In this document: positions 1 to 64,000 of the stretch, piece after piece
Layout: each line of letters begins with the position of its first letter
Position numbering within the stretch: position 1 is the stretch's first letter
Notes under the pieces: model-generated
The model's database searches: none
Told to the model about the DNA's origin: nothing
Seen by the model: the letters and a program-made list of their open reading frames with translations, nothing else
Program-made: the position numbers and the translations under genes
DNA from: Myxococcales bacterium
Lineage (GTDB): Bacteria > Myxococcota_A > Polyangia > Nannocystales > Nannocystaceae
Reading direction: 5' to 3'
DNA length: 64,000 nt
Assembly (NCBI GenBank): GCA_020633335.1
Contig: JACKDU010000002.1
Coordinates: forward strand, 250,730 to 314,729

Positions 1-255
1 AAGATCGACGCGGCGATGGTCCAGGCGACGCCCTTCCTCCGGATGTTCGGGACCGTGCTCCTCGCGGTCGAGGCGATCGAGCAGGCGGTCGTCGCCAAGC
101 GGAAGATCGACGCCGAGGGCGAGACCCCCTTCCTCAAGGGCAAGCTCCTCAGCCTCGACTTCTTCGTCTCGTCGGTGCTCCCGCAGGCGGTCGCGCTCGG
201 CAAGATCATCCAGAGCGGCGACGAGAGCTGCATGGATCCGACGCTCTTCACCTAG
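1..255 (+). CDS. acyl-CoA dehydrogenase family protein, C-terminal fragment (5' end lies outside window)
   Basis: Open frame from base 1 to TAG at 253-255. The tail ...FLKGKLLSLDFFVSSVLPQAVALGKIIQSGDE resembles the C-terminal helical domain of large acyl-CoA dehydrogenases. High GC3. Confidence 0.45.
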   Translation, partial: KIDAAMVQATPFLRMFGTVLLAVEAIEQAVVAKRKIDAEGETPFLKGKLLSLDFFVSSVLPQAVALGKIIQSGDESCMDPTLFT

Positions 256-270
256 CGCCGCGACGTGGAC

Positions 271-306
271 GCCGGCTCGCCGCTCGCGGCGGGCCGGTGT
301 TTTTCG
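271..306 (+). terminator. putative intrinsic terminator after the acyl-CoA dehydrogenase fragment
   Basis: GC-rich hairpin gccggctcgccgc-tcgc-ggcgggccggt is followed by gtgtttttcg, 15 bp after the stop codon. Confidence 0.45.
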
Positions 307-517
307 TTCGAATCGCGGCGGCGCGCGATCCAAGGAGGGCCGCCTCGAACAAACAAAACAATGTTCAGCGAGGATATTGGGGCCACTCGGCGGGCGCGCC
401 GCCATGATGACCCGCGCCTCCCTGAGCGGCGCGGCGACCCGACGCGCCCAGCCCATCAACGCGTGACGCCGACGCGCGGCCAAGCCGGCGTCGGCGTCAC
501 CTCGCGCGGACCTGTCC

Positions 518-2062
518 CTACTGCCAGGTGCCCGTCTTCATCGGGCAGGCGAAGTTGTAGGTCGCCGCCGGGACCGGCACCGGGTTGGTGACGTCGCTGA
601 AGTGGAGCGCGTAGAAGGGCCCGCAGGGCTCGCCGCTCTCCTGCTGGAAGCGGAGATCGCCGCTGTTGCCGACCACGTCGATCGACTCCCCCTTGTCGAG
701 GAGCGCGACCGCGTTGCGGACGAAGGTGAGCTCCTGGACCTCGCCGAAGGAGATCGGCATGCCGCTGGTGAGCTTGGCCATCTGCGGGGCGATCGTCGGG
801 CCCGTGAGGGTCGAACCCGGGGTCGCGCGGATCGCCAGCATCGTCGTCATCGCCGCGTCGTAGGCGAGCGGCGCCTCGGTCCCGAGGACCAGCCCCGGCG
901 AGGCCTCGAGGAGGCGGTTGTAGAGGATCGGCGCGTTCTCGGGGTGCTCGGCGACCGGCGCGATCATCTCGATCCGCCCCATCAGCGCCGGGTCGCCGCT
1001 CTGGATGATCGCGCTCTGGATCCCGCGGAGGCCGGCGTGCGAGGTGTAGATCTTCTTCGGCGTGAGGCCGAGCTCCGCCGTCTTGAGGATCAGCTCGCCG
1101 ACCTCGTCGCCGCCGATCAGGATGATCGAGGTCGGCTCCGCGACCTGCATCGCCAGGTTGGTGAGCGCCGTCCGCCCCTCGTCGACCGTCTGATACGAGA
1201 GGATCGCCTGGACCGCGACGTCCGGGATCACCCGGTCCATGCCGCTCTCCTCGGTCAGCTCGTTGTAGATGCCGATCCCGTAGTTGTTGCCGCGGAGGAG
1301 CATGATCGTCGAGTCGACCGCGTCGTCGTGGACCCGATCGAGCATCGCCTTCGCGTGGGCGGCGGCCCCCGGCGTCGCCCGCCAGAGCACGCCCGAGTCC
1401 TCGAAGCCGATCGGCGCGGTCGCGGTCGGCGTCATCGTGAAGACGAAGTTGCCCATCTTGACGACGACGTCCTGGGCGACGGTGACGAAGGCGTCGTCGT
1501 CCATCGGCCCGAGGAGCGCCGCGATCCCGACCTCCTCGACGAGGCGGGCCGCGTTGGTGCGGGCCGCGTTGGGATCACCGGCGGAGTCGCAGGCGACGAG
1601 GCCGAACTTGTCGCCGTTGGCGAGCGAGCCGGCGCTGTTGAAGTCCTCGACCGCGAGCTTGAAGGCGGCCGCCGCGAGCTTGCCGACCGGCGTCGACGCG
1701 TCGTAGACGGCGCCGAGGAGGGTGAGATCGTCGCCGACCTCGCCGCCGGGGAGGACGAGGAACTCGCAGGCGTCGCTCAGCGCGTCGACGCAGACCCCGT
1801 CGATCCCGCAGACCTGGCTGCCGCCGAGGGTCGTGCACTCGCTGTGCTGCTTGCACTCGGCCTTGACGCAGGTGCCGCTCTCACAGCGGAGCGGGCCGTC
1901 CTCGTCGACGAAGCGATCACAGTCGGAATGCTCGGTGCACTCGGTGAAGTCGAGCGACTTGGTGCAGGCGCCGATCGACGCGCCGAGGAGGCCAGCGGCC
2001 ATCAGGGCGAGGGCCCGAGACGCGGGGTTGGAGCACGCGATGTTCACATCGGAGGTACGCAT
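518..2062 (-). CDS. periplasmic ligand-binding protein (PBP type I, LivK-like branched-chain amino acid ABC substrate-binding protein) with a Cys-rich N-terminal insert
   Basis: Signal peptide MRTSDVNIACSNPASRALALMAAGLLGASIGAC. Cys-rich module (CTKSLDFTECTEHSDCDRF...CESGTCVKAECKQHSEC). The remainder has the PBP1 fold typical of Leu/Ile/Val-binding proteins. Start chosen at the ATG complementary to 2060-2062; the 568-aa ORF N-terminal extension is R/S-rich artefact. Confidence 0.6.
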   Translation of the reverse strand: MRTSDVNIACSNPASRALALMAAGLLGASIGACTKSLDFTECTEHSDCDRFVDEDGPLRCESGTCVKAECKQHSECTTLGGSQVCGIDGVCVDALSDACEFLVLPGGEVGDDLTLLGAVYDASTPVGKLAAAAFKLAVEDFNSAGSLANGDKFGLVACDSAGDPNAARTNAARLVEEVGIAALLGPMDDDAFVTVAQDVVVKMGNFVFTMTPTATAPIGFEDSGVLWRATPGAAAHAKAMLDRVHDDAVDSTIMLLRGNNYGIGIYNELTEESGMDRVIPDVAVQAILSYQTVDEGRTALTNLAMQVAEPTSIILIGGDEVGELILKTAELGLTPKKIYTSHAGLRGIQSAIIQSGDPALMGRIEMIAPVAEHPENAPILYNRLLEASPGLVLGTEAPLAYDAAMTTMLAIRATPGSTLTGPTIAPQMAKLTSGMPISFGEVQELTFVRNAVALLDKGESIDVVGNSGDLRFQQESGEPCGPFYALHFSDVTNPVPVPAATYNFACPMKTGTWQ

Positions 2063-2081
2063 GAGAGGCTCTGCTCCTGGA

Positions 2082-2921
2082 CTAGAAGCGTCCGACAACA
2101 CCCAGGCCGACCTGCGTCGGCGACGTCTGCGGCACGATCCGCGCGGTCGGCGACTTCGCGTCGGCCTTCTTGCGGTTCTGCGGCACCAGCAGCATGACGA
2201 TGCCCGCGGCCGCCAGGATCCCACCGGCGATGAAGAGGCCGTCGGCCGCCGGCGCCAGGCGCATGCCCTTGGCCTTCGCGGCGTCCGCGTCCTCCCGGCT
2301 CTGGGCGGCGGCGAAGATCGACTCCTGGCGCTTCGCCATCCCGCCGACCACCGCGCCGCCGATCAGCGCGGCAGCGCCGGTGCCGACCAGGGCGTAGCCG
2401 ATCGGCCGGACGTTGCGGGGCTTCGGACGGTCATCGACACCCGGCTCCCCGCCGCCTCCCTCGGGCGGCGTCGTCTCCCCGGGGGGCGGCGTCGTCTCGA
2501 CCGGCGGCGTCGTCTCGACCGGCGGCGGCTTCTCCTCGTCCTTCTTGCGGATCGCCACGACCTCGCGGGCGATGTCGCGGCGGCGGAGGGCGACCTGCTT
2601 GTCCTCGATGTCGACCTGCGGGTCGGAGATGAAGCGCTCGTAGTACGTGATCGCGTCCTCGAGCTGCCCCGCCTCCTCGTGGATCCGGCCGATGTTGAAG
2701 AGGATGTTGGGCTCGGGCTCGAGGGCGTAGGCCCGCTCGAAGAGGGCGATCGCGCCGGCGTAGTCCTTCTCAGCGTACTTCTCGGCCGCCATCTCGGTGA
2801 GCGTGTCGAAGGTCTCTTCGGCAGGCGCGACGAGAGCCAGAGGCAAGGGCGACGCGTGGGCGATCCCCGGGCCTGTGGCGAGGAGCGACGCGGTCACGAT
2901 CGTTGGGATGAGGCGTTGCAT
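2082..2921 (-). CDS. TPR-repeat protein with Pro-rich tandem repeats and a C-terminal membrane anchor
   Basis: Signal peptide. TPR helices (YAEKDYAGAIALFERAYALEPEPNILFNIGRIHEEAGQLEDAITYYERF). Repeats VETTPPVETTPPPGETTPP (DNA tandem repeats ~2455-2530). Hydrophobic segment near the C-terminus. Confidence 0.6.
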   Translation of the reverse strand: MQRLIPTIVTASLLATGPGIAHASPLPLALVAPAEETFDTLTEMAAEKYAEKDYAGAIALFERAYALEPEPNILFNIGRIHEEAGQLEDAITYYERFISDPQVDIEDKQVALRRRDIAREVVAIRKKDEEKPPPVETTPPVETTPPPGETTPPEGGGGEPGVDDRPKPRNVRPIGYALVGTGAAALIGGAVVGGMAKRQESIFAAAQSREDADAAKAKGMRLAPAADGLFIAGGILAAAGIVMLLVPQNRKKADAKSPTARIVPQTSPTQVGLGVVGRF

Positions 2922-2976
2922 GGGTGATCTTCGTTCTCGGAGATCCTGGACGCAGACGGCGGGCAGGGACGCTCGC

Positions 2977-5166
2977 CTACTTCTTCTTCTTCTTGACCGA
3001 CATGAGGCCGCCGGAGTTCGCCGAGGAGGTCGTCGTCGCCGGCTTGCTGGTCGACGGCTTGCTCGTCGAGGTCGTCGACGGCGCGGACTTCGTGGTCGAC
3101 GGCTTCGTCGACTTCGTCGTCTTGCGGATCTTGGTCCCCCCCGTCGCGCCCGTCGACTGCGGGGTGAGCTCGGCGTTGATCGGGAAGGTCTTGTCGCTCT
3201 CGATCGTCACCGACTTCTTCCACGGCAGGTAGCCGTCGAGGCGGATCGTGACGACGTGGGGACCGGCCGCCAGCGGCTGGGGCTCGAGCGGCGTGATGCC
3301 GATCGGCGCGCCGCTGTCGTCGACGAAGACCGCGCCGCCGACCGGCGACGAGGCGGCCGAGAGCCAGCCGAGGGCGGCCTCGCTCGGCGCCCCGCTGAGG
3401 GCGGCGATCCGGGCGCGGGCCTCGCCGTGGTTCGGGTTGCGGAGGAGGATCTCGCGGTAGGCCTTGAGCGCCTCGTCGCGCTGGCGGGCCTCCTCGAAGG
3501 TCCGACCGCTGTTGAGGAGGTTGCCGATCTCGATCTGATCCTTGAGCGAGACGACCTTCTCCATGAGGTCGGGGTGGCGGGCGAAGTCGTTGTAGGAGGC
3601 GTCGAGGAGGCTGCTCGCCGGGTTGTAGCGGCCCCGCTCGATCGCCGCCTCGGCCCGGGCGATGGTGTCCTTGAGGCGCGCGATCTCCTCGGCCTCGTCG
3701 CTCTGCCCGGCGGCCCCGACCTCCGGGGTCGTCTCCCGCGGGGTGAGGGCGTAGTAGCCGAGGACCGCGACGACCACCAGGGTCAGGACGCCGAGCACGA
3801 CCATCCCGTTGCGCGAGCGCTCCGGCTGGACGTCGAGCTGGGGGAAGGCCCCCGGCGGGTAGGTCATCGACGACGGCATCATCCCCAGGTGGGCCTGGTG
3901 GGCGCCGGTCATCCCCGTCGGCCCGAGGCCGAGCGGGTTCGGGCCCATCGGCCCGGTCTGCGAGCCGACCGCGACCTGGGCGGCCGAGGCGGCGAAGCTC
4001 TGCGAGGTGTTGGAGGTCGCCGGCACCAACCCCGAGGGGCCCGAGGGCGCGGCCATCATCCCCGAGGGCCCCGAGGGCGCAGCCATCATCCCCGAGGGCG
4101 CCGACATCACCGACGAGGGGGCGTCGAGGCCGCGGCCGAAGGTGCCGACCTGGATGTCCTGCGGCCCCGGAATCGGCTCCGCCGAGACCTCACCGCTGGC
4201 CTGGTCCTGGTAGGGCTCGTCGAGGTCCTCCTCCTCCTGCTCGGGCGGCCGGGGCTCGGCCCGCGGCAGCTTGAACATCGAGAAGGGCACCTGATCGATG
4301 AGCCCCTCGACGACCTCGTTGGCGTCGCGCGGGCGCTTGCTCGGCGTCTTCTCGAGGCAGCGCTCGATCAGATCGATGACGCCGTCGGGGACCTGGTGGC
4401 CCTCCGGGAGGTGGTTGCGGAGCGGCTCCGGCTTCTCGTGGACGTGCTTGTAGAGGATCGACGCGTCGTTGTCGGCGGCGAAGGGCACCCGGCCCGCGAG
4501 CATGTAGTAGAAGAGGATTCCGACCGCGTAGACGTCGACCCGCTGATCGAGCTTCTCGCCCTTGATCTGCTCCGGCGAGAGGCACGTCGGGGTCCCGAGG
4601 ACGTTCTGCTTGGTGATGTCGGACGACCCCGAGACCAGCTTGGCCAGGCCGAAGTCGAGGATCTTGACGTAGTTGGCCCGCCCCTGGCGCTCGCAGAGCA
4701 TCAGGTTCGCCGGCTTGATGTCGCGGTGGATGATCCCGCGCGAGTGGGCCTCGCCGAGGCCCTTGAGGACCTGGGCCGCGATCGGCACGAAGTCGGCGAG
4801 CGTGAGCTGCCCCTTGCGCTTGACGAAGCGCTCGAGGGTCTCGCCGGCGACGTACTCCATGACGATGTAGGCGCGGCCGTCGAAGGAGCCGTAATCGTGG
4901 ATGGCGACGATGTTCGGGTGCTGGAGCGCGCTCAGCCCCCGGGCCTCGCGCTCGAAGCGGGCGAGCGCCTCCGGGTCCCCGATCCAGTCGGGGGCGAGCA
5001 CCTTGAGCACGACCTTCCGGTTGGCGTCCGTCTGGTTCGCCCGATAGACGAGCCCCATGCCGCCCCGGCCGAGGCGACGCTCGATCTTGTAGCGGCCCGC
5101 GAAGACCGTACCGATCAGAGGATCCTTTTGCTGCGGCCGTTCGTTGAGCGTGGTCATTGGAATCAT
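2977..5166 (-). CDS. eukaryote-like Ser/Thr protein kinase with TM segment, coiled/TPR-like region and PEGA domain
   Basis: Gly-loop GRGGMGLVY, beta3 Lys (KVVLKVL), catalytic loop HRDIKPANLML, DFG (ILDFGLAK), SPE motif (GTPTCLSPEQ). TM helix VVLGVLTLVVVAVLGYYAL. PEGA-like VTIRLDGYLPWKKSVTIE. S/T/K-rich tail ending KKKKK. Confidence 0.85.
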   Translation of the reverse strand: MIPMTTLNERPQQKDPLIGTVFAGRYKIERRLGRGGMGLVYRANQTDANRKVVLKVLAPDWIGDPEALARFEREARGLSALQHPNIVAIHDYGSFDGRAYIVMEYVAGETLERFVKRKGQLTLADFVPIAAQVLKGLGEAHSRGIIHRDIKPANLMLCERQGRANYVKILDFGLAKLVSGSSDITKQNVLGTPTCLSPEQIKGEKLDQRVDVYAVGILFYYMLAGRVPFAADNDASILYKHVHEKPEPLRNHLPEGHQVPDGVIDLIERCLEKTPSKRPRDANEVVEGLIDQVPFSMFKLPRAEPRPPEQEEEDLDEPYQDQASGEVSAEPIPGPQDIQVGTFGRGLDAPSSVMSAPSGMMAAPSGPSGMMAAPSGPSGLVPATSNTSQSFAASAAQVAVGSQTGPMGPNPLGLGPTGMTGAHQAHLGMMPSSMTYPPGAFPQLDVQPERSRNGMVVLGVLTLVVVAVLGYYALTPRETTPEVGAAGQSDEAEEIARLKDTIARAEAAIERGRYNPASSLLDASYNDFARHPDLMEKVVSLKDQIEIGNLLNSGRTFEEARQRDEALKAYREILLRNPNHGEARARIAALSGAPSEAALGWLSAASSPVGGAVFVDDSGAPIGITPLEPQPLAAGPHVVTIRLDGYLPWKKSVTIESDKTFPINAELTPQSTGATGGTKIRKTTKSTKPSTTKSAPSTTSTSKPSTSKPATTTSSANSGGLMSVKKKKK
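4031..4099. repeat. 30-bp tandem repeat (2.3 copies) inside the kinase linker
   Basis: cccgaggggcccgagggcgcggccatcatc and cccgagggccccgagggcgcagccatcatc, then a partial third copy. Encodes MMAAPSGPSG x2 on the minus strand. Confidence 0.8.
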
Positions 5167-5419
5167 TGGTTCGGCGCCGCCGGCAGCGACGATGCGCGCC
5201 TAGACGCTATCACAGCTTGGTCATCCTCGACTGATCTTCGGCGCACGGGCGAGGGTGCCGGGTTGTAGCACGGCGACGATCAACCGACACAAGCGTCAAT
5301 GCTTCGTCGACACGCCGGTGACGCTGGGGTCCCATCGACCCTCCGCGGCTCCCCGCCCCCATGTGGGGCATTTTCGCACAAAACCCACATAAGCCACGTC
5401 GCTGGCGGCTGGCGGCCCT

Positions 5420-7021
5420 TTGGCGACGTCGGCAAGGCCGCCTCTTTCGGCCGCCGAAAGCGGCCGAAGAGGACTCCGCCAGCGGCCGCCGACACGCCCC
5501 CCTCCGGCCGCCGACCCTTGCCCCAACGGCCAGGTCCTGGTGCATACTCCTGGCTCCGTGCCCACGCTGAGCTTCGCCAATTCCGTTCGCACTGCCGTCA
5601 AGGGCAGCGACGCGGTGGTCGTCATCGGCCCCGCCTCCACCCTCGCCGCCGACGCCCTCCCGGCCCTCTTCGATCCGCCGGTGCAGCGTCTGACCACCGA
5701 TCTCGCGGCCCTGATCAAGCCCGGCGATCTCGGCGCCGGCGGCAGCACGCTGACGGGCGCGAGCCCCGGCCGGATCTACGTCGGCGTCCTCCCCGACAAG
5801 CTCTCCCGCTACAACACGCCGACCCGCGCCGAGTCGATCCGTCGGGTGATCCCAGCCGGCGACCTCGGCCAGTACAAGAAGGTCGCGCTGATCCTGATCC
5901 TCGACGATCCGAGCCACTACCTCGCGGCCGCCAACGCGGTCGGTCGGGCCTTCCCCCTCTTCTCGGCCAAGGGCGGCAACGGCTCCGATCTCAAGCTGAC
6001 GATCGTCGCGATCGATCGCCACGGCGAGACCATCAAGTCGAACCCGCGGATCGCCGAGACGATGGAGACCACCCGGGCGATCGCCTCCCTGGTCGACACC
6101 CCGCCGAGCGACCTCAACCCCGAGACCTACGCCCACGAGGCCCGCCAGCTCCTCCACGGGCTCAAGGGGGTCAAGATCAAGGAGATCGTCGGCGACGCCC
6201 TGGTCAAGCAGGGGCTGATGGGGATCCACACCGTGGGCCGCTGCGCCCTCGCGGCCCCGCGGATGCTCATCGCCTCCTACACCCCGGCCGGCAAGGGGGC
6301 CTCGGAGCGCCACGTCGCCCTCGTCGGCAAGGGCGTCACCTACGACACCGGCGGCCTCAACATCAAGATCCAGGGGGCCATGCCGAACATGAAGTGCGAC
6401 ATGGCCGGCTCGGCCGCCCTCCTCGGCGCCTTCCGGGTGCTGGTCGCGAGCGGCTGCAAGCACCGGGTGAGCCTTGTCCTCTGCATCGCCGAGAACGCGA
6501 TCGGGCCGGCGGCCTACAAGCCCGACGACATCATCCGCCTCCACTCCGGCAAGACCGTCGAGATCAACAACACCGACGCCGAGGGGCGCCTCCTCCTCGC
6601 CGACGGGGTCTCCTACGCCGCCCGCGTCCTCAAGGCCGACACCGTGATCGACGCGGCGACCCTCACCGGCGCCCAGCTGGTGGCGACCGGCCTCCAGCAC
6701 GCGGCGGTGGTCTCGAACGACGACGAGGTCGAGAAGACCTTCATCGCCGCCGGCAAGGAGAGCGGCGATCTCGTCCACCCCCTCCCCTTCGCCCCCGAGC
6801 TCTTCAAGGCCGAGTTCGACAGCGCGGTCGCGGACATGTGCAACTCGGTGCGGAACCGCGCCAACGCCCAGACCGCCTGCGCCGCCCAGTTCGTCTACTG
6901 GCAGATCGACGACACCGGCGTGAAGTGGTGCCATATCGACCTCGCCGGCCCGGCCTTCCCGAAGAACCGCGCGACCGGATTCGGGGTTGCCCTGGTCGCC
7001 CAGGCGGTCGACGATCTCTAG
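5420..7021 (+). CDS. pepA: leucyl aminopeptidase (peptidase M17)
   Basis: M17 signature NTDAEGRL, VGKGVTYDTGG, MKCDMAGSAA. An in-frame GTG at 5540 gives a 493-aa protein of typical PepA length and would leave the 5453-5492 hairpin in the 5' UTR. The true start may therefore be 5540. Confidence 0.8.
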   Translation: MATSARPPLSAAESGRRGLRQRPPTRPPPAADPCPNGQVLVHTPGSVPTLSFANSVRTAVKGSDAVVVIGPASTLAADALPALFDPPVQRLTTDLAALIKPGDLGAGGSTLTGASPGRIYVGVLPDKLSRYNTPTRAESIRRVIPAGDLGQYKKVALILILDDPSHYLAAANAVGRAFPLFSAKGGNGSDLKLTIVAIDRHGETIKSNPRIAETMETTRAIASLVDTPPSDLNPETYAHEARQLLHGLKGVKIKEIVGDALVKQGLMGIHTVGRCALAAPRMLIASYTPAGKGASERHVALVGKGVTYDTGGLNIKIQGAMPNMKCDMAGSAALLGAFRVLVASGCKHRVSLVLCIAENAIGPAAYKPDDIIRLHSGKTVEINNTDAEGRLLLADGVSYAARVLKADTVIDAATLTGAQLVATGLQHAAVVSNDDEVEKTFIAAGKESGDLVHPLPFAPELFKAEFDSAVADMCNSVRNRANAQTACAAQFVYWQIDDTGVKWCHIDLAGPAFPKNRATGFGVALVAQAVDDL

Positions 7022-7055
7022 CGGCCCCGGGCGGGCCCAGGAGCACGAGCACGAC

Positions 7056-7742
7056 ATGACGATGACGATCCCGGAGGGCTGGCGCGCCGCCGTCGGCGAC
7101 GAGCTTTCGAAGCCCTACTTCCGCAAGCTCGAGGACTTCCTCGCCGCCGAGAGGAAGAGCGAGCAGGTCTTCCCGCCGGCCGACGAGGTCTTCACCGCCC
7201 TCGCGCTCACCCCCTTCGACCAGGTCAAGGTCGTGATCCTCGGCCAGGATCCCTACCACGACGACGGCCAGGCCCACGGCCTCTCCTTCTCGGTCAAGCC
7301 GGGGATCAAGCCGCCGCCCTCGCTGGTCAACATGTACAAGGAGATGGAGGCCGACCTCGGCTGCCCGCGCCCGAGCCACGGCTACCTCGCCCACTGGGCG
7401 CGCCAGGGCGTGCTGATGCTCAACGCGGTCCTCACCGTCCGCGCCCACACCCCGAACTCGCACAAGGGGAAGGGCTGGGAGAAGTTCACCGACGCGGTGA
7501 TCAAGGCGCTGAGCGGCCGGCCGAAGCCGATGGTCTTCGTCCTCTGGGGCGGCTTCGCCCAGAAGAAGGAGAAGCTCATCGACGGCCACCACGTGATCGT
7601 CAAGGGCGCCCACCCCTCGCCGCTCTCGGCCCGGAGCGGCTTCTTCGGGAGCAAGCCCTTCTCGACGATCAACGGCCACCTCGCCAAGATGGGCGACGCG
7701 CCGATCGACTGGTGCCTGACCGACGCTCACCTCGCCGACTAG
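7056..7742 (+). CDS. ung: uracil-DNA glycosylase, family 1
   Basis: GQDPYH water-activating motif, HPSPLS, LLNAVLTV. Start at ATG 7056 after GGAG. The ORF-track start at TTG 6987 adds a non-conserved extension. The stop TAG at 7740-7742 is embedded in CTAG. Confidence 0.85.
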   Translation: MTMTIPEGWRAAVGDELSKPYFRKLEDFLAAERKSEQVFPPADEVFTALALTPFDQVKVVILGQDPYHDDGQAHGLSFSVKPGIKPPPSLVNMYKEMEADLGCPRPSHGYLAHWARQGVLMLNAVLTVRAHTPNSHKGKGWEKFTDAVIKALSGRPKPMVFVLWGGFAQKKEKLIDGHHVIVKGAHPSPLSARSGFFGSKPFSTINGHLAKMGDAPIDWCLTDAHLAD

Positions 7743-7897
7743 TGCCTCGACCGCGACGTATCGACCCACCTCGCGTCGGGATCGCCGTCGCTGGCTAGGC
7801 GCGAGGAGGGCGCAGATCGGGCATCTGTAACCGACGAGCAACAACGCCAGCGGCGGCGAGACCAAGCGAGGTGGGTCGATACGTCGCGGTCGCGGCA
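7743..7897. mobile_element. MITE-like element: 32-bp terminal inverted repeats (31/32 identical) around a 91-bp core, flanked by CTAG on both sides
   Basis: Arm 7743-7774 tgcctcgaccgcgacgtatcgacccacctcgc. Arm 7866-7897 is its reverse complement with one mismatch. CTAG at 7739-7742 and 7898-7901. No coding capacity. Confidence 0.45.
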
Positions 7898-7901
7898 CTA
7901 G

Positions 7902-9240
7902 CAGGCTGCTGAGAAATGCGCGGCGCATCGCGTCGATAGCCGGCCGCGGTCCTTCCGAGACTCGGGAGGACACGTCCCCGCCGGCTCGCGCGCCCTTGCA
8001 GGGGGCCTTCACCGGGTCCCGAAGGCCGCGCTCTGCGGCCTCCGGGCCCCGGCCTCATGCGCTGCCGAGCAGGAGCTTGGCGATCCGCAGCAGGTTGTAC
8101 GAGGCGCCGACGAAGAGCGCCGCCATCTCCGTACGCTCTCGGCCCCGAAGCCTTGTCCTCCGGAAGTGGCCGACCGTCTTGTCCCAGCCGAAGATCTCTT
8201 CGACTCGCTTTCGCACCCGCTGAGAGACCGTGTAGCCCTCATGACGCGAGGTCCGCCCGTCGATCGCCGAGCCGCCGCAGTGCTTGGTGTTCATGGCGAC
8301 ATGCGGGGTGATCTTCAGCTCGCGGCAGCGCGCGACGAAGGCTCGCGTGTCGTATCCCTTGTCGGCCGCGAGCGTGCGTCGGTTCCTCGTCGGTGCGAGC
8401 CGCCCGATCATCGTCGCCGCGGCCTCGACCTCTGCGCGCCCGTGGGCGTGCGTCACCACCAGATCGACGATGAGGCCGTTGCGGTTCTCCATCAGCACGT
8501 GCTTCGCGTAGGAGAGCTTGGCCTCCTTCCCAAAGCCCTTGCGGGCCAGCCGTGCGTCGGGATCCGTCGTCGATGCGTGGGTCTCGTTGCGCCGCTTCTG
8601 GCCGTGGAAGTTGACGGTCGGATTGCGCGAGCCGTCGCTCGCGGGGCGCTCCTCGGCCGACTCGTCCTTCGGCCGAAAGCTCTTCAGCGACGCCCACGCC
8701 TCGACCAGCGTCCCGTCCACCGTGAAGTGCTCGCTGCTCGTGAGCTTCTCGGCGTTCGCCTTGGCGACCACCGCGGCGAAGAAGCTCCGCGCGACGTCGT
8801 GGTCCATCAGCCGCTCGCGGTTCTTGCTGAACGTCGTCGGGTGAAACGCGCCCTCGGTCATGTCCATGTCGAGGAACCAGCGGAAGAGCATGTTGTAGTC
8901 GAGCTGCTCGCAGAACATCCGGTCGCTGCGCACCGAATAGAGGGCCATCAGCACCGTCGCCTTGAGTAGCGACTCCGGTGGGATCGAAGGCCGGCCGACG
9001 GCCGCGTACATCTCATCGAAGAGCGGCGACATCTCCCGGAGGATCCCGTCGACGAGCGTCTTCACCTCGCGGATCGGGTGCCGCTGCGGGATCCGACTCT
9101 CGACGTCGACAAGGCAGACAAGGGAGGTCTGGGGGTCCTTCGCGCCGCGCATACGACGGTTGTACGAAATCGCGCGTCGGTCGCGAAGACCCGAAGTGAG
9201 CTCGGCTGCGTGTGGTTACGCAGGGTTTTTCAGCAACCTG
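7902..9240 (-). mobile_element. IS5-family insertion sequence (1339 bp) with 4-bp CTAG target-site duplication
   Basis: Imperfect terminal inverted repeats caggctgctgagaaat (7902-) and caggttgctgaaaaa (reverse complement of 9226-9240). CTAG directly abuts both ends (7898-7901 and 9241-9244), matching the YTAR target preference of the IS5 group. Single intact transposase ORF. Confidence 0.8.
8055..9152 (-). CDS. IS5-family DDE transposase
   Basis: 365-aa DDE_Tnp_1-type protein (…LIVDLVVTHAHGRAEVEAAA…LAADKGYDTRAF…EEIFGWDKTVGHFRRTRLRGRER…LLRIAKLL), typical of the IS5/IS1031 group. Confidence 0.85.
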   Translation of the reverse strand: MRGAKDPQTSLVCLVDVESRIPQRHPIREVKTLVDGILREMSPLFDEMYAAVGRPSIPPESLLKATVLMALYSVRSDRMFCEQLDYNMLFRWFLDMDMTEGAFHPTTFSKNRERLMDHDVARSFFAAVVAKANAEKLTSSEHFTVDGTLVEAWASLKSFRPKDESAEERPASDGSRNPTVNFHGQKRRNETHASTTDPDARLARKGFGKEAKLSYAKHVLMENRNGLIVDLVVTHAHGRAEVEAAATMIGRLAPTRNRRTLAADKGYDTRAFVARCRELKITPHVAMNTKHCGGSAIDGRTSRHEGYTVSQRVRKRVEEIFGWDKTVGHFRRTRLRGRERTEMAALFVGASYNLLRIAKLLLGSA

Positions 9241-9264
9241 CTAGTGCCGGGCCCGCAGAAACAT

Positions 9265-9300
9265 GAAGACGGGCGACGCCGAGTCGGCGCGCCCGTCTTC
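9265..9300 (-). terminator. possible hairpin terminator downstream of the 9321-9698 gene
   Basis: gaagacgggcg…cgcccgtcttc 11-bp stem enclosing a second palindrome cgccgagtcggcg. No clear U-tract. Confidence 0.3.
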
Positions 9301-9320
9301 GTGCTCGAGGTGGATCCCGA

Positions 9321-9698
9321 TCAGCTCGGCAGGCGCTCGCCCTGAGCTTGGCCGAAGATCCGATCGATCGCGAACTGCACCTCCTCGGTGAGGTGGTTGG
9401 GCTCGCCGAGGGCCGCGAGGTAGAAGGGCCGACCGCGGACCTCGACCCGCCAGATCTGGACGACCTCGCCGCGGGTGATCGCGTCCAGGAGCTCCTGGTT
9501 GAGGTTGGCCGGCTCCTCGGCGACGATCGGCGCGACCGCGGCGAGCTTCTCCGAGCGGTCGCCGACCCCGGTCACGCAGAGCCCCTTGGTCGAGGCCAGG
9601 GCCACGGTGTGGAGGCCCGTCCGCTCGGAGATGGACTTGAGGTAGTAACCCGCGGCTTCCCACGGGACAGTGCTGCGCTCGTTGCGACGATCAATCAT
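9321..9698 (-). CDS. hypothetical protein, possible roadblock/LC7-fold protein
   Basis: Start taken at MIDRRNE. The central segment HTVALASTKGLCVTGVGD…RVEVRGRPFYLAALGEPNHL has the alternating pattern of roadblock/LC7 proteins. Weak. Confidence 0.4.
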   Translation of the reverse strand: MIDRRNERSTVPWEAAGYYLKSISERTGLHTVALASTKGLCVTGVGDRSEKLAAVAPIVAEEPANLNQELLDAITRGEVVQIWRVEVRGRPFYLAALGEPNHLTEEVQFAIDRIFGQAQGERLPS

Positions 9699-9820
9699 GG
9701 GACGTGCTCCAGTGTGGTCCCATGTAGGATATTTCCAGACGCGGCCCCGCTCCAAAAAAGCGACGCGCCGCGGGGGTCAGCGCGGGCCCTCGTGGCGCGG
9801 AAGCGCGCGCATCCCGCGAC

Positions 9821-11146
9821 CTAGACCGCGTCGCTCAGGCTCGAGAAGTTGAAGTCGGCGACCACCATCGGCGGCACGACCACCGTCTGGCGACCGCCGC
9901 CGACCCGCTCCGGGCGCCCGAGCGCGAGCACGTTCTTGAGGAGCGTCAGCGGGCTCTCGTTGTAGCGCATGTTCTTGATCGCCCGGACGACCTTGCCCTG
10001 CTCGATCAGGAAGGTGCCGTCGCGGGTCAGCCCGGTCGCCAGGATCGTCTGCGGCTCGAGCATCCGGTTGTACCAGAAGCGGGTCACCAGGACGCCGCGG
10101 TCGACCCCCTGGACCAGCTCATCGACCGACGCCGAGCCGCCGCTGAGGAGGAACGAGGCCGGCCTCGGGAGCGGCGAGAGCCCCTCCCGCTTGGCCCAGT
10201 AGCGCGAGCAGGCGAGCGCCTTGAGGACGCCGCCGTCGATCCAGGTGGTGGCCGGGTGCGGCTGGCCGTCGCCGGCGAAGGGGATCGACGGGCAGAGCGG
10301 CTCGGCCGGGTTCGAGCGCAGGGTGATCGAGGATTGGCCGATCGCCTCGCCGATCCGGGTGCCGCCGCCCGCCCGCGAGAACGCGGAGCGCCCCTCGTCG
10401 GCGCTCCGCCGGTCGAGCGCGAAGCCGAGGAAGGCGAGGAGATCGGCGACCGCGGCCGGCTCGAGGACCACCGTCACACGCCCCGGCGTCAGCTCCTCGG
10501 GGTTCTGCGAGAGCGTCGCCTTGTCGGCCGCCCGGGTCGCCAGCGCCGTCGGATCGAGGTCGGCGATCCGGTGGCTCGCGGCCGACGCCCAGCCCGAGCC
10601 GGTGCCGTCGCGGGTCCGGCAGGTCATGCTCGCCGAGACCTCGGTCGACGCGTGGTAGGCGAAGAGGCCGGCCGTGTTGGCGAGCGCGACCGCGACGTCG
10701 GCGCTCTCGATCATCCCGGCGGCGTCGAGGCGCGCCTTGTTGGCGACCCGCAGCATCTTGCCCGCGAGCTCGGCCCGCGCGTCGGCGCCGATCGCCGCGC
10801 TCGCGCGATCGCGGGCGTCGACCTGGGCGTAGGTCTGGGGGCCGAGCGGGGGCATCAGCTCGGGATCGACCGGGGCGATCCGGGCGAGCTCCTCGGCCTG
10901 GGCGACCAGGCGGGCGAGCGCCTCCCGATCGCCGCCGCTCCCGCGGACGCTCGCCGAGCGACCGTCGACGCTGGCGCTCACCTCGACCTCGAGGCGCTCG
11001 GCCTCGCCGCTGGCGGCCGCCTGGTTCTGCGAGAAGCGGAGGTAGCCGCGGGCCGACGAGGTCACCCGCACCGACACGTCCTTGAGGGTCGCGGCCTTGA
11101 GCGCGGCCTGGGTGAGCGAGCGCGCCGCCTGCTTGGAGATGCTCAC
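9821..11146 (-). CDS. pmbA: TldE/PmbA-family metalloprotease modulator
   Basis: 441 aa from a GTG at 11146 that overlaps the tldD stop as GTGA. TldD/PmbA fold conservation throughout (…DGGVLKALACSRYWAKREGL…GVLVTRFWYNRMLEPQT…). The 1089-aa ORF upstream extension is R/G/P artefact in another gene's space. Confidence 0.75.
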   Translation of the reverse strand: MSISKQAARSLTQAALKAATLKDVSVRVTSSARGYLRFSQNQAAASGEAERLEVEVSASVDGRSASVRGSGGDREALARLVAQAEELARIAPVDPELMPPLGPQTYAQVDARDRASAAIGADARAELAGKMLRVANKARLDAAGMIESADVAVALANTAGLFAYHASTEVSASMTCRTRDGTGSGWASAASHRIADLDPTALATRAADKATLSQNPEELTPGRVTVVLEPAAVADLLAFLGFALDRRSADEGRSAFSRAGGGTRIGEAIGQSSITLRSNPAEPLCPSIPFAGDGQPHPATTWIDGGVLKALACSRYWAKREGLSPLPRPASFLLSGGSASVDELVQGVDRGVLVTRFWYNRMLEPQTILATGLTRDGTFLIEQGKVVRAIKNMRYNESPLTLLKNVLALGRPERVGGGRQTVVVPPMVVADFNFSSLSDAV

Positions 11147-12768
11147 TTCGCCCCCCCGATGTTGAGGACGTTGGCCCGAAAGCGCGCCGGCGGGCAGCCG
11201 TGGCTGACCGCGTTCGACTGCCCGGGCTCGCCCTTGCCGTCGCTGAAGGAGCCGCCGAGGCGGTAGCTCCCCTCGCCGCCGATCATGTCGCAGGAATTCC
11301 AGAACTCGACGGTGTTCGCCTGGTAGGCGACGTCGCGGAGCGGCCGGCGGAGGCGGCCCTTCTTGATCTCCCAGAAGGCCTGGCCGCTGAACTGGAAGTT
11401 GTAGCGCTGCTGGTCGATCGACCAGCTCCCGCGCCCGCTGATCAGGATCCCGTCGTCGGTCGCGTTGATCAGGTCCTCGGTGGTGTAGCCCTCGGGGCCC
11501 GGCTGGAGGCTGACGTTGGGCATCCGCTGGAAGGCGACCGAGGCGTAGGAGTCGGCGTAGGCGCAGCCGCGGCTCGCCTCCTCGCCGATCGCCCCGGCGA
11601 GCTCGCGGGTCGTCTGCCAGCCGACCAGCACCCCGTCCTTGACCAGCGGCCAGCGCTGGGCGGCGACCGCCTCGTCGTCCCAGGCGGTGGTCGCCAGCCC
11701 GCCGGCCTGCGTGCGATCGGCGAAGAAGGAGACCTTGTCGTTGCCGATCCGGAGCTTGCCGGTGTCGCTCGGCTTGATGAACGAGGTGCCGGCGAAGTTC
11801 GCCTCCATCCCGAGCGCGCGATCGAGCTCGGTCGAGTGGCCGATGCTCTCGTGGATCGTCAGCCAGAGGTTGCTCGGCGCCAGGATCACGGTCTTGAGGC
11901 CGGGCTCGACCGCGGCCGCGTGGAGCTTCTGGAGCGCCTCCTGGGCGATCACCGGCGCCTCCTCGACCAGGCGCGCGCCCTCGACGTGCTCCCAGCCGGC
12001 GAGCATCGGCGCGACCTCGTGATCGCGGGAGGCGAAGCGGCCGCGGCGGCGATCGATCGCGGTCGCGGTCAGCGAGGGCATCACCCGGAAGAAGACCTGG
12101 TGGGTGCGCGATCCCTCGCTGGTGATCAGGATCTTCTCCTCGCGGACCGCGAGCACCGAGGCGTCGACGTTGCGGATCCCCGGGACCCGGAGCGCCGCCT
12201 GGGCGGCGGCGAGGAGCATGTCGGCCTTCTCCTGGAGGGGCACGGCGATCGGATCGCGGCCGAAGGGCGAGACCCACTCGCCGACCATCGCCGGCGCCGG
12301 CGCGAGGACGATCGGCTGGCGGCGGAGGGCGGCGCTGCGGCGGCCCATCGCCACCGCGTCCTTGGCGAGGCGGGCGGCGACCTTGCGATCGACGGTCGAC
12401 GAGGCCGCGAAGCCCCAGGCGCCGTCGACCAGGACCCGGAGGCCGAGGCCGTACTCCTCGTTGGCGCCGACCCCGGAGACGTGATCGTCGCGGACGCTCA
12501 CCCGGTCGCGGCGCCAGAGCACCAGGCGCGCGTCGGCGTAGCTCGCCCCCGCCTTGACCGCGGCCTCGACCGCGAGGCGGGCGATCGGCTCGTCCGCGGG
12601 GAGCCGCGAGCCGGCGATCACGTCGGCGGTCTGGATCGCGCTCTGCGGCGCCGCGTTGGCGGCGGGGCGGCGGAATTCGGGCGCCGCCCAGGCCCGCCCG
12701 CGCGGCATCAAGAAGCCGGCCGAGGCGATCCCTGCCAGGGCCAGGAAGGAGCGTCGCGAGCTCGACAT
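11143..12768 (-). CDS. tldD: TldD-family metalloprotease with twin-arginine (Tat) signal peptide
   Basis: Tat motif MSSSRRSFLALAGIASAGFL. TldD family conservation including HESIGHSTELD (HExxxH) and GRGSWSIDQQRYNFQF. Confidence 0.85.
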   Translation of the reverse strand: MSSSRRSFLALAGIASAGFLMPRGRAWAAPEFRRPAANAAPQSAIQTADVIAGSRLPADEPIARLAVEAAVKAGASYADARLVLWRRDRVSVRDDHVSGVGANEEYGLGLRVLVDGAWGFAASSTVDRKVAARLAKDAVAMGRRSAALRRQPIVLAPAPAMVGEWVSPFGRDPIAVPLQEKADMLLAAAQAALRVPGIRNVDASVLAVREEKILITSEGSRTHQVFFRVMPSLTATAIDRRRGRFASRDHEVAPMLAGWEHVEGARLVEEAPVIAQEALQKLHAAAVEPGLKTVILAPSNLWLTIHESIGHSTELDRALGMEANFAGTSFIKPSDTGKLRIGNDKVSFFADRTQAGGLATTAWDDEAVAAQRWPLVKDGVLVGWQTTRELAGAIGEEASRGCAYADSYASVAFQRMPNVSLQPGPEGYTTEDLINATDDGILISGRGSWSIDQQRYNFQFSGQAFWEIKKGRLRRPLRDVAYQANTVEFWNSCDMIGGEGSYRLGGSFSDGKGEPGQSNAVSHGCPPARFRANVLNIGGAK

Positions 12769-12842
12769 CGGCGGCCACTATACCGCAAGGCGCGGCTGGC
12801 AATCGCCCGCGATCGGGGCCATGATGCCCCCCGGAGCGAACG

Positions 12843-13571
12843 ATGAAAAAGACCCCGCAAGGCCTCCTGATCGCCCTCCTGCTCGCCCCGCCCCTCACCC
12901 TCGGGGCCGCCTGCGGGAGCCCGCCGCCGGCCGCCGACGCGCCCCAGGCCCCGAGCGTGGCCGGGGCCCCCGAGGCGGCGCCCGCCCCCGCCGAGGCCCC
13001 GGGGGCCCCGGAGGCGAAGGCGGACAACCGCGTCCTCGCCGACTCCGGCCTCGGGGTGGGTGGCAAGCTCCGCGCCTTCCAGATCACCAACTGCGAGAGC
13101 GGCGAGGAGTACTGCCAGGTCTGCCGCTACGGCGCCTCGCCCAAGATCATGGCGGTCGGCGACCTCGACGACCCCGCGTTTCGGACCGACCTCCAGAACA
13201 TCGACGCCGTGGTCAAGAAGTACGGCGAGGACAAGCTCAAGGCCTTCGGCGTGATCGCCGAGATCCACGACGGCAAGGGCCTCACCCCGAAGGAGGGGCG
13301 CGAGGAGCTGATCGCCAAGGTCAAGGCGATGCGCGAGGAGCTCGGGATCACGATCCCGGTGGTCGTCCCAGCCCTCGAGGAGGGCGGCGGCAACGAGGCC
13401 TTCGACGGCTACTACAACATCACCAAGAGCCGGACGCTGATGTTCGCCGACAGCCGCAACGCGGTCCGCTACTCGGCGACCGCGCCCAGCGATCTCGCCG
13501 GGCTCAACGCGGCGATCGTCGAGGTGCTCGGCGGCGGCAGCGGAGCCGCGGACGCGCCGGCCGAGGGCTAG
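12843..13571 (+). CDS. lipoprotein, function unknown
   Basis: Signal peptide plus lipobox LTLGAAC. Pro/Ala-rich linker. CxxxxxxC…CQVC cysteine cluster. Stop lies inside an 18-bp tandem duplication. Confidence 0.55.
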   Translation: MKKTPQGLLIALLLAPPLTLGAACGSPPPAADAPQAPSVAGAPEAAPAPAEAPGAPEAKADNRVLADSGLGVGGKLRAFQITNCESGEEYCQVCRYGASPKIMAVGDLDDPAFRTDLQNIDAVVKKYGEDKLKAFGVIAEIHDGKGLTPKEGREELIAKVKAMREELGITIPVVVPALEEGGGNEAFDGYYNITKSRTLMFADSRNAVRYSATAPSDLAGLNAAIVEVLGGGSGAADAPAEG

Positions 13572-13589
13572 GCGCCGGCCGAGGGCTAG
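13554..13589. repeat. 18-bp perfect tandem duplication spanning the stop codon of the 12843-13571 gene
   Basis: gcgccggccgagggctag x2 (13554-13571 and 13572-13589). Confidence 0.85.
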
Positions 13590-13996
13590 GCGCAGAGCGC
13601 CCGTAGGCCGACGCGCGCCGCCGCCGGGATCGCCTGCGGCGCGCCGCCGCGATCGCGCCAGCGCCAGCGCCGCTCGACCCGTCCCGACATCGCGCGGCCC
13701 TGCCAGGCGATCGCCAGCAACACCGCGTCATCGGCGACCTCGAGGACCGCGACCTCCAAGATCACCGACGCCTCGTGGTCTCCCGCCCCCTCGCCTGCCC
13801 CCCAGCGCGCCGGCGCGCGCGGCTCCTCCGGCGCCGGCCCGATCCCCTCGACCTCGGCGACCGCCAGCACCCCCGCGATCTCAAAGAGCGCGCCGACGGC
13901 GGCGTCGACCAGCGCCTCGAGCTCGGCCCCGCCCACCCCGCGGAGGCGCAGCGGCGCGCAGAGGCGCTCCGGCGGCTCGACCAGCGCTCCCGCCAC
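13586..13996 (-). CDS. hypothetical protein
   Basis: 136-aa ORF immediately downstream of the Yip1-like membrane protein gene on the same strand. No recognisable motif; may not be real. Confidence 0.25.
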   Translation of the reverse strand: MAGALVEPPERLCAPLRLRGVGGAELEALVDAAVGALFEIAGVLAVAEVEGIGPAPEEPRAPARWGAGEGAGDHEASVILEVAVLEVADDAVLLAIAWQGRAMSGRVERRWRWRDRGGAPQAIPAAARVGLRALCA

Positions 13997-14005
13997 GATC
14001 CCGCC

Positions 14006-14905
14006 TCAGGGCAGCAGGTAGGGGCTCGCCGGCGGCGGCGACCACCCCGGGAGCTCCTGGAGGACGAAGATCAGCCGGATGACGGCCGCGGCGGCGAAGA
14101 GCGCGAGCGGGACGATCGCCACCAGGATCCCGCGGAGCAGGGAGATCCGGTGGGTGCCGGCGAGCGCGCGCGCGAGCTGACGGAAGAAGAGCCCGGACAT
14201 CAGCCCGAAGACGACGAGGTAGTAGGGGAAGCTCCCGGCCACGCCGAGGTAGAGCGGGAGCTCGGCGAGCGAGAGGACCGCCAGCGGGGCCGCCATCGCG
14301 TAGCCGGTCGCCCGCATCGACGCGGCGATCGAGCGCGGCGCGCCGCCGGTGAGGGCGAGGGCGACGTGGGTCAGGAGCCCGCCGAAGAAGTAGAGGAGCG
14401 GCAGGCCGATCGGCACCATGAGGAGGATCCAGACCCCCAGGACCTCGACCAGGTGGGGATCCAGGACGTCGTCGATCGGCCGGACGACGAACTCCTCGCC
14501 CGCTCCGAGCGCCGCCCGCAGGCCGAGGACGACGACGGTGACCAGCCACACCGGGATCCGCACGGTGTAGAGGAACGCCAGGATCGAGCTGTGCGCGACC
14601 GGCTCCTGGACGTCGGCGAAGCTCTCCCGCGGCCGACGGAGGAGCGCCCAGAGGGTGCGAATCACCCGCCAGCGCCACCCCGGGAGCTCGTCCTCGTCGT
14701 CGCGCGCACCCGCCGCCCTCCGCGGCTGACGCGGCCATTCGACGGGGAGGGCGCTCCAGAGCACCCCCTCGTCGGCGAGGAGGCGCTCGCCGACGGCGCG
14801 GCGGCGGGCGGCCCGATCGCGTGGCGGAGTGGCGGAGGTCACGGCGGCGGGAGCATACCCGACCTGCGCCGGCGATGGGGGTTCACAGGTGAAGGTCGCC
14901 CGCAT
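14006..14905 (-). CDS. Yip1-family integral membrane protein
   Basis: WRWRVIRTLWALLRRPRESFADV N-terminal motif followed by about five hydrophobic helices. The start may be internal, since the N-terminal ~60 aa are R/P-rich. Confidence 0.5.
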   Translation of the reverse strand: MRATFTCEPPSPAQVGYAPAAVTSATPPRDRAARRRAVGERLLADEGVLWSALPVEWPRQPRRAAGARDDEDELPGWRWRVIRTLWALLRRPRESFADVQEPVAHSSILAFLYTVRIPVWLVTVVVLGLRAALGAGEEFVVRPIDDVLDPHLVEVLGVWILLMVPIGLPLLYFFGGLLTHVALALTGGAPRSIAASMRATGYAMAAPLAVLSLAELPLYLGVAGSFPYYLVVFGLMSGLFFRQLARALAGTHRISLLRGILVAIVPLALFAAAAVIRLIFVLQELPGWSPPPASPYLLP

Positions 14906-14916
14906 ACCCTTGCCCC

Positions 14917-15615
14917 ATGGTCCCGCCCCGTCGTGGCCCGGCTCCCCTGCCCTCTGCGGCGCGCCTCGTCGTCGTCGGCGTCCTGACGGCCACCGCAGCC
15001 CTCGGCTGCCGACCCCGCGATGGGCTCCCGCAGCACTACGACGATCCCGACGCGATGATCGTCCAGTTCGAGCGGGACGATCGCGACGCCTGGGCGATGC
15101 CCGATCGCGTGGTCCGGGCGCTGGCGATCGACGCCAAGGACGCGGTCGTCGCCGACATCGGCGCGGGCTCGGGTTACTTCACCCGCCGCCTCGCCCGCGA
15201 GGTGCCGGCCGGCCTGGTCTACGCGGTCGACATCGACGATCGCTTCCACGCCTACATCGAGAAGAACCGCGAGGCCTGGGGGACCCCGAACATCGAGCCC
15301 CGCCTCGCGTTCTATGACGATCCTGCGCTCCCCGAGGCCGGCGTCGACCTCGTCTTCATGTCCAACACCTACCCCTACCTCAAGGATCGCGTCGCCTACC
15401 TCAAGAAGGTGCGGGCGGTCCTCCGGCCCGGGGGGCGCCTGGCGATCGTCGGCTTCCGCGAGGACGCCAACGTCCCGGGCGACGACGCACCTGACCCAAA
15501 GTACAGGATCCCGCAGGCGACGGTGATCTCCGAGGCCGAGGCCGCCGGCTTCACCCTCGACCGCGAGGAGACCTTCCTCCCCTACCAGCACTTCCTGATC
15601 TTCCGGGTCCGCTGA
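14917..15615 (+). CDS. class I SAM-dependent methyltransferase, exported (probable lipoprotein)
   Basis: Motif I VADIGAGSGYFT. Signal peptide with LGC lipobox. 33 bp upstream of the cyclase gene. Confidence 0.65.
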   Translation: MVPPRRGPAPLPSAARLVVVGVLTATAALGCRPRDGLPQHYDDPDAMIVQFERDDRDAWAMPDRVVRALAIDAKDAVVADIGAGSGYFTRRLAREVPAGLVYAVDIDDRFHAYIEKNREAWGTPNIEPRLAFYDDPALPEAGVDLVFMSNTYPYLKDRVAYLKKVRAVLRPGGRLAIVGFREDANVPGDDAPDPKYRIPQATVISEAEAAGFTLDREETFLPYQHFLIFRVR

Positions 15616-15648
15616 GCCCTCCCGCCGGACCCCCCAGGAGCGAGCCCC

Positions 15649-17700
15649 GTGACCACCACGACCTCCGCGGCCGCGAGCGCCGCGCCCTCGGCGACGCCGA
15701 ACGACGACCTCCACGCCCGCGCCGCCGACGCCTACGCCCGCGCCCTCGATCACCTCCGCGCCGTCCAGCAGCCGAAGGGCGCGCTCGCGGGCGAGGTGAT
15801 CTGGAACCCGATGCTCATCTGCCAGTACGTGATGGCGATGAAGCTCCTCGGCCAGCCGATCGCCGACGATCGGCGCCGGCGGATCCGCCTCAGCTTGGAG
15901 CGCCAGGTCCGACCCGACGGCGGCTGGGGGATGCACCCCGACTCCGAGTCCTACCTCTTCCACACGACCCTCGCCTACGTCGCCCTCCGCCTCCTCGGCC
16001 ACCCGCCCGAGGACCCGCTCGCGGCCGCCGCCCTCCGCTGGATCCACAACCACGGCGGGCCGCTGGTGCTGCCGACCTGGGGGCGGATCTGGCTCGCGCT
16101 CCTCGGCCTCTACCCGTGGGAGAGCGTGCAGGCGATCGTCCCCGAGATCTGGCTCCTGCCGGAGGCCTCGCCCTTCCACCCGCGGCGCCTCTACTGCCAC
16201 ATGCGCCTGATCTACCTCGGGCTCTCCTTCGTCTACGGCAGCCGCCTCCAGGCCGACGAGGACGGGCTGCTGCGGGCGATCCGTGACGAGCTCTACCCCG
16301 AGGGCTACGCCGCCGCGCCCTTCGAGCGCTACCGCGACACGATCGCGGTCACCGACCTCTACGAGGCGCCGGGCGTCGGCCTCCGGACCGCCTTCGCCGG
16401 CCTCCGCCTCGTCGATCGCCTGAGCCCGAAGCTCCTCCGCCGACGCGCGCTCGATCGGGCCTTCGATCAGATCCTCTTCGAGCTCCGCTCGACCGCCTAC
16501 GTCTGCCTCTCGCCGGTCAACGGCCTCCTCTTCACGCTCGCGCTCTTCGCCCGCGATCGTCGGCACCCCGAGCTGCCGGCGGCGATCCGCGGCCTCGAGT
16601 ACTGGGTGTGGGAGGACGAGGTCGACGGCATGCGGATCGCCGGCGCGCGCTCCGACATCTGGGACACCGCCTTCGCCCTCCAGGCACTCGCCGAGGGGCC
16701 CCGCTCCGAGACCGCCGCGGCGATCGCCGAGGACGCGTGCCGCTGGCTGCCCACCGCCCAGATGCGCGCCGACGTCCCCGACGGCGCCCGCCACTTCCGC
16801 TCGCCGGCGGCCGGCGGCTGGGGCTTCGCCGACGAGCACCACCCCTGGCCGGTCTCCGACTGCACCGCCGAGGCGATGGAGGGGCTGCTGCGAGCGGCCG
16901 ACGCCGGCCTGGTCGAAGGGCCAGGTCTCCCGAAGGACCGAGCCCTGGCGGCGATCCGCTTCGTCCTCGGCCGGCAGAACGACGACGGCGGCTTCGGCTC
17001 CTACGAGGCCCGCCGCGGGTCGATGGTGATCCGCCACTTTAACCCGGCGGAGATCTACGGCAACTGCATGCTCGAGTACTCCTACGCCGAGTGCACGGCG
17101 TCCTGCGTCCGCGGCCTCGCCTACGCCCGCGATCGCCTGGGCGACGCGCTCCCCCGCGGCCTCGCCCGCGAGGTCGAGGGGGCGATCGAGCGCGGCGTCG
17201 CCTTCCTCCTCAAGGCCCAGGACGCGGGCGGCGGCTGGGCGGGCTTCTGGGGGGTCAACTTCACCTACGGGACCTTCTTCGTCGCCGGCGCCCTGCGGGC
17301 CTGCGGCCTCGATCCCCACCACCCCGCGCTCCGCCGGGCCTGCCGCTGGCTCTGCCGGGCGCAGCGCCCCGACGGCGGCTGGGGCGAGGACTTCCGCGGC
17401 GTCCTCGACGGCAGCGACGTCCGCCTCCCGCCCGAGGAGCCGAGCCTGGTCACCCAGAGCGCCTGGGCGCTCCTCGCCCTGATGGCCGCGGCCCCGGCCG
17501 AGGACGCCGACGCCGCGCGGGCGATCGAGCGCGGGATCGCCTTCGTCAGCGGCCGCCAGGGCCCCGACGGCGCCTGGCCGCGCGAGCGCGCGAGCGGCGT
17601 CTTCTTCAACACCGCGGTCCTCGACTACGACCTCTACCGCCAGATCTTCCCGGCCTGGGCGCTCGCCCGCTACCTCGGCGAGCACTCGGCCGAGGGCTGA
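15649..17700 (+). CDS. 2,3-oxidosqualene cyclase (lanosterol/cycloartenol synthase family)
   Basis: Catalytic motif GGWGFADEHHPWPVSDCTAEAMEG (DCTAE, characteristic of oxidosqualene cyclases, versus DxDDTA in squalene-hopene cyclases). Multiple QW repeats (RQNDDGGFGSY, QRPDGGWGEDF, GRQGPDGAWP, KAQDAGGGWAGFWG). 683 aa. Confidence 0.85.
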   Translation: MTTTTSAAASAAPSATPNDDLHARAADAYARALDHLRAVQQPKGALAGEVIWNPMLICQYVMAMKLLGQPIADDRRRRIRLSLERQVRPDGGWGMHPDSESYLFHTTLAYVALRLLGHPPEDPLAAAALRWIHNHGGPLVLPTWGRIWLALLGLYPWESVQAIVPEIWLLPEASPFHPRRLYCHMRLIYLGLSFVYGSRLQADEDGLLRAIRDELYPEGYAAAPFERYRDTIAVTDLYEAPGVGLRTAFAGLRLVDRLSPKLLRRRALDRAFDQILFELRSTAYVCLSPVNGLLFTLALFARDRRHPELPAAIRGLEYWVWEDEVDGMRIAGARSDIWDTAFALQALAEGPRSETAAAIAEDACRWLPTAQMRADVPDGARHFRSPAAGGWGFADEHHPWPVSDCTAEAMEGLLRAADAGLVEGPGLPKDRALAAIRFVLGRQNDDGGFGSYEARRGSMVIRHFNPAEIYGNCMLEYSYAECTASCVRGLAYARDRLGDALPRGLAREVEGAIERGVAFLLKAQDAGGGWAGFWGVNFTYGTFFVAGALRACGLDPHHPALRRACRWLCRAQRPDGGWGEDFRGVLDGSDVRLPPEEPSLVTQSAWALLALMAAAPAEDADAARAIERGIAFVSGRQGPDGAWPRERASGVFFNTAVLDYDLYRQIFPAWALARYLGEHSAEG

Positions 17701-17726
17701 GGTCGACGACGCGACGTCGCGCGCTA

Positions 17727-17744
17727 CCTGGTCGAAAGACCAGG
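17727..17744 (+). terminator. stable hairpin (7-bp stem, GAAA tetraloop) between convergent genes
   Basis: cctggtc-gaaa-gaccagg 27 bp after the cyclase stop. No U-tract. Confidence 0.35.
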
Positions 17745-17823
17745 ATCGACGCCGGCCTCAGCGCGAGCGCTGCGCGAGCGGATCGTCAGCGTCTCGCAGG
17801 TCGGCGGTCAACGGCGCTCGTCG

Positions 17824-19110
17824 CTAGTCGTCGTCGTCGTCATCCGCCTCGACCTGCTCGGCGCTGACCTTGATCACGTGGCGGGCGTCGGCCGCGAGGA
17901 CCTTGAAGCGGAGCCCCTCCCAGACGAAGACCGAGCCGGCGATCGGGATCTGGCCCGCGAGGTAGGTCAGGAGATCGCCGATGCTGACCACACCTTCGAT
18001 CTCCTCCTCGATCTCGACCCCGAGGCGCTCCTCGACCATCGTCAGGGTGTCCTGGCCGTCGAAGTGGCCGAAGCCCGGCTGGTCCTGCGGCTGGCTCGGC
18101 GGCGCCCGATCGGTCTCGTCGAAGATCTGGCCGACGATCTGCTCGAGCACGTCCTCGAGCGTGACCACCCCCGCGGTGTCGCCGGCGTCGTCGACGACGA
18201 TCGCCAGGTGGACCCGCTGCTCCTTGAAGCGCTGGAGGAGATCGTGGAGGCGGAGCGACTCCGAGATGAAGACCGGCGGCCGCATCACCCGCTCGACCGT
18301 CCCCTTCTCCGGGAGGCCGACGAGCTGCTTGATGTGGAGGACGCCGACGACGTTGTTGATGTCGCCCTCGAAGACCGGCATCCGGCTGTGGCCCGAGCGC
18401 ATCGCCACCTCGCGGATCCGCTTGACCTCCCAGGCCCGGTTGACCGCGGTCACCCGATCGCCGGGGACCATGATGTCGCGGACGATCTTGTCCTCGAAGC
18501 GGATGATCCCCTGGATCAGCGCGGCCTGGCCAGCGCGGATCGATCCCTCGCGGTGGCCGACGTCGACCAGGTAGCCGATCTCGTCGGCGGTCACCCGGTT
18601 GATCATGCTGGTCCCGGACGAGGTCACGAGGCGGTTGATCAGGACGTTGGTCAGGCGGGAGAGGAGCCAGAGGACCGGGGCGATCAGGCGGCTGAGGACG
18701 CTGATGAACCAGAGCGCCGGGACCGCGACCTTCTCGGCGAAGACCCGGCCGATCGCCTTCGGCGTGATCTCGCCGAAGACCAGGAGGAGCGCGGTGGTCA
18801 CGAAGACCGCGATCGCCACCGCGTAGTCGGCGTTCGGCCCGTCGCCGAAGTGGCGGATCGCGAGGGCGGTGACGACCGCGCCCATCAACGTGTTGACCAC
18901 GTTGTTGCCGATCAGGATGGTCGAGAGCACCCGCACCGGCTCCTCGACCCAGGCGCGCATCACCCGGCCGCGGAAGCCCCCCTCCTCGACCATCCGCCGG
19001 GCCCGTCGCTCATCCAGCGAGGTGACGGCGGTCTCTGAGCCTGAAAAGAACATGCTCCCGAGGAGGCAGAGCACCACGGTCAGCACCCCGAGGGTGTCGG
19101 CGTCACTCAT
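17824..19110 (-). CDS. HlyC/CorC-family transporter (DUF21-CBS pair-CorC_HlyC, CNNM-like)
   Basis: N-terminal DUF21 membrane domain (LTVVLCLLGSMFFSGSETAVTSL…ILIGNNVVNT), two CBS domains, and a C-terminal CorC_HlyC domain ending in an acidic tail. Start at MSDADTL. Confidence 0.8.
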   Translation of the reverse strand: MSDADTLGVLTVVLCLLGSMFFSGSETAVTSLDERRARRMVEEGGFRGRVMRAWVEEPVRVLSTILIGNNVVNTLMGAVVTALAIRHFGDGPNADYAVAIAVFVTTALLLVFGEITPKAIGRVFAEKVAVPALWFISVLSRLIAPVLWLLSRLTNVLINRLVTSSGTSMINRVTADEIGYLVDVGHREGSIRAGQAALIQGIIRFEDKIVRDIMVPGDRVTAVNRAWEVKRIREVAMRSGHSRMPVFEGDINNVVGVLHIKQLVGLPEKGTVERVMRPPVFISESLRLHDLLQRFKEQRVHLAIVVDDAGDTAGVVTLEDVLEQIVGQIFDETDRAPPSQPQDQPGFGHFDGQDTLTMVEERLGVEIEEEIEGVVSIGDLLTYLAGQIPIAGSVFVWEGLRFKVLAADARHVIKVSAEQVEADDDDDD

Positions 19111-19182
19111 CGTGTTGAGGCGTTTTTCGCACGCCGCTGGCCAACCCCGCAAGTCACCGTCGCGCCATCCGCGCGCGCAGGC

Positions 19183-20403
19183 TCACTCCGCCTCGGCCAG
19201 AAAGAGCGCGAGCGCCAGGGTCCGCTGCCGGAGGCTCGAGAGGCTGCTCCACTCGTCGACCCGGTGGAAGTAGCGGCCCGCCGGACCGAGCCCGTCGATG
19301 CAGGGGACCCCACGGGCGGCCAGGAGGTTGGCATCGGAGCCCCCTCCCTGGAGCGGCGCCTCGCCGACCCCGAGGCCCACCGCGGCCGCGCAGCGCTCAT
19401 AGCGCTCGCGGAGTCGCTCGCTCGCCGGCGTCGCCTCCATCGGCGGCCGGGTGATCCGCCCCGCGACCTCCACGCGCACCGTCCGGAGGCGCTCCGGGAT
19501 CACCTCGACGCCGGCGAAGGGATCGTCCGCCAGGGCGTGGAGGGCTGCGACCACCGCGTCGGCGTCGGCGGCGGTCTCGAAGCGGGCGTCGATCGAGCAC
19601 CGCGCCTGCTCGGGCACCGTGTTCTTCGCGGTCCCGCCCTCGATGAGGCCGACGTTGAGGGTGACCCCGCGCTCGTAGTCGGTGAGTCCCTCGATCTTCG
19701 GGATCAGGAGGGCGAGCGCGTGGATCGCGTTAACCCCCGCCTCGTGATCGTTGCCGGCGTGGGCCGCCCGGCCGTGGATCGTCACCGTGAAGGCGCCGCC
19801 GCCCTTGCGCGCGGTGACGATCCGGTCGCCCTCACGACCTGCCTCAAAGACCAGGGCCGCCGAGGAGCGGGGGGCGAGCGCCTCGTAGACGACCTCGTTC
19901 GAGCTCGGCGAGCCGACCTCCTCGTCGCTGACGCAGACGAAGCGGGCCTTGAGGGCGTCGAAGCGCGGGCGATCGACCGCCCACAGCGCCCGCAGCGCGA
20001 AGAGGATCGCCGAGAGCCCTGACTTCATGTCGAGGACCCCGGGGCCGTGGATCACGTCGTCGTCCGCGGGCTCGCGGCGGAAGTGGAGGAAGCCGAGGGA
20101 GCGCGGGAAGACGGTGTCGACGTGGCCGACCAGGGCGATCGCCCGATCGCCCTCCGCCGTCGCCGGGGTCGCGTAGACCCGGTGGTCCGCGAAGAGCCCG
20201 CCGGGGTCGGCGATCGCCGTCCGCCCGAGGCCGATCGCGGCCGCGGCCTCGTCGACGATCGCGGCCGCGGCCTCGACGTCGGCGCGGGCGTAGGTGTGGC
20301 TCGGCTGCTCGACCAGGCGGCGGAGCCAGGGCACCTGCTCGGCCTCGAAGTCGGCGGCGATCCGCTCCCGCAGGCGCTCATGAAGATCGCTGCGCACGGT
20401 CAT
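19183..20403 (-). CDS. M20-family metallopeptidase (ArgE/DapE-type deacetylase)
   Basis: ALVGHVDTVFP, GPGVLDMKSG, and EEVGS metal-binding motifs of the M20/ArgE/DapE family. Sits directly downstream of argC-argB on the same strand. Confidence 0.75.
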   Translation of the reverse strand: MTVRSDLHERLRERIAADFEAEQVPWLRRLVEQPSHTYARADVEAAAAIVDEAAAAIGLGRTAIADPGGLFADHRVYATPATAEGDRAIALVGHVDTVFPRSLGFLHFRREPADDDVIHGPGVLDMKSGLSAILFALRALWAVDRPRFDALKARFVCVSDEEVGSPSSNEVVYEALAPRSSAALVFEAGREGDRIVTARKGGGAFTVTIHGRAAHAGNDHEAGVNAIHALALLIPKIEGLTDYERGVTLNVGLIEGGTAKNTVPEQARCSIDARFETAADADAVVAALHALADDPFAGVEVIPERLRTVRVEVAGRITRPPMEATPASERLRERYERCAAAVGLGVGEAPLQGGGSDANLLAARGVPCIDGLGPAGRYFHRVDEWSSLSSLRQRTLALALFLAEAE

Positions 20404-20519
20404 GGCCGGCAATTTACCGCATTCGTCGATCGCGGCGGGCGCGGGCCCGCGCGACCCCCGCGGCGAGGGAGCGGCGAACTAGCGCGCTCCGGAGCGCGCC
20501 CGGGAGATCGCGTCCGCGC

Positions 20520-21368
20520 TCAGGCGGCCGTGTCGTCGCCGAGGAGCACGGTTCCGTGGCTCCCGGGCGCCTCGGCCTCGCCCGCGAGCGCGCCGGCGCC
20601 GACGCCGAGGATATGGACCGCGCCGATCCCAGCCTCGAGGTTGCGGAGCGCCTCCTCGACCTTCGGGATCATCCCGCCGACGATCACCCCCTCGGCGATC
20701 GCCTGGCGGACCTCGGCCGCCCGCATCCTCGGGATCCGCGAGCTCGGATCGTCGCGGTCGCGGAGCACCCCGGGGACGTTGGTCAGGGCGAAGAGGTGAT
20801 CGGCGCGGAGGGCCGCGGCGATCGCCGCCGACACGGTGTCGGCGTTGATGTTGAACACCGGCGCCCGCACGGGATCGCCCTCTGGATCGACGCCGAGGGT
20901 GCTGATCACAGGCGTCAGACCGGCGGCCCAGAGGTGCTCGATGAGACCCGTGCGGATCCCCACGACATCGCCGACATGCCCAAAATCCACCGGCTCCGGG
21001 CCGCCGCCCGAGACCACCACCGGCGGCCGCTTGCGGGCCCGCACGAGGCCGCCGCTGACCCCACAGACGCCGATCGCGTCGACGCCGGCGGCCAGCGCCG
21101 AGGCGACGAGATCGACGCTGACCTCGCCCGCGAGCACCTGCTTCATCACCTGAAGTGTCGGCGCGTCGGTGATCCGACGGCCGCCGACCTTGTGCGCCTT
21201 GAGACCGAGGCGCCCCTGGAGATCGCTCGCCTGCGGCCCGCCGCCGTGGCAGATCGCGATCCGCCAGCCCTTGCCGACCAGGGCCGCGACGTCGCGCAGC
21301 ACCTCGGCGAGCGGCCCCGGCTGGGCGACCACGTCGCCGCCGATCTTGAGGACGGCGATCGGGCTCAT
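20520..21368 (-). CDS. argB: acetylglutamate kinase
   Basis: AAK family: VLKIGG, ICHGGGPQ, NINADT. Start at MSPIAVLKIGG. The ATG overlaps the argC stop as ATGA. Confidence 0.85.
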   Translation of the reverse strand: MSPIAVLKIGGDVVAQPGPLAEVLRDVAALVGKGWRIAICHGGGPQASDLQGRLGLKAHKVGGRRITDAPTLQVMKQVLAGEVSVDLVASALAAGVDAIGVCGVSGGLVRARKRPPVVVSGGGPEPVDFGHVGDVVGIRTGLIEHLWAAGLTPVISTLGVDPEGDPVRAPVFNINADTVSAAIAAALRADHLFALTNVPGVLRDRDDPSSRIPRMRAAEVRQAIAEGVIVGGMIPKVEEALRNLEAGIGAVHILGVGAGALAGEAEAPGSHGTVLLGDDTAA

Positions 21369-22468
21369 GGCCACATCCCGGGGAGATCGACGCCCATCGC
21401 CTCGGGGAGCCCGAGCATCAGGTTCATCGACTGCACGGCCTGACCTGCGCCGCCCTTCACCAGGTTGTCGAGGGCGCTGGTGATCACGAGCTGGCGCTTG
21501 CCGCTGGTCGGATCGACGACGCCGAGGGTCCACGAGACGTCGGCCCAGATCGTCCCCTTGACCGCGACGACCTCGGCCTGGTCGCGGGAGCCCCGGACCC
21601 GGACGACCGGCGAGTCCGCGTAGAACTCGCCGAAGAGGCGCTCGATCGTCGCCTGGTCGGTCTCCGCCGGGACCTCGATGAAGGAGTTGACGAGGATCCC
21701 CCGGACCAGCGGCGCCGAGACCGGGACGAAGGCCAGCGAGAAGCTCGCCGGGTGGCCGCCGAGGGCGCAGGCGTCACCGAGGGTCTGCTCGATCTCCGGC
21801 GTGTGCTGGTGGGCGAGCGGCTTGTAGATCTTGAGGTTGGCGGCGCGGATCGGGTGGTGGGTGCCGGACGAGGCGTAGGCGCCGGAGCCCGACGAGCCGG
21901 TCGCGGCGACCGTGTGGATCGGCCCGCGGAGGAGCCCGGCGCGGGCCAGCGGCAGGAGGCCGAGGGCGATCGTGGTCGCAAAGCAGCCCGGCGAGGCGAC
22001 CCGACGGGCGCCGCGGATCGCCGCGCGGTTGAGCTCCGGGAGGCCGTAGATGAAGGTCCCGAGGTACTCCGGGTGGGGGTGCTCGCCGCCGTAGAAGCGG
22101 GCGTAGAGCTCCTTGTCGCGGAGGCGGTAGTCGCCGGAGAGATCGATGATCCGGGCGTCGACGCCGGCGAGCTCGGCGGCCATGGTCGCGCTGACCTTGT
22201 GCGGGAGGGCGAGGAAGACGACGTCGACCCCCTGGGCGGCCTCGGTCGCCGACATCTTCTCGAAGGTCAGGCCGGTCGGGCCGAGGGTGCGGTGGACCGC
22301 CTCGAGGGGCTCGTCGACGTGATCGATGCTGGTCACGCGGGCGAGCTCGACCGCCGGGTGGGTGACAAGAAGTCGGATCAGCTCGGCCCCGCCGTAGCCG
22401 GTGCCGCCGATGACAGCCGCGCGGAAACGCGCAGGGTTTTCGGAGTCTCTGGAGCGCGCAAGGGTCAT
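21365..22468 (-). CDS. argC: N-acetyl-gamma-glutamyl-phosphate reductase
   Basis: NAD-binding AVIGGTGYGG. Active-site region SPGCFATT (catalytic Cys). Start at MTLARSRD. Confidence 0.85.
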   Translation of the reverse strand: MTLARSRDSENPARFRAAVIGGTGYGGAELIRLLVTHPAVELARVTSIDHVDEPLEAVHRTLGPTGLTFEKMSATEAAQGVDVVFLALPHKVSATMAAELAGVDARIIDLSGDYRLRDKELYARFYGGEHPHPEYLGTFIYGLPELNRAAIRGARRVASPGCFATTIALGLLPLARAGLLRGPIHTVAATGSSGSGAYASSGTHHPIRAANLKIYKPLAHQHTPEIEQTLGDACALGGHPASFSLAFVPVSAPLVRGILVNSFIEVPAETDQATIERLFGEFYADSPVVRVRGSRDQAEVVAVKGTIWADVSWTLGVVDPTSGKRQLVITSALDNLVKGGAGQAVQSMNLMLGLPEAMGVDLPGMWP

Positions 22469-22674
22469 GGGTCGCCTCGAGGCCGGCTTGTACCACCTGC
22501 CGACGCGGGCAGCGACCAGGTATGACATCGAGGGTCAGGCATGACAGAGATGTCAGGGTGCCTGCGCAAGCGGGCGGCGCGCCCCTGACATCTGCGTCAT
22601 ACCTAGGTCAGAAATTCGTGCGCGCACGGCCGCCCCGACAAGGTGGCATCAACAATTTCAACGACTTGCCAAAG

Positions 22675-22690
22675 TGGCACCCGACCTGCA
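22675..22690 (+). promoter_or_regulatory. putative sigma54 (-24/-12) promoter firing rightward into the CT-rich block
   Basis: TGGCAC-ccgac-CTGCA: perfect -24 element, GC at -12, correct GG-to-GC spacing of 12 nt. Predicted TSS ~22702. Confidence 0.4.
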
Positions 22691-22739
22691 GACAAGGCGG
22701 GCGTCTGCCCAACAAGCAGACCCTTCTAGCCTAGCTCTT

Positions 22740-23040
22740 CGACTCGCTTGCCTGACTTCGACTGACTGACTTGGCCTGACTTCGCCTCTTCTTTTGCCGC
22801 TTGGTCTCGCTTCGCCTGGTCTCACCTGCCGCTCGCTCCTTGCCCTCTACGCACGCGCTCGCCCTACCGCTTGAGCGCGCCCGCTCCTCTGTTCGGTTCT
22901 CCTTCGCTTGATGGCTTCTCAGATCCTCCTGCGCTTGGCTTGAATCCTCTCTTGTTGGCTTATTTGGCCTTCTCTGGACTGAAATAGACGAATTGACGCG
23001 CTCCGGCGCGTTCGCATGGTCGGTGCTGAAACTTAGAACT
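22740..23040 (+). ncRNA. pyrimidine-rich (C+T ~80% on + strand), lower-GC non-coding block. Candidate sigma54-driven ncRNA or long leader.
   Basis: No ORF in any frame. Short degenerate repeats (gacttcg, cttgg, ctcgcttcgcc). Sits between the sigma54 promoter and an intrinsic terminator on the same strand. The reverse strand is the argC upstream region. Confidence 0.4.
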
Positions 23041-23048
23041 GGGGGGGG

Positions 23049-23092
23049 ACCCAGGACGGCTTGGTCAGCTGTCCTGGGTTCTCGTTTTTAAG
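23049..23092 (+). terminator. intrinsic terminator (+ strand)
   Basis: 11-bp stem cccaggacggc/gctgtcctggg (one G-U), 7-nt loop ttggtca, followed by ttctcgttttta. Confidence 0.55.
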
Positions 23093-23202
23093 GCGCGCCG
23101 GCCCGGCTCGCCGATGGCGCTCCACGGGTGGACGCGGCGCAGCGCGGCCGGCCCGGCGCGACGCCAGCTCACGAGCCTCCGCCAGCTCGCCAGAGCGCGC
23201 CG

Positions 23203-24129
23203 CTAGTGGAGATGATCCTCGGGCTCGGCCACCCGGTCGGCGAGGCGCCAGACCTGCTCGCTGGCGACCCGCCCCTCGAGCGCAGCCTCGAGCTCGCGCC
23301 GCTCGGGGTGACCCGGGCCGATCGGCAAGCGACCGGCGTCGATGACATAGTGGGCCCGAAGCGCGCACTCGGCCCCGCCCGGGAGGGCGTGGACCGCCGG
23401 CGCCCCGCCCTCCTCGCGGACCACGTCGAGCCGCGCCTGCACGCGCCCGCCGCAGCGCGGACAGGGGACGGAGCTCCCCGCCTCCCCGCGCCAGAGGGTC
23501 AGGAAGGGCTCCGCCCGGCGGTGGCTCGCCCGGGCCTCCCGCCACCACGCGGCGTCATAGGTGAAGACCCCTGGCAGCTCACGCGGGAGGATCCCCGCCT
23601 CCCGCAGCCAGCTCGCCGAGACGTAGTAGGCCGGCGCCTGGCGCTCGTCCTGCTCGCGGGCCTCGACGAAGAGGTGGGGCCGATCGAAGTGCGGGTCGAG
23701 GCGCCACGACGCCTCGAGGGCCTCCCGCGCCGGCCCGGCCAGCCGCCAGAAGCGGTGGCCGACGACCACCCGCGTCAGGCGGTCGACGAAGACGAAGAGG
23801 ACGTTGCTCAGCTTGTGCCAGGGATCGAGCGCGAGGTCGCAGACCTTGAGCTTGTCGGCGACGATCGCCCCGCCCCGCCGCCAGACGCTGACGACCTTGA
23901 GCTCGATCCGATCCTCCCAGTCGAGGCGCGGGAGGCCGTCGTGGGGATCGAGCCCGAAATGCCACTGGAGCGCGTTGCCAAAGCGCCCGCGCGAGCGGCG
24001 GGCCGTGAAGAGGCCGGCCGCCGGCGCGAGCGCGAGGCCGAGGGAGGCGTCGGCGAGGGCCTCCAGGTGAGCGCACCGAGCGAGCGGCGCGTCACGCCCG
24101 GGCGGCGGATGACGCAGCGGGAGGCGCAC
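23203..24129 (-). CDS. MutH/Sau3AI-family PD-(D/E)xK endonuclease-like protein with C-terminal Cys cluster
   Basis: RFGNALQWHFGL…LDWEDRIELKVVSV…KLSNVLFVFV parallels MutH KGWIGVLLEIWLG…DFAALGVELKTIPV…KLKRVLWIPV (D-x5/6-E-L-K catalytic triad). C-terminal region contains CPRCGG. Confidence 0.5.
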   Translation of the reverse strand: MRLPLRHPPPGRDAPLARCAHLEALADASLGLALAPAAGLFTARRSRGRFGNALQWHFGLDPHDGLPRLDWEDRIELKVVSVWRRGGAIVADKLKVCDLALDPWHKLSNVLFVFVDRLTRVVVGHRFWRLAGPAREALEASWRLDPHFDRPHLFVEAREQDERQAPAYYVSASWLREAGILPRELPGVFTYDAAWWREARASHRRAEPFLTLWRGEAGSSVPCPRCGGRVQARLDVVREEGGAPAVHALPGGAECALRAHYVIDAGRLPIGPGHPERRELEAALEGRVASEQVWRLADRVAEPEDHLH

Positions 24130-24171
24130 AGGGGCTCCGATCCGTGGAGGCGATCCGCCGACGCCGGCGGG

Positions 24172-24354
24172 CTACTCCGGCTTCTTCTCTTCGGGCTTGG
24201 CCTCGGCCTTCTCGTCGGCCTTCTTGTCGTCGGCCTTGTCCGCGTCGTCCGTCTTCTCGGCCTTCTCTTCCTTCTTCTTGCCCGGCTGCTCCGCGCAGGC
24301 GGCGAGGCCGATCAGGGAAAAGCCGAGGATGAACACTCCAAAGATCCGCATCAT
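24172..24354 (-). CDS. small lipoprotein with Lys/Glu/Asp-rich tail
   Basis: MMRIFGVFILGFSLIGLAAC lipobox then KKKEEKAEKTDDADKADDKKADEKAEAKPEEKKPE. The encoding DNA is a simple repeat. Confidence 0.4.
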   Translation of the reverse strand: MMRIFGVFILGFSLIGLAACAEQPGKKKEEKAEKTDDADKADDKKADEKAEAKPEEKKPE

Positions 24355-24417
24355 TGGTCTCCTTGTCTCCACCCGAGGTGGGCCGTCGCCTACGCTACGG
24401 CCGAGGCCCGCGGAGCG

Positions 24418-24792
24418 TCAAGGCGCCGCCGCGGGCGCCAGCGCGGCCGGCCGCCCCCCGTCGTCGATCTGGACGTAGACCAGCTCGGCGGTGGTGACCA
24501 CGACCGAGCGCCGGTGCTGCGGATCCTGGGCGACCACCCGGACCACCACGGTGATCGAGGTGCGGCCGCGGGCGGTGACGTCGCCGTAGCAGGAGACGAT
24601 GTCGCCGACCCGCACGGGGTGACGAAAGATCACCTCGCGGATCGCCACCGTCACCACCTTCCCGACCCCGGCGGACTGGGCGACGATCGCCCCCGCCTGG
24701 TCGATGATGCTGAGGATCACCCCGCCAAAGATCGTGCCGTGCGCGTTGGTGTCGCGCGGCATCATCATCACCCGGATCGCCGGCTCGTCCAT
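24418..24792 (-). CDS. acyl-CoA thioesterase (hotdog fold, YciA-like)
   Basis: MPRDTNAHGTIFGGVILSIIDQAGAIVA…VTVAIREVIFRHPVRVGDIV matches the YciA/4HBT family. Start at MDEPAIR. Confidence 0.7.
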   Translation of the reverse strand: MDEPAIRVMMMPRDTNAHGTIFGGVILSIIDQAGAIVAQSAGVGKVVTVAIREVIFRHPVRVGDIVSCYGDVTARGRTSITVVVRVVAQDPQHRRSVVVTTAELVYVQIDDGGRPAALAPAAAP

Positions 24793-24848
24793 CGACGCCG
24801 GTCGTCGCAGGTCGCCGCCGCGATGTCGAGAAATCGGCGCGCGCCCGC

Positions 24849-25325
24849 TCAGCGGCCCTGCTGGGCGGCGCCGACGATCGCCGCCCGGATCGCCCGCGCG
24901 TCGGCGTAGTCCGGGCAGTAGGAGAGCGCCGGATCCTTGGCCGAGAGCGCCCGGAAGCGCCGCTCCTCGCCGCCGAAGTCGTAGGAGAGGATCACCGGCC
25001 CGCGGTAGCCGGCGTCGCGCAGCGCCCGGAGGATGAAGAGCCCCTGGTTGTCCTGGAGGAAGGCGCGCGCCCGCGCGACGTCGCCGTTGAAGCGCGCGGT
25101 CAGCGAGACGATGTCGCCGAGGAGCTCCTCGAAGGGCGTCCGATCGAAGCGCATGTCGAGGTAGACGACGTCGGGACCCATCCGCCGCGCGAGCTCGCAG
25201 GCCGCCCCGCCGCTCTTCGCCTGGGTGTAGTGGATCCCGCCGGCGACGAAGGTGCTGAGGTTGGTGATGTACTCGTCGCCGTCCTCGACCACGAGGACCT
25301 CGATCACGGGGGCGCTGGCGCTCAC
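24849..25325 (-). CDS. receiver (REC)-like domain protein, atypical
   Basis: VIEVLVVEDGDEY acidic pocket and VVYLDMRF phospho-acceptor-like Asp. Start overlaps the upstream sensor kinase stop (ATGA at 25322-25325). Confidence 0.4.
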   Translation of the reverse strand: MSASAPVIEVLVVEDGDEYITNLSTFVAGGIHYTQAKSGGAACELARRMGPDVVYLDMRFDRTPFEELLGDIVSLTARFNGDVARARAFLQDNQGLFILRALRDAGYRGPVILSYDFGGEERRFRALSAKDPALSYCPDYADARAIRAAIVGAAQQGR

Positions 25326-28306
25326 GGGGTCTCCTCCACGGTGAAGAAGCGCAGGACGACCGCCTTCTGCCAGCCCGGCTCGGGCTCGACGGCGATCGCC
25401 CCATCGTAACGCGAGAGGAGGTCGACGGTAATCCCCATCCCGCGCTCGACGTAGCGGCCGCGGAGCATCTCGTCCGAGAGCTGCTCCGACGAGCGATCTT
25501 TGATCCGGATCGCCAGCGTCGTCAGGCCGGTGATCTCATCGCACTCGGTCACCAGGTCGACGCCGATCTGGGTCGGCGAGGGCCCGTAGAGGACGCTCGA
25601 GTGGAGCGAGTTGCGGAGGACGTTGGTCAGGATGTCCTCGAGGTCGGTGCGGAAGACCCGGATCTTCGCGCCCTCGCCGGCGACCTCGACCTCGGCGATC
25701 TGGGCCCGGGCGAATTGCGACTCGGCGGCGACCAGGCCGAAGACCTCGCGGATCATCGTCGGCGTCACGTCGACCACGCAGAGCGTCTGGATCAGCGACG
25801 AGAGGCGCTCGAAGGCCCGCCGCCCGAGCTCGTTGCCGGAGCGGGTGAGGCGCTGCGCGAGCTCGAGCTTGCGGCTCCGGAGATCGCCGCGCCCCTCCTG
25901 GATCTCGCCGAGCACCCGGAGGTCCTCGAAGGCCCGGATCATCGGCGAGAAGATCGGGTCCTTGCGCTGGAGGTTGAGGGTGACGCCGTGGGCCCGGCCG
26001 ACCTTCTCGAGCTCGAGGACGTAGCCGAGGAAGCGGCCGTAGATCCCCTGATCGCGGCTCGACGACGCGAGCTCGACCTTCGCCCGCCCCTTGCGCCCGC
26101 TCCCCCCGCCGAAGAGGCGGCGGGCGACGATCGCCGCCCGGACCTCGGCGTCGGCCTCGTCGAACTCGAGCGCGCGGCCGACGTCGACCAGGAAGGCGGT
26201 GTTGTGCTTGAGGATCTCGTGGCGGATAAGCGAGAGGATCCGCGCGACCTCGGGGAAGCTCTTGGGGGCGCGCGCGAGGAGCTGGTCGAGCGAGGCCCCG
26301 CGGAGGCGGCGGAAGATCAGGACGCCGAGGATCGTCAGGAGGCTGAGGAGGACGCCGCCGGCGACCAGGTAGATCCGGGTGAAGAGCGTGTCCATCGCCC
26401 CGCGGAGGAGGAGCGCGCGGTCGTAGAAGAGGTCGTAGGGGCCGGCCTCGGAGATGTAGAGGTCGAGCTGGGCGGCCGCCTCGCGGAGCTCGTTCTCCTC
26501 CCAGAGGAGCGACGCGAGGTGGAAGCGGGCGTTGCGGGAGCCGAGCTCGGCCGCCCGCCGGAGGTGGGCGCTCGCCTCCTCGGGGAGCTCCGAGCGCAGG
26601 AGGATCCCGAGGCGCTCGTGGACGTCGACCTGATCGGCGTCCTTGCCGAGGCTCTCCTCCCAGAAGAGGCGGGCGTCGCCGGGGCGGCCGTCGGCGTAGG
26701 CGACCATCGCCAGCTCGTTGAGCACCTGGGGCTCATCGGGGTACTTGCGGCGCGCCTCCTCGAGGATCCGCTCGGCCTGATCCCAGTCGTCGTCGTCCTC
26801 GTGGCGGAGGTAGGCCTCGTTGATCATCCGCTGGAGGCCGGGATCGAGGCGCCGGAGGTCGGTCGGCGGCTGGATCTCAAAGAGCGGATCCTCGACCCGG
26901 AGCTCGTGGCTGAGGTTCTTGAGCGCGGTCTGGGCGCGCTCGCGCTCGGGGTCGTCGTCGGCCGCGTTCTGGAGGAAGAGCTCGTAGTGGCGGCGCGCGA
27001 GGTCGCGGTCGGAGCGGGCGTAGAGCTCGCCGAGGAGGAGGTGGAGGTTGTTGAGATCGGGGCGGAGGACCAGCGCGCGCTTGAGGTGATCGATCGCCGC
27101 GGCGTCCTCGGCCCCGGCGAACTCCTTCTTGTAGAGGAGGCCGAGGGCGATGTGCGCCTCGTAGTCGTAGCGATCCATCCGGACCGCGAGCTTGAGCTCC
27201 TCGACCGCGTCGGTGAATCGGCGGTTGCGGGCGTGGACCAGGCCGAGCGCGTAGTGGGCCTTGGGGAACCAGGGCGCGTCCTCGACCGCCTTGCGGAGCT
27301 CGGCCTCCGCGAGCCCGAGGTCGCCGCGGCGGAGCGCCGCGTCGGCGATCTGATAGCTCGCCTCGGCCTCGGCGGAGGGCCGCCCGCCCTGCTCCTTCTC
27401 GAGGCGCGCGAGCTCGACCTCGAGCTGGAGCTCGCCGACCACCCGCTCGGCCTCGGCCGCCTCCGGCACCCCGGGGTAGCCCTCGATGAGCTCCTGGAAG
27501 ACCGCGATCGCCTCGGCGAGGTCGCCGCGGGCGCGGTAGAGCTCGGCCTGGAGGCGGAGCGCCGCGACCTTGGGGCGGCGGCCGAAGGTGACGCACTCCT
27601 CGCGGTAGCGCTCGAGCTGCTGGAGCGCGGCATCGCGGAGGTCGCCGGCCTCGCGCCCGGGGCCGCTGGTCTCGGCCTCGGCCGCGTAGATCGCCGCGAC
27701 CATGTAGCGGATCTCGGGCGGCCGGTTGGGCGAGCGCGGATCCTCCTCGGCGAGCTCGCGGGCGAGGTCCATCCGGTCGCGGCGGTAGCGGTCGCCGCAG
27801 AGCGACATCCACTCGAGGACGGTCGAGCGCTCCTCGCTCCAGAGGCCGAGCGGATCGTAGAGGCGGAGGAGGCGGAGGTCCTCGATCGCCCGCCGCGGGC
27901 ACGAGCCCTCGCGGGTCCGCTTGAAGCGGAGGTGGGCGCGGCCGCGGAGCGCCCCGGGGTCGCCGGGCTGGAGGCGCAGGGCCGCGGTGTACTCGCGGAT
28001 CCCGTCGTCGATCTTGCCCTCGCGTTCGAAGCGCTGGGCCCGGAAGAGGTGGAGGTCGAACTCGAGCTGGCGCTCCTCCTGGAGGCGCGCCGGATCGACC
28101 TCGACGCCGCCGGTCGTCCCCTCCCCTGGCTCGCCGAGCCCGGGCGGCCGCGGGAGGCCGAGGGCGCCCGGCGTCGGTGTCGGCTCGGTCTCCGGCGGCG
28201 CCGCGGAAGCTGGCCGATCGACCAGGTGCAGGAGAGCGACGAGCGCGAGCCCTGCCCCCCCGCGCGCGCCCCCGCGGCCGCGCGCCCCGCGACGGAGCCG
28301 CCTCAC
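25322..28306 (-). CDS. TPR-repeat sensor histidine kinase (signal peptide, many TPRs, TM, DHp and HATPase_c)
   Basis: Long TPR array, TM helix IYLVAGGVLLSLLTILGVLIF, H-box-like LSLIRHEILKHNTAF, N-box ILTNVLRNSLHSS, G-box GMGITVDLL. Confidence 0.65.
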   Translation of the reverse strand: MRRLRRGARGRGGARGGAGLALVALLHLVDRPASAAPPETEPTPTPGALGLPRPPGLGEPGEGTTGGVEVDPARLQEERQLEFDLHLFRAQRFEREGKIDDGIREYTAALRLQPGDPGALRGRAHLRFKRTREGSCPRRAIEDLRLLRLYDPLGLWSEERSTVLEWMSLCGDRYRRDRMDLARELAEEDPRSPNRPPEIRYMVAAIYAAEAETSGPGREAGDLRDAALQQLERYREECVTFGRRPKVAALRLQAELYRARGDLAEAIAVFQELIEGYPGVPEAAEAERVVGELQLEVELARLEKEQGGRPSAEAEASYQIADAALRRGDLGLAEAELRKAVEDAPWFPKAHYALGLVHARNRRFTDAVEELKLAVRMDRYDYEAHIALGLLYKKEFAGAEDAAAIDHLKRALVLRPDLNNLHLLLGELYARSDRDLARRHYELFLQNAADDDPERERAQTALKNLSHELRVEDPLFEIQPPTDLRRLDPGLQRMINEAYLRHEDDDDWDQAERILEEARRKYPDEPQVLNELAMVAYADGRPGDARLFWEESLGKDADQVDVHERLGILLRSELPEEASAHLRRAAELGSRNARFHLASLLWEENELREAAAQLDLYISEAGPYDLFYDRALLLRGAMDTLFTRIYLVAGGVLLSLLTILGVLIFRRLRGASLDQLLARAPKSFPEVARILSLIRHEILKHNTAFLVDVGRALEFDEADAEVRAAIVARRLFGGGSGRKGRAKVELASSSRDQGIYGRFLGYVLELEKVGRAHGVTLNLQRKDPIFSPMIRAFEDLRVLGEIQEGRGDLRSRKLELAQRLTRSGNELGRRAFERLSSLIQTLCVVDVTPTMIREVFGLVAAESQFARAQIAEVEVAGEGAKIRVFRTDLEDILTNVLRNSLHSSVLYGPSPTQIGVDLVTECDEITGLTTLAIRIKDRSSEQLSDEMLRGRYVERGMGITVDLLSRYDGAIAVEPEPGWQKAVVLRFFTVEETP

Positions 28307-28310
28307 CGCG

Positions 28311-30005
28311 CTAGTCCCCCTGCTTCCGCTTGAGCTTGCGGAGCTTGATCCCGAGCTGGTTCATCCGCAGCTGGATCTTCCGCCCGGTGTCGGCGCTGCC
28401 GAGGAGCCAGAGCCCCATCTGCCCGAGATCGCCGCCTGCCTGGCTGTAGAGGGCCTCGAGGTACTGGCGCTCGACCGCGCAGGAGACCGCGTTGAGCGAC
28501 TCCTCGGCGCCCAGGCGGATCGTCACCTTGCGCCCCGGGAGGTCGTCGCTCGCGCTCGCCACCTCGCCGCGCTGCGCCCTCGCCATCGGCCGCAGGAGGT
28601 CGCTGACGGTCTTCGGCGGGATCGGCACGACGTCGGGGCGGCTCGCCTTCCCCGGATCCTCGGGCTCGATCTGCGAGGCCCGCTCGACCAGCTCGACCAG
28701 CGTGAAGGTGACGAGGTTCGAGAGGGTCATCTCGAACTGCCGGAAGTTGCCCGGCCACTCGAAGGCGCGGAGGAGCTTGAGCGAGCTCGGGTGGAAGAGG
28801 AAGTGGATCCGCCCCGGCTCGCTCCGGCTCGGCACCGACGAGCCGACGCTCACCGGCAGGAGGCCGCCGCCGCTCGGCAGCCGGAGCCCGCGCTGCTCGG
28901 CGTACTGGAGGACGAGGTCGCGGTTGTAGGCCTCGGAGGCGACCCGCCGGATGAAGAAGGTCAGGAGCTCGGCGAAGTCGTCGGAGCGCTCGGCGAGGCC
29001 CGGCAGGGTGACCGCCGTCGCCGGGTTGAGGCGCATGTAGAGATCCTCGCGGAAGCGGCCGCCGCGGACCAACGACGCCAGATCCTCGTTGGTAGCGACC
29101 ACCAGCTTGATGTCGACGCTCCGCTCCTTGACCGAGCCGACCGGCCGAAAGCTCCCCTCCTGGAGGACCAGGAGGAGCGACTTTTGGAGCTCGAGCGAGA
29201 GGTTGCCGATCTCGTCGAGGAAGAGGGTGCCGCCGTCGGCCCGCGCGAGCACGCCCTCGCGGGTCGCGGTCGCCCCGGTGTAGGCGCCCTTGATCACGCC
29301 GAAGAGGTGGGCGGCCATCAGATCGCTCGGGATCGTCGAGAGGTCGACGGCGACGAAGGGCCCCGAGCGCCCGGAGTGCGGGTGGATGTACTCGCGGACG
29401 ACCAGGCTCTTGCCGGTGCCGGTCGCCCCCTGGATGATGATCGGCAGGCGACCGCGGGCGAGGATCCCGAGGCGGCGCCGGAGGCTGAGCATCGCCGGCG
29501 TCGCCCCCCAGAAGAAGGGCTCCGCCTCGGCCGGCGCGCTCTCCTGCCGGCGGGCGAGGATCCCCTCGATCTGCAGCTTGAGGGAGCGCGCGTCGAGATA
29601 CTCGTCGGCGAGGAGGTAGGTGTAGTCCTCGGCGTGGAGGCGCTCGGCGTCGACCTCGAGGGGGAGGTCGTCGCGCGAGGTCATGACGATGAGCGGCAGG
29701 TCCGGGTAGTCCTGCCGGAGGCGATCGAGGATCTGCAGCCCCTGGGTCCGCCGCAGCCGCTCGATCACCCGCCGGCGATCGCCGCGGGCGAAGAGCGCCT
29801 CCTTGTCGTAGGGGAGGAGCTCGTCCTCGGCGATGTTGAAGTGGACGTCGAGGAGGACGAGGTCGATCGCCGCGCGCTGCTGCCGGAGCGCCGCCGCGGC
29901 CTCGCGGTAGTTGCGGGCAGGCGGCAAGAACTCGTGCTCCGGCATGAAGCGGCGGCAGAGCTCGAGGTAGTTGTCCTCGTCATCGATGATGAGGATCGAC
30001 GACAT
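28311..30005 (-). CDS. sigma54-dependent response regulator (REC-AAA+ sigma54 activator-HTH, NtrC family)
   Basis: REC (ILIIDDE…LLDVHF). Walker A GATGTGKS. GAYTGA variant of the GAFTGA loop. Walker B GTLFLDEIG. R-finger region. C-terminal Fis-type HTH. Confidence 0.85.
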   Translation of the reverse strand: MSSILIIDDEDNYLELCRRFMPEHEFLPPARNYREAAAALRQQRAAIDLVLLDVHFNIAEDELLPYDKEALFARGDRRRVIERLRRTQGLQILDRLRQDYPDLPLIVMTSRDDLPLEVDAERLHAEDYTYLLADEYLDARSLKLQIEGILARRQESAPAEAEPFFWGATPAMLSLRRRLGILARGRLPIIIQGATGTGKSLVVREYIHPHSGRSGPFVAVDLSTIPSDLMAAHLFGVIKGAYTGATATREGVLARADGGTLFLDEIGNLSLELQKSLLLVLQEGSFRPVGSVKERSVDIKLVVATNEDLASLVRGGRFREDLYMRLNPATAVTLPGLAERSDDFAELLTFFIRRVASEAYNRDLVLQYAEQRGLRLPSGGGLLPVSVGSSVPSRSEPGRIHFLFHPSSLKLLRAFEWPGNFRQFEMTLSNLVTFTLVELVERASQIEPEDPGKASRPDVVPIPPKTVSDLLRPMARAQRGEVASASDDLPGRKVTIRLGAEESLNAVSCAVERQYLEALYSQAGGDLGQMGLWLLGSADTGRKIQLRMNQLGIKLRKLKRKQGD

Positions 30006-30079
30006 GGCGGGATCCTACGCGAGCGCGGGCCCGCGGGCCCAGCGCGCCGGAGCGTCGGAGAGCGCGCAGACCACCGGGC

Positions 30080-30508
30080 TCAGCCCTCCTGGGCCCGCAG
30101 GAGGCGTCGGTGGAGGCGGAGGAGCTCCCCGCGGATCGCCCGCTGGGCCTCACGGATCGCCGGCCGGAGCTCGGCGATCGCCCGCCGATCGTCCTCGCGC
30201 AGGGGCGCCTCGGCCCGCCGCAGGACCGCGACGGCGGCCTCGACGGCCTCCAGCTCGGGCGCCGGCAGCGGCCGCGGGAGCTCGTCCGCGAGGCGCTCCC
30301 AGACCTCCCAGGTGGCCTCCGGGGCCCCGTCGGCGCCGCTCCGGGTGCGCAGGAGATCACGCGCGAGCGCGTCGACCAAGGAGTCCCGGAGGGGGCCGCT
30401 CCACTCCTCGTCGTCGAGGTTGGCCGACATCCACGACGAGTACTTGCCGAGGTCGTGCTTGAGGGCGGCGACGATCTCGATCAGCGCCGACGGGTCGAGG
30501 CTGGACAT
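30080..30508 (-). CDS. hypothetical protein
   Basis: ORF with start taken at MSSLDPSALIEIVAAL. No known motif. Confidence 0.3.
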   Translation of the reverse strand: MSSLDPSALIEIVAALKHDLGKYSSWMSANLDDEEWSGPLRDSLVDALARDLLRTRSGADGAPEATWEVWERLADELPRPLPAPELEAVEAAVAVLRRAEAPLREDDRRAIAELRPAIREAQRAIRGELLRLHRRLLRAQEG

Positions 30509-30543
30509 CGCGTCGTCCGACGAGAGCGCGCTCCGGCGGCCGA

Positions 30544-31011
30544 TCAGAGCGCCACCGGGAAGTAGCGGGTCGCGCGGGCGCGGCCGGAGCTGGCGATCCG
30601 GCCGTTCTTCTTCATCCACGTGAGGTAGCCGCGGAGCTCGATGATGTCGATGTCGATCTGCTTGGCGAGCTGGCCGATCGTCAGGGGGCCGCTGGCGACC
30701 GCCTCGAGGATCTGGCGGTAGACCCGGGCCTCGCGGCTCTCGTGGGCGTCGTCGTCGTCGACGGCGGCGCTGGTCTCGGCCCCAGCGCTGGCGCTGGCCG
30801 GCCGCGGCTCGCCGCCGACGAGGCCACGCAGCGCCTCGCCGAGCTCGCGCAGCGTCAGCTCGCGCAGCGAGGCCCCAGCGTCGCTCTTGAGGAGCTCGCG
30901 CAGGGTCATCGACGGCGGCATCCTGGCGACAGTGTTAAGGGCGGCCTTGCGCAGCAGGCTCGCACGATTCTGCTGCAATGCCGACTCAAAGAGCTGGGCA
31001 ATCTCGGTCAT
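30544..31011 (-). CDS. hypothetical protein, possible winged-helix DNA-binding C-terminus
   Basis: LTIGQLAKQIDIDIIELRGYLTWMKKNGRI resembles a wHTH recognition region. Confidence 0.35.
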   Translation of the reverse strand: MTEIAQLFESALQQNRASLLRKAALNTVARMPPSMTLRELLKSDAGASLRELTLRELGEALRGLVGGEPRPASASAGAETSAAVDDDDAHESREARVYRQILEAVASGPLTIGQLAKQIDIDIIELRGYLTWMKKNGRIASSGRARATRYFPVAL

Positions 31012-31184
31012 GAGGACTAGCGCGTTGGCCAGGCGCCGAGAGCACCCGGCGCATCAACGGACTATGCCACCCCACCATTGGGGAGACAAGACGCCCGTGC
31101 GGCGCGGCATACCGCAAAAAGGCGGCGGTGCCAATGCAAAGTCAACGGCGGAAGGCGCCGGAGAAGGCCAAACGACTCGGCCGA

Positions 31185-31886
31185 CTAATTGCAGATGAGG
31201 TAGGGGACCTCGGCGACATAGGTCCCGCACTCCCAGCAGCAGTCGTCGCAGTCGTCGAGCCCGTCGATGCCGACGCCCCAGGTCCGATCGCCCGCGTCCC
31301 CGCCGAAGCAGATGAGCTCGCCCTCCGAGCACTCGATCGCCTCGATCACCTCGACGTCGAGGCCGCCGGTGTAGAACACCGTCTCGGCGCTCGGCCACAC
31401 CCAGTCGCGGTCCTGAGCGTAGAGGCGCCACTCGATGTCGTAGCCGTCGGCGCAGGAGTCGATCACCGACCAGTCCATGACCACGGTCGGGCTGCAGATC
31501 TCGACCGCCTCGTCGGCGCCGTTGAAGCAGTCGACGTTGTCGTCGCAGAGCTGCGAGAGGGGGAGGCAGTCGCCGGTGCCGCAGACGGCGATCGACCCGA
31601 CATCGCAGTAGCAGAGGCCGTCCGAGCAGTAAGCGTTGACGCCGCAGCCGCGCTCGCAGGCGCCGGCCTCGGGCGGCGGCGAGGTCGGCTGACAGCCCTG
31701 ATCGGCCTCCGGGTTGCCGTCGTAGCCGGAATCGCAGACACACACGCCCTTCTTGCAGGAGGCGTGCTGGCCACAGATGTCCTCGCAGGAGCCCGACTCC
31801 CCGGGGTCGACATAGACCGCGCAGCCGAGCGCGAGGCCGGTGAAGGCGGCGAACGCGAGGGACGGGAGCGAGAGGGCGATCCGCAT
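31185..31886 (-). CDS. secreted Cys-rich protein with EGF-like and LDL-receptor class A-like modules
   Basis: Signal/lipobox LALGC. CEDICGQHASCKKGVCVCDSGYDGNP and CERGCGVNAYCSDGLCYC (EGF-like). CLPLSQLCDDNVDCFNGADEAVEIC (LDLa-like CDxxxDCxDxSDE pattern). About 28 Cys in 233 aa. Confidence 0.6.
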   Translation of the reverse strand: MRIALSLPSLAFAAFTGLALGCAVYVDPGESGSCEDICGQHASCKKGVCVCDSGYDGNPEADQGCQPTSPPPEAGACERGCGVNAYCSDGLCYCDVGSIAVCGTGDCLPLSQLCDDNVDCFNGADEAVEICSPTVVMDWSVIDSCADGYDIEWRLYAQDRDWVWPSAETVFYTGGLDVEVIEAIECSEGELICFGGDAGDRTWGVGIDGLDDCDDCCWECGTYVAEVPYLICN

Positions 31887-32017
31887 GGCCCCGGGAGTGT
31901 AGCGCGAGGCGGCGGGGTCGGGGTGACGGAGCGCACGACCTTCGCGGGCGCGGAGCGGCGCGTTCGCCGGCTCGCCGGCCCGGGCGCCGCGCGCCCCGCC
32001 CTGATAGCCTGCCGCCG

Positions 32018-33361
32018 ATGGCTGAGGCTGAGGCTGACCTCGTCGCCCGCGACCGCGACATCATCTGGCACCCGGCGACCCACTTCGACGATCTCGGGCG
32101 CCTGCCGCCGATCGCGATCGCCCGGGCCGCCGGCTGCTGGCTCCACGACGTCGAGGGGCGGCCGATCCTCGACGCGATCGCCTCCTGGTGGACGTCGATC
32201 CACGGCCACTGCTTCCCGCCGATCGTCGAGGCGATCACCGAGGCCGCCGCCCGCCTCGATCACGTGATGTTCGCCGGCTTCACCCACGCGGCCGCGGTCG
32301 AGCTCGCCGAGGCGCTCGTCGCCAGCGCGCCGCCGGGCTACGGCCGGGTCTTCTACGCCGACTGCGGCTCCGCGGCCGTCGAGATCGCGCTGAAGATCAG
32401 CTTCCAGTCGCGCCTCCTCGCCGGCGAGGGCGAGCGTCGGCGCTTCGCCACCCTCGCCAACAGCTACCACGGCGAGACCCTCGGGGCCCTCGCGCTCTGC
32501 GGCAGCGACACCTACCGCGAGACCTTCAGCCCGCTCCTGATGCCGGCGCTCCGCCTGCCGGCGCCCGACCTCGCCAACCACGGCCTCGCCGACGCCGGCC
32601 CTGACGCGGGCGCCGATCACCCCGAGACCGACCGGGCGATCGCCCTCCTCGAGGCCCACGCGGCCGAGCTCTCGGCGCTCGTCGTCGAGCCGATGGTCCA
32701 GTGCGCGGGCAAGATGCGGATGACCGGCGGCGGCTTCTACCGCCGGATCTGCGAGGCCGCGCAGGCCCTCGGGATCCACGTGATCGCCGACGAGATCGCC
32801 GTCGGCTTCGGCCGCACCGGGCGGCTCTTCGCCAGCGCGTGGGCTGGCGTCCGCCCCGACTTCCTCTGCCTGAGCAAGGGGCTCTCGGGCGGGGTCCTGC
32901 CGCTCGCCGCCGTCCTGATCCGCGAGGGCCTCGACGCGCTCTTCCGCGGGGGCCCCGAGCGCTCCTTCGCCCACAGCCACACCTTCACTGGCAACCCGAT
33001 CGCCTGCGCGGCCGGCCTCGCCAGCCTCCGGGCGCTGACCGAGGGCGGCCTCCTGGCGCGCCTCCCGGGGCGCGCGGAGGCGCTCGCGGAGGCGGCGGCG
33101 CGGGTGCGCGGCGCCTGCCCGGCGATCGCCCGCCACCGCCAGATCGGGATGATCGTCGCCTTCGACGTCGACGCCCCCGCGGGGCACCCCGCCCTCCCCC
33201 GCCTCGGCCTCGAGCTCCGACGCGCCGCCCTCACCCACGGGGTGCTGCTGCGGCCGCTCCATGACACCATCTACTGGATGCCGCCGCTCTCGATCGCCGA
33301 CGACGAGCTCGACGCGCTCGCCACCCGGACGATCGCCAGCGTCCAGGAGGTGCTCGGGTGA
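32018..33361 (+). CDS. bioA: adenosylmethionine-8-amino-7-oxononanoate aminotransferase (class III PLP aminotransferase)
   Basis: DAIASWWTSIHGH, class III aminotransferase fold, DEIAVGFGRTG and LCLSKGLSGG (PLP-Lys region). Confidence 0.75.
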   Translation: MAEAEADLVARDRDIIWHPATHFDDLGRLPPIAIARAAGCWLHDVEGRPILDAIASWWTSIHGHCFPPIVEAITEAAARLDHVMFAGFTHAAAVELAEALVASAPPGYGRVFYADCGSAAVEIALKISFQSRLLAGEGERRRFATLANSYHGETLGALALCGSDTYRETFSPLLMPALRLPAPDLANHGLADAGPDAGADHPETDRAIALLEAHAAELSALVVEPMVQCAGKMRMTGGGFYRRICEAAQALGIHVIADEIAVGFGRTGRLFASAWAGVRPDFLCLSKGLSGGVLPLAAVLIREGLDALFRGGPERSFAHSHTFTGNPIACAAGLASLRALTEGGLLARLPGRAEALAEAAARVRGACPAIARHRQIGMIVAFDVDAPAGHPALPRLGLELRRAALTHGVLLRPLHDTIYWMPPLSIADDELDALATRTIASVQEVLG

Positions 33362-34572
33362 GGCGCGCCGTCCCCCTCGCGCTCCTCGCCGCGACCTGCG
33401 GCGGGGTCGCGCAGCCGGGCCTCGACATCGACTTCGGCGGGATCTGCTCGCTCCTCGAGGTCTCGATCGTCGCCCCCGATCTCCTCCCCGGCGTGACCGT
33501 CCACGCGCTCGCGGCCAGCGACGGCGAGAGCGCGGGGTGGGCCCTGGTCGACGACGGCGGGTCGACGCTCAAGCTCCAGCAGATCCCCGAGGGGCCGGCG
33601 CTGAGCACCGGCGTCGCGGTCGACATGGCCGACGCCTTCACGCTCCTGCCGGGACCGGTGGTCGGCGAGGTCTGGGTGACCTTCAGCGGCGCCAGCACCC
33701 TCGAGATCGCCCGCCTCGGCGCCGACGGCACCCTCGAGCAGGCCGATCTCGGCGACTTCCCGGCGCTCGACGACGTCGAGGAGCGGCTCATCTTCATCGG
33801 CCGCGAGCCCTACATCCTCGCGTCGCCGCGGAGCGGCACCGATGACGCCTTCTCCTTCGTCCTCGGCGCCCTCACCCCGGAGCTGGCGATCGGGATGGTG
33901 TGGGACCTCTCGTTCTCGCCGGAGTGCTTCACCGACGGCTCCTCGCCCTGCCTGCCGGCGACCTACCCGCGCCTCCACGTCCTCGACCAGGCCGAGGCCG
34001 ACGGCGTGTCGCCGGCGCTCCTCCTCCTCGAGTTCGAGCGCGCCTTCGAGGGGCTCCCGACCCAGACCACCGGCGTCGCCACCCTCCAGCTCGCCCGCGC
34101 CGCGAACGGGCTGCCGACCGCGGTCAAGCGGGAGTACGTCGATCTCCTCTGGGGCCACTCGACCAGCTCGTTGCGGATCGACCCCGGGCAGATCGCCCGC
34201 GACGAGGCCGGCTACTACGTGATCGCCGGCGTCGTCGCCGACGGGCCGACCCCCGAGGAGCTCGCGCCGGATGATGTCCTTCAGGACAGGCTCCTCCGCC
34301 ACGACATCCTCGACGCGACCTCGGCGATGATCGCCCGGCTGCCGAAGTACACCCACTCGCACCTCCTCCAGCTCACCAGCCAGGTCGCGCTCGGCCAGGC
34401 CTTCGACGGCAACTGGTTCGCCGCCCGCCTCATCGGCTACGCGATCGACTTCGACAACATCAGCGGCGCGTCGATCCGCCCGGGCGCGTCGTTCACCCCC
34501 GCCGGCCGCGGCCACGTCCTCTTCGAGACCGCGAGCGAGACCGCGCTCGGCCGGATCGGCTGCGCGGACTAG
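33358..34572 (+). CDS. lipoprotein, function unknown
   Basis: GTG start overlapping the bioA stop (GTGA). LAATCGG lipobox. No recognisable domain. Confidence 0.5.
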   Translation: MRRAVPLALLAATCGGVAQPGLDIDFGGICSLLEVSIVAPDLLPGVTVHALAASDGESAGWALVDDGGSTLKLQQIPEGPALSTGVAVDMADAFTLLPGPVVGEVWVTFSGASTLEIARLGADGTLEQADLGDFPALDDVEERLIFIGREPYILASPRSGTDDAFSFVLGALTPELAIGMVWDLSFSPECFTDGSSPCLPATYPRLHVLDQAEADGVSPALLLLEFERAFEGLPTQTTGVATLQLARAANGLPTAVKREYVDLLWGHSTSSLRIDPGQIARDEAGYYVIAGVVADGPTPEELAPDDVLQDRLLRHDILDATSAMIARLPKYTHSHLLQLTSQVALGQAFDGNWFAARLIGYAIDFDNISGASIRPGASFTPAGRGHVLFETASETALGRIGCAD

Positions 34573-34697
34573 GGGCTCGACCCAGGCATTTCAGAGGCTG
34601 GCCAAGCGAGGCGGACCGCGCCGCCGCGCTTCGAAACGCGGCGAGCGGGCGAGGGTCTCCCCGCGCCCGCCCGTCGGCTCGTCACGCTCGCCGCCGG

Positions 34698-35489
34698 CTA
34701 CTTGCCGACCGCCGCGTCGGCGCCCTCCGGCTTGAAGAGCGAGTTCTTGGGGACCACCTGGGCACCGGCGCCGCCGACGTCCCAGGTCCACTTGAGGGCG
34801 ATCTCCTCGCTGACGTTGAAGTAGCGGAGGCTGACCGCGTACTCACCCGGCTCCATGTACACCACCTCGCAGACCTCCTTGCTCTCGTGGACGCCGTCGT
34901 TGTCGACGACCAGGGTGTCCTCGATGAGGAGCTGGGAGCCGTCGCTGCTGGTCAGGCAGAGGTTGTACTCGGCGCCCTGGGTGATGTTGAGCGAGCCGGT
35001 GAGGTTGACCGCAAAGGTCTGACCGGGGGCGCCGGCGAAGCGGCCCATGATCTCGAGGTTCTCGACGATCGACGCCGAGGCCGCGTCGCCGAGCGAGGCG
35101 AAGTCGGGGAGCGCGTCGGTGCCCGCGTCGATCCCGTAGAACTGGGCGAGGAGGCCGTGCGGCGTGGTCCGGCCGGTCCGCTTGGGCTTGGTCTTGGGCT
35201 CGGCGGCCGGCTCGTCCGGACGCGGCGGCTTGGTCGCGGCGAGCTTCTTCACGGCCTTCGCCGGGGTGTCGGCGCCGCTGGTGCCCATCTGATCCTTCGG
35301 CTTGCGCTTGCTCCCGCCCCCTTCGGCGGCGCCCGCGTCGGCGTCGCCGCCGTCCGCACCGTCGCTGCCGACGTCATACTGCACCTGCCCCGCGTCCTCG
35401 GGGTTCTGCACATTCGACTGGGAGTTGGAGCTGGCACAACCAAACGCGAGGGCGACGGTGGCGAGAAGGGGGAGAGAGATGCGGCGCAT
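34698..35489 (-). CDS. lipoprotein with C-terminal PA14 domain
   Basis: MRRISLPLLATVALAFGCASS lipobox. Basic/Pro-rich linker. PA14-like region (NLCLTSSDGSQLLIEDTLVVDNDG…GEYAVSLRYFN…LKWTW). Confidence 0.6.
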   Translation of the reverse strand: MRRISLPLLATVALAFGCASSNSQSNVQNPEDAGQVQYDVGSDGADGGDADAGAAEGGGSKRKPKDQMGTSGADTPAKAVKKLAATKPPRPDEPAAEPKTKPKRTGRTTPHGLLAQFYGIDAGTDALPDFASLGDAASASIVENLEIMGRFAGAPGQTFAVNLTGSLNITQGAEYNLCLTSSDGSQLLIEDTLVVDNDGVHESKEVCEVVYMEPGEYAVSLRYFNVSEEIALKWTWDVGGAGAQVVPKNSLFKPEGADAAVGK

Positions 35490-35771
35490 GGGGCTTTCCT
35501 CGGGGGTGCAGGTTAACGTGGGCCCTGAGACGGCCGCAACGCCAGGGAGATTCAGCCCGCGCGACGCGCTCGCCGCGCGCTCGGTAAATCCCGTGAAAAG
35601 ACGTGATCTGGGCCGCAATTACCGCCCCTCTGGCCCCAGGAGCCCGCGCGGCATCGACCCTCGGGCGCCCTCGCGACGATGGATCCCCGGGCCGAGGTCG
35701 AGTATCCAGGCCCTGAGGATGCGGCGATCCCCCGACACGACCGGCGGCCGGGCCCTCCCGAGGGGGCGCCG

Positions 35772-37406
35772 ATGACCCAGGTCCTCGCCTTCATCCTCCT
35801 GATCGGCCCGCTGATCTTCATCCACGAGCTCGGTCACCTCCTCGCGGCCAAGCTCGTCAACGTCAAGGTCCTCCGCTTCTCCCTCGGCTTCGGCCGGCCC
35901 CTCGCGCGGATCAGGATCGGCGAGACCGAGTACTGCATCGCGCCGATCCCCCTCGGCGGCTACGTCCGCCTCCTCGGCCAGGGGCCCGACGAGGACGTGT
36001 CGCCCCAGGAGGAGGATCGGGCGCTCCGCAGCCGGCCGCTCTGGGCCCGCTTCTTCGTCCTCGGCGCCGGCCCGGTCTTCAACCTCGCGCTCCCGCTGAT
36101 CCTCTATTTCGCCTTCTTCCTCTCACACACCGTGGTCGGCCCGCCGGTGATCGGCACGGTCCTCGACGACTCAGCCGCGGCCGCGGCCGAGCTCCGCGCC
36201 GGCGATCGCGTGGTCGAGATCGAGGGCGAGGACGTGCACTCGTGGCACGACATGCAGACCCACGTCCGGGCGGCGCCCGAGCGCGAGCTCCGGCTGCAGA
36301 TCGAGCGCGACGGCGTCCGCTTCGACCGCTTCGTCACCCCCCGGCGGACGACCGCGAAGGACGTCCTCGGCGAGTCGATCCCGCGCGGCCTCCTCGGGGT
36401 CTACCCCTGGGTCTACGCCCCGCAGATCGGCATCGTCGACCCGGCCTCGCCGGCCTTCGAAGAGGGGCTGCGGACCGGCGACATCATCACCTCGATCAAC
36501 GGCGAGCCGATCCACACGGTCGAGCAGCTCGAGCGCGAGCTCGCCAAGACCCGCGACACCTCGCTGCGCCTGACCTACCTCCGCGCCCGGCCGGCGCGCT
36601 CCGAGCTCGGCACCTTCCTCTGGTTCGAGTCGGCCCACGCCCGCCTCCTGCCGCGGGCCGAGACCCGCTTCGCCACCGGCCTGCAGCCGGTCAACACCTT
36701 CGTCCGCGCGGTCGAGCCCGACTCGCCGGCGGCCCGCGCCGGCCTCCGCCCCGGCGATCAGATCCTGATGGTCGGCGACCGGCCGATCACCCGCTGGGAG
36801 ACCCTGGCGATCCTCCTCGACCGCCAGGGCGACGCGCCGGTGAGCCTCAGCGTCCGCTCCCTCGGCGAGGCCCCGCGGAGCGTCGAGATCCGCCAGGAGA
36901 CCCGGACCTGGCGCGACATCTACCGCCAAGAGCACTCCTACCTCTGGTTCGGCGCCAACCCCTACGCGAGCCGGCACCTCCCGCCGCCCGAGCCGATCCG
37001 CGGCCGCTTCACCTACGCCGCCCGCTCGGCGATCGACGAGACCCTCTCGATGCTGCAGATGATGTGGACCAGCCTGCGGCAGCTCGTCACCCTCCAGCGC
37101 GGTGTCGACGAGCTCTCGTCGGTGGTCGGGATCTTCAACGTCGCCGGGACCGCGGCCGAGCAGGGCCCGGGCGAGTTCCTCCTGCTGATGGCGCTGATCA
37201 GCATGAACCTCGGCTTCGTCAACCTCCTGCCGATCCCGATCCTCGACGGCGGCCACCTCATGTTCTTCACCCTCGAGGCGATCCGCCGGCGACCGCTCGG
37301 CCAGCGCGCCCGCGAGGTCGCGTCGGCGATCGGCCTCATCATCATCCTCGCGCTCCTCCTCATCGCCCTCCGCAACGATGTCATCCGCTTCTGGCTCACC
37401 CCCTGA
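35772..37406 (+). CDS. rseP: RIP metalloprotease RseP (site-2 protease, M50) with PDZ domains
   Basis: HELGHLLAAK HExxH in the first TM, tandem PDZ regions, C-terminal LDGG motif (ILDGGHLMFF). Confidence 0.85.
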   Translation: MTQVLAFILLIGPLIFIHELGHLLAAKLVNVKVLRFSLGFGRPLARIRIGETEYCIAPIPLGGYVRLLGQGPDEDVSPQEEDRALRSRPLWARFFVLGAGPVFNLALPLILYFAFFLSHTVVGPPVIGTVLDDSAAAAAELRAGDRVVEIEGEDVHSWHDMQTHVRAAPERELRLQIERDGVRFDRFVTPRRTTAKDVLGESIPRGLLGVYPWVYAPQIGIVDPASPAFEEGLRTGDIITSINGEPIHTVEQLERELAKTRDTSLRLTYLRARPARSELGTFLWFESAHARLLPRAETRFATGLQPVNTFVRAVEPDSPAARAGLRPGDQILMVGDRPITRWETLAILLDRQGDAPVSLSVRSLGEAPRSVEIRQETRTWRDIYRQEHSYLWFGANPYASRHLPPPEPIRGRFTYAARSAIDETLSMLQMMWTSLRQLVTLQRGVDELSSVVGIFNVAGTAAEQGPGEFLLLMALISMNLGFVNLLPIPILDGGHLMFFTLEAIRRRPLGQRAREVASAIGLIIILALLLIALRNDVIRFWLTP

Positions 37407-38172
37407 GCGCCCGGCCGGCGCCGCCTTCTTCCTCGCGCTCGACGCCTCCTCGCCCCGGAGCGCGCTCGCGCTCGGCCGCGTCGATCGCCGCAGCGGCGCC
37501 GACGAGCTCTGCGTGAGCTTCGAGGAGATCGACGGCGCCAACCAGACCTCGACCTGGCTGATCGACAAGATCACCGAGATGACCGAAGAGGCAGGTGTGA
37601 AGATCGCCGACCTCGCGGGGATCGCCTGCGGCCGCGGGCCCGGGACCTTCACCGGCACGCGGATCGCGGTCGCCACCGCCCAGGGGCTCGCGCTCGGGGC
37701 CGGCGCGCCGATCTTCCCGATCAGCACCCTGGCCGCGCTCGCCGGCGAGGGCGCGGCCGGCGAGCGGATCCTCGCGCTCCTCGACGCCCGCCGCGGCGAG
37801 GTCTACGCCGCCCCCTTCGCCCTCCGGGCCGGCGACCCGGGCGAGCCGACGCTGGTCCTCACCCGCGAGGGTGACGACCAGGCCGCCCCCCTCGCCGCCC
37901 TCCTCGACCAGCTGGAGCACGCCCCCGACGCGCTCCTCGGCCCCGGCGCCGCCGCCTACCTGGACGCGATCCCCGAGGCGCTCCGCGGCCGCGCCCGGCC
38001 GACGCCCGGGGTCAGCGCCCGCGGCCTCTGGCGGGCCACCGTCGCGGCGATCGTCGGCGGCGAGGCGATCCACCCGCGGGCCCTCGACGCCCGCTACCTC
38101 CGCGGCAGCTACGCCGAGCTCGGGCTCAACACCCCGAAGCGGCCGATGATCCGCTCACCCTTCGTCGACTGA
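37378..38172 (+). CDS. tsaB: tRNA threonylcarbamoyladenosine biosynthesis protein TsaB (YeaZ family)
   Basis: FLALDASS (LALDTST-like) N-terminus, GPGTFTGTRIAVATAQGLALG. Confidence 0.65.
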   Translation: MSSASGSPPERPAGAAFFLALDASSPRSALALGRVDRRSGADELCVSFEEIDGANQTSTWLIDKITEMTEEAGVKIADLAGIACGRGPGTFTGTRIAVATAQGLALGAGAPIFPISTLAALAGEGAAGERILALLDARRGEVYAAPFALRAGDPGEPTLVLTREGDDQAAPLAALLDQLEHAPDALLGPGAAAYLDAIPEALRGRARPTPGVSARGLWRATVAAIVGGEAIHPRALDARYLRGSYAELGLNTPKRPMIRSPFVD

Positions 38173-41100
38173 GGGGGCGCTCGCGGCCGCCAGCGGCCCC
38201 TCGATCACCCCGAGATCGAGGTTGGCGCCGTCGCGCGAGACCACGAAGGGGAGCTCGCGGAACGAGAGGCCGCCGCGGCCGTCGTGCTCGATGATCTCGA
38301 CCTTGCCCATCCCGTAGCCGAGGAGCGGGTCGAGGGTGTCGTAGTCGATCTGCAGGCTGTAGGGGAAGCCGCCGGCGGCGCCGTCGATCACGAAGGCCTC
38401 GATCCCGAGCCCGGCCGTGACGTCGGCGTAGAGGCGACCGCCCGACTCGAGCGAGCGCTGGCGGTAGAAGGCGTGGCGGCCGTCGCCGTCGCGGACGTGG
38501 AGATCGACGTCGGAGATCGCCGTGTCCCAGGTCAGGACGAAGCGGAGCGAGGGCTCCTCGGCGAGGGCGATCCCGTTGACCGAGAGGGCCTCGAGGACAT
38601 ACGCGCGATCGTCGGGGCGGGCGGCGATCCAGGCAGCCGCGGCCAGGCCGATGTCCTCGTAGAGCACCCGCGCCATCGCCTGCGAGCGGGCGTCGGCCCG
38701 GGCCCAGGCGAAGCCCGAGAGGAGGATGTCGAAGGCCTCGCGGTAGTAGCTGAGATCGCCGCTGAGGAGCGCGTGCCGGAGGAGCGCGTAGCCGTAGAGG
38801 CGGTGGCTCGAGGGATCGCTCGGCTGCTTGCGGAGCGCGCGGGCGTAGGAGTCGATCACCAGCCAGCGGGTGACGTCGCCGAGGCGCTCGAGGCGGGCGG
38901 CGGCGAGGCGGCGCATCTCCGGGCGGGTCGGGAAGAGATCGGCGATCGAGCCGTAGGCGCGGGCCGCCTCGTCGATCCGGCCGTTGGCCTCGAGCGCCTC
39001 GCCCAAGGCGATGAGCGCGAGGACGCTGGCGGGTTCGTCGTCACGCCAGCGGCGCGCGAGGCTGCCGGCGCTCGGCCGATCGCCGAGGCGGAGGCTGTCC
39101 ATCACCGCGAGGAGGAGGCCGTCGTAGGCGTCCTTGGGCCGCCGCCGCGGGCCGACGTGGGGCTTCTCCGGGATCTCCTCGTCGGCCGCCGGCCAGCGGC
39201 CATCGGCGACCAGCGCCGCGTTCGCCCCCGGCCGCGAGGTCGCCGGCGCGCCGACCGGGAGCGGCCGCGAGGCGCCCGGCGGCGCCGTCGGCCGCGAGCG
39301 CCCGGCCCCCTGCGAGACCTGCGAGAGGTCGCTGCGGTGGATGTCCGGAAGGACAGGCTCGGCGACGAGGACGTGGGCGCTCGGAGAGGCCGAGCCGCCG
39401 GGGATCGCCAGGTCGCCGCGCTCGCGGACCTCGACCCCCTCGCTGCCGAAGGCGAGGAGCGGCGCGAGCCGGCCGGCGTCGAGGCCGAAGCGCGGGCGCT
39501 CGTCGGCCCGCCCCGGCATGATCAGCGCGGTCGCGTCGTTGAGGATCCGGTGGCGGAGCGAGGCGTCGATGATCCGCCGGCGCCAGGCCTCGCAGGTGTC
39601 GCCCTCGCAGGCGCGCGCCTGGGCCTCCATCCACCGGACATGGCCCGCGCGCCAGGCGTTCTCGAGGATCGACGGCGCCGTCGCGGCCACCGTGGTCACC
39701 GCCTGGCGCCCACGGAGCGAGCCGCCGACGACGACCTCGACGTCATCCTCCTCGGGCGCGAGGTCGGCGTAGACCAGCACCGTGTCGTCCGCCTGGAGGC
39801 CGTCGAGGCGCTCGGGGTAGACCCACTGGCTCCCGGTCACCTTGACCTCGACCCCCGAGACGACCTCGTGGACCAGCTTGCGGAGGGCGATCTCCGGGGC
39901 GGCGTCGGCCCGGATCACGAGGCCGTCGCGCGGCAGGCCCGAGCGGCTGATCGCCGCGAGGAGCTCGCCGCGGCCGTGGCCGAGGGCGACCGCGTCGACC
40001 CGCTTGACGCCGACCTCGGCGAGGCGCGCGACCTCCCCCTGGAGCGCCTCGACGTGGCCCGCGCCCGCCGTGACGACCCCGTCGGTGAAGATGATCATCC
40101 GCTCGTAGCGACGCGACGGCTGCGAGCCCGCGAAGCGGAGCGCGCCGACGAGATCAGAGGCGCCGAGCGCCCCGCGGCCGCGGATCGCCGCGAGGTGGCG
40201 CTCGCCGAAGGCGGAGATCCGGCCCTCGAAGACGGTCTCGACCCCCTGATCAAAGCAGAGGACGCGGAGCGGGATGTCGTCGGCGGTCCAGCGCCGGATC
40301 TCGTCGACGAGCTCGGCGAGGCGATCGATCTGGGCGCCGAAGCCGAGCGCCTGCGAGGCGCTGGTGTCGAAGAGGATCGTCAGGCTGCCGATCGGCTCGG
40401 CGTGATCGTGGGGCACCGGCGAGATCCGAGCGACCACGCGGTTGTCGAGGCGGAGGCCGCCGACCCGCTGCCCGGGCGAGTGGATCACGATGTCCTGCTC
40501 GACCGTCCCGCGACCACGGAAGGCGTAGAGCGTGCGCCCGTCGGCGAGCTTGTTGGCCTCGCCCGGGCCCCGCCCGTGGAGCTCGGCGCCGGTGACCCGG
40601 ACGTCGATCGCGTCGAGGCGCGGGAGCCCGGCGAGGGCGACGCGGTAGGGCTGCTCGCGCCCGCGGATCTCCTCGACGTAGCCCACCAGCACCCGGAGCT
40701 CGCCGTGGGGGATCCGCGGGAGGCGGACGAGGAGGCGGTCACCGCCGCCGCCGTCGGCGATCAGCGCCGGCTCGCGGACGTCGCGGAGGAGGCTGTCAAA
40801 CGCCGCCTTGCGCGGGACGACCTCGGCCTCCCGCCACGCGCCCCCCTCGAGGACCGCGAAGCGGACCAGGCGGGCGTCGGCCGGCAGGGCGATCGAGAGG
40901 CGACCGTCGAGCGAGCGCCCCTCGGGGTTCTCGAAGGTCATCTCGACCTCGGTCGCGCCGAAGAAGGCGTCGAGCTGACCGCGGTAGGCGACCTCGCGGA
41001 GGCGCAGCGGCGTGCCGTCCTCGCCGCGGAGCGTGATCGGCGACTCGCCGCGGACGAGCGCGGGCTCGGCGACCAGATCACCGCCCGGGGTCGTGTCCGC

Positions 41101-41226
41101 GGGCGCCTCGATCCCGCCTGTGCATGCGGTCAGGCCGAGGAGCGACGCGAGCGCGGCGAGGCGGACGCGCCGCCCCCGGTGGGCTCGCCACCCGCTCCTG
41201 CCACTGCCTCTTGTCCACGTCGCCAC
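38155..41226 (-). CDS. large lipoprotein with VIT and von Willebrand factor A domains plus TPR-like region
   Basis: LGLTAC lipobox. VIT-like N-terminal region. vWA MIDAS LTILFDTSASQ. Helical repeat region. C-terminal beta-rich domain. Confidence 0.65.
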   Translation of the reverse strand: MATWTRGSGRSGWRAHRGRRVRLAALASLLGLTACTGGIEAPADTTPGGDLVAEPALVRGESPITLRGEDGTPLRLREVAYRGQLDAFFGATEVEMTFENPEGRSLDGRLSIALPADARLVRFAVLEGGAWREAEVVPRKAAFDSLLRDVREPALIADGGGGDRLLVRLPRIPHGELRVLVGYVEEIRGREQPYRVALAGLPRLDAIDVRVTGAELHGRGPGEANKLADGRTLYAFRGRGTVEQDIVIHSPGQRVGGLRLDNRVVARISPVPHDHAEPIGSLTILFDTSASQALGFGAQIDRLAELVDEIRRWTADDIPLRVLCFDQGVETVFEGRISAFGERHLAAIRGRGALGASDLVGALRFAGSQPSRRYERMIIFTDGVVTAGAGHVEALQGEVARLAEVGVKRVDAVALGHGRGELLAAISRSGLPRDGLVIRADAAPEIALRKLVHEVVSGVEVKVTGSQWVYPERLDGLQADDTVLVYADLAPEEDDVEVVVGGSLRGRQAVTTVAATAPSILENAWRAGHVRWMEAQARACEGDTCEAWRRRIIDASLRHRILNDATALIMPGRADERPRFGLDAGRLAPLLAFGSEGVEVRERGDLAIPGGSASPSAHVLVAEPVLPDIHRSDLSQVSQGAGRSRPTAPPGASRPLPVGAPATSRPGANAALVADGRWPAADEEIPEKPHVGPRRRPKDAYDGLLLAVMDSLRLGDRPSAGSLARRWRDDEPASVLALIALGEALEANGRIDEAARAYGSIADLFPTRPEMRRLAAARLERLGDVTRWLVIDSYARALRKQPSDPSSHRLYGYALLRHALLSGDLSYYREAFDILLSGFAWARADARSQAMARVLYEDIGLAAAAWIAARPDDRAYVLEALSVNGIALAEEPSLRFVLTWDTAISDVDLHVRDGDGRHAFYRQRSLESGGRLYADVTAGLGIEAFVIDGAAGGFPYSLQIDYDTLDPLLGYGMGKVEIIEHDGRGGLSFRELPFVVSRDGANLDLGVIEGPLAAASAPSVDEG

Positions 41227-41461
41227 GGCGCTCGAATCACCTGGACGGCCAGATTTTTAGCCTCGCACAGCCCCAGAGGGGGGCGCAACTGCTTTGTCCA
41301 GATCGGCCCCGGGCCCCGGCGAGGCACCACGCGGGGTGGTCGTCGGGCACACACCCGCAGGGGCGGCGCGGCGGCGACCTGCCACGGCACGCCACGGCGA
41401 CCCGGCGGACTCCTCCGGTGACCGGACGCGGCCAACTCGTCCGACGACCGGGCGGGACAGG

Positions 41462-41550
41462 GCGACCGGTCGCCCGTCGTCCATCGCCGGCCGGATGTGC
41501 GACGCCGCGTCGCGGCGGCCGGCGATGGACGACCGGCCCGCCGCCCTGGC
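41462..41550. repeat. long imperfect palindrome in the 450-bp intergenic region
   Basis: cgtcgtccatcgccggccgg … atgtgcgacgccgcgtcgc … ggccggcgatggacgaccgg (~20-bp arms around an inner palindrome). Confidence 0.6.
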
Positions 41551-41677
41551 CTGCCGACCTCTCGCTCCAGGCCTCGCGGCCCCGTCCGTTCTCGCGCCGA
41601 CGCCGCGGCGAGCCCGCGCGACCCGTCGCGGGTCGGCCAGCGCTCTGCCCGACCCGGCGCGAGAGAGGGTCGCCACG

Positions 41678-43258
41678 CTAGCCCGCGGTCGCCAGCCGGA
41701 TCACAAACGCCGCCCCGCCGAGCTCGCTCTCCTCGACCCGGATCGTCCCGTGGTGATCGAGGATGATCTTCTTGACGATCGCCAGCCCGAGCCCGCTCCC
41801 CTCGGCCCGCGACGACTCGTAGGGCTCGAAGACCCGCTCGCGCCGCGCCAGCGCGATCCCGGGGCCGTTGTCCTCGACCCAGAGCTCGACCGCGCCGGCG
41901 TCGGCGTCGACCGCCGCCCGGATCCGGACCCGCACCGGCGCCGGCCCGGCCTCGCGCCCCGAGAGGACCGCGTTCTCCACCAGGTTCACCAGGCACTGCT
42001 TGAGGAGCTGGCGATCGCCGACGATCTCGACCTCGGGCGCCGGCGCGATCTCGAGGACGTCGCTCGGCCGCTCGGTGAGGTGGCCGTAGGCGCGCCCGAA
42101 CTCGTCGAGGATCCGCCCGAGCGCGACCGGCTCGAGCTGGGCCTCGGGCACCTTGGCGAGCTGCGAGAAGGTCCCGACCATCCGCCGCAGCGCGCCGACC
42201 TCGTCCTCGACGATCTCGACCGAGGTCGCCAGGAGGCGGCTGAATTCCGGGCTCAGCCCCGGATCCTTGTCGCGGAGGTTCTGGACCGCGAGCTGGATCG
42301 GCGTCAGCGGGTTCTTGATCTCGTGGGCGATCCGCCGGGCCATCTCCTGCCAGGCGCCGACGCGCTCGAGGTAGGCGACCGTCCGCTGCGCGGCCGCGAG
42401 CTCGTCGAGCATCCGGTTGAAGGCGGCGCCGAGGAGCCCGAGCTCGTCCTGACCGAGGGAGCGCACCCGCGCCTGGAGATCGCCGGCCGCGACCGCGCGC
42501 ATCACCCGGCTGAGCTCCGAGACCCGGCGGGTGGTCGAGCGCGCGAGGATGAAGCCGGCGATGAAGGCGACCATCAAGACCAGCGCCGACGCGGCCGCGA
42601 TCGCCTGGAAGGCCGCCCGCTCGAGCTCGCCGCGGGCGACGATCACCGCCGGGCCGACGGCGACGTGCTCGCTCTCCCGCTTGAGCCGCCCGAGCGCCTG
42701 GTGGCGGCGCTCGATCGTCGGATCGAGCGCGAAGAGGGCGACCAGCTCAGGCTCACGATCGGCCTCCGGCGCCGCCGCGCTGGCCACCGGGATCGGATCG
42801 GCCGCCACCCAGATCCAGGCGCCGCTCGCCTCCGGCAGGAGCGCCCGGCGCTCGGCCTCGATCAGCGCCCGCTCGCCGTCGAGGAGGGAGAGCGCGACCA
42901 TGTCGCCCTCGCGGGCGAGGATCGCCTCGAGATCCGCGCCCTCGATCGCCCGCCCCTCGCGGAGCGCGACGACCTCGAGCTCGCGGGCGATCGCGGCCGC
43001 GCGCGCGCGGTAGGCCTCCTTGCGGGCGCTCACCAGATCGACGTAGTGGGCGGCGGCGATGTCGACCGCCTGATCGCTGCGCTCGATCGCCGCGCCGACC
43101 AGGCCGTCGAAGTACTCGATGGTCAGCTTGACGAGGTAGGCCGAGGCGCCGACGCAGAGGATCCCGACGGCGACCAGCGCGGTGATCACCCGCGACTCGA
43201 GGCGGCCCCACCAGGGGACCCGGCGGATCGCGCGGGCTCGGCGGGTCGGGGCGCTCAT
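41678..43258 (-). CDS. sensor histidine kinase (TM-HAMP-HisKA-HATPase_c, NtrY-like architecture)
   Basis: HAMP; H-box MARRIAHEIKNPLTPI; N-box NLVENAV; G-boxes DNGPGI and GSGLGLAIVKKI. ATG overlaps the upstream gene stop as ATGA. Confidence 0.8.
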   Translation of the reverse strand: MSAPTRRARAIRRVPWWGRLESRVITALVAVGILCVGASAYLVKLTIEYFDGLVGAAIERSDQAVDIAAAHYVDLVSARKEAYRARAAAIARELEVVALREGRAIEGADLEAILAREGDMVALSLLDGERALIEAERRALLPEASGAWIWVAADPIPVASAAAPEADREPELVALFALDPTIERRHQALGRLKRESEHVAVGPAVIVARGELERAAFQAIAAASALVLMVAFIAGFILARSTTRRVSELSRVMRAVAAGDLQARVRSLGQDELGLLGAAFNRMLDELAAAQRTVAYLERVGAWQEMARRIAHEIKNPLTPIQLAVQNLRDKDPGLSPEFSRLLATSVEIVEDEVGALRRMVGTFSQLAKVPEAQLEPVALGRILDEFGRAYGHLTERPSDVLEIAPAPEVEIVGDRQLLKQCLVNLVENAVLSGREAGPAPVRVRIRAAVDADAGAVELWVEDNGPGIALARRERVFEPYESSRAEGSGLGLAIVKKIILDHHGTIRVEESELGGAAFVIRLATAG

Positions 43259-43896
43259 CGCTTCACCAGGTAGAAGGCCGGGGTCGTCCGGATCGCGAAG
43301 GTCTTCTCGGCCGCCGGCGCGTCGCGGATGAAGATCCCGATCCAGCGGGAGAAGGCCGAGAGGTCGCGCCCCTGCCCGCGGCTGCCGGCGAGCTCGTCCT
43401 CCGGCAGGAGCGCCTCGGTGATCGGGTTGCGCTGGCCGACCACGGTGACGAAGTAGCTCGCCTGCGGGCCCCGCTCGAGCGCGTCGGCCCGGGCGATCCG
43501 CAGGCGATCGAGGGAGACCGCCCGGGCGATCGCCGGCTCGCGCTCGCGGAAGTAGGCGGTCGTCGTGCCCTGGCCGGGATCGCTGGTCTGGACCCCGAAG
43601 CGCTCCTTCCACGGATCCCACTGGATCTTCACCACCCGCCGCTGGCCGCTGATCGGCCGCGGCGAGCCCGTGCGATAGAGGCTGATCTCGAAGACCAGGG
43701 TGGTCGCGAAGGCGGAGTCGAGCGAGGCCATCGCGTCGCGGTCGCGGAGCGAGAGGAGCTCCGGGAGGGCGACGCTCACCAGCACGGCGTCGCCCGACTC
43801 GACGAACTCGGCCCGCCGCCCCCGCAGGAGCTCGCGGCCGCCGGCGCCGAGCGCCCCGAGGCCGAGCCCCGCGATCAGGAAGACCCTGCGCCTCAC
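43255..43896 (-). CDS. DUF4390-like exported protein
   Basis: GTG start overlapping the upstream stop (GTGA). Signal-peptide-like RRRVFLIAGLGLGALGAGG. Placement between an OM beta-barrel gene and an NtrY-like kinase is typical of DUF4390 genes. Confidence 0.4.
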   Translation of the reverse strand: MRRRVFLIAGLGLGALGAGGRELLRGRRAEFVESGDAVLVSVALPELLSLRDRDAMASLDSAFATTLVFEISLYRTGSPRPISGQRRVVKIQWDPWKERFGVQTSDPGQGTTTAYFREREPAIARAVSLDRLRIARADALERGPQASYFVTVVGQRNPITEALLPEDELAGSRGQGRDLSAFSRWIGIFIRDAPAAEKTFAIRTTPAFYLVKR

Positions 43897-45437
43897 AGCG
43901 GCGACCTCCGGAGGACGTTGCCGACCGAGAGATCGAGGGTGCCGATCGAGGTCTCGAGGCGGAGGCCGAGGTTGAGGTTGAGGCCGACCGGCGCCGCGGC
44001 GGCGCCGAGCGCCCGCCAGGCCGCGCGCTCGGCCGCGTCGCCGGCGATCGTGAAGACCCCGCCGGCGAAGAAGAGGTGGCCGCCGACCAGCCAGCGCGGC
44101 CGCTGCCGCCGGAAGAGCGGCCACACGTACTCGAGGTCCGCGCGCGCGAAGAGGGTGCCGAAGGTGCGGGTGTCGATCCCGGTGCCGAGGATGTCGAGGG
44201 GCCCGCGGGTCGTGTAGATCAGCCCGAGCTCGCGCCCCGGCGTCAGCTCGCTGAGATCACCGGCGAAGAAGCGCTCGAAGCGGGGCGCTCGCCCGCCGAT
44301 CTGGCCGGCGAGGATGCTCGGGGTGATCCAGTGGCGCCAGGGCAGCCGGAAGGTGTAGGCCGCCCCCGAGACCAGGCGGATGTACTCGAACTCGGAGCCG
44401 ACGAGCGGCGACGAGAGGTGGAGATCGAGGGCGAAGCGGCCGCCCTGCCCGACCTGCGCCGCCCGATCGCGGCCGTCCCAGTTGAGCGTGAAGTTGGTCG
44501 AGGTCAGCCGCTGCCAGCCGGCCGCGAGCCCGAGATCCACCGGCGTCCCCTGCCCCGCCGGATCGACGTAGATCGGATCCCCCGGCGGCGACGCGCTCAC
44601 CTGTTCGAAGCGGTAGTCGACGCCGAGCTCGAAGCGCGAGGTGATCGGGAACGAGGCCCCCAGGATCCCGCCGATCCGGGTGTAGTCGACCGTCCGAAAG
44701 AGCGACGGCGAGGGATCGCTGAGGGCCCCGGCGACCCGGTAGGGCTCGCTCGCCGAGAGCAGGTAGAAGGTCCCGCCGAGGCCGATCCGCGCGTCCGGGA
44801 GGCGCGGCGCCTCGATGAAGAGGCGGACGCCCTGCTGCCGGCGGGCCTTGGCGATCCGCGGCTGGGTCCCCCAGATGAAGCCGCCGCCGACGTGGATCGA
44901 GCGGCCGAGGAAGTTGCGCTCGACGAGCTGGAGGCCGCCGCGGAAGGGGGTCATCGTCGACGAGCCGAGGAAGAGATCGGTGACCGTCAGCGACGCCCGC
45001 TCCTCGACGTCGACGATCAGCGCGCCGCCCTCCCGATCGCCGCCGGCCGGCCGCAGCTTGAGGGTGACCCGCGAGAAGTAGCCGGTCCCCAGGAGGCGGA
45101 GCCGCGCCCGCTCGACCCGCGGATCCTCGGGCCAGTCGACGCTGGCGCCGACCCGCAGGTCCTCGGCCTCGAGCGCGCCGAGGATCTGGCGCTCGGCGAC
45201 CTGCTCGGTGCCGACCACCCGGATCTCGAGGATCCGCACCGAGCGTACCGACTCCGAGACCGACGGCGACGCGGCGCCCTGGGCCGACGCCGCCGCCGAC
45301 TTCGACGCCGGAGCGGCGCCGACCGACCGGGCGCCGCCGAGGCCCCCGAGCGCGAGCCCGACGACCACCCACCCCACACCGGCGACGGCGCGCGCGCCCG
45401 CGCGCCGGGGGCCCGTCAGGGGGTCGTGGTGGGGCAT
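43893..45437 (-). CDS. Omp85-family outer-membrane protein (POTRA plus beta-barrel; TamA/BamA/ShlB-like)
   Basis: Signal peptide. POTRA (VRILEIRVVGTEQVAERQILGAL). Long beta-barrel region. The C-terminus ends …NVLRRSPL rather than with an aromatic residue. Confidence 0.6.
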   Translation of the reverse strand: MPHHDPLTGPRRAGARAVAGVGWVVVGLALGGLGGARSVGAAPASKSAAASAQGAASPSVSESVRSVRILEIRVVGTEQVAERQILGALEAEDLRVGASVDWPEDPRVERARLRLLGTGYFSRVTLKLRPAGGDREGGALIVDVEERASLTVTDLFLGSSTMTPFRGGLQLVERNFLGRSIHVGGGFIWGTQPRIAKARRQQGVRLFIEAPRLPDARIGLGGTFYLLSASEPYRVAGALSDPSPSLFRTVDYTRIGGILGASFPITSRFELGVDYRFEQVSASPPGDPIYVDPAGQGTPVDLGLAAGWQRLTSTNFTLNWDGRDRAAQVGQGGRFALDLHLSSPLVGSEFEYIRLVSGAAYTFRLPWRHWITPSILAGQIGGRAPRFERFFAGDLSELTPGRELGLIYTTRGPLDILGTGIDTRTFGTLFARADLEYVWPLFRRQRPRWLVGGHLFFAGGVFTIAGDAAERAAWRALGAAAAPVGLNLNLGLRLETSIGTLDLSVGNVLRRSPL

Positions 45438-45494
45438 CCGCGGCAGTGTAGTACAGAGCGCCCCTCCCCTCGCCGGCCTGATACCCTGGGCGAC

Positions 45495-45881
45495 GTGCCG
45501 CCGACGAAGCTGGCGATCTACGTCGAGGCCGATCCCAGCCACGTCGCGCTGGCCCGGGCGATCCTCGAGCGCGAGGGCTTCGCGATCGAGGGCAGCGACG
45601 ATCCGGAGCGCGGCCTCGCGGCGATCCGCAGCCGTCGCCCCGAGGTCGCCCTGGTCGACCTCGATCTCCCGGGCGTCGGCGGCCTCGGCCTGATCCGCGC
45701 GCTGCGGGCGTCCCGCGAGGGCGCCGACTTGCCGATCGTCGCGCTCTCCGCGAGCACCCGCCGCGGCGAGGGCCGGCAGGCGCTGGCCGCCGGCGCAGAC
45801 GCCTTCGTCGCCAAGCCCTACGCGATCGACGCCCTCTGCCAGGCGCTGGCGACCGCCGCCGAGGCCCGGCGCGCCCCCTGA
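45495..45881 (+). CDS. single-domain response regulator (CheY-like receiver)
   Basis: GTG start. LAIYVEAD…VALVDLDLPGVGG…IVALSA…ADAFVAKP with all conserved receiver positions (DD, D, S/T, K). Confidence 0.6.
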   Translation: MPPTKLAIYVEADPSHVALARAILEREGFAIEGSDDPERGLAAIRSRRPEVALVDLDLPGVGGLGLIRALRASREGADLPIVALSASTRRGEGRQALAAGADAFVAKPYAIDALCQALATAAEARRAP

Positions 45882-45903
45882 GCGCCCCCCCTGAGCGAGG
45901 CGG

Positions 45904-46653
45904 CTACAAGGTCGACGATCCTCGCCGCTTCCTCAGCAGCGCGTCGATCGTCGCCAGCTGCTCCGGTGTGTTGATCCCTGCGACCTCCTGGGCGCTCGCC
46001 GACACCGCGATCACCTCGCCGCGGAGGACCGCCCGCTCGACCAGATCCGTGAGATAGATCTCACCCTGGGCGTTGTCGGTGCCCAGCCGCGGGAGCTCCT
46101 CGCGGAGGAGGTCGACATCGGCGCAATAGATCCCCGCGTTGCACTCGCGGATCGCCCGCTCCTCCGGGCTCGCGTCGCGCTCCTCCCGGATCCCGACGAC
46201 CTGCCCCCGCTCGCGGAGGATCCGCCCGTAGCCGGTCACCGAGGGCGGCTCAAAGGTCACGAGCGCGAGGCCTGCCGGGCTCCGTCCGGCCGCGGCCGCC
46301 AGGGCCTCGAGGGTCGCCGCCCGCAGGAGGGGGACGTCGCCGCTCAGGATGAGGACGGCCCCGCGGTGCTCCGCCAGCGCCTCGAGGCCGCAGAGGACCG
46401 CATGCCCGGTCCCCCGCTGCTCGGCCTGGAGGGCGAAGCGCGCCCGCGGGAAGGCGCGGGCGACCGCGTCGCGGACCCGCTCTGCCTGGTGACCGACGAC
46501 CACCACGAGCTCGCCGGCGCCGGCGTCGACCGCCGCCTGCAGGGGATAGAGCACCATCGGCGCCCCGGCGACCGGATGGAGGACCTTGGCGAGATCGGAG
46601 CCCATCCGCGTCCCCTTGCCCGCCGCGAGGACCAGTGCTGCTGGGGGATGCAC
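45904..46653 (-). CDS. sugar-phosphate nucleotidyltransferase (GlmU N-terminal domain-like)
   Basis: LAAGKGTRMGSDLAKVLHPVAG matches the GlmU pyrophosphorylase signature. 249 aa, with no left-handed beta-helix acetyltransferase domain. Confidence 0.7.
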   Translation of the reverse strand: MHPPAALVLAAGKGTRMGSDLAKVLHPVAGAPMVLYPLQAAVDAGAGELVVVVGHQAERVRDAVARAFPRARFALQAEQRGTGHAVLCGLEALAEHRGAVLILSGDVPLLRAATLEALAAAAGRSPAGLALVTFEPPSVTGYGRILRERGQVVGIREERDASPEERAIRECNAGIYCADVDLLREELPRLGTDNAQGEIYLTDLVERAVLRGEVIAVSASAQEVAGINTPEQLATIDALLRKRRGSSTL

Positions 46654-46776
46654 CGGCGCACCCTACCCGCGAACGCGACCGCCGGCGACAAAGCGCCCGA
46701 AAGCCGGCGATGGCCGCTCTCGCGCCTCGCCGGACGCAGAGCGCGCCCCGCTCCCCGGCTCTCCGCGATATCCTCT

Positions 46777-46791
46777 TGGCGCTAGCGTTGC
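46777..46791 (+). promoter_or_regulatory. putative sigma54 promoter for the DUF4388 gene
   Basis: TGGCGC-tagcg-TTGC. Single deviation from TGGCAC-N5-TTGC. 62 bp upstream of ATG 46853. Confidence 0.45.
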
Positions 46792-46852
46792 CCCTGTGCA
46801 AGCCTGCCCTCGACGCCCGCCGCGTCCGGCCGGTCTAGCCCGCGAGTGATTC

Positions 46853-49012
46853 ATGACTGAGCAAGCCGACACCGATTCCGGTTTCCCGACCAAGGGGTCG
46901 CTCAAGCGCATCCCCTTCCCTCAGCTCGTCCGCCAGATCGCCCGCGCCGAGATCACCGGCAGCCTCTACCTGCTCAACGGCCAGACGAAGAAGGTCGTCT
47001 TCTTCCGCAGCGGCAAGCCAGTCTCGGTCCGCTCCAACGTGATCTCCGAGTGCCTCGGCCAGATCCTCGCCCAGGAGGGGATCATCACCCAGGAGCAGAG
47101 CGACAACTCGCTCGAGGCGGTCCGCCGCACCGGCAAGAAGCAGGGCGAGCTCCTGATCGAGATGGGCCTCCTCTCCGAGGGCAACCTCCACTACGGCCTC
47201 GACGCCCAGTTCCGGACCAAGCTCGGCGACATCTTCTCGTGGGAGGAGGGGCGCTTCCAGTTCAAGCCCGGGGGCGACGACGGCGGCGAGGCGCCGCCCT
47301 CCGAGTGCCACGAGAACATCATCATCGCGGCGATCCAGGAGCGCTACACCGACGAGCGGGCGCGCCACGCCCTCCGCCCCTTCGCCGGCAAGTACCCGGT
47401 GGCGACGCCGCGCTGGACCTCGAACATCGCGCCCCTCGGCCTGATCCCCGAGGAGGAGTACTTCGTCCGCTGCCTCGACGGCAGCCGCAGCGTCGACGAT
47501 CTCCTCAGCGGGACGATCGACCCCGAGGTCCCGCGGGTGTCGACGCTCCTCTACGGGCTCATCGAGGCCGGGATCGTCGATCTCAAGGAGCGCAAGCTCC
47601 TCGCCCGCCCGCGGCCGCAGAAGCCGATCCTCCAGCCCCGTGAATTCGACGACGACGACCTCGCGCCGGACTTCGAGCCCGCCAGCGTGATCGGCGAGTA
47701 CGAGGACACGCCGCTGCCGAGCCGGCTGCCGAGCCCGGCCGCGTCGACCTCGCGCCTGCCGGCGCTGCCGACCGAGGACGAGGAGATGTTCGCGGGCGTC
47801 GCCGCCCTCGACGAGGACGAGAGCGTGGTCCTCGACACCCGCGACATCCGCGGACGCCCCGGCCGCTTCGCCCCCGCGCCGGCCCCCGCCCCCGCGCCGG
47901 CCCCGGCCCCGCTGAGCGACCTCGACGACGACGAGACCGACTTCAGCGACCTCGACGACGAGGCGCCCCACCGCGAGGAGCCGACCACCCTCGACGGCGG
48001 CCCCCTCGACCTCGACGAGGAGAGCTTCGACGACGAGGTCGAGCTCCTCGACGAGGAGGAGATGGTCGAGATGGTCGAGGAGGTCGAGCCGGTCGAGGCG
48101 ATCGAGGCGATCGAGCCCGAGCCCGCCCCCGCGGCGATCGACCCGCTCGACGCGCTCGACGACGACCTCGACGACGACCTCGACGACATCGACGAGCTGG
48201 CGACCGCGGCGATCGAGCCCGAGGACTCGATGGAGCTGCCGGCCGCCGCCGTGATCGAGGAGCTGAGCGCGACGGGCCTCGACGCGCTCCCCGAGCTCGA
48301 GCCGGGCGACTCGGCGATCGAGGCGATCCCGCTCGACGAGATCAGCGAGGTGGCGCCGGTCGCCGACGTCCTCGATGAGCTCGACGACATCGACGACCTC
48401 GCCCTCGACGCCGGCGAGCTCGCCCTCGACGACGTCGAGCTCGGCGACCTCGGCGACCTCGACGACCTCGCGGACGACCTCGGCGACCTCGACGACCTCG
48501 ACCTCGGCGACATCGACGACATCGACGACGACCTCCTGGTCAGCGAGAGCCAGGCGGCCGCGCCGGTCGAGATCGCCGAGATCGGTGACATCGACGACAT
48601 CGGCGACCTCGACGACATCGACGACCTCGCCCTCGACGACGAGCTCGGCGGCGACGTCGGCGGCCAGCGCTATCAAGAGGCGGTCAACGCGATGAGCGAG
48701 GGCGACTTCGCCTCGGCCAGCGTCCTCTTCGAGGAGGCCTACCAGCACGGCTACGACTACGCCGAGCTCCACTCGATGCTGGCCTACGCCCGCTACCGGG
48801 CCGCCGGTGGCAACCCGGCCGCGGCCCAGGACTCCCTCGAGCTCCTCGACTACGCCGAGCAGCGCGATCCGGATCTCGACATGGTCCACGCCTACCGCGG
48901 GGCGATCCTCCTCGGCCTCGGGGCGACCGACAGCGCCCGCGAGAGCTTCGAGCGCGCCCTCCAGCTCAACCCCTACTGCGAGCTGGCGATCCAGTACATC
49001 AACAACATGTAG
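46853..49012 (+). CDS. DUF4388-like domain protein with ~330-aa poly-acidic repeat region and C-terminal TPR
   Basis: N-terminal SLYLLNGQTKKVVFFRSGKPV (DUF4388-like, duplicated). (PA)5 linker. aa ~255-600 dominated by D/E/L repeats (DLDDL, DIDDL). C-terminal TPR (YQHGYDYAELHSMLAYARY…ALQLNPY). Confidence 0.7.
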   Translation: MTEQADTDSGFPTKGSLKRIPFPQLVRQIARAEITGSLYLLNGQTKKVVFFRSGKPVSVRSNVISECLGQILAQEGIITQEQSDNSLEAVRRTGKKQGELLIEMGLLSEGNLHYGLDAQFRTKLGDIFSWEEGRFQFKPGGDDGGEAPPSECHENIIIAAIQERYTDERARHALRPFAGKYPVATPRWTSNIAPLGLIPEEEYFVRCLDGSRSVDDLLSGTIDPEVPRVSTLLYGLIEAGIVDLKERKLLARPRPQKPILQPREFDDDDLAPDFEPASVIGEYEDTPLPSRLPSPAASTSRLPALPTEDEEMFAGVAALDEDESVVLDTRDIRGRPGRFAPAPAPAPAPAPAPLSDLDDDETDFSDLDDEAPHREEPTTLDGGPLDLDEESFDDEVELLDEEEMVEMVEEVEPVEAIEAIEPEPAPAAIDPLDALDDDLDDDLDDIDELATAAIEPEDSMELPAAAVIEELSATGLDALPELEPGDSAIEAIPLDEISEVAPVADVLDELDDIDDLALDAGELALDDVELGDLGDLDDLADDLGDLDDLDLGDIDDIDDDLLVSESQAAAPVEIAEIGDIDDIGDLDDIDDLALDDELGGDVGGQRYQEAVNAMSEGDFASASVLFEEAYQHGYDYAELHSMLAYARYRAAGGNPAAAQDSLELLDYAEQRDPDLDMVHAYRGAILLGLGATDSARESFERALQLNPYCELAIQYINNM

Positions 49013-49045
49013 GGCGCGGGGAGGCGCGCGGCTCCCCGGCGCGCC

Positions 49046-50119
49046 TCACTCGCCCGCGCTCTCGGCCGCAGCCGCCGCGCCGCCGCTGTCGCCCGCGCCC
49101 TCGGCGGCAGCCCCCTCGCCGCGCTGGCCGAGGCGATCGAAGCGGAGGTTGCTGGCGTCGCGCACCAGGTCGCCAAACTCGGCGAGCACCTTGTCGACCT
49201 CCGCCCGGCCCGCGTCGCCGCCGCGGATCCGCCCGAGGAGCGCCCGCGCGGCCGTGAAGTACTCGTCGGCGCTGGTGATGAAGTGATCGAACCAGAAGAC
49301 CCGCGCCCCCTCGTCGGGGTGGGCCTCGAGGTAGGCGTGGAGCTCGCCGTGGGCCTCCTCGAGGGTGAAGTAGGCGGCCTCGCAGGCGCTCGTGGGCCCC
49401 TCGCCGAGGCACTGGATCAGCGGCCGCGAGCGCATCACGAAGGCCCGGCTCTGGTACTCGAGCCCGCGACCGGAGCGCCGCTCGATCCGCTCGAGCACCG
49501 CGGTGTCGACCCGCTCCTGGCTGGCGGCGATCTCGATCCCGAGGCCCTCGGCGGCCGCGACCCAGGCGTCGTAGGCCGAGACCAGCGCGCTCCGCTCCGC
49601 GCTCAGGCGCTCGCGGGTCGCCGGGTCCGGCTGGCCGCGGTGGGTCGCCAGCGCGTCGATCGATGCGAGCGCCGCCGCCAGGCGCTCGCGGTAGGCGGTC
49701 AGCGCGTCGACGTAGGCGGCCGTCTTGGCCTCGAGATCAGCCTGCGGCGGCTGGAGGTGGGGCCCCTCCTTCCGGGCCTTCATGCAGCGCTCGACCCCCT
49801 GCTCGGGGATCGGCCCCAGCTCCTCGCGCGGCTCCTTGGTCCGCGGGATCCCGCCCTCGTCGACCCGCGCGAGGTAGAGGCGCTGGCGCTCGCGGACCGC
49901 GGCGTCGGTCGCCCGGGCGCACTCGATGTAGAGGCCGAGCTTGTTGGCGAGGAGCTCCGGCTGGGCGACGGCCGCGCCCGGGGCGTCGACCTCCTCTTTC
50001 TTGAGCTTGTCCTTGATCGTCTCCTCGAGCGCGTCCTTGATCTGCGCCGAGGTGTCCTGGGTGCAGGCGCCCCCGAGGATGCCCCCCACCACCGCAAATA
50101 CGCCAAAGAACCGCATCAT
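49046..50119 (-). CDS. lipoprotein, function unknown
   Basis: MMRFFGVFAVVGGILGGAC lipobox. Helical, Ala/Glu-rich. Confidence 0.5.
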   Translation of the reverse strand: MMRFFGVFAVVGGILGGACTQDTSAQIKDALEETIKDKLKKEEVDAPGAAVAQPELLANKLGLYIECARATDAAVRERQRLYLARVDEGGIPRTKEPREELGPIPEQGVERCMKARKEGPHLQPPQADLEAKTAAYVDALTAYRERLAAALASIDALATHRGQPDPATRERLSAERSALVSAYDAWVAAAEGLGIEIAASQERVDTAVLERIERRSGRGLEYQSRAFVMRSRPLIQCLGEGPTSACEAAYFTLEEAHGELHAYLEAHPDEGARVFWFDHFITSADEYFTAARALLGRIRGGDAGRAEVDKVLAEFGDLVRDASNLRFDRLGQRGEGAAAEGAGDSGGAAAAAESAGE

Positions 50120-50151
50120 CGCCGCCACACCACGTTGCCACGCGCCCCCGC

Positions 50152-51195
50152 CTAGATCCAGTGGGGATCGGCGGGGACGATGATCCTGAGGTAGTGGAAG
50201 AGGTTCTCGACCCGGTAGTGGTCGGCGTAGTGGAACTCCTCGCCGTCGAGCTGGGCGTAGAGCCGGCGGATCCGCGGCGAGCGGTAGATCCGGACCTCGA
50301 TCTCCTTGCCCGCCGGGATCTCCGGGCGGCCGAGGCCGAGGACGGCGAGGTCGTCGCGGGTCAGCGGGTTGCGCTTGTGGGCCGTGATCGTCGCCGCCAT
50401 CCAGTCGGCGTGGCCGCGCATCACCACGACCTCGAAGCGGCCGTCGTCGGGCTTGGCGTCGGGCGCGAAGATCCAGTCGCCGCCGTAGAGGAGCGTCCCC
50501 TTGACGACGATGTCGGTGACCCCGCTGTACTCGTGGCAGACCCCGTCGATCGTCACCGCGGCGGCGAAGCGCGAGCGGCCGACCAGCGAGCGGAAGTAGC
50601 TGGCGAAGGCCGCCCGGACGTAGACCGCCTTGTCGCGGTAGACCCGGCGGAAGACCGGCACCCGGGCGACCCGCTCGCGGTCGCGGTTGCGGCGGGCGAG
50701 GATCTGGGCCGAGAGCCCGACCCCCCAGGAGTCGAACCAGAGGTCCTGGAGGACCACCTCGCCGCCCTCGTCGAAGGCCGAGACCCGGCCGACGTCGAGC
50801 CACTGCTCGATCCCCTCGGCGATGATCTCGACGTTGCGATCGATCGCCTTGACCCCGGCCATCACCCCGAAGGAGCGCCCCTGATCGTTGGCGGTGCCCA
50901 TCGGCAGCATCCCCATCGGCACGTCGACGCCGGCGCGCTCGCGGGCCAAAATGATCCCCTTGGCGGTCTCGGCGAAGGTCCCGTCGCCGCCGAGGTAGAT
51001 CACCCGGGCGACGTCGCCGACCTCGAGGCGCTCGGCCAGCGCCGGCACCGTCGCCCCGCCCGGGAGCGTGGCGAAGAGCTCGGGCTCCAGGCGGCGCCGC
51101 TCGAGGGCGTCCATCGCCCGGCGGATCGCCGCCGCTGCCTTGCCGGTGCGGGCGGTCGGGTTGCCGACGAGGAGAGAGACGCGGGGCCTCGGCAC
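50152..51195 (-). CDS. diacylglycerol kinase catalytic-domain family lipid kinase (YegS/BmrU-like)
   Basis: VSLLVGNPTARTGK N-terminus and GGDGT motif (VIYLGGDGTFAETAKG). GTG start. The 1258-aa ORF upstream extension is artefact. Confidence 0.7.
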   Translation of the reverse strand: MPRPRVSLLVGNPTARTGKAAAAIRRAMDALERRRLEPELFATLPGGATVPALAERLEVGDVARVIYLGGDGTFAETAKGIILARERAGVDVPMGMLPMGTANDQGRSFGVMAGVKAIDRNVEIIAEGIEQWLDVGRVSAFDEGGEVVLQDLWFDSWGVGLSAQILARRNRDRERVARVPVFRRVYRDKAVYVRAAFASYFRSLVGRSRFAAAVTIDGVCHEYSGVTDIVVKGTLLYGGDWIFAPDAKPDDGRFEVVVMRGHADWMAATITAHKRNPLTRDDLAVLGLGRPEIPAGKEIEVRIYRSPRIRRLYAQLDGEEFHYADHYRVENLFHYLRIIVPADPHWI

Positions 51196-51432
51196 GGTGG
51201 GCCAGGGTATCACTTGTCTCCGGGGCGGGGGCCCTGGGCCGAGGGCCGGCGGCCACACGCCTGGATCGCCGCAGAGCGGCCGTCCTCGGCGGCCATTCTC
51301 GGGCCTGGGGCGCGACCCCGGCCCTCGGGCGCGCGCCCCCACCGGACCGCGATCACACGCGCGGCACCGCACGACGCATCGCCCGCGAAACCCGCCCCAC
51401 CCTCGCTCGAATCTGATACCCCCGACACCACC

Positions 51433-53718
51433 ATGCGCGCCGCCCTCTGCACCCTCCTCCCCCGCGCCTCCCTCGTCACCGCCCTCGCGCTCGCCTGCGT
51501 GAGCGCCTGCGCGACGACGGGCGACGGCGCGAGCCCTTCGACCCCGCCCCCCGCGACCGCTGACGGCGCCCAGGGGGGCGCCCAGGCGGCGACCGGCGGC
51601 TTTGAGAACCAGGGCGGGATGTGGATGCCGCAGCAGCTCGCCAGCCACGTCGATGAGCTCAAGAAGGCCGGCTTCGCCCTCGATCCCGCGGTCCTCACCG
51701 ACCCGACCGCCTTCCCGCTCGGCGCGGTCGTCAGCCTCGGCGGCTGCTCGGCGTCCTTCGTCTCGCCCGAGGGGCTGATCATCACCAACCACCACTGCGT
51801 GACCGGCTACCTCCAGCACAACTCGACCCCGCAGGCGAACCTCCTCGAGAAGGGCTACCTCGCGCGGACCCGGGCCGACGAGCGCTCCGGCGGGCCGACC
51901 AAGCGGGTCTACGTCACCCGCGCCTTCACCCGGGTCACCGACCGGGTCCTCGGCGGCCTCGACAACGTCGCCGGCGGCGAGCGCTACAAGACGATCTCCG
52001 ACCGCCGCAAGGAGATCGTCGGCGAGTGCGAGCGCGCCCACGAGAACACCCGCTGCCAGGTCGCCAGCTTCTACGAGGGCGCCGAGTACTACCAGATCGA
52101 GCAGCTCGAGATCCGCGACGTCCGCCTGGTCTACGCCCCGGACGCGGGGATCGGCGTCTTCGGCGGCGAGATCGACAACTGGCGGTGGCCCCGGCACACC
52201 GGCGACTACTCCTTCCTCCGCGCCTACGTCGGCCCCGACGGCAAGCCCGCGGACTACTCCGAGAAGAACGTCCCCTTCCAGCCGCAGCACCACCTCCGGG
52301 TCGCCCAGGAGCCGACCCGCGCCGGTGACTTCGTGATGGTCGCCGGCTACCCCGGCCGGACCTCGCGCCTGAAGACCGCCGCCGAGGTCCAGGAGGCCGC
52401 GAGCTGGTACTACCCGCGGCAGATCGCGATGTACGAGGAGTACATCGCCACCCTCGAGGCGGCCAGCCAGGGGCGCCCGGAGATCGGGATCAAGGCGGCC
52501 GGGCGCCTCCGCGGCCTCAACAACTACCTGACCAACTTCAAGGGGATGCTCGACGGCCTGGTGAAGGGCAAGCTCGCCGACGAGCGGGTCAAGATCGAGG
52601 GCGAGCTCCAGGCCTGGATCGACGCCGACGCCCAGCGCAAGGCGAAGTACGGCGACGTCCTCGCGGCGATGGCCAAGCTCGACGCCGAGGAGTCGACCAC
52701 CCGCGAGCGCGACATGGCCCACGGCGAGGTGATCCGGGCGTCGGCGCTCCTGCGGACCGCCCAGCGGATCCTCAAGATGGCCGACGAGCGCGGCAAGCCC
52801 GACGAGAAGCGCGCCCCCGGCTACCAGAAGCGCGACCTCGGCGATCTCGAGCAGGAGATGATCGCCATGCAGTCGTCCTTCGATCCCGAGCTCGACCGCG
52901 CGGTCCTCCGCCTCTTCCTCACCCGCGCCGCCCGCCTCCCCGAGGCCGATCGTCCGGCCGTCCTGGCGACCATCGTCGACGCCGCGACGATCGACGACGC
53001 GGCGATCGACAAGGCCCTCGACCGCCTCTACAAGGGGACCAAGCTCGGCGATCCCAAGGTCCGGGTGAAGCTCCTCAAGAGCGCGAGCGCGGCCTCGCTC
53101 AAGTCGAGCAAAGATCCCTTCATCCGCCTGGCGATCGCCCTCCAGCCCGAGGTCGACGCCTACGACAAGCGCCAGGAGGAGCGCGCGGGGGCGATGGCCG
53201 CCCTCCGGCCGCGCTACATCGCCGCCCTCCGCGAGAAGAACGGCGACATCGCCCCCGACGCCAACTCGACCCTGCGGGTCACCTTCGGCACCGTCCGCGG
53301 CTACCGCCCGCGCCCCGAGGCGCCGATCTACCGCCCCTTCACCACCCTCTCGGAGATGCTCGCCAAGCACACCGGCGAGGAGCCCTTCAACGCGCCGCCC
53401 GAGCTCCTCGAGGCCGCCCGCGCCCGCAAGGTCGGGCCCTACGTCGACGAGGTCCTCGGCGAGGTCCCGGTCAACTACCTCGCCGACCTCGACATCACCG
53501 GCGGCAACTCGGGCTCGGCGACCCTCAACGCCCGCGGCGAGCTCGTCGGCCTGGTCTTCGACGGCAACTACGAGGCGATGGCCTCGGACTGGCTCTTCAT
53601 CCCCGAGATCACCCGGTCGATCCACGTCGACATCCGCTACATCCTCTGGATCATGGACGCGGTCGACGGCGCCGAGCACCTGATGCAGGAGATGGGGGTC
53701 ACGCCGGCGATCGACTGA
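51433..53718 (+). CDS. S46-family dipeptidyl-peptidase (DPP7/DPP11-like), lipoprotein
   Basis: Signal peptide plus Cys. GCSASFVSPEGLIITNHHCV (catalytic His region), GGNSGSA (catalytic Ser, GxSGS). 761 aa. Confidence 0.8.
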   Translation: MRAALCTLLPRASLVTALALACVSACATTGDGASPSTPPPATADGAQGGAQAATGGFENQGGMWMPQQLASHVDELKKAGFALDPAVLTDPTAFPLGAVVSLGGCSASFVSPEGLIITNHHCVTGYLQHNSTPQANLLEKGYLARTRADERSGGPTKRVYVTRAFTRVTDRVLGGLDNVAGGERYKTISDRRKEIVGECERAHENTRCQVASFYEGAEYYQIEQLEIRDVRLVYAPDAGIGVFGGEIDNWRWPRHTGDYSFLRAYVGPDGKPADYSEKNVPFQPQHHLRVAQEPTRAGDFVMVAGYPGRTSRLKTAAEVQEAASWYYPRQIAMYEEYIATLEAASQGRPEIGIKAAGRLRGLNNYLTNFKGMLDGLVKGKLADERVKIEGELQAWIDADAQRKAKYGDVLAAMAKLDAEESTTRERDMAHGEVIRASALLRTAQRILKMADERGKPDEKRAPGYQKRDLGDLEQEMIAMQSSFDPELDRAVLRLFLTRAARLPEADRPAVLATIVDAATIDDAAIDKALDRLYKGTKLGDPKVRVKLLKSASAASLKSSKDPFIRLAIALQPEVDAYDKRQEERAGAMAALRPRYIAALREKNGDIAPDANSTLRVTFGTVRGYRPRPEAPIYRPFTTLSEMLAKHTGEEPFNAPPELLEAARARKVGPYVDEVLGEVPVNYLADLDITGGNSGSATLNARGELVGLVFDGNYEAMASDWLFIPEITRSIHVDIRYILWIMDAVDGAEHLMQEMGVTPAID

Positions 53719-53737
53719 TCGACTGATCGATTGATCG
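53709..53737. repeat. tandem gatcgact x3.5 overlapping the S46 peptidase stop codon
   Basis: gatcgactgatcgactgatcgattgatcg. Four GATC sites in 29 bp. Confidence 0.85.
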
Positions 53738-53761
53738 CAGCGAGCCGCTCGCTCGCCCGCC

Positions 53762-53806
53762 CGACACCCCGCCCGTCGCCGACGGCGCGGGGTGTCGATC
53801 GTTTTG
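53762..53806 (+). terminator. intrinsic terminator of the S46 peptidase gene
   Basis: Perfect 11-bp stem cgacaccccgc/gcggggtgtcg with palindromic loop, followed by atcgttttg. Confidence 0.55.
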
Positions 53807-54061
53807 CGACATGTTCGATCGGACATGTTCGTCGGCGCGGAGGAGAACACCGCGACACCGCCGACGAAGCCGACGAGGGACGACCGCTCGGCCAGGGCGC
53901 CGCTCGCTTCGTGGGCTTCGTCCGCCATGCACGCGCCGCGCTAGTCCGGGCGTCGTTCGCAGCGCGGGTGCGTGCTCCGCTCGCAAGGCGGGCGCCGCTC
54001 GCGACGCGGGCGTCGCCCCCGGAGGAGACGACGCCCGCCCGCGCGAGGTGAGCGCCTGCGC

Positions 54062-55468
54062 CTACGCCTGCCGGCGCCGGCGCGCGAAGCCCCAGAGGCC
54101 CGCCCAGAGGCCGACCGCGAGGGCGCCGCGGTAGTCCGAGGCGACCGCGCAGCCCTTCGAGCTCGCGCCCGGGCTGCCGCCGACCTCGCCCGGCCCCTCG
54201 CTCGGGGCGCTGTCGTAGCTCTCGGAGCCGCTGGAGTACGACGACCCGTACGCGTCCTCGTCACTCGGCTCGGTCGGGCCGCTGCCGCTCCCACCACCGC
54301 TACCGCCGCCATCGGACGAGGACGAGCCGCCGCTCGACGAGCCACCGCCGCCGCCGCCGCTCCCGTACTTCTGCTTCTCACGCGCCTCGCGGTACTTCTC
54401 CGGGTAGGGCGGGAGATCGCCGGCCGGCCGCATGCGGGCGTCGGCCGCCTTCTTCCAGTTGCCGGGGATCGGTCCGCCGGCGGGCGGCCGCTGCGGCGAG
54501 AGGATGTACGAGGCCCGGCGGTTGCGCTCCTCGTCGACGTTGTCGGCGGTCTGGACCTTGAGGCCCTGCTCGCCCATGCCGGCGTAGTAGATCTCGCACC
54601 AGACGCCCTTCTTGCGGAAGTACTCGGCGATCGACTTCGCCCGCGCCTCGCTCAGCTTCTTGTTGTCGGCCGCGCCACCGACGGTGTCGGTGTAGCCGAT
54701 GATGTAGAGCTGGGCGGTGAGGTTGGCGCCGACCGCCTTGTTCGCCTTCTCGAGGCCGGCGAGCTCGTGCATCGCGACGATCGCCGCGTCGTCGACGCTC
54801 CCCTCCTGGTCCTTGCGGATGTCGGCCTTGCCGCTGTGGAAGACGACGTCGGTGTGCGGGATGTCGACCGACCAGGGGACCCGGATGTCCTCGGCGGTCT
54901 GGCCCTGACGACCGACGACCGCGAACTTGATCATGAAGACCTCGGCGTCGCCGTTCCAGCGGAGCTCGATCCGCTGGCCGGCCTTGCCGGGATCGCGGCC
55001 GGTGTCCTCGAACATGACGTTGCCGTCGCTGTCGTAGACCGTGAAGGTGTAGGTCTCGACCTCGTAGGGGACGCGGTAGGCGACCCGGCGCTCGCGGATG
55101 TCGTCGATGTTGAAGAGCGGCTCGATCTTGCCGCCGGCCGCCGTCGCCTTGCCGCCGGCCGCGGGGCGCATCATCTCGAAGTTGCCCGAGCCCTGGAGGG
55201 CACCGGCGATCTCCATCGAGTAGGCCGCCTGCTGGCCGTTCTGGACCCACTTCACCTTGTAGGTCTGGCCCGACTTGAGGCCGTTGACGCTCTTCTTGAT
55301 GACCTGCTTGTCGCCCTTGATCGTCACCTCGAAGGCGCCGACGTTCTCGTTGGCGGTGAGGACCAGCTCGGCTTCGCCCTTCTCGCTCGTCAGGTTGTTG
55401 AACGAGTAGCTGAAGGGATCGGCCAGCCAGAGGGCGAGGAGGAGGCCAGGGAGGATCGGCATCGGCAT
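54062..55468 (-). CDS. OmpA-family protein with C-terminal MYXO-CTERM-type sorting signal
   Basis: Signal peptide. OmpA_C peptidoglycan-binding motif (GYTDTVGGAADNKKLSEARAKSIAEYF). Gly/Ser-rich linker. Tail SKGCAVASDYRGALAVGLWAGLWGFARRRRQA (GC, hydrophobic helix, RRRR). Confidence 0.7.
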   Translation of the reverse strand: MPMPILPGLLLALWLADPFSYSFNNLTSEKGEAELVLTANENVGAFEVTIKGDKQVIKKSVNGLKSGQTYKVKWVQNGQQAAYSMEIAGALQGSGNFEMMRPAAGGKATAAGGKIEPLFNIDDIRERRVAYRVPYEVETYTFTVYDSDGNVMFEDTGRDPGKAGQRIELRWNGDAEVFMIKFAVVGRQGQTAEDIRVPWSVDIPHTDVVFHSGKADIRKDQEGSVDDAAIVAMHELAGLEKANKAVGANLTAQLYIIGYTDTVGGAADNKKLSEARAKSIAEYFRKKGVWCEIYYAGMGEQGLKVQTADNVDEERNRRASYILSPQRPPAGGPIPGNWKKAADARMRPAGDLPPYPEKYREAREKQKYGSGGGGGGSSSGGSSSSDGGGSGGGSGSGPTEPSDEDAYGSSYSSGSESYDSAPSEGPGEVGGSPGASSKGCAVASDYRGALAVGLWAGLWGFARRRRQA

Positions 55469-55589
55469 GGTGATTTCGGGCTCCGGCTCGGTTTTCGGCG
55501 GACGCACCGTACCACGTCCAGGGGGGCCCAGGGAACGCCGGTCCCCCGTCTTGACAGCCCCCCTCCAGACCCCCTACGAAGGTTGTCGC

Positions 55590-56240
55590 GTGGGCAAGTT
55601 CGTCAGCGGAGCCCTCCTCGCGTCGCTCGTCTGGGGGGCGGCGTGGTGGCTCCTCATCGCCCAGGCCGAGCCCGAGAGCGCGGCGCCCTGCGACGATCGC
55701 TGCGGCCCCGGGACCACCTGCGAGGACGACCTCTGCGTCGCGGTCGCCGCCCCGGAGGAGGCCGAGCCCGAGGCCAAGGGCAAGCGGCCGCGTCGCCGCA
55801 AGGGCGCCCGCAAGCGGGGCTCGGCGGCCGGCGGCGACGAGGGGGACGTCGAGGCGGGCGACGGCGCAAGCGCGCGCCCCCAGGTCGATGACCGGAACAT
55901 CCCGCAATTTTCGGCCGACGAGCCCCAGACGATCGATCTCAAGGCCGGCTCGGAGCGCCTCAGCGACGCCCAGGTGAACGCGGCGATGCGGACCCTGACG
56001 CCCCGCTTCCAGAGCTGCATCGCCGACGCGGCCAGCGGCGGCGGCGAGCTCCGCGGGACCGTCAAGATCAGCGCCCGCGTCGGCGGCGACGGCAAGGTCC
56101 TCTCGGTGTCGGCGAGCGCCCCGGCGGCGATCCGCGAGAGCGGCGCGATCCCCTGCATCCGCAAGGCGGTCTACGACCACCGCTTCCCGAGCCGCGACGG
56201 CCCGGCGATGGCGGTCGATCTCCGCTTCGACGTCGACTAG
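55590..56240 (+). CDS. membrane-anchored hypothetical protein with Cys-containing C-terminal domain (possibly AgmX/PglI C-terminal type)
   Basis: GTG start. TM LLASLVWGAAWWLLI. Cys-rich segment CDDRCGPGTTCEDDLC. Basic patch. Conserved-looking C-terminal ~90 aa with two Cys. Confidence 0.4.
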   Translation: MGKFVSGALLASLVWGAAWWLLIAQAEPESAAPCDDRCGPGTTCEDDLCVAVAAPEEAEPEAKGKRPRRRKGARKRGSAAGGDEGDVEAGDGASARPQVDDRNIPQFSADEPQTIDLKAGSERLSDAQVNAAMRTLTPRFQSCIADAASGGGELRGTVKISARVGGDGKVLSVSASAPAAIRESGAIPCIRKAVYDHRFPSRDGPAMAVDLRFDVD

Positions 56241-56318
56241 CGGCGGAGGCCGCCCCGATCACGAAGATGCCCGAGGGGACATGTCTCCTCGGGCACTCTC
56301 GACGGGCGCCGCGCGCCG

Positions 56319-57344
56319 CTACTCGAAGGGGTCGCTCTTCGCCTTGCTCGCCTTCTTGCTCGGCGCCGACATCTTCGAGCGCTCCGACGAGATCAGCGAG
56401 TCGATCGCCGGGTTGATCGACCGGGCCTTGCGGAAGTAGCTGGAGGCCGCCTCGTCGTCGCCGCGAGCCTCGGCGCAGAGGCCGAGGCCGACCAGCGCCT
56501 TCGCCTCCTCGGCGCCCGCGGAGCCGACGATCTTCTGGTAGGCCGCGCTCGCCTCGCCGCAGCGGCCGCGGCGGCGATCGTTGTCCGCCTGCGCGAGGAG
56601 ATCGCGGAGCGCCGACTTGTCGCCGCTGTCGATCTTCTCGGCCTCGGGCGCCGCGTCGAAGCCGTCGCCGGGGAGCGGCACCGGCATGCTCTTCTTGCTG
56701 CTCGACTTCTTCCGCTTCGGCTCGGGGATCGCGCTCGGCTTCTCGTACTTCGGGGCGTAGCCCTGCGCGTCGGCGCGGGCCTCGTCGGCGACCGCGGCCG
56801 GCTCCCCCTCGGCGTCATCCTCGTCGGCGGCCGCCCCCGGCGGCGCCGCGGGGACCACGGGATCCTGTCCTTCGGGCAAGGTCGCCGCGGCGGCGTCGGA
56901 CGGCGCCTCCTCGGCCTTCGCGTCCTCGGCGGCGTCCTTCGCCTCCGCGGGCGCCGCCGAAGCTGGCTCTTCGGACATCTCCTTGAGATCGTCGCTCGGC
57001 CGGAGGATCACCACCAGGAGCGCGGCGGTGGCCGCGAGGGCGAACCCGGGGAGGACGAAGGAGCGACGGAGGCGCTCCCAGAGCCCCGGCCCGCGCTCCG
57101 GCTCGTCGACGATCGCCGGCGAGCGCTCGGCCTCGGCGAGCACCGCGTCGAGGATCCCGTCGGGCACCTCGACGATCGGCATGCCCTCGCGGGTCAGCTC
57201 GAGGATCTCGCGGAACGACGCGAGGCGCAGCGCGACCTCCGGCGAGGCGTTCGCGGGCAGCGGCGCGTCGAGATCGGCGAGCGCGTCCTCGAGGAGGTCG
57301 AGGTCATTGGGGCCAAGCTCGCCCTCGGGCGCCGGATCAGCCAC
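56319..57344 (-). CDS. hypothetical single-pass membrane protein with acidic Ala/Pro-rich region and TPR-like C-terminus
   Basis: TM FVLPGFALAATAALLVVIL. Low-complexity acidic segment. C-terminal AAYQKIVGS…LGLCAEARGD…YFRKARSINP. Confidence 0.4.
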   Translation of the reverse strand: MADPAPEGELGPNDLDLLEDALADLDAPLPANASPEVALRLASFREILELTREGMPIVEVPDGILDAVLAEAERSPAIVDEPERGPGLWERLRRSFVLPGFALAATAALLVVILRPSDDLKEMSEEPASAAPAEAKDAAEDAKAEEAPSDAAAATLPEGQDPVVPAAPPGAAADEDDAEGEPAAVADEARADAQGYAPKYEKPSAIPEPKRKKSSSKKSMPVPLPGDGFDAAPEAEKIDSGDKSALRDLLAQADNDRRRGRCGEASAAYQKIVGSAGAEEAKALVGLGLCAEARGDDEAASSYFRKARSINPAIDSLISSERSKMSAPSKKASKAKSDPFE

Positions 57345-57528
57345 GCCTCACCTCGTTCTCCGCCAGGCCTCGAGTACGCACGCGATCACCGCTCGTCGCT
57401 CCAGAGTGCACCCTTCCGCGCCGCGGCGGCAAGCCCGGCCGCCTGCCGGCCGCTGGAGTGGGGGTGACCATCGAAGCCCTGCCAACGCCCGAGCCCCGGC
57501 TCCGGTCTTGGCGGTCGCACGTGGTCAA

Positions 57529-58527
57529 TCACACATTCCCCGACCTGCTCTGCCCCGGGGTCGGCGGCGCCCAGATCCACCCGTCCTCGAGCCAGGCCAT
57601 CCCGAGTTCGTCGATCGCCGCCGAAACCGGGTCCGCGGGGCCCTCCTCGACGAGATCGGCGGGCCCCTTCCAGCCCTCGTCGGCCCAGCGCGCGGCCGTA
57701 AATGCGCTGATCACCGCGTCAAAGATATGGGGGCTGCGGACCACGATCTCCGGCCAAACGTAGTCAAAGCGGAGCCAGCGGTCGAGGCGGTCGAGGGCCT
57801 CCTTGCGCCGGCTCCAGAGCCGCGCGGTCTCGCCCTGACGCAGGCTCCGCTCGAACTCGGCCCCGCAGAGGCGCACCAGGGTCGCTGGCGGATGGACCTC
57901 GAGGAGGTTCTCGTGGAGGCGGAGCGCCGGCGAGAGGGCCCGCCGGAGATAGACCGCGCGGGCGGCCAGCGGCCCCATCCCCTGCCCCAGCGACTCCCGC
58001 GGCTGGAGCCCAGCCTGGGTGTGGAGGACGTCGACCGCCCGCTGGGTGTAGGGCGTCACCGACGGCTTGCGACGGTCGCCGCGTCCCGAGCGGGCGAGGA
58101 GGATCGGCGCGTGGTGCCGCATCCAGGCGACCACTGGCACCTCGCAGGCCTCGATCCCCGGGCACGGGAGCTGACAGCGAATACACGGCGGCAGGGTCAG
58201 CGGCGCGTTGATCGCGACGACGGTCTCGTCGTCGAGCCAGCGGCGGACGTAGGCGACGAGCACGTCGTCGCGGAAGAGCGCGTCGCGCCCCTCCTCGGCC
58301 GCCCCCTCCTCGCCGCCGCCGCGGTGGCCGACGCGGAGGCGGGCCTCGACGACCCGCACGCGCTCGCTGGAGCCGGGCTCGCGCTCGAGGCGAGCGACCG
58401 CGGTCGTCTTGCCGCGGCCGCCGCCCAGGTTGATCCCGAGGAAGCGACGGAACGCCCGCGCTCGCGGGGGCGCGTCGTCGGCCGCGTCACGACCCGCGTC
58501 GGGCCCCTCTTCAGGCGCGCTCGCCAA
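57529..58527 (-). CDS. DUF429-like protein (predicted RNase H-fold nuclease)
   Basis: FLGINLGGGRGKTTAV N-terminus, PLTLPPCIRCQLPCPG Cys motif, and C-terminal HIFDAVISAFTAARW resemble DUF429 signatures. Confidence 0.4.
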   Translation of the reverse strand: MASAPEEGPDAGRDAADDAPPRARAFRRFLGINLGGGRGKTTAVARLEREPGSSERVRVVEARLRVGHRGGGEEGAAEEGRDALFRDDVLVAYVRRWLDDETVVAINAPLTLPPCIRCQLPCPGIEACEVPVVAWMRHHAPILLARSGRGDRRKPSVTPYTQRAVDVLHTQAGLQPRESLGQGMGPLAARAVYLRRALSPALRLHENLLEVHPPATLVRLCGAEFERSLRQGETARLWSRRKEALDRLDRWLRFDYVWPEIVVRSPHIFDAVISAFTAARWADEGWKGPADLVEEGPADPVSAAIDELGMAWLEDGWIWAPPTPGQSRSGNV

Positions 58528-58536
58528 GCAGCGGGC

Positions 58537-59172
58537 TCACTCGGAGACGGAGGGCATCCGCTCGTTGAGGAAGAGCAGGTAGGCGACCGCCGCCGGCAGC
58601 TCGAGCGCTGGCATGCGATCGATGATCTCACGGGCCTGCCGCCTCAGCGCCTCGGTCGGTCCCTCGCCGCGATCGCCGAGCGGCTTCTGGAGCGGGACGT
58701 CGGGCTCCGCCGGCGGCTCCGGATCACCCCAGGGCGGCGCCTCCCCGAGGACGATGTCGCGGGGCTCGAGCCAACCATCGATGTAGATGTGGAGGAGGTT
58801 CGCCCGGTAGGAGAACCACCGATCGCGCTCGACGGGGTACGAGAGGAGGACGTCCTTGAAGCGCCGGAAGGCGCCCTTGCCGTCGATCGCCAGGATCAGG
58901 CGCTCCTTGAGCGTCGGGTCCTCGACCGACGCGACGAAGCGCTCCATCCAGCGGTACTGCTCGCGCGACGACGCGGGATCGAGGTGGACGAAGCGCGACC
59001 CGCCGCGGCGGACCATCTGTCGCTTCTCCTCGTCCTCGGGCCGCGAGTCGACGACCGTGATCACCTGGCCGGTCTGCAGATCGAGGTAGGAGTGGGTGTC
59101 GGGTGCGTTGTGCTCAAACGCGGTCTCGAGGGCCGCCCAATCGGGGACGGGTGCGCCGCTGACAATTCGCAT
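58537..59172 (-). CDS. hypothetical protein
   Basis: 211-aa ORF with coding-like composition. No motif recognised. Confidence 0.4.
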   Translation of the reverse strand: MRIVSGAPVPDWAALETAFEHNAPDTHSYLDLQTGQVITVVDSRPEDEEKRQMVRRGGSRFVHLDPASSREQYRWMERFVASVEDPTLKERLILAIDGKGAFRRFKDVLLSYPVERDRWFSYRANLLHIYIDGWLEPRDIVLGEAPPWGDPEPPAEPDVPLQKPLGDRGEGPTEALRRQAREIIDRMPALELPAAVAYLLFLNERMPSVSE

Positions 59173-59386
59173 GGCTAGTGCTCGTTTCCACAGGTCAAGG
59201 GCGCGGACGACCGCTGGTCAGGGGGTCGGCGCCGCGCCAGGTGCTGAGATCGGACGGGGGCCCTGGGGGGAGCCGCCGTCAGGGGCCCAGGATAAGCCGC
59301 CGATCCGGGGCCCGCAACAAGCGACCCTCGATTGCACCCGCCGGTGACCGAGCGCCGCCCGAGCTTCCCCCTGCGGCAGGTCAGGT

Positions 59387-60709
59387 TCAGGTGGCGGGCT
59401 CGTCGGGGCCGAGCATCGCGGCGAGCTCGGTGAGCTTGCGGCGGAGCTCGTGACGGCCGATCCCGCCGCGCTCGAGGCGACGGACCAGGAGGTCGACCAG
59501 CGCCCGGGCCTTGCCGAGCTCGACCTCGACGCCCGGCCCAGGGGTGCCCGGCCCGGGGCCGCTCGCCGCCGCGCCGGCCTGCGCCGGCGCCTCCTCGGCC
59601 CCTCCCGCGGCCTCCAGGCGCGCCCGGAGAGCGGCGTTCTCGGCCTCGATGGCGCCGATCGGCCGCTCCGCGAGGCGTCGGACCTCCTCGCGGGCCCGCT
59701 CGATCTCCCAGCGGAGGCCCTGGATCGTCGCCTGGGCGGCGCCGCCGACCTCACCGCCAGCGGCGCTCCGGGTCCCCTCCCCCGGCGCCCAGGCGGCCTC
59801 GGCGAGCCTCGATTCGAGCTCCGTGCAGCGATCCTCGAGGCCGCCGACCCGCCCCTGGGCGGCGTCCAGCTGCTCGACCAGCGACTCCCGGGCCATCGCC
59901 GCGAGCTCGAGCTGACGGCGGGCCTGGGCGAGCTGGATCCGCAGGGTGTCGGTCGCCTCACGGGCGGCCGGCGCCGGGCCCTCGGGCGGGACCTCGAGGA
60001 GCGTGAGCCCGCCAGGGAGCGCCTGGCCGACGACCGCGACGTAGTGCGAGAAGACCGGGTCGCTCCCCAGGCTGTTGTCGAAGGCGATGCCGACCTCTGC
60101 GTCGCCGGCCCCGCCCGATTGATCGCGGACGATCTCCCCGAAGTCGATCGCCGCGATCACCGGCAGCGGCGCGAGGCCGACGAGGTGGGCCCGCTCGAAG
60201 CAGGCCTCCACCAGCCCCTGGAACTCGGCGACCTTGACGTCGCTCGCGGCGACCGAGAGGGCGATCACCTTGCCGCGGGCGGCCCCGTCGGCGAGCGCGT
60301 CGAGGAGGGCGATCGCCCGGCGGTCGAGGCGGCGGGCGAGCCCCGGGAGATCGCGGCGGAGCATCCGCGAGGGGGCGGCGTGCTCGCCGAGGAAGCGGCT
60401 CAGATCGACGATCGCTACCTCCCAGGGCGCCCCCTCGACCACCCGGATCGCCCCCTCGTCGTCGACGACCTCGACCCCGGGGAGGCGGCGGCCGGCGGCC
60501 TGCGCCCGCGCGTCGGCGGCGACCACCCACACCCGACCGCCGCCGCGGCCGAGGAGATCGGCGATGAGCTCCTGCGCCGGTCCGCGGCCGCCGGGGCGGC
60601 GTCCGCCGAGGACGGCGTCGATCCCGGGATCGACGAGGATCCGGTCGCGCCCCTCCCAGAGCTCCCGCAGGAGCTGGTGGCGGGCGGCCCAGCGCGGCTC
60701 GACGGACAT
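59387..60709 (-). CDS. hypothetical protein with C-terminal coiled coil
   Basis: 440 aa. N-terminal alpha/beta region. C-terminal Ala/Glu/Arg heptad-like region. Confidence 0.4.
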
Positions 60710-60870
60710 GCGGGGCCAGTCTTAGCCCGGGGTCGGCGGCCTCTGCAACGGGCCTCGTCCCCCGCAGGGTCCGCGGACGCCCGCCGCGGCGATTGCTGGC
60801 GCCGGGCGCCGGTGCTACGGTCCCGCGCCGCCGATGGCCTCCCACCGTCGCCCGGGCCCCGAGACGCACC

Positions 60871-61950
60871 ATGGAATCCTCCCTCCGAGCCAAGCTCGAG
60901 AGCATCGCCGAGCATCATGAGGAGCTCGGGGAGATGCTCTGCGATCAGGAGATCGCCACCGACAAGACCCGCTTCCTCCAGCTCTCGCGCGAGCACGCCG
61001 AGATTTCCCCGGTCGCCGAGGCCTACCGCCGCCTCATCGACCTCGAGGCCGAGCTCGCCGACGCCGAGGCCCTCCTCGCCGATCCCGACATGCGCGAGCT
61101 CGCCGAGGCCGACGTCGGCCGCCTCCGCGAGGAGCTCGCCGACCACGAGAAGAGCCTCCAGCGCCTCCTCCTCCCCAAGGATCCGAACGACAACAAGAAC
61201 GTCATCCTCGAGATCCGGGCGGGCGCCGGCGGCGAGGAGGCGGCCCTCTTCGCCGCCGATCTCTGGCGGATGTACAGCCGCTTCGCCGAGCGCAAGGGCT
61301 GGACGATCGAGATGATGAACGTCAGCGAGGCGAGCGCGGGCGGCTTCAAGGAGATCTCGGGGCAGATCACCGGCAAGGACGTCTACGCCCTCCTCAAGTT
61401 CGAGAGCGGCGTCCACCGGGTCCAGCGGGTGCCGGCGACCGAGTCGCAGGGCCGGATCCACACCTCGACCGCGACCGTCGCGGTGATGCCCGAGGCCGAG
61501 GACATCGACGTCGAGGTAAACCCGAAGGACCTCGAGATCCAGACGATGCGAGCGAGCGGCGCCGGCGGTCAGCACGTCAACACCACCGACTCGGCGGTCC
61601 GGATCACCCACATCCCCAGCGGGATCGCGGTCCACTGCCGACAGGAGAAGTCGCAGCAGAAGAACCGCGAGATCGCCATGCGCCTCCTCCGCTCGCGCCT
61701 CCTCGACATCGAGATCCAGAAGTACCAGAGCGCCCGCGCGGCCCAGCGCCGGGGGCAGATCGGCTCGGGCGACCGCTCGGAGAAGATCCGGACCTACAAC
61801 TTCCCGCAGGACCGGATCTCCGACCACCGGATCAACCTCACCCGCCACGCGATCAGCGACTTCATGGACGGCGGGATCGAGGACGTGATCGAGTCGCTGC
61901 GGGCGAGCGACGAGGCCGATCGCCTCGCCGAGCAGTCCGAGGCGAACTAG
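60871..61950 (+). CDS. prfA: peptide chain release factor 1
   Basis: GGQ motif ([23 protein letters not shown]). PxT-type codon-recognition region. 359 aa. Confidence 0.9.
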
Positions 61951-61952
61951 CG

Positions 61953-62309
61953 GTGCCCGGCGCCGGGGCCAAGCGCTCGGTCGAGGTCGAGGTCGCGGGC
62001 CAGCGCCTGGTGATCCGCAGCGACCAGGGGGCGGCCTACGTCCGCGAGCTCGCGTCGCTGGTCGACGCCCACCTCCACGAGCTCGTCGGCGGACGCCGCG
62101 GTGAGGGGCTCCAGCGGGCGCTCGTCCTGGTGGCGATGCAGCTCGCCGACGAGCTCCTCCGCGAGCGCGACCTCCACCGTCGCCTCCGCGACCAGGTGCG
62201 GGAGCGCCTCGCGGCGATCGAGGAGGCCTTCGCCGAGCACCAGCGCCACCTCGCGGCCCTGGCCGCCGCGCCGGCCGAGCACCCGGGGCGCGGCGCCGAC
62301 GATCCCTGA
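61953..62309 (+). CDS. zapA: cell division protein ZapA-like
   Basis: SVEVEVAGQRLVIRSDQGAAYVRELASLVDAHLHEL…RALVLVAMQLADEL pattern, ~118 aa. GTG start 3 bp after the prfA stop. Confidence 0.55.
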   Translation: MPGAGAKRSVEVEVAGQRLVIRSDQGAAYVRELASLVDAHLHELVGGRRGEGLQRALVLVAMQLADELLRERDLHRRLRDQVRERLAAIEEAFAEHQRHLAALAAAPAEHPGRGADDP

Positions 62310-62403
62310 GCGAGCCCGTGGCCTCCCCCTGCGGACGCGGGGCCGCGCGGGCCCGCCCCGAGGGCGCTCGACCGGGCCCGCCGATCGCCCTATCCTGCCG
62401 CCC

Positions 62404-63723
62404 ATGCCCAGCCAGCCGCCCGTCTACCAGGCCCGCTCGCCCGCGCTAAAGGCCCTCCTTGAGCGCGGCTACTTCGAGCAGGCGTCGGACATCGAGGCGA
62501 TCGACGCCGCCTTCGAGCGCGGGCCGGTGACCTTCTACATCGGCTTCGATCCGACGGCGCCCTCGCTCCACGTCGGCTCGCTCCTCCAGCTGATGGCGAT
62601 GCGCGTGCTCCAGCGCCACGGCCACCGGCCGATCGCCCTCCTCGGCGGCGGCACGGCGATGGTCGGCGATCCCTCGGGCAAGAGCGAGATGCGGCGGATC
62701 CTGCCGGCCGAGGAGATCGCGGCCAACCGCGCCGAGATCATCCGCCAGTTCAAGGTCTTCCTCCACGCCGACGAGGGCTCGGAGAACGCCGCGATCTTCC
62801 TCGACAACGCCGAGTGGCTCGCCGGCCTCCGCTACATCGAGTTCCTCCGCGACATCGGCCGCCACTTCACGGTCAACCGGATGGTCGCGGTCAAGACCTA
62901 CCGCGATCGCCTCGACCAGGAGATCCCGCTCTCCTTCCTCGAGTTCAACTACCAGCTCCTCCAGGCCTACGACTTCCTCCACCTCTTCCAGACCCACGGC
63001 TGCACCCTGCAGATGGGCGGCAGCGATCAGTGGGGGAACATCGTCGCCGGCGTCGAGCTGATCCGCCGGGTCACCTGCGAGGGCGACGCGCCGGGGATCG
63101 CCCACGGCCTCACCCTCCCGCTGCTGACGACCGCCGACGGCAAGAAGATGGGGAAGACCGAGCGCGGCGCGGTCTGGCTCTCGGCCGAGCGCCTCTCGCC
63201 CTTCGACTACTACCAGTACTGGGTGAGCGTCGACGACCGCGACGTCGGCCGCCTCCTCCGCCTCTACACCGAGCTCCCGCTCGAGGAGATCGACGCGCTG
63301 ATCAAGGTCGAGGGCGCGGCGATCAACAGCGCCAAGGCCCGCCTCGCCTACGAGGCGACCCGCCTCCTCCACGGCGACGAGGCGGCCGAGACCGCCCGCG
63401 TCGCCGCCGCCCAGGCCTTCGGCGGCGGCGAGGACTGGAGCGCGGTCAACCTCGTCCAGCTCGCCGCCGCGCCGCTCAAGCTCGTCGACCTCGTCACCCA
63501 CGACCGGGTCGCCGCCTTCAAGTCGAAGCGCGAGGCCCGGCAGCGGATCGAGGGAGGCGCGGTCAAGATCAACGGCGACGCGATCACCGACCCGAACCAC
63601 GTCCTCGAGGCCTCGGTCGACGAGCCGCTCCGCCTCCAGGCCGGCAAGAAGACCCGCCTCCGGGTCGAGCTGAGCGCCGCCGAGGAGCCCCCCCCCTCGT
63701 CCGACGCCGAGCCCGCGAGCTAG
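62404..63723 (+). CDS. tyrS: tyrosine--tRNA ligase
   Basis: HIGH-type motif (PSLHVGSLL), KMSKS-type KMGKT. C-terminal S4-like domain. 439 aa. Confidence 0.9.
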   Translation: MPSQPPVYQARSPALKALLERGYFEQASDIEAIDAAFERGPVTFYIGFDPTAPSLHVGSLLQLMAMRVLQRHGHRPIALLGGGTAMVGDPSGKSEMRRILPAEEIAANRAEIIRQFKVFLHADEGSENAAIFLDNAEWLAGLRYIEFLRDIGRHFTVNRMVAVKTYRDRLDQEIPLSFLEFNYQLLQAYDFLHLFQTHGCTLQMGGSDQWGNIVAGVELIRRVTCEGDAPGIAHGLTLPLLTTADGKKMGKTERGAVWLSAERLSPFDYYQYWVSVDDRDVGRLLRLYTELPLEEIDALIKVEGAAINSAKARLAYEATRLLHGDEAAETARVAAAQAFGGGEDWSAVNLVQLAAAPLKLVDLVTHDRVAAFKSKREARQRIEGGAVKINGDAITDPNHVLEASVDEPLRLQAGKKTRLRVELSAAEEPPPSSDAEPAS

Positions 63724-63792
63724 CGCCAACGCGACCTCGCACGACGCGACGGCCAGGCACCGAAGTACCTGGCCGTCCAGACAGCTCCCGCG

Positions 63793-64000
63793 GAACCGCG
63801 CCTACTCGAAGATCGCCGGCTCAAACGCGACCGTGAGGACCGGCTCCGCCCGCAGGAGCATCACCTTCCCCAGCGTGTCCTCGACCGCCGCCGCGACCTT
63901 CTCGCCGGCGTGGGCCTCGATCTCGGCGAGCGCGGCGCGCATGCCGATCGGCAGCGAGACCGGCCCGAGGCTGGCGACGATGTCCTTGAGGGTCGGCTCC
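63793..64000 (-). CDS. 3' end of an unidentified gene (5' end outside window)
   Basis: Open minus-strand frame …EPTLKDIVASLGPVSLPIGMRAALAEIEAHAGEKVAAAVEDTLGKVMLLRAEPVLTVAFEPAIFE ending with TAG at 63793-63795. Confidence 0.3.

Follow-up and report, generated by a model that had tools for sequence, protein, structure and literature searches.

Introduction

The prototype of the IS5 family, IS5 of E. coli, encodes its DDE transposase, which contains DUF772 and DDE_Tnp_1, in a single ORF. It measures about 1.2-1.4 kb, is bounded by short inverted repeats and duplicates 4 bp at CTAG/YTAR, CTAG being the consistent duplication of IS5 (PMC10379815). A second described system is ISAzs10 of Azospirillum sp. 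B510, which carries the PGAP name 'IS5-like element ISAzs10 family transposase' and has relatives in Bradyrhizobium, Skermanella and Indioceanicola plasmids. Small palindromic repeats, the REP/BIME units, are targeted by IS1397 and ISKpn1. Prokaryotic MITEs, for which the definition of PMC10969869 is used here, are exemplified by the Correia elements of Neisseria and the QMITEs of Coxiella; such elements are typically AT-rich (PMC10969869).

In the window (the whole 64-kb stretch of DNA that was analysed), two successive transposition events very probably took place at one CTAG between the convergent ung gene and a 125-aa gene. The insertion sequence (IS) found there shares the listed features of IS5, but the relation is at the family level only, given by the match to the NF033581 model and with no close homologue. 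Its inverted repeat, CAGGYTGCTGARAAA, is of the ISAzs10-like clade type in contrast to that of IS5 itself. With ISAzs10, the IS shares both CAGGnnGCnGAAAAAG, the core of the inverted repeats, and a YTAR duplication of 4 bp. However, the ISAzs10 relatives duplicate TTAG or CTAA, whereas the IS of the window was seen at CTAG only, and its host belongs to another phylum (Myxococcota). The second inserted element resembles the prokaryotic MITEs by its length below 500 bp, inverted repeats, probable flanking direct repeats, lack of coding sequence and several near-identical copies, as well as by the stable stem-loop which its transcript would form and by its location at gene ends. In contrast to the AT-rich MITEs, its GC content is 69% and its target is CTAG. 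No sequence relation to any described MITE was detected, and neither Rfam nor the plasmid collection gave a match. Similarly to IS1397 and ISKpn1, the IS occurs repeatedly in or beside copies of a short palindromic repeat, but it belongs to a different IS family and enters the CTAG flanking the repeat instead of the loop; its putative preference for this position may be simply due to an extended target motif.

Results and Discussion

Structure of the ung locus

The gene at 7056-7742 (plus strand) was assigned as ung, encoding a uracil-DNA glycosylase of 228 aa, by the NCBIfam ung equivalogs (312 bits) and Pfam UDG. Its stop codon TAG (7740-7742) lies within the CTAG at 7739-7742, which is the original target and probably the left copy of the duplication made by the MITE-like element, and has been preserved despite the insertions. 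The same junction was found in the contigs L011-L014, which encode a protein identical to that of the window ung. The CTAG is followed by the 155-bp non-coding MITE-like element (7743-7897), the terminal inverted repeats of which (7743-7774 and 7866-7897) match at 31/32 positions. The next CTAG (7898-7901) has a dual role: it is probably the right-hand CTAG made by the MITE-like element and also belongs to the duplication of the IS. It corresponds to the single CTAG of the metagenome contig L017. The IS5-family IS of 1339 bp (7902-9240, minus strand), delimited by its inverted repeats and by homologous ISs, contains an intact transposase gene (8055-9152, minus strand; 365 aa). By comparison with L017, the CTAG at 9241-9244, which is followed by TGCC, was identified as the other copy of the target site duplicated by the IS. 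A sequence-only reading had described this nested arrangement, namely the ung stop codon inside a CTAG, the 155-bp element with its paired arms, the second CTAG and the 1339-bp IS ending in a third; all of its coordinates and counts were reproduced in the 64-kb window.

Properties and distribution of the IS

The 15-nt inverted repeats of the IS, CAGGCTGCTGAGAAA and CAGGTTGCTGAAAAA, match at 13/15 positions; the repeat at 7902-7916 lies downstream of the transposase gene and that at 9226-9240 upstream of it. The transposase consists of DUF772 (PF05598, 79.5 bits) and DDE_Tnp_1 (PF01609, 55.2 bits). With the NF033581 model of the IS5 family the score was 263 bits against the cutoff of 140, while the score of 200 bits with the IS1182 model was under the cutoff of 270. 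The type of the DDE transposase, the single ORF, the inverted repeats and the length in the range of 1-1.5 kb all agree with the IS5 family. The protein is identical to MCB9701407.1, 'IS5 family transposase [Myxococcales bacterium]', and shares 52-54% identity, end to end, with the ISAzs10-family transposases. Judged by its sequence, with the identity to the ISAzs10 relatives below 55%, the element is a distinct new IS.

The inverted-repeat core is common to the homologues L098, L100, L102, L109 and L111. In the Azospirillum ISAzs10 copy L098, TTAG was found on both sides, and CTAA was found in L099; the Bradyrhizobium copy L100 has TTAG, then CAGGCTGCTGAAAAAG..., then TTAG again. Since TTAG, present at both ends in homologues, is non-palindromic, it shows that the 4 bp are duplicated in direct orientation. 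The relatives with 72-75% identity (L102, L109 and L111) have CTAG on both sides.

Copies 100% identical to the window IS over about 1.34 kb were detected in 9 of the 10 contigs. Altogether, 13 distinct IS junctions were identified, of which 6 belong to one end and 7 to the opposite end. They represent at least 7 sites, and CTAG was present at all of the junctions, as expected from the earlier claim that the IS duplicates CTAG. The left and right flank pairings were obtained from short-read contigs spanning a 1.3-kb repeat and may be chimeric. The contigs L001-L010 originate from samples such as SRR14234051 and the WANG18-1 series. The insertion at the ung locus is polymorphic, an IS-free allele being present in L017. 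With identical copies at no fewer than 7 sites and a polymorphic insertion, the IS appears to have been recently active, which the sequence-only reading had suggested from the perfect duplication and the intact ORF.

The IS-free allele and the order of the insertions

The removal of the IS and one CTAG copy from the window gives ggcaCTAGtgcc, and this exact sequence exists in L017. The contig reads ...gcccggcaCTAGtgccgcgaccgcgacgtatcg, where the MITE-like element is joined straight to the right-hand flank through a single CTAG without the IS. The restoration of an IS-free sequence by deletion and the occurrence of two successive insertions, both previously proposed from the window, are thus matched by an existing MITE-only allele. 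The 4-bp YTAR/CTAG duplication of the IS5 type is apparent from the one CTAG in L017 and the two in the window. Because L017 has the MITE-like element without the IS, the order was determined as MITE first, IS second; L017 proves both this order and the 4-bp duplication by the IS. The reversed order, with the IS inserted first and the MITE-like element second, is allowed by the final structure alone and was rejected owing to the MITE-only allele.

The proposed course of events would have taken place in the chromosome of an uncultured Myxococcota bacterium, at a site that would have read ...gccgaCTAGtgccgggccc... with TAG as the ung stop codon. In the first event, a 155-bp non-autonomous element with 32-nt terminal inverted repeats (TGCC...GGCA) and without coding capacity would have entered this site and duplicated CTAG, with the transposase presumably supplied in trans from elsewhere. 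In the second event, the 1339-bp IS would have entered the distal CTAG copy, at that time reading ggcaCTAGtgcc. Its DDE transposase would bind the CAGGYTGCTGARAAA ends and make 4-bp staggered cuts, by which CTAG would be duplicated again; this chemistry we take to be that of the IS5 family in general. As TAG is regenerated by the duplication, the ung reading frame remains intact. Some effect of the hairpin on the ung mRNA is conceivable.

The 155-bp MITE-like element

The element has a size of 155 bp (<500 bp), inverted repeats and only spurious ORFs in non-coding frames. A pair of arms matching at 31/32 positions did not occur in 100 shuffles. Aligned as inverted repeats, the two halves of the element agree at 59/78 positions, and the complete element folds into a single hairpin with dG of -132.6 kcal/mol (z = -15). 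The pairing along the whole element suggests that it arose from one IS end duplicated in inverted orientation. An internal CTAG is located at 7795. The transposase gene of a parent element would be bounded by TGCCNCGACCGCGACGTATCGACCCACCTCGC as inverted repeats.

Dispersed copies were found in at least three contexts: the ung locus, L004 and, as a variant, L001. L004 contains a full copy with 1 SNP behind the stop codon of another gene (gagCTAG). Further copies were detected in L005 and L011, and a 16-nt arm fragment in L003 and L010. The mobility of the 155-bp unit, which the sequence-only reading had assumed, is borne out by the second full copy, the variant copy and the absence of the element after ung in syntenic relatives. 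CTAG occurs on both sides of three copies (the window, L004 and L011), from which it can be concluded that the element probably duplicated CTAG upon insertion. CTAG is palindromic, and in the case of the MITE-like element a 4-bp duplication is formally inseparable from a duplication of TA alone combined with extended inverted repeats. A 6-bp NCTAGN duplication like that of IS481 was suggested by the TG...CA ends and fits the window, with ACTAGT at either end of the element; it was rejected because L004 (GCTAGT vs ACTAG-) and L011 (ACTAGT vs ACTAGC) do not agree with it. The L011 contig, which belongs to a MAG, diverges from the window exactly at the distal CTAG of the MITE-like element and has another right flank. 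This may be due to a rearrangement, or two MITE copies may have been joined during assembly. The 10-nt likeness of this flank to the window at 61947 was considered a chance match.

No similarity was detected between the MITE arms and the IS ends, as had been noted earlier from the window. Because the ends are unrelated, the IS at ung was excluded as the parent of the MITE-like element, and we infer that the latter was mobilised in trans by another transposase. DNA scans of public collections did not reveal an autonomous element with the inverted repeats of the MITE. The 20-mer arm core had 0 matches in the genome contigs with one genome per species, and the terminal motif had 0 in viral contigs; BLASTN of the element against plasmids resulted in 0 matches as well. 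The sole match of the metagenome-contig scan, L015, is a single arm core inside low-GC coding sequence and was regarded as chance. No Rfam matches were obtained for the locus at permissive thresholds or for the whole window at gathering thresholds.

Orthologous ung sites and alternative explanations

In the relatives, ung is likewise preceded by a kinase and an M17 peptidase gene, and followed by a 124-aa gene and PmbA/TldD. In the syntenic relatives L103-L108, the Ung proteins of which are 78-80% identical, no MITE-like element follows ung; in L106-L108 ccCTAG is present, with a 115-bp spacer after it. A MITE-empty allele of near-identical sequence was not found. The MITE arm was found in 0 of the 80 ung loci. 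A Nannocystis sp. MAG (L018), which has the closest ung among the GTDB representatives (75% identity), was tried as an empty site and discarded, having a TGA stop codon and a different downstream gene.

The very stable fold directly 3' of the ung stop codon could also be read as a resident hairpin of the gene, acting as a terminator or mRNA stabiliser, which would leave the IS as the sole insertion. The element is indeed present at the ung site in every recovered assembly of the organism, the ung-locus copy being found in 5 independent assemblies. However, its near-identical copies occur elsewhere: that of L004 follows a different gene, and another is located in L001. The syntenic relatives have an ordinary short terminator hairpin in its place. 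In addition, the element has neither a U-tract nor an Rfam match, and the assemblies are interrupted within it, which is also the case at repeats. The resident-hairpin explanation is thereby largely refuted, and we consider it highly improbable.

The pairing of the element along its full length, with 59/78 between the halves, and the fixed tetranucleotide at both ends of every copy would likewise be expected from a REPIN or an IS200/IS605-type element moved as single-stranded DNA by a Y1 (HUH) transposase, with CTAG as the cleavage or target tetranucleotide and not a DDE duplication. By inspection, however, the 32-nt arm is not a REP-like palindrome, its best internal stem being 3 bp, and the ends are symmetric inverted repeats, unlike those of the IS200/IS605 derivatives, in which the left hairpin differs from the right one. 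The left CTAG is owned by the host as part of the ung stop codon, and two flanking CTAGs form the pattern of a 4-bp duplication. The Pfam scan of the 30 other window genes revealed no Y1 or any other transposase domain. With no internal palindrome above 3 bp in the arm and no Y1 gene among these 30 genes, membership in the REPIN/RAYT group is unlikely, and so is this explanation as a whole. The insertion of a MITE-like element followed by that of the IS is preferred over both alternatives.

Target choice of the IS

A further reading, compatible with the two insertions and added to them, is that the target of the IS is an extended palindromic GGCA-CTAG-TGCC with at least one half-site, so that the MITE tips would recreate the target and serve as preferred landing pads. 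GGCA/TGCC adjoins CTAG at 7 of the 13 distinct IS junctions and is present on at least one side in every contig having both junctions. It was also detected at flanks without the MITE-like element, namely in the coding sequence of L101, in a 40-nt intergenic spacer of L002 and at the right flank of the window. CTAGTGCC occurs nowhere else in the window (0/50 background half-sites). The frequency at the non-MITE flanks, 4/9, differed from the background of 0/50, drawn from the 64 kb only, with p = 2.8e-4 in the Fisher test. Against the extended target, the sample is small and its flank pairings are possibly chimeric; the TGCC flanks in L003 and L006 may be MITE fragments. Moreover, the IS relatives with 52-75% identity have no GGCA/TGCC flank, and one more IS flank without it was found in L112. 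We regard the extended target as a tentative explanation, with somewhat less than an even chance of being correct. Slightly more doubtful is the consequence that each MITE insertion makes two high-affinity IS sites and that the IS/MITE nesting in this lineage is systematic, not accidental. If true, one transposon would make insertion sites for another, which would be of interest for mobile-DNA specialists and would involve no new principle. The case is one of ordinary transposon biology with a possible small twist in the target choice of the IS.

CTAG at gene ends and the right flank of the insertion site

The window contains 29 CTAGs in 64 kb compared with 86 expected, which is about 3-fold depletion, and the genome GC content is 72%. 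Due to this depletion, the four CTAGs within 1.5 kb are not a matter of chance. In 17 of the 29 cases, CTAG overlaps a stop codon that ends a high-GC3 ORF. As CTAG is both depleted and mostly located on stop codons, CTAG-specific elements are channelled to gene ends. The locus is a worked example of how CTAG depletion and TAG stop codons direct such elements to gene ends, where the insertion is harmless as the stop codon is regenerated. For annotation, it provides a new IS5-family IS and a new 155-bp MITE family in uncultured Myxococcota (Nannocystales-like). The presence of the MITE and IS at ung also explains why short-read assemblies break right after this gene.

A native stem-loop with 14-nt arms was located by the inverted-repeat search at 9262-9303, between ung and the convergent 125-aa gene. 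It is probably a terminator common to the two genes and is now about 1.5 kb away from ung; the syntenic relatives L106-L108 have a comparable hairpin in their spacer. The 125-aa gene (9321-9698, minus strand) forms the right flank of the insertion site. It encodes a conserved hypothetical protein with no Pfam or NCBIfam match. The TTG-start form of the gene (144 aa) had no matches, while the 125-aa form had exact ones on L016 and L017 and orthologues of 124 aa at the same position in L103-L107.

Structure of the ung locus and an IS-free allele

The window, from a Myxococcota bacterium with 72% GC, is ordinary chromosomal DNA, and its gene products include a PEGA Ser/Thr kinase, a sigma-54 activator, squalene-hopene cyclase and TPR proteins. 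The ung gene (7056-7742; 228 aa) was recognized by Pfam UDG and by the NCBIfam ung equivalogs with up to 312 bits; its closest named relative is that of a Nannocystis sp. MAG. The stop codon TAG (7740-7742) is preceded by C and is thus held in a CTAG (7739-7742), directly followed by the 155-bp element (7743-7897), a second CTAG (7898-7901), the 1339-bp IS (7902-9240; ends CAGGCTGCTGAGAAA and CAGGTTGCTGAAAAA) and a third CTAG (9241-9244). The sole ORF of the IS is an intact 365-aa transposase gene on the minus strand (8055-9152). From the ung stop to the third CTAG, the description made in the sequence-only reading agreed exactly with the window sequence.

The copies of the IS were gathered by an exact-protein look-up of the transposase, which resulted in ten short metagenome contigs, and two further contigs were obtained from cluster variants. 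Nine of the ten contigs had IS DNA 100% identical to the window copy, and the remaining one had 99.85% identity. CTAG was found at all 13 distinct junctions, of which 6 lie on the side upstream of the transposase gene and 7 on the opposite side, as had been anticipated for other copies of the IS. The seven distinct junctions at one end correspond, therefore, to at least seven insertion sites.

In contig L017, the exact 125-aa downstream gene is followed by ...gcccggcaCTAGtgccgcgaccgcgacgtatcg, which is the window sequence minus the IS and one CTAG. Because L017 is an IS-free allele, it proves that the IS made a 4-bp duplication, that the IS is polymorphic at the ung locus and that the MITE was present before the IS. 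Taken by itself, the final structure would be compatible also with insertion of the IS first and the MITE second; this order is ruled out by L017. The order and the 4-bp IS duplication proposed earlier were thereby upheld by the single CTAG of the IS-free allele.

Family and ends of the IS

The transposase carries DUF772 and DDE_Tnp_1 domains and scored 263 bits with the NCBIfam IS5-family model NF033581 (cutoff 140) and 200 bits with the IS1182 model, which is under the cutoff of 270. It is identical to MCB9701407.1, 'IS5 family transposase [Myxococcales bacterium]', and the nearest annotated relatives, including the 'IS5-like element ISAzs10 family transposase' of Azospirillum sp. B510, are 52-54% identical. 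A Bradyrhizobium copy has the ends CAGGCTGCTGAAAAAG...CTTTTTCAGCAGCCTG between two TTAGs, ISAzs10 starts with CAGGCCGCGGAAAAAGG and is also flanked by TTAG on both sides, and a copy on the Indioceanicola profundi plasmid NZ_CP030129.1 ends with ...CCCTG followed by CTAA. In metagenomic relatives with 72-75% identity, the IS is bounded by CTAG at either end. The comparison of these DNA ends settled the IS boundaries in the window, and the clade has in common, therefore, the core of the inverted repeats and a direct duplication of 4 bp (YTAR). The latter is the IS5-type pattern, and CTAG is cited as the IS5 duplication (PMC10379815). The element is a new IS5-family IS, a known kind.

An IS701-family transposase gene is located about 230 bp from the Indioceanicola copy (L099:1478-1868). 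The second inverted repeat of this copy was absent from the 400 bp upstream, so the copy may be truncated or nested.

CTAG and insertion at stop codons

In the 64-kb window, CTAG was observed 29 times (for example, at 7018, 9821, 13568, 13586, 17824 and 61947) compared with 86 expected from dinucleotide shuffles, being about 3-fold under-represented; owing to this rarity, the CTAG cluster at ung is not due to chance. Seventeen of the 29 share bases with the stop codons of long ORFs (GC3 >= 0.85) on either strand, and CTAG-specific elements are, therefore, steered to gene ends in this genome. IS sites on stop codons were also found in the IS-bearing contigs L002, L112 and L101. In L101, the IS lies in a CTAG (446-449 and 1789-1792) giving the stops of two convergent genes (TAG, and CTA read as TAG), and both stops are preserved by the duplication. 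At ung, TAG was likewise regenerated and the Ung protein is unchanged. The hairpin at 9262-9303, the probable ung terminator, is now 1.5 kb from ung, and the MITE hairpin lies directly 3' of the stop codon; any effect of these changes on ung mRNA is speculation.

The CTAG at 61947 is the apparent end of ORFs on both strands. Three CTAGs (22603, 22726, 22731) lie in an unusually low-GC intergenic stretch (22500-22860), which gave no tRNA or Rfam match and contains a sigma-54-like -24/-12 motif, TGGCAC-N5-CTGCA, at 22675-22690.

The 155-bp element as a MITE

The 32-nt inverted-repeat ends of the 155-bp element agree at 31 of 32 positions, compared with no such pair in 100 shuffles, and its two halves are identical at 59 of 78 positions as an inverted repeat. 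With its flanks, the element folds into one hairpin with a free energy of -132.6 kcal/mol (z = -15 relative to shuffles).

The ung-MITE junction is present in five independent assemblies, three of which stop 23 nt into the arm, as at repeats. A full copy with one SNP was found beside the IS in L004, with CTAG on both sides, the outer one including the stop codon of a gene other than ung. A CTAG-bounded 158-bp variant lies beside the IS and behind an Amino_oxidase-domain gene in L001 (1764-1929); one half (loop and arm, 97% identical) is kept and the distal 57 nt are unrelated GC-rich hairpin-like sequence, so the variant is possibly a hybrid MITE or a rearranged one. A 16-nt arm fragment was present beside the IS in L003 and L010. 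Contig L011 (GCA_020431225.1, JAGQIR010000003.1) is 99.1% identical to window 3056-7902 and diverges exactly at the distal CTAG of the MITE into a sigma-70 gene absent from the window (L011:4844-6633), reflecting either recombination between MITE copies or another rearrangement, or an assembly join across repeat copies.

Relatives with 78-80% identical Ung keep the order kinase, M17 peptidase, ung, 124-aa gene and PmbA/TldD, and the element was not found in the ung/124-aa-gene spacer of these syntenic contigs (L103-L108). In L106-L108, ung is followed by ccCTAG and a spacer of 115 bp, in which a plain hairpin resembles a terminator; in L103-L105 (Ung about 79% identical), the spacer is 366-376 bp and full of tandem repeats unrelated to the MITE. 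With copies elsewhere (L004, L001) and none in the syntenic relatives, the unit is not a single-copy structure conserved in place, in accordance with its earlier interpretation as mobile.

MITEs are usually described as <500 bp long and non-coding, with terminal inverted repeats, a stable stem-loop and direct repeats on both flanks (PMC10969869). The element agrees with this description, the flanking CTAGs being its probable direct repeats, and, unlike the usual MITE, is not AT-rich (69% GC in a 72% GC genome). It represents a new MITE family, a known kind. A 6-bp NCTAGN duplication, as in IS481, is consistent with the window and inconsistent with L004 and L011; the preferred reading is that 4 bp, CTAG, were duplicated and that the repeats start at TGCC. 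No similarity was detected between the element ends and the IS ends, as noted previously, and a Pfam scan gave no transposase domain in the 30 other window genes.

Directly 3' of the ung CTAG stop, L106 (3676-3692), L107 and L108 have CAGGCCCTTCAAGCAGG, which agrees with the consensus of the IS inverted repeats in CAGG(C) and at about 10 of 16 positions; this resemblance may reflect a decayed solo IS end or be fortuitous. The tandem repeats at L103:3676-4041, L104:3676-4051 and L105:1303-1488 consist of 3-4 copies of GCCGAGACCG and about 5 copies of a ~29-bp unit GGCGGCGAACGCTCTGRCCGAGCCGTTCT, and their copy number varies between samples.

Possible extended target of the IS

GGCA/TGCC adjoins CTAG at 7 of the 13 IS junctions, and on at least one side in every contig showing both junctions. 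Two of the seven are MITE arms, one is the 16-nt fragment of L003/L010 and four are not MITE arms: L101 coding sequence, the 40-nt spacer of L002, the IRR-side flank of L006 and the window right flank. Among non-MITE flanks the frequency was 4/9 compared with 0/50 background half-sites (Fisher p = 2.8e-4), or 4/10 with L112 added, and CTAGTGCC was found nowhere else in the window. These flanks suggest, at somewhat less than even confidence, an extended target GGCA-CTAG-TGCC that is recreated by the MITE tips, and the nesting of the IS and the MITE would then be non-random. The confidence is limited by the small sample, by possible chimeric pairing of flanks in the short-read contigs, by the possible origin of some flanks from MITE fragments and by the lack of such a flank in the relatives of the IS. 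The possible extended target is the one lead worth follow-up.

Other repeats in the window

The window-wide repeat search was dominated by densely packed, degenerate repeats of short period (GACGACCTCGAC type) at 47900-48700, inside the coding sequence of a DUF4388 ORF (46853-49012), where they encode an acidic D/E/L-rich low-complexity region.

Follow-up and report, generated by a model that had tools for sequence, protein, structure and literature searches.

The cyclase gene and its surroundings

A gene annotated here as an oxidosqualene cyclase (OSC) of the lanosterol-synthase type lies on the plus strand at positions 15649..17700 of the window, that is, of the whole 64-kb stretch of DNA that was analysed. 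Its open reading frame, which has exactly these boundaries in the ORF list, starts with GTG and encodes a protein of 683 amino acids. A ribosome-binding site read from the sequence, AGGAG (15636..15640, plus strand), is situated 8 nt before the GTG. The frame is intact, its codon usage is host-like, and its GC3 of 0.97 matches that of the neighbouring genes. The protein is 100% identical to an NCBI entry named "2,3-oxidosqualene cyclase [Myxococcales bacterium]" (P0001), and the source of the gene is an uncultured MAG.

Directly upstream on the same strand (14917..15615) is the gene for a 232-aa protein with a class I SAM-dependent methyltransferase fold, recognised by Pfam and by comparison of orthologs, and bearing a signal peptide of the lipoprotein type. 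A spacer of 33 nt separates this gene from the start of the cyclase gene, and the two genes are probably co-transcribed, to judge from the sequence, because the spacer carries only the ribosome-binding site. An earlier, sequence-only reading of this DNA had described an exported class I methyltransferase at just this distance, and the lipobox-like Cys at its N-terminus recurs in all extracted orthologs and in 116 of the 120 orthologs taken from databases. The next gene is divergently transcribed (14006..14905, minus strand) and encodes a membrane protein of 299 aa with about five hydrophobic segments in a hydropathy scan. A Pfam search at E<=1 gave no family for this membrane protein, and nothing useful for a lipoprotein-like ORF (12843-13571) and two other neighbours. 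Around the putative operon, a scan for sigma-70 promoters returned none, which is uninformative at 73% GC since shuffled sequence also returned zero, and the only two terminator-like matches both fall within genes on the opposite strand. Scans of the 64-kb window for tRNAs and Rfam families returned no matches.

The sequence-only reading had also remarked that no squalene monooxygenase, CYP51 or C-4 demethylase gene was visible in the window, and had suggested that the partner genes might be unlinked. The first point holds for the 40 candidate ORFs scanned with Pfam, which make up most of the window apart from short inter-ORF stretches: no squalene epoxidase, squalene synthase, cytochrome P450, Rieske, ERG-type or C-4 demethylase gene was detected, and roughly ten of the ORFs matched no Pfam family. 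The second agrees with what has been published for the Nannocystaceae. Every cultured member has an Osc of the lanosterol type, encoded away from Smo and inherited vertically within the family (10.1101/2024.11.01.621555 = PMC12004948), the sterol genes are scattered in E. salina (PMC10202945), and in P. pacifica ERG1 adjoins a divergent squalene-hopene cyclase (SHC) homolog, not ERG7 (Desmond & Gribaldo 2009, PMC2817430). By analogy with these other Nannocystaceae, other parts of the genome would be expected to hold the squalene epoxidase as well as the demethylases and reductases of the downstream pathway. For N. exedens and P. pacifica, the locus tags in Tables 2 and 4 of Wei et al. 2016 differ, and the genes of Table 4 adjoin SE. 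The idea that Nannocystaceae have two OSC paralogs was considered and dropped, given that the neighbour of P. pacifica ERG1 is the divergent SHC homolog and that Osc is not co-localised with Smo (PMC2817430; PMC12004948).

Family assignment and catalytic residues

The protein contains the two Pfam domains SQHop_cyclase_N (PF13249, 188.6 bits) and SQHop_cyclase_C (PF13243, 196.5 bits), both well above cutoff. These domains are common to SHCs as well, and the SHC model TIGR01507 matches with 269 bits, so that one might suppose a squalene-hopene-type or other non-sterol triterpene cyclase that has acquired a DCTAE-like motif by accident. The match to TIGR01507, however, falls far below the cutoff of that model (431) and 442 bits under the score obtained with the oxidosqualene cyclase model TIGR03463 (osq_cycl; 711 bits, E 1e-213). 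The protein also passes TIGR01787, the model for squalene/oxidosqualene cyclases, with 487 bits where 323 are required. Comparison with individual structures gives the same order, with 405.9 bits (E 2.6e-120) for human lanosterol synthase (1w6k) and 189 bits for the SHC of A. acidocaldarius, which accords with the closeness to eukaryotic OSCs claimed in the sequence-only reading; the Lss of Capsaspora is 33% identical over 664 residues. With E-values of 1e-213 for TIGR03463 and 1e-120 for the PDB match, a chance resemblance is excluded as the source of the assignment.

The score of 711 bits is lower than the curated TIGR03463 cutoff of 851, and the same is true of all eight known OSCs used as comparators, namely N. 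exedens (690), N. pusilla (686), Paraliomyxa (704), an Enhygromyxa MAG (688), Capsaspora Lss (684) and the remaining three. The cutoff does not separate real OSCs from others, because even a eukaryotic Lss falls below it along with every other comparator. The sub-threshold score was accordingly dropped as a sign of divergence.

The catalytic motif points in the same direction. The protein carries PVSDCTAEA, with DCTAE starting at residue 404, and DxDD occurs nowhere in its 683 residues, just as had been noted from the letters alone (VSDCTAEA in place of DxDDTA). The core of this motif, V402-S-D404-C405-T-A-E408 (16852..16872, plus strand), was located by motif search and maps to human V453-S-D455-C456-T-A-E459; it is unchanged in 128 of 128 clade members. 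Every motif-covering sequence among the best 150 representative relatives has DC[TS]xE and none has DxDD, and no SHC sequences occur among these 150. The Cys partners of the catalytic Asp are conserved as C405 and C482 (human C456 and C533), the deprotonation pair as H184 and Y452 (human H232 and Y503), and the aromatic cage as W338, F393, W534, F652 and Y660 (human W387, F444, W581, F696 and Y704). Across the 128 clade members, 22 active-site and specificity positions show no or almost no variation, the equivalent of human Val453 among them. The multiple QW motifs noted earlier were recovered by regular-expression matching on the plus strand as three strict copies, at aa 515-530 (RGVAFLLKAQDAGGGW, 17191..17238), aa 563-578 (RACRWLCRAQRPDGGW, 17335..17382) and aa 628-643 (RGIAFVSGRQGPDGAW, 17530..17577), plus one core QxxxGxW motif at aa 86-93 (QVRPDGGW, 15904..15927). 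With the SHC-model score, the missing DxDD, the uniform motif of the relatives and the equivalents of Cys456, Cys533, His232 and Tyr503 all against it, the idea of an SHC-type enzyme deserves practically no credence. By these sequence features the 683-aa protein is a real sterol-type class II triterpene cyclase, and the original description of a sterol-type OSC in a myxobacterium is sound.

The protein belongs to a well-defined Nannocystaceae Osc clade. It is 57-74% identical to the proteins of 48 Nannocystaceae loci, among them orthologs from N. exedens DSM 71, N. pusilla, N. punicea, Paraliomyxa miuraensis and Enhygromyxa MAGs, and the next relatives reach at most 47%. In a midpoint-rooted neighbour-joining tree of 75 representative OSC domains, the query falls in a group of 32 members, all of which lack one residue (GAx-S), and Val stands at the position of human residue 453 in 31 of them. 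This group is separate from one of 43 members that includes Capsaspora, a eukaryote, together with the cycloartenol-type sequences. The GAx-S deletion and the string H..WPVSDCTAE are also common to the query and its nearest non-Nannocystaceae relatives (44-47% identity). Wei et al. 2016 defined a "Group 1" of bacterial-only lanosterol synthases, and this signature together with the literature suggests that the present enzyme is a member. The OSCs of Gemmata, Methylococcus capsulatus and P. pacifica are placed basal to the eukaryotic OSCs in the literature.

Predicted reaction and product

The predicted cyclase would act on oxidosqualene. By the simplest model, (3S)-2,3-oxidosqualene would bind in the cavity between the two alpha/alpha-barrel domains, as in human OSC, and Asp404 (human D455), with Cys405 and Cys482 polarising it, would serve as the general acid that protonates the epoxide. 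The side chains of W338, F393, W534, F652 and Y660 would then stabilise the cationic intermediates on the way to the protosteryl cation, and after hydride and methyl shifts the His184/Tyr452 pair would take up a proton to yield lanosterol. Val402, which aligns with human V453 and is invariant across the clade, would be the marker of lanosterol, as opposed to cycloartenol, formation in bacterial OSCs. In tested bacteria, V453 versus I453 was fully correlated with lanosterol versus cycloartenol, residue 453 was the only position that predicted the product, and positions 381 and 449 were not conserved (PMC4919349). Lanosterol is thus the likely product, as judged from residue 453 and from the lipids that cultured relatives make: lanosterol and zymosterol are produced by E. 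salina and P. pacifica (PMC4919349).

The sequence-only reading had proposed an alignment of product-specificity positions and had raised the possibility of an unusual product. The alignment gave a divided answer, in that the lanosterol marker V453 is present and the eukaryotic lanosterol-synthase pattern, T381 with C/Q449, is absent: position 381 is Ala beside the one-residue deletion and position 449 is His. In plants His449 is a cycloartenol-type residue, and together with the altered position 381 it might be taken to indicate a main product other than lanosterol, such as cycloartenol, parkeol or an arborane-type triterpenol. There are precedents among bacteria, since the OSC of Gemmata yields parkeol (PMC4919349) and citations in the literature credit a bacterial OSC with arborane triterpenol synthesis. 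Against this, the combination of Ala381, deletion, His449 and Val453 is invariant in 128 of 128 clade members, including those of the cultured genera Nannocystis, Paraliomyxa and Enhygromyxa, whose relatives make lanosterol-derived sterols (PMC4919349; PMC10202945), and the Ala381/deletion/His449 arrangement extends to the nearest bacterial outgroups. The cycloartenol-type sequences recovered in the same search carry a distinct signature, GYNGSQ...HGWPITDC, and the one residue that predicts the product is Val here. A main product other than lanosterol is therefore very unlikely. The T381 plus C/Q449 pattern marks a eukaryotic subtype, not bacterial lanosterol synthases, and A381, the deletion and H449 were discarded as signs of an unusual product, being clade-invariant and common to the neighbouring bacterial lanosterol-type group. 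The suggestion of an unusual product is likewise disfavoured by the specificity residues, which match, without exception, those of orthologs in cultured genera with relatives that make lanosterol-derived sterols. A different kind of doubt is whether the gene, although intact, is a relic that this organism does not express or use, so that no sterols are made. The presence of the gene does not guarantee sterol production, because Corallococcus coralloides has SE and Osc and yet no detectable sterols (PMC4919349), and no sterol partner genes were detected near the present cyclase. The full conservation of active-site residues over 128 orthologs, the intact frame with host-like codon usage, and the reported vertical inheritance of Osc together with demethylation genes in Nannocystaceae (PMC12004948) nevertheless make such a relic highly improbable. 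Very probably, then, the gene is the Nannocystaceae ortholog of bacterial lanosterol synthase (OSC, ERG7/LSS family).

Gene order and comparison with known systems

The flanking genes PmbA/TldD, CNNM, M20, ArgB and ArgC are common to most Nannocystaceae OSC loci, and the methyltransferase adjoins the cyclase gene in about 40 of the 48, down to 48% methyltransferase identity, often with its stop codon overlapping the OSC start. The membrane protein gene adjoins the methyltransferase in all loci. These arrangements raise the question of whether membrane protein, lipoprotein methyltransferase and cyclase form a functional module in which the methyltransferase modifies an envelope sterol or sterol conjugate. 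In favour of such a module are the frequent adjacency and overlap, the likely co-transcription across a spacer with only a ribosome-binding site, and the conservation of the lipobox and of the SAM motifs (motif I, DIGAGSGYF, is at least 95% conserved among orthologs); in addition, the sterol literature that was searched for the term makes no mention of a methyltransferase. On the other side, N. pusilla keeps the methyltransferase and the membrane protein together 2.8 Mb from OSC on the same contig, and OSC there lies beside TetR and patatin genes. The region is syntenic housekeeping DNA, in which adjacency can be inherited gene order, and extra methylation of Nannocystaceae sterols is not described in the sterol literature cited. 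The Pfam matches of the methyltransferase are to the generic families Methyltransf_25, _11, _12, _31 and _23, with no sterol-methyltransferase C-terminal domain, so that it falls outside the ERG6/SMT type; no NCBIfam model matched at cutoff, and the best PDB match is 3dh0, an uncharacterised Class I SAM methyltransferase (E 7e-12), all of which fits a generic small-molecule enzyme. Nor is any supply of SAM known outside the cytoplasm, which counts against a module of methyltransferase and cyclase. The functional link between these two is weak, because in N. pusilla they are 2.8 Mb apart, and a module of all three proteins is very unlikely. A related proposal, that the lipoprotein-type methyltransferase and the divergent membrane protein, which flank OSC in most Nannocystaceae, constitute an undescribed envelope module that modifies or handles sterols, would for example have a sterol or sterol conjugate methylated outside the cytoplasm by an enzyme exported already loaded with its cofactor; this is very unlikely. 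In cultured Nannocystis the methyltransferase and OSC are no longer adjacent, and the methyltransferase belongs to a generic type; both observations weigh against such an envelope module too.

Bacterial sterol synthesis matters for the reading of sterane biomarkers and bears on the debate over whether eukaryotic sterol genes were acquired from myxobacteria. The present locus brings nothing new to either question, because the family-wide presence of the gene, its lanosterol type and its separation from squalene epoxidase have already been published; the gene encodes an ordinary lanosterol-type cyclase of the kind that all Nannocystaceae have, already annotated and correctly named in NCBI, and finding it is not new. 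The sole undescribed detail of the locus is the conserved lipoprotein-type methyltransferase next to it, and a modest value lies in a further data point on the ancestral gene order around Nannocystaceae Osc, this methyltransferase included.

Among known systems, the closest are the Osc enzymes of N. exedens, N. pusilla, Enhygromyxa salina, Plesiocystis pacifica and Paraliomyxa miuraensis, with which the present protein shares identical catalytic and specificity residues and, at 57-74% full-length identity, the flanking genes of most loci and the separation from squalene epoxidase; no functional difference is predicted. It does differ from cultured Nannocystis in having the lipoprotein methyltransferase directly upstream of OSC, which is probably the ancestral arrangement. 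Val453 and the bacterial-only type are features that it has in common with the "Group 1" enzymes of Wei et al. 2016. Human lanosterol synthase (PDB 1W6K) is more distant: D455, C456, C533, H232, Y503, W387, F444, W581, F696, Y704 and V453 are all kept, but about 50 N-terminal residues are absent here, identity to eukaryotic OSCs is about one-third, and human T381, C449, W230 and C233 are replaced by Ala (with the one-residue deletion), His, Tyr and Met, respectively. The squalene-hopene cyclase of A. acidocaldarius (PDB 1GSZ/2SQC) is alike in superfamily, two-barrel architecture and QW motifs, but the present enzyme has DCTAE in place of DxDD and does not reach the cutoff of the SHC model.

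Family assignment of the cyclase

The cyclase gene is a 683-aa open reading frame at 15649..17700 on the plus strand, with a GTG start, an AGGAG ribosome-binding site 8 nt before that start, and a GC3 (0.97) like that of the surrounding genes in a window of 70-75% GC. A sequence-only reading had described a sterol-type cyclase with VSDCTAEA and no DxDD, multiple QW motifs and a methyltransferase gene 33 nt upstream, and each of these features was recovered. The coordinates, strand and length are exact, the protein contains PVSDCTAEA (DCTAE from residue 404) and no DxDD motif, there are three strict QW motifs plus one core QxxxGxW, and the methyltransferase gene (14917..15615, plus strand, 232 aa) ends 33 nt short of the cyclase start.

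Profile and structure comparisons place the protein with the oxidosqualene cyclases (OSCs), as had been claimed, rather than with the squalene-hopene cyclases (SHCs). It has two squalene/oxidosqualene cyclase barrel domains (Pfam), its top NCBIfam model is 2,3-oxidosqualene cyclase (TIGR03463, 711 bits), and it reaches 487 bits on the general squalene/oxidosqualene cyclase model (cutoff 323) but only 269 bits on the squalene-hopene cyclase model, below the cutoff of 431. The best match among solved structures is human lanosterol synthase (406 bits, E 2.6e-120), versus 189 bits for the Alicyclobacillus squalene-hopene cyclase. HMMER, run exhaustively against 1.84 billion cluster representatives, found 4843 relatives; all of the best 150 of these that span the catalytic region carry DC[TS]xE and none carries DxDD, and the protein therefore does not group with the SHCs.

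The TIGR03463 score of 711 bits is below the curated cutoff of 851. The same is true of every OSC tested, cultured Nannocystis and eukaryotic Lss included: N. exedens (690), N. pusilla (686), Paraliomyxa (704), an Enhygromyxa MAG (688), two outgroups (680 and 746), a Chitinophagales cycloartenol-type OSC (701) and Capsaspora Lss (684). Because all of the comparators fall short, the shortfall reflects calibration of the model and not divergence of the protein, and the cutoff is probably the reason that NCBI names the products of this clade inconsistently.

Specificity residues and relatives

Residues were mapped by HMMER alignment to human OSC, in a numbering that holds for all known human residues. 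Conservation extends to the catalytic Asp455, to its partners Cys456 and Cys533, to the His232/Tyr503 pair, and to the whole aromatic cage (W387, F444, W581, F696 and Y704). Position 453 is Val, as in the lanosterol producers among tested bacteria; Wei et al. (2016; PMC4919349) reported that in those bacteria only this position, as Val or Ile, fully tracked whether lanosterol or cycloartenol was made.

The sequence-only reading had also suggested that the product could be unusual, and two positions might have hinted at this: 381 is Ala beside a one-residue deletion and 449 is His, where the eukaryotic pattern is T381/C,Q449. The hint was dropped, since both residues, like V453, are invariant across 128 aligned clade members, cultured genera included. 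In that alignment, 22 active-site and specificity positions were checked: 19 never vary and three are nearly invariant. Furthermore, the signature "GAx-S ... H.WPVSDCTAE" is common to this protein and its nearest bacterial relatives outside the Nannocystaceae, one of which is named lanosterol synthase. No evidence was found in support of an unusual product. Cycloartenol-type sequences read "GYNGSQ ... HGWPITDC", and the eukaryote Capsaspora reads "GTNGSQ ... CGWIVADC".

In a midpoint-rooted neighbor-joining tree, 75 representative OSC domains fall into two clean groups of 32 and 43 members. The group that holds the present protein has the deletion in 32/32 and Val453 in 31/32, and the larger group, which includes Capsaspora and the Ile453 sequences, has 42 members without the deletion. 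Judged by signature and literature, the smaller group would correspond to "Group 1" of Wei et al., their bacterial-only lanosterol synthases.

An identical NCBI protein, encoded on a 1.18-Mb contig, is already annotated as "MAG: 2,3-oxidosqualene cyclase [Myxococcales bacterium]", and the next 119 database matches (59-74% identity) are, where named, from Nannocystaceae or unclassified Myxococcota. Searching a single genome for each species gave 48 Nannocystaceae OSC loci at 57-73% identity, including Nannocystis exedens DSM 71, N. pusilla, N. punicea, N. radixulma, N. bainbridge, Paraliomyxa miuraensis and Enhygromyxa MAGs, after which matches fall to 34%. At 50% clustering the entire clade collapses to one representative, with the closest outsiders at most 47% identical. 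Sequence comparison thus supports an ordinary Nannocystaceae lanosterol-type oxidosqualene cyclase, for which we infer substrate and product and, for this organism, the presence of the remaining pathway.

Six more distant metagenomic representatives (P0248, P0249, P0251, P0253, P0274 and P0264), with cyclase parts 38-46% identical, are natural fusion proteins. Four (1092-1175 aa) join FAD_binding_3 and squalene epoxidase to OSC, one (1022 aa) joins squalene/phytoene synthase to OSC, and one (852 aa) has an N-terminal extension of about 210 aa with no assigned domain. The term "fusion" is absent from Hoshino and Gaucher (2021).

The neighbouring methyltransferase

The flanks are syntenic with other Nannocystaceae loci: PmbA/TldD peptidases come first, followed in turn by a lipoprotein-like ORF, the gene for a membrane protein and that for the methyltransferase, and then by CNNM, an M20 peptidase, ArgB and ArgC. 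The window accordingly derives from an uncultured Nannocystaceae bacterium. An IS5-type transposase (DUF772 + DDE_Tnp_1; 8058-9215, minus strand) lies between a UDG-family gene and the PmbA/TldD pair, where GC is at its lowest in the window (0.677 vs 0.70-0.75 elsewhere). The membrane protein (14006-14905, minus strand) is divergently transcribed, with about five hydrophobic segments and no Pfam family.

The class I SAM-methyltransferase is the sole element of the locus for which no published description was found. In all orthologs its N-terminus has a hydrophobic stretch, in many directly preceded by an RR that may be a Tat signal. The stretch ends in a lipobox-like Cys, which 116 of the 120 database orthologs retain, and a conserved GPPQHYDDP motif comes next. 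Conservation is at least 95% for both SAM-binding motif I (DIGAGSGYF) and the VYAVD strand. These motifs suggest a conserved and probably active protein of methyltransferase fold with a lipid anchor. An exported SAM-dependent enzyme is odd, since SAM is not known to occur outside the cytoplasm.

The methyltransferase and membrane protein pair is kept throughout the Nannocystaceae (loci L001-L046, L051 and L052), and the methyltransferase is directly upstream of OSC in about 40 of the 48 loci, where its stop often overlaps the OSC start. The 33-nt spacer makes co-transcription likely in the window. That the two genes form a functional module is, even so, very improbable: the methyltransferase domains are generic and the sterol-methyltransferase C-terminal domain is absent. 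In N. pusilla the lipoprotein ORF, membrane protein and methyltransferase remain together, followed by TatD, with OSC 2.8 Mb off on the same contig, and in N. exedens the genes on either side of OSC encode a TetR regulator and a patatin-like lipase. In cultured Nannocystis species (L003, which is N. exedens DSM 71, 9218-13466; L004; L033; L051), OSC sits outside the ancestral neighbourhood between a TetR-family regulator (same strand, in frame and free of intervening stops in L003) and a patatin-like phospholipase, and the pair stays behind with TatD after it. The synteny break falls exactly between methyltransferase and OSC, in the genus in which sterols were first shown. Given the generic domains, the separation in N. 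pusilla and N. exedens and the position of the break, the adjacency is best read as inherited gene order.

Partner genes and known sterol producers

A Pfam scan of 40 candidate ORFs, most of the window, found no squalene epoxidase, squalene/phytoene synthase, P450, Rieske oxygenase or ERG-type enzyme, which agrees with the lack of sterol partner genes noted earlier; about ten ORFs have no Pfam match, and the named neighbours are housekeeping or regulatory genes. Elsewhere, a 1225-codon open frame at 50041-53715 (plus strand) has a Peptidase_S46 domain that starts only at residue 525, so that either the long N-terminal region has no assigned domain or the true start is far downstream. The whole 64 kb holds no tRNA genes and no Rfam families at gathering threshold.

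The proposal that the partner genes may be unlinked is supported, because a separated arrangement, with Osc not co-located with squalene monooxygenase, is a published property of Nannocystaceae (bioRxiv 10.1101/2024.11.01.621555, published as PMC12004948). In E. salina the sterol genes are scattered (PMC10202945). Dispersed sterol genes are also described for nannosterol-producing Nannocystis (PMC10152446), and in P. pacifica ERG1 adjoins a divergent SHC homolog, not ERG7 (PMC2817430). The last arrangement resolves an apparent conflict in Wei et al. (PMC4919349), where the N. exedens and P. pacifica OSC locus tags differ between Tables 2 and 4: two OSC paralogs, which the tables suggest, were dropped as an explanation, and the epoxidase-adjacent genes that Table 4 lists as "Las" probably represent the divergent SHC homolog of Desmond and Gribaldo (2009).

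Osc of the Nannocystaceae is reported to be monophyletic, inherited vertically and of lanosterol type, with MAG sequences grouping with cultured ones (PMC12004948). Lanosterol-derived sterols are known from cultured relatives: N. exedens produces cholest-7- and cholest-8-enols, E. salina and P. pacifica produce lanosterol and zymosterol (PMC4919349), and E. salina also produces cholesterol (PMC10202945).

Follow-up and report, generated by a model that had tools for sequence, protein, structure and literature searches.

A predicted sigma-54-dependent noncoding RNA gene with a pyrimidine-rich repeat array next to argC in Nannocystineae

The window, by which we mean the whole 64-kb stretch of DNA that was analysed, contains argC (ATG at 22468), argB and an M20 peptidase gene, all on the − strand as the sequence-only reading of this DNA had described them. 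The window is assigned to the Nannocystineae by its ArgC protein, whose best match is 81% identical (a Nannocystaceae MAG) and whose counterpart in Nannocystis pusilla is 71% identical. Divergent from argC lies a set of + strand features that forms the subject of this study. The next gene downstream (23206–24129, − strand, 308 codons) is convergent with this unit; its product has a MutH-like DNA nuclease fold and gives no sign of RNA binding. A conserved small ORF with a purine-rich tail coding for Lys, Glu and Asp follows at 24173–24353 (− strand), and the gene at 28311–30005 (− strand) encodes an NtrC-type response regulator, in agreement with the sigma-54 activator that had been read there. 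The intergenic DNA is unusual in composition: positions 22704–23003 are the 300-nt stretch of lowest G+C content in the window (0.577 versus 0.725 overall), and positions 22721–23020 the most pyrimidine-rich one (0.677). The pyrimidine-rich, low-G+C block noticed earlier is thus a window extreme in both respects, whereas its estimated C+T content of about 80% was too high (65% for 22740–23040; 71% for 22730–22980).

A sigma-54-type −24/−12 element, TGGCACCCGACCTGCA (TGGCAC-N5-CTGCA), is located at 22675–22690 on the + strand, with the GG at 22676–22677 and the GC at 22688–22689. The promoter proposed from the letters alone holds up well, in that TGGCAC-N5-YTGCW matches nowhere else in the 64 kb, whichever strand is read (0.04 matches expected; one was present in four of 100 shuffles). 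A scan of 21500–24500 for sigma-70-type promoters found none. The GG and TGC of the element do not vary in an alignment of 11 sequences, and each of the 22 distinct sequences that were analysed in detail has exactly one GG-N10-GC candidate in the zone searched, 50–170 nt after the second of two palindromes described below. The element has the oriented GG-N10-GC form (TGGCAC-N5-TTGCW) and faces the transcribed region.

The two palindromes lie further upstream. Palindrome 1, TGACAGAGATGTCA (22542–22555; family consensus GACA-N4-TGTC), is a candidate site for a sigma-54 activator; its GAC and TGTC columns are invariant in the 11-sequence alignment, and the site is present in all 22 sequences. Palindrome 2, TGACATCTGCGTCATA (22586–22601; consensus GGACAT-N4-GTCATA), has invariant GACA and GTCAT columns in the same alignment. 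Across the 22 sequences the two are 42–45 bp apart, or about four helical turns, and the distance from palindrome 2 to the C of the −12 element falls into two classes, 91–92 bp (five sequences) and 101–105 bp (17 sequences), which themselves differ by one helical turn. Activator sites of sigma-54 promoters are usually paired palindromes some 80–150 bp upstream on one face of the helix, and the arrangement seen here agrees with this. Between the palindromes and the −24 element there is a conserved A+T-rich block, CATCAACAATTTCAAC (22647–22662), with a conserved ATTTCA core, part of which is invariant in the 11-sequence alignment. Judged from its sequence it is possibly a DNA-bending (IHF-like) site, its fit to the IHF consensus WATCAANNNNTTR being, by our own reading, a partial one. 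In NtrC-family systems, phased paired sites together with a bendable segment and a GG-N10-GC element make up the textbook activator-dependent sigma-54 promoter. We consider it likely that the unit depends on sigma-54, and we infer from the sequence that an activator binds at both palindromes. Being situated upstream of divergent argC as well, the two palindromes could be an argC operator, or serve argC too. The response regulator encoded at 28311–30005 may or may not be the cognate regulator: its homologue is syntenic in most loci and absent within 10 kb in two (L003 and L006), and since the whole neighbourhood is syntenic this linkage amounts to no more than general synteny.

At the other end of the unit, a terminator scan located an intrinsic terminator at 23045–23089 (+ strand), consisting of a 17-bp stem, a UUGGUC-containing loop and a GUUUUU tail. 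The textbook terminator of the sequence-only reading is borne out by this 17-pair stem-loop (23045–23083), which is G+C-rich and leads directly into GTTTTT on the + strand. Read on the − strand, the hairpin leads into a run of C, which means that it serves the + strand only. Among the 22 sequences, 91.6% of the cells in the terminator helix pair and nine of the 17 pairs show compensatory changes, as compared with 38–58% of cells pairing in a control in which the partner strand was slid by one to three columns; the mean folding z score is −3.27. RNAalifold run on the raw MAFFT alignment of the 3′ region missed the terminator because of misalignment, and a trimmed alignment with an explicit structure was used instead.

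The terminator is part of a 3′ domain that is the best-conserved portion of the RNA and comprises hairpin P2, the box GGUCGGUGC, a linker, usually six to eight G residues, and the terminator itself. Hairpin P2 (ACGCGC-UCCG-GCGCGU; 22996–23011, + strand) is found with differing sequence at the same position in most of the 22 homologues, and folding energies (mean z −0.84) give it weak to moderate support. GGUCGGUGC (23018–23026, + strand) is a nearly invariant single-stranded box in the alignment of the 22 sequences. A run of eight G follows at 23041–23048 (+ strand), the last four of which form the foot of the terminator stem together with UCUC; runs of six to eight G occur in 20 of the 22 aligned sequences, and they are absent in L010, L011, Enhygromyxa and Pseudenhygromyxa. 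UUGGUC/GGUCGG elements akin to the array motif described below recur both within the 3′ domain and within the loop of the terminator.

Promoter and terminator together delimit a predicted + strand transcript of about 390 nt (22700–23089; 389 nt between the landmarks). Its start is expected near 22701, i.e. 12 nt after the C of the −12 element, give or take 3 nt, and its 3′ end within the T-run at 23085–23089. In the homologues the same landmarks are 214–496 nt apart. Near the 5′ end, a stem-loop P1 (GUCUGC-CCAACAA-GCAGAC; 22703–22721, + strand) is predicted here and in nearly all homologues. In a hand-picked subgroup of nine sequences, 87% of the P1 cells pair (24–40% with the partner slid) and three of seven pairs are compensatory, whereas the 5′ 50 nt fold no lower in energy than shuffles (mean z −0.24); the case for P1 is no more than suggestive. 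The RNA as a whole is no more stable than shuffled sequences (z −0.74).

Most of the region between the structured ends is occupied by a weakly structured, pyrimidine-rich array of CYU-N-R-CYU motifs (22730–22985, + strand), for example CCUGACUU, CUUGGCCU, CUUGGUCU and CUUGGCUU. The short degenerate repeats that had been noticed here are well above chance: seven CYTNRCYT motifs are present, compared with 1.2 in dinucleotide shuffles, and within the 64-kb window such a motif cluster was found only at this locus. Tandem Repeats Finder reported periods of 10 and 14 nt at 22737–22787, an EM search converged on a motif with two (R)CYU units 5 nt apart, and CYT triplets at exactly 5-nt spacing numbered 75, as against 6.7 in shuffles, in the RNA bodies of 10 homologues. 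The commonest 8-mers in the arrays are CUUGGCUU (32 occurrences), CCUGACUU (22), CUUCGCUU (20) and CCUGGCUU (17). The −24 region and the array motif share the pentamer TTGGC, and many homologues have an inverted GCCAA/TTGGC pair that overlaps with the −24 element.

Across the 22 sequences the array evolves fast in sequence and ranges from 140 to 440 nt in length. The number of motifs per RNA varies from one to 29, is mostly 4–12 and reaches at least four in 20 of the 22, as compared with about one in dinucleotide shuffles; L098 and L011 score lowest under the strict pattern, with one and two motifs, respectively. In most members the motif is 4- to 17-fold enriched over dinucleotide shuffles and its count exceeds the maximum of the member's own 200 shuffles. 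The 29 motifs of L010 include about 20 tandem 9-nt units, which shows that the array grows by slippage. Array positions have a family-wide mean probability of being unpaired of about 0.52, compared with 0.36 for the end domains; within the array, the motifs themselves hardly exceed the remainder in accessibility (0.54 versus 0.51). The RNA thus carries multiple copies of one short motif in an accessible region, as would be looked for in a decoy sRNA.

The statement that the block contains no ORF in any frame was slightly too strong, since there are open frames of 26–38 codons on the + strand and of 32–55 codons on the − strand; it stands insofar as none of them is conserved. The + strand frames are what would speak for a locus that encodes one or more small proteins. 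Against this stand the longest + strand ORFs in the homologues, which vary from 17 to 104 codons, the repeat periods of 5, 9–10 and 13–14 nt, which are not multiples of three, and an array length that changes freely. No conserved ORF with codon periodicity was found, and we regard a coding function as scarcely credible.

The whole unit recurs, always at this locus, in 25 further distinct sequences from Nannocystineae genomes, MAGs and metagenome contigs, made up of 10 genome loci, 11 distinct metagenome sequences and four loci of cultured strains that were reached through the neighbouring protein. All 10 relatives with an ArgC identity of at least 65% and enough flanking DNA have the same layout and orientation upstream of argC; in an eleventh (L001) the contig ends just after the promoter. 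Upstream of argC in 14 more distant Myxococcota (L012–L025) the unit is absent. When metagenomes were scanned with a context-free DNA pattern of the 3′ domain, 35 stretches were retrieved, of which 22 were chance matches and 13 (11 distinct) true copies; all 13 share the synteny of argB-argC, an RNA gene divergent from argC, and the convergent 308-codon gene. A covariance model of the 3′ domain detects exactly one copy per Nannocystineae locus, scoring at least 40 bits (40–85) in 25 of them, with noise at or below 21 bits. The copy in the window is matched at 23018–23085 with 82.3 bits, those of the cultured strains Paraliomyxa miuraensis and Nannocystis sp. ILAH1 score 79 and 65 bits, and the divergent ones of Enhygromyxa salina and Pseudenhygromyxa sp. 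WMMC2535 31 and 28 bits, respectively. The model had no match in the 14 other Myxococcota loci, and neither the window nor any locus examined yielded a second copy. As far as sampled, the RNA unit is confined to Nannocystineae.

Two kinds of rearrangement are informative as to what the unit belongs to. Enhygromyxa and Pseudenhygromyxa lack argC at the locus, yet they keep the unit with both palindromes, flanked by argB and the 308-codon gene. L006 has a displaced and inverted 308-codon gene, while its unit still adjoins argC. Persistence without argC on the one hand and with the 308-codon gene displaced on the other indicates that the unit stands by itself and is not attached to either neighbour. 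The antisense or leader function that had been raised for the opposite strand, with respect to argC, finds no support: some 230 nt separate the beginning of the unit from the argC start codon, the unit runs away from that gene, and it is retained where argC is missing.

These observations also bear on the question of whether the array acts as DNA. TTGGC-type half-sites, resembling the GCCAA-N-TTGGC of the promoter, or the polypyrimidine tract as such might regulate argC or its neighbours, with the promoter- and terminator-like elements being incidental. The TTGGC shared by the −24 region and the array, the inverted pair over the −24 element in many homologues, and the position of the palindromes between array and argC are compatible with such a role. 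The motifs, however, all point in the same direction and are located exactly between a conserved, oriented promoter and terminator, the covariation in the terminator stem reflects a constraint at the RNA level, the unit persists where argC is absent, and over 230 bp, including the palindromes, separate the array from the start of argC. A DNA-level function of the array is therefore very improbable.

A transcribed region might also do without motif-specific function, serving as a Rho-loading (rut-like) region, as a spacer, or by means of transcription that insulates argC from the convergent gene. Rho prefers C-rich, G-poor unstructured RNA, and both the folding of the whole RNA, which is no more stable than that of shuffles, and an array that evolves fast and varies from 140 to 440 nt would be in keeping with such roles. 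They do not account for an 8-nt motif and a 5-nt phasing that are kept across lineages whose ArgC proteins are only 65–81% identical, for the near invariance of GGUCGGUGC and of the UUGGUC loop, or for a promoter of the activator-dependent type and a strong terminator in all members. We hold functions independent of the motif to be improbable.

The description of this DNA as a sigma-54-dependent, noncoding + strand unit of about 390 nt is supported by the conserved and oriented arrangement, the invariant GG and TGC of the promoter, the phased palindromes and the covarying terminator. In our judgement the locus is very probably a real noncoding RNA gene, and very likely one that has not been described before and has no Rfam family. 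The covariance models of Rfam 15 gave no match at gathering score in the whole window, and a search of 22300–23300 at E values up to 10 returned nothing relevant; three weak matches to Rfam microRNA and snoRNA families were far below gathering scores and outside the predicted transcript. Our literature search turned up no work on small RNAs in Nannocystis, Enhygromyxa or Plesiocystis, and no regulatory RNA for the Nannocystineae as a group.

Several known RNAs share parts of this design. CrcZ is a sigma-54- and CbrB-dependent decoy of about 400 nt that titrates Hfq/Crc (PMC5113210, PMC4063720), and more generally CrcZ and CrcY act by sequestering a protein and have promoters that need the NtrC-family response regulator CbrB (PMC5113210, PMC4063720, PMC6292655). 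The RNA studied here resembles these RNAs of Pseudomonas and Azotobacter in its length of about 400 nt, its sigma-54-type promoter, a repeated single-stranded motif and an intrinsic terminator (PMC5113210, PMC4063720, PMC6292655). The likeness is functional and not one of homology, as there is no similarity in sequence or to covariance models. The motif here is the pyrimidine-rich CYU-N-R-CYU, theirs the A-rich AANAANAA (CA motif), which has no occurrence in the 22 RNAs (A content 8–20%). In addition, the phylum is a different one, the gene here is not directly downstream of an activator gene, and the copy number of the motif is higher and variable.

With CsrB, CsrC and RsmX/Y/Z the RNA has in common many repeats of a short motif whose copy number evolves fast, structured ends, and a motif that also appears in the terminator loop. 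Unlike them it lacks a GGA array (a search for an A(N)GGA array of the CsrA type gave 0–1 A-N-GGA and 2–7 GGA per RNA in the 22 RNAs), has no Rfam match, and possesses a sigma-54 promoter, whereas theirs are GacA/UvrY-dependent sigma-70 promoters. GlmY of Enterobacteriaceae is reportedly a decoy that titrates RapZ and is made from a sigma-54 promoter that needs the NtrC-type activator GlrR, bound at upstream palindromes of the TGTC/GACA type, plus IHF. Compared with GlmY/GlmZ, the palindromes here read GACA-N4-TGTC rather than the TGTC-N10-GACA of GlrR; GlmY has no repeat array, and there is no Rfam match here. NrsZ of Pseudomonas aeruginosa is said to be RpoN-dependent, to contain repeated modules (three stem-loops) and to be processed into short RNAs. 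It is a nitrogen-regulated small noncoding RNA induced by NtrB/C (PMC4253122). The repeats here differ from its modules in being single-stranded motifs of 8–13 nt, and no similarity was detected. The RNA is not a member of the CrcZ/CrcY, CsrB/RsmZ, GlmY or NrsZ families.

A further parallel lies in the leaders bound by TRAP or HutP, which present short triplets at fixed short spacing, much as CYU recurs every 5 nt here; TRAP reads G/UAG triplets 2–3 nt apart. Those leaders, however, act in cis on their operons and carry 6–11 triplets in one register, whereas this is a free-standing RNA with mostly two or three phased triplets per motif.

The most economical reading is that of a trans-acting decoy, given the oriented and conserved unit, the covariation in the terminator, a motif that is kept despite its changing copy number, and the lack of a conserved ORF. 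We propose that an activator of the NtrC family binds the two phased GACA-N4-TGTC-type palindromes some 100–150 bp upstream and that the bendable A+T-rich segment helps it to contact sigma-54 RNA polymerase at the −24/−12 element, upon which the promoter would open. Transcription would then stop at the strong intrinsic terminator. In the resulting RNA, structured ends (the 5′ stem-loop, the G+C-rich hairpin and the terminator) would flank the weakly structured array, which would offer many equivalent single-stranded sites for titrating an RNA-binding protein. Whenever the activator switches the RNA gene on, that protein would be drawn off its mRNA targets, and the length of the array would set the titration capacity. 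For this reading as a whole, i.e. an independent sigma-54-driven noncoding RNA gene of Nannocystineae whose motif array titrates an RNA-binding protein, we estimate a probability of roughly 0.5. Protein decoy action in itself, which is argued by analogy, we would place somewhat below an even chance.

The main rival is a regulatory RNA that acts by base pairing, its CU-rich motifs serving as multiple seeds for purine-rich stretches of mRNAs or for another sRNA and either changing the translation or stability of the targets or sponging them. Bacterial sRNAs commonly have single-stranded seeds rich in pyrimidines, the evidence from promoter, terminator and conservation applies to such an RNA equally, and the purine-rich Lys/Glu/Asp-coding tail of the conserved small ORF at 24173–24353 (− strand) would make a conceivable partner. 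A target search that covered one 64-kb window, a small sample, spoke against it on each count: the complement GAAGCCAAG is absent, the best short complementary matches are at chance level (blastn-short, E 0.02–1), and the duplex energy with the small-ORF mRNA equals the median of random windows (fraction 0.497). Moreover, the complement of the motif is unlike a Shine-Dalgarno sequence, and 10–29 near-identical seeds along with a rapid change in copy number fit titration better. Base pairing, in either version, appears to us unlikely.

Returning to the protein decoy, a more specific and still doubtful proposal would make the RNA one half, the titrating one, of a new post-transcriptional switch in Nannocystineae, in which a probably oligomeric protein would read pairs of CYU triplets 5 nt apart while a signal sets the level of the decoy. 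The signal conveyed through the sigma-54/NtrC-type promoter might possibly be nitrogen or arginine status, given the neighbourhood of arg genes. As part of the same tentative scheme, the array would expand by slippage, from 4 to 29 sites, and so tune the capacity of the decoy between species.

To our knowledge, the list of regulatory RNAs described for myxobacteria is very short, and its main entry is Pxr from Myxococcus. The Nannocystineae are large-genome, natural-product-rich and partly marine bacteria, and our analysis adds for them a well-delimited RNA gene that is open to experiment, being present in cultured Nannocystis pusilla, Nannocystis sp. ILAH1, Enhygromyxa salina, Paraliomyxa miuraensis and Pseudenhygromyxa. 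The locus has a complete predicted control region, its motif fits no known bacterial RNA-binding protein, and the RNA is a clean candidate for a new Rfam family. What is new here is the motif and the clade, within the known design of a sigma-54-driven RNA with a repeat array that is probably a decoy. If the decoy model is true, it would extend the combination of a sigma-54 activator with a repeat-rich decoy RNA beyond the Gammaproteobacteria, and it would imply a new global post-transcriptional regulator in a phylum, the Myxococcota, to which, as far as we know, the Hfq and CsrA paradigms may not apply. Nothing in the predicted RNA gene breaks known principles, and its study could lead to a new RNA-binding regulator.

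The gene for the predicted sigma-54-driven RNA is retained in two relatives whose argC-argB locus lacks argC, Enhygromyxa salina (locus L118, 3930–4746) and Pseudenhygromyxa sp. (locus L120, 3930–4796). The M20 gene has apparently also been lost from this locus in both species, and their RNA copies are devoid of the G-run ahead of the terminator.

In the window, the mechanical ORF list assigns 21365–22528 on the minus strand to argC. The conserved start is the ATG at 22468 rather than 22528, so that argC and palindrome 1 (22542–22555), located upstream of the RNA promoter, are separated by about 75 bp. About 20–30 nt upstream of this ATG lies a conserved GTA(C/G)CAC-like block, possibly the promoter or leader of argC. 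The window copy also shows a third site, TGAC-N7-GTCA-like and weaker (22523–22537), which adjoins palindrome 1 on its argC side.

Common to the RNA promoter regions of many homologues, e.g. L003, L099, L101, and L114, is an inverted repeat, GCCAA-N-TTGGC, that overlaps the −24 element; the window version, GCCAAAGTGGC, is located at 22667–22678. Its TTGGC half recurs as the core of the motif repeated in the pyrimidine-rich array within the RNA. The inverted repeat could serve as a binding site for a repressor, or it could be a relic of the array's origin. In the homologous locus L010 the array (about 9410–9610, minus strand) includes some 20 tandem 9-nt units, CCTGAC(C/T)TA, the product of a recent slippage expansion by which the number of motif matches has reached 29.

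A small ORF at 24173–24353 on the minus strand, which looks unannotated, encodes a lipoprotein with a signal peptide and a lipobox (LAAC/AEQPGKKK), followed by a tail rich in Lys, Glu, and Asp. Most relatives have it conserved at the same place, upstream of the gene for the nuclease-like protein, and it accounts for the second T-rich, A-poor block on the plus strand (24150–24300). Nothing special was found with respect to complementarity between this ORF and the RNA.

The NtrC-type activator encoded at 28311–30005 on the minus strand comprises receiver and AAA+ domains, but in its C-terminal tail of about 120 residues no DNA-binding domain is detected by Pfam. Near the activator gene, on the plus strand, lies a gene for an argD-like class-III aminotransferase (32018–33358); therefore, several arginine-pathway genes are found around the RNA gene.
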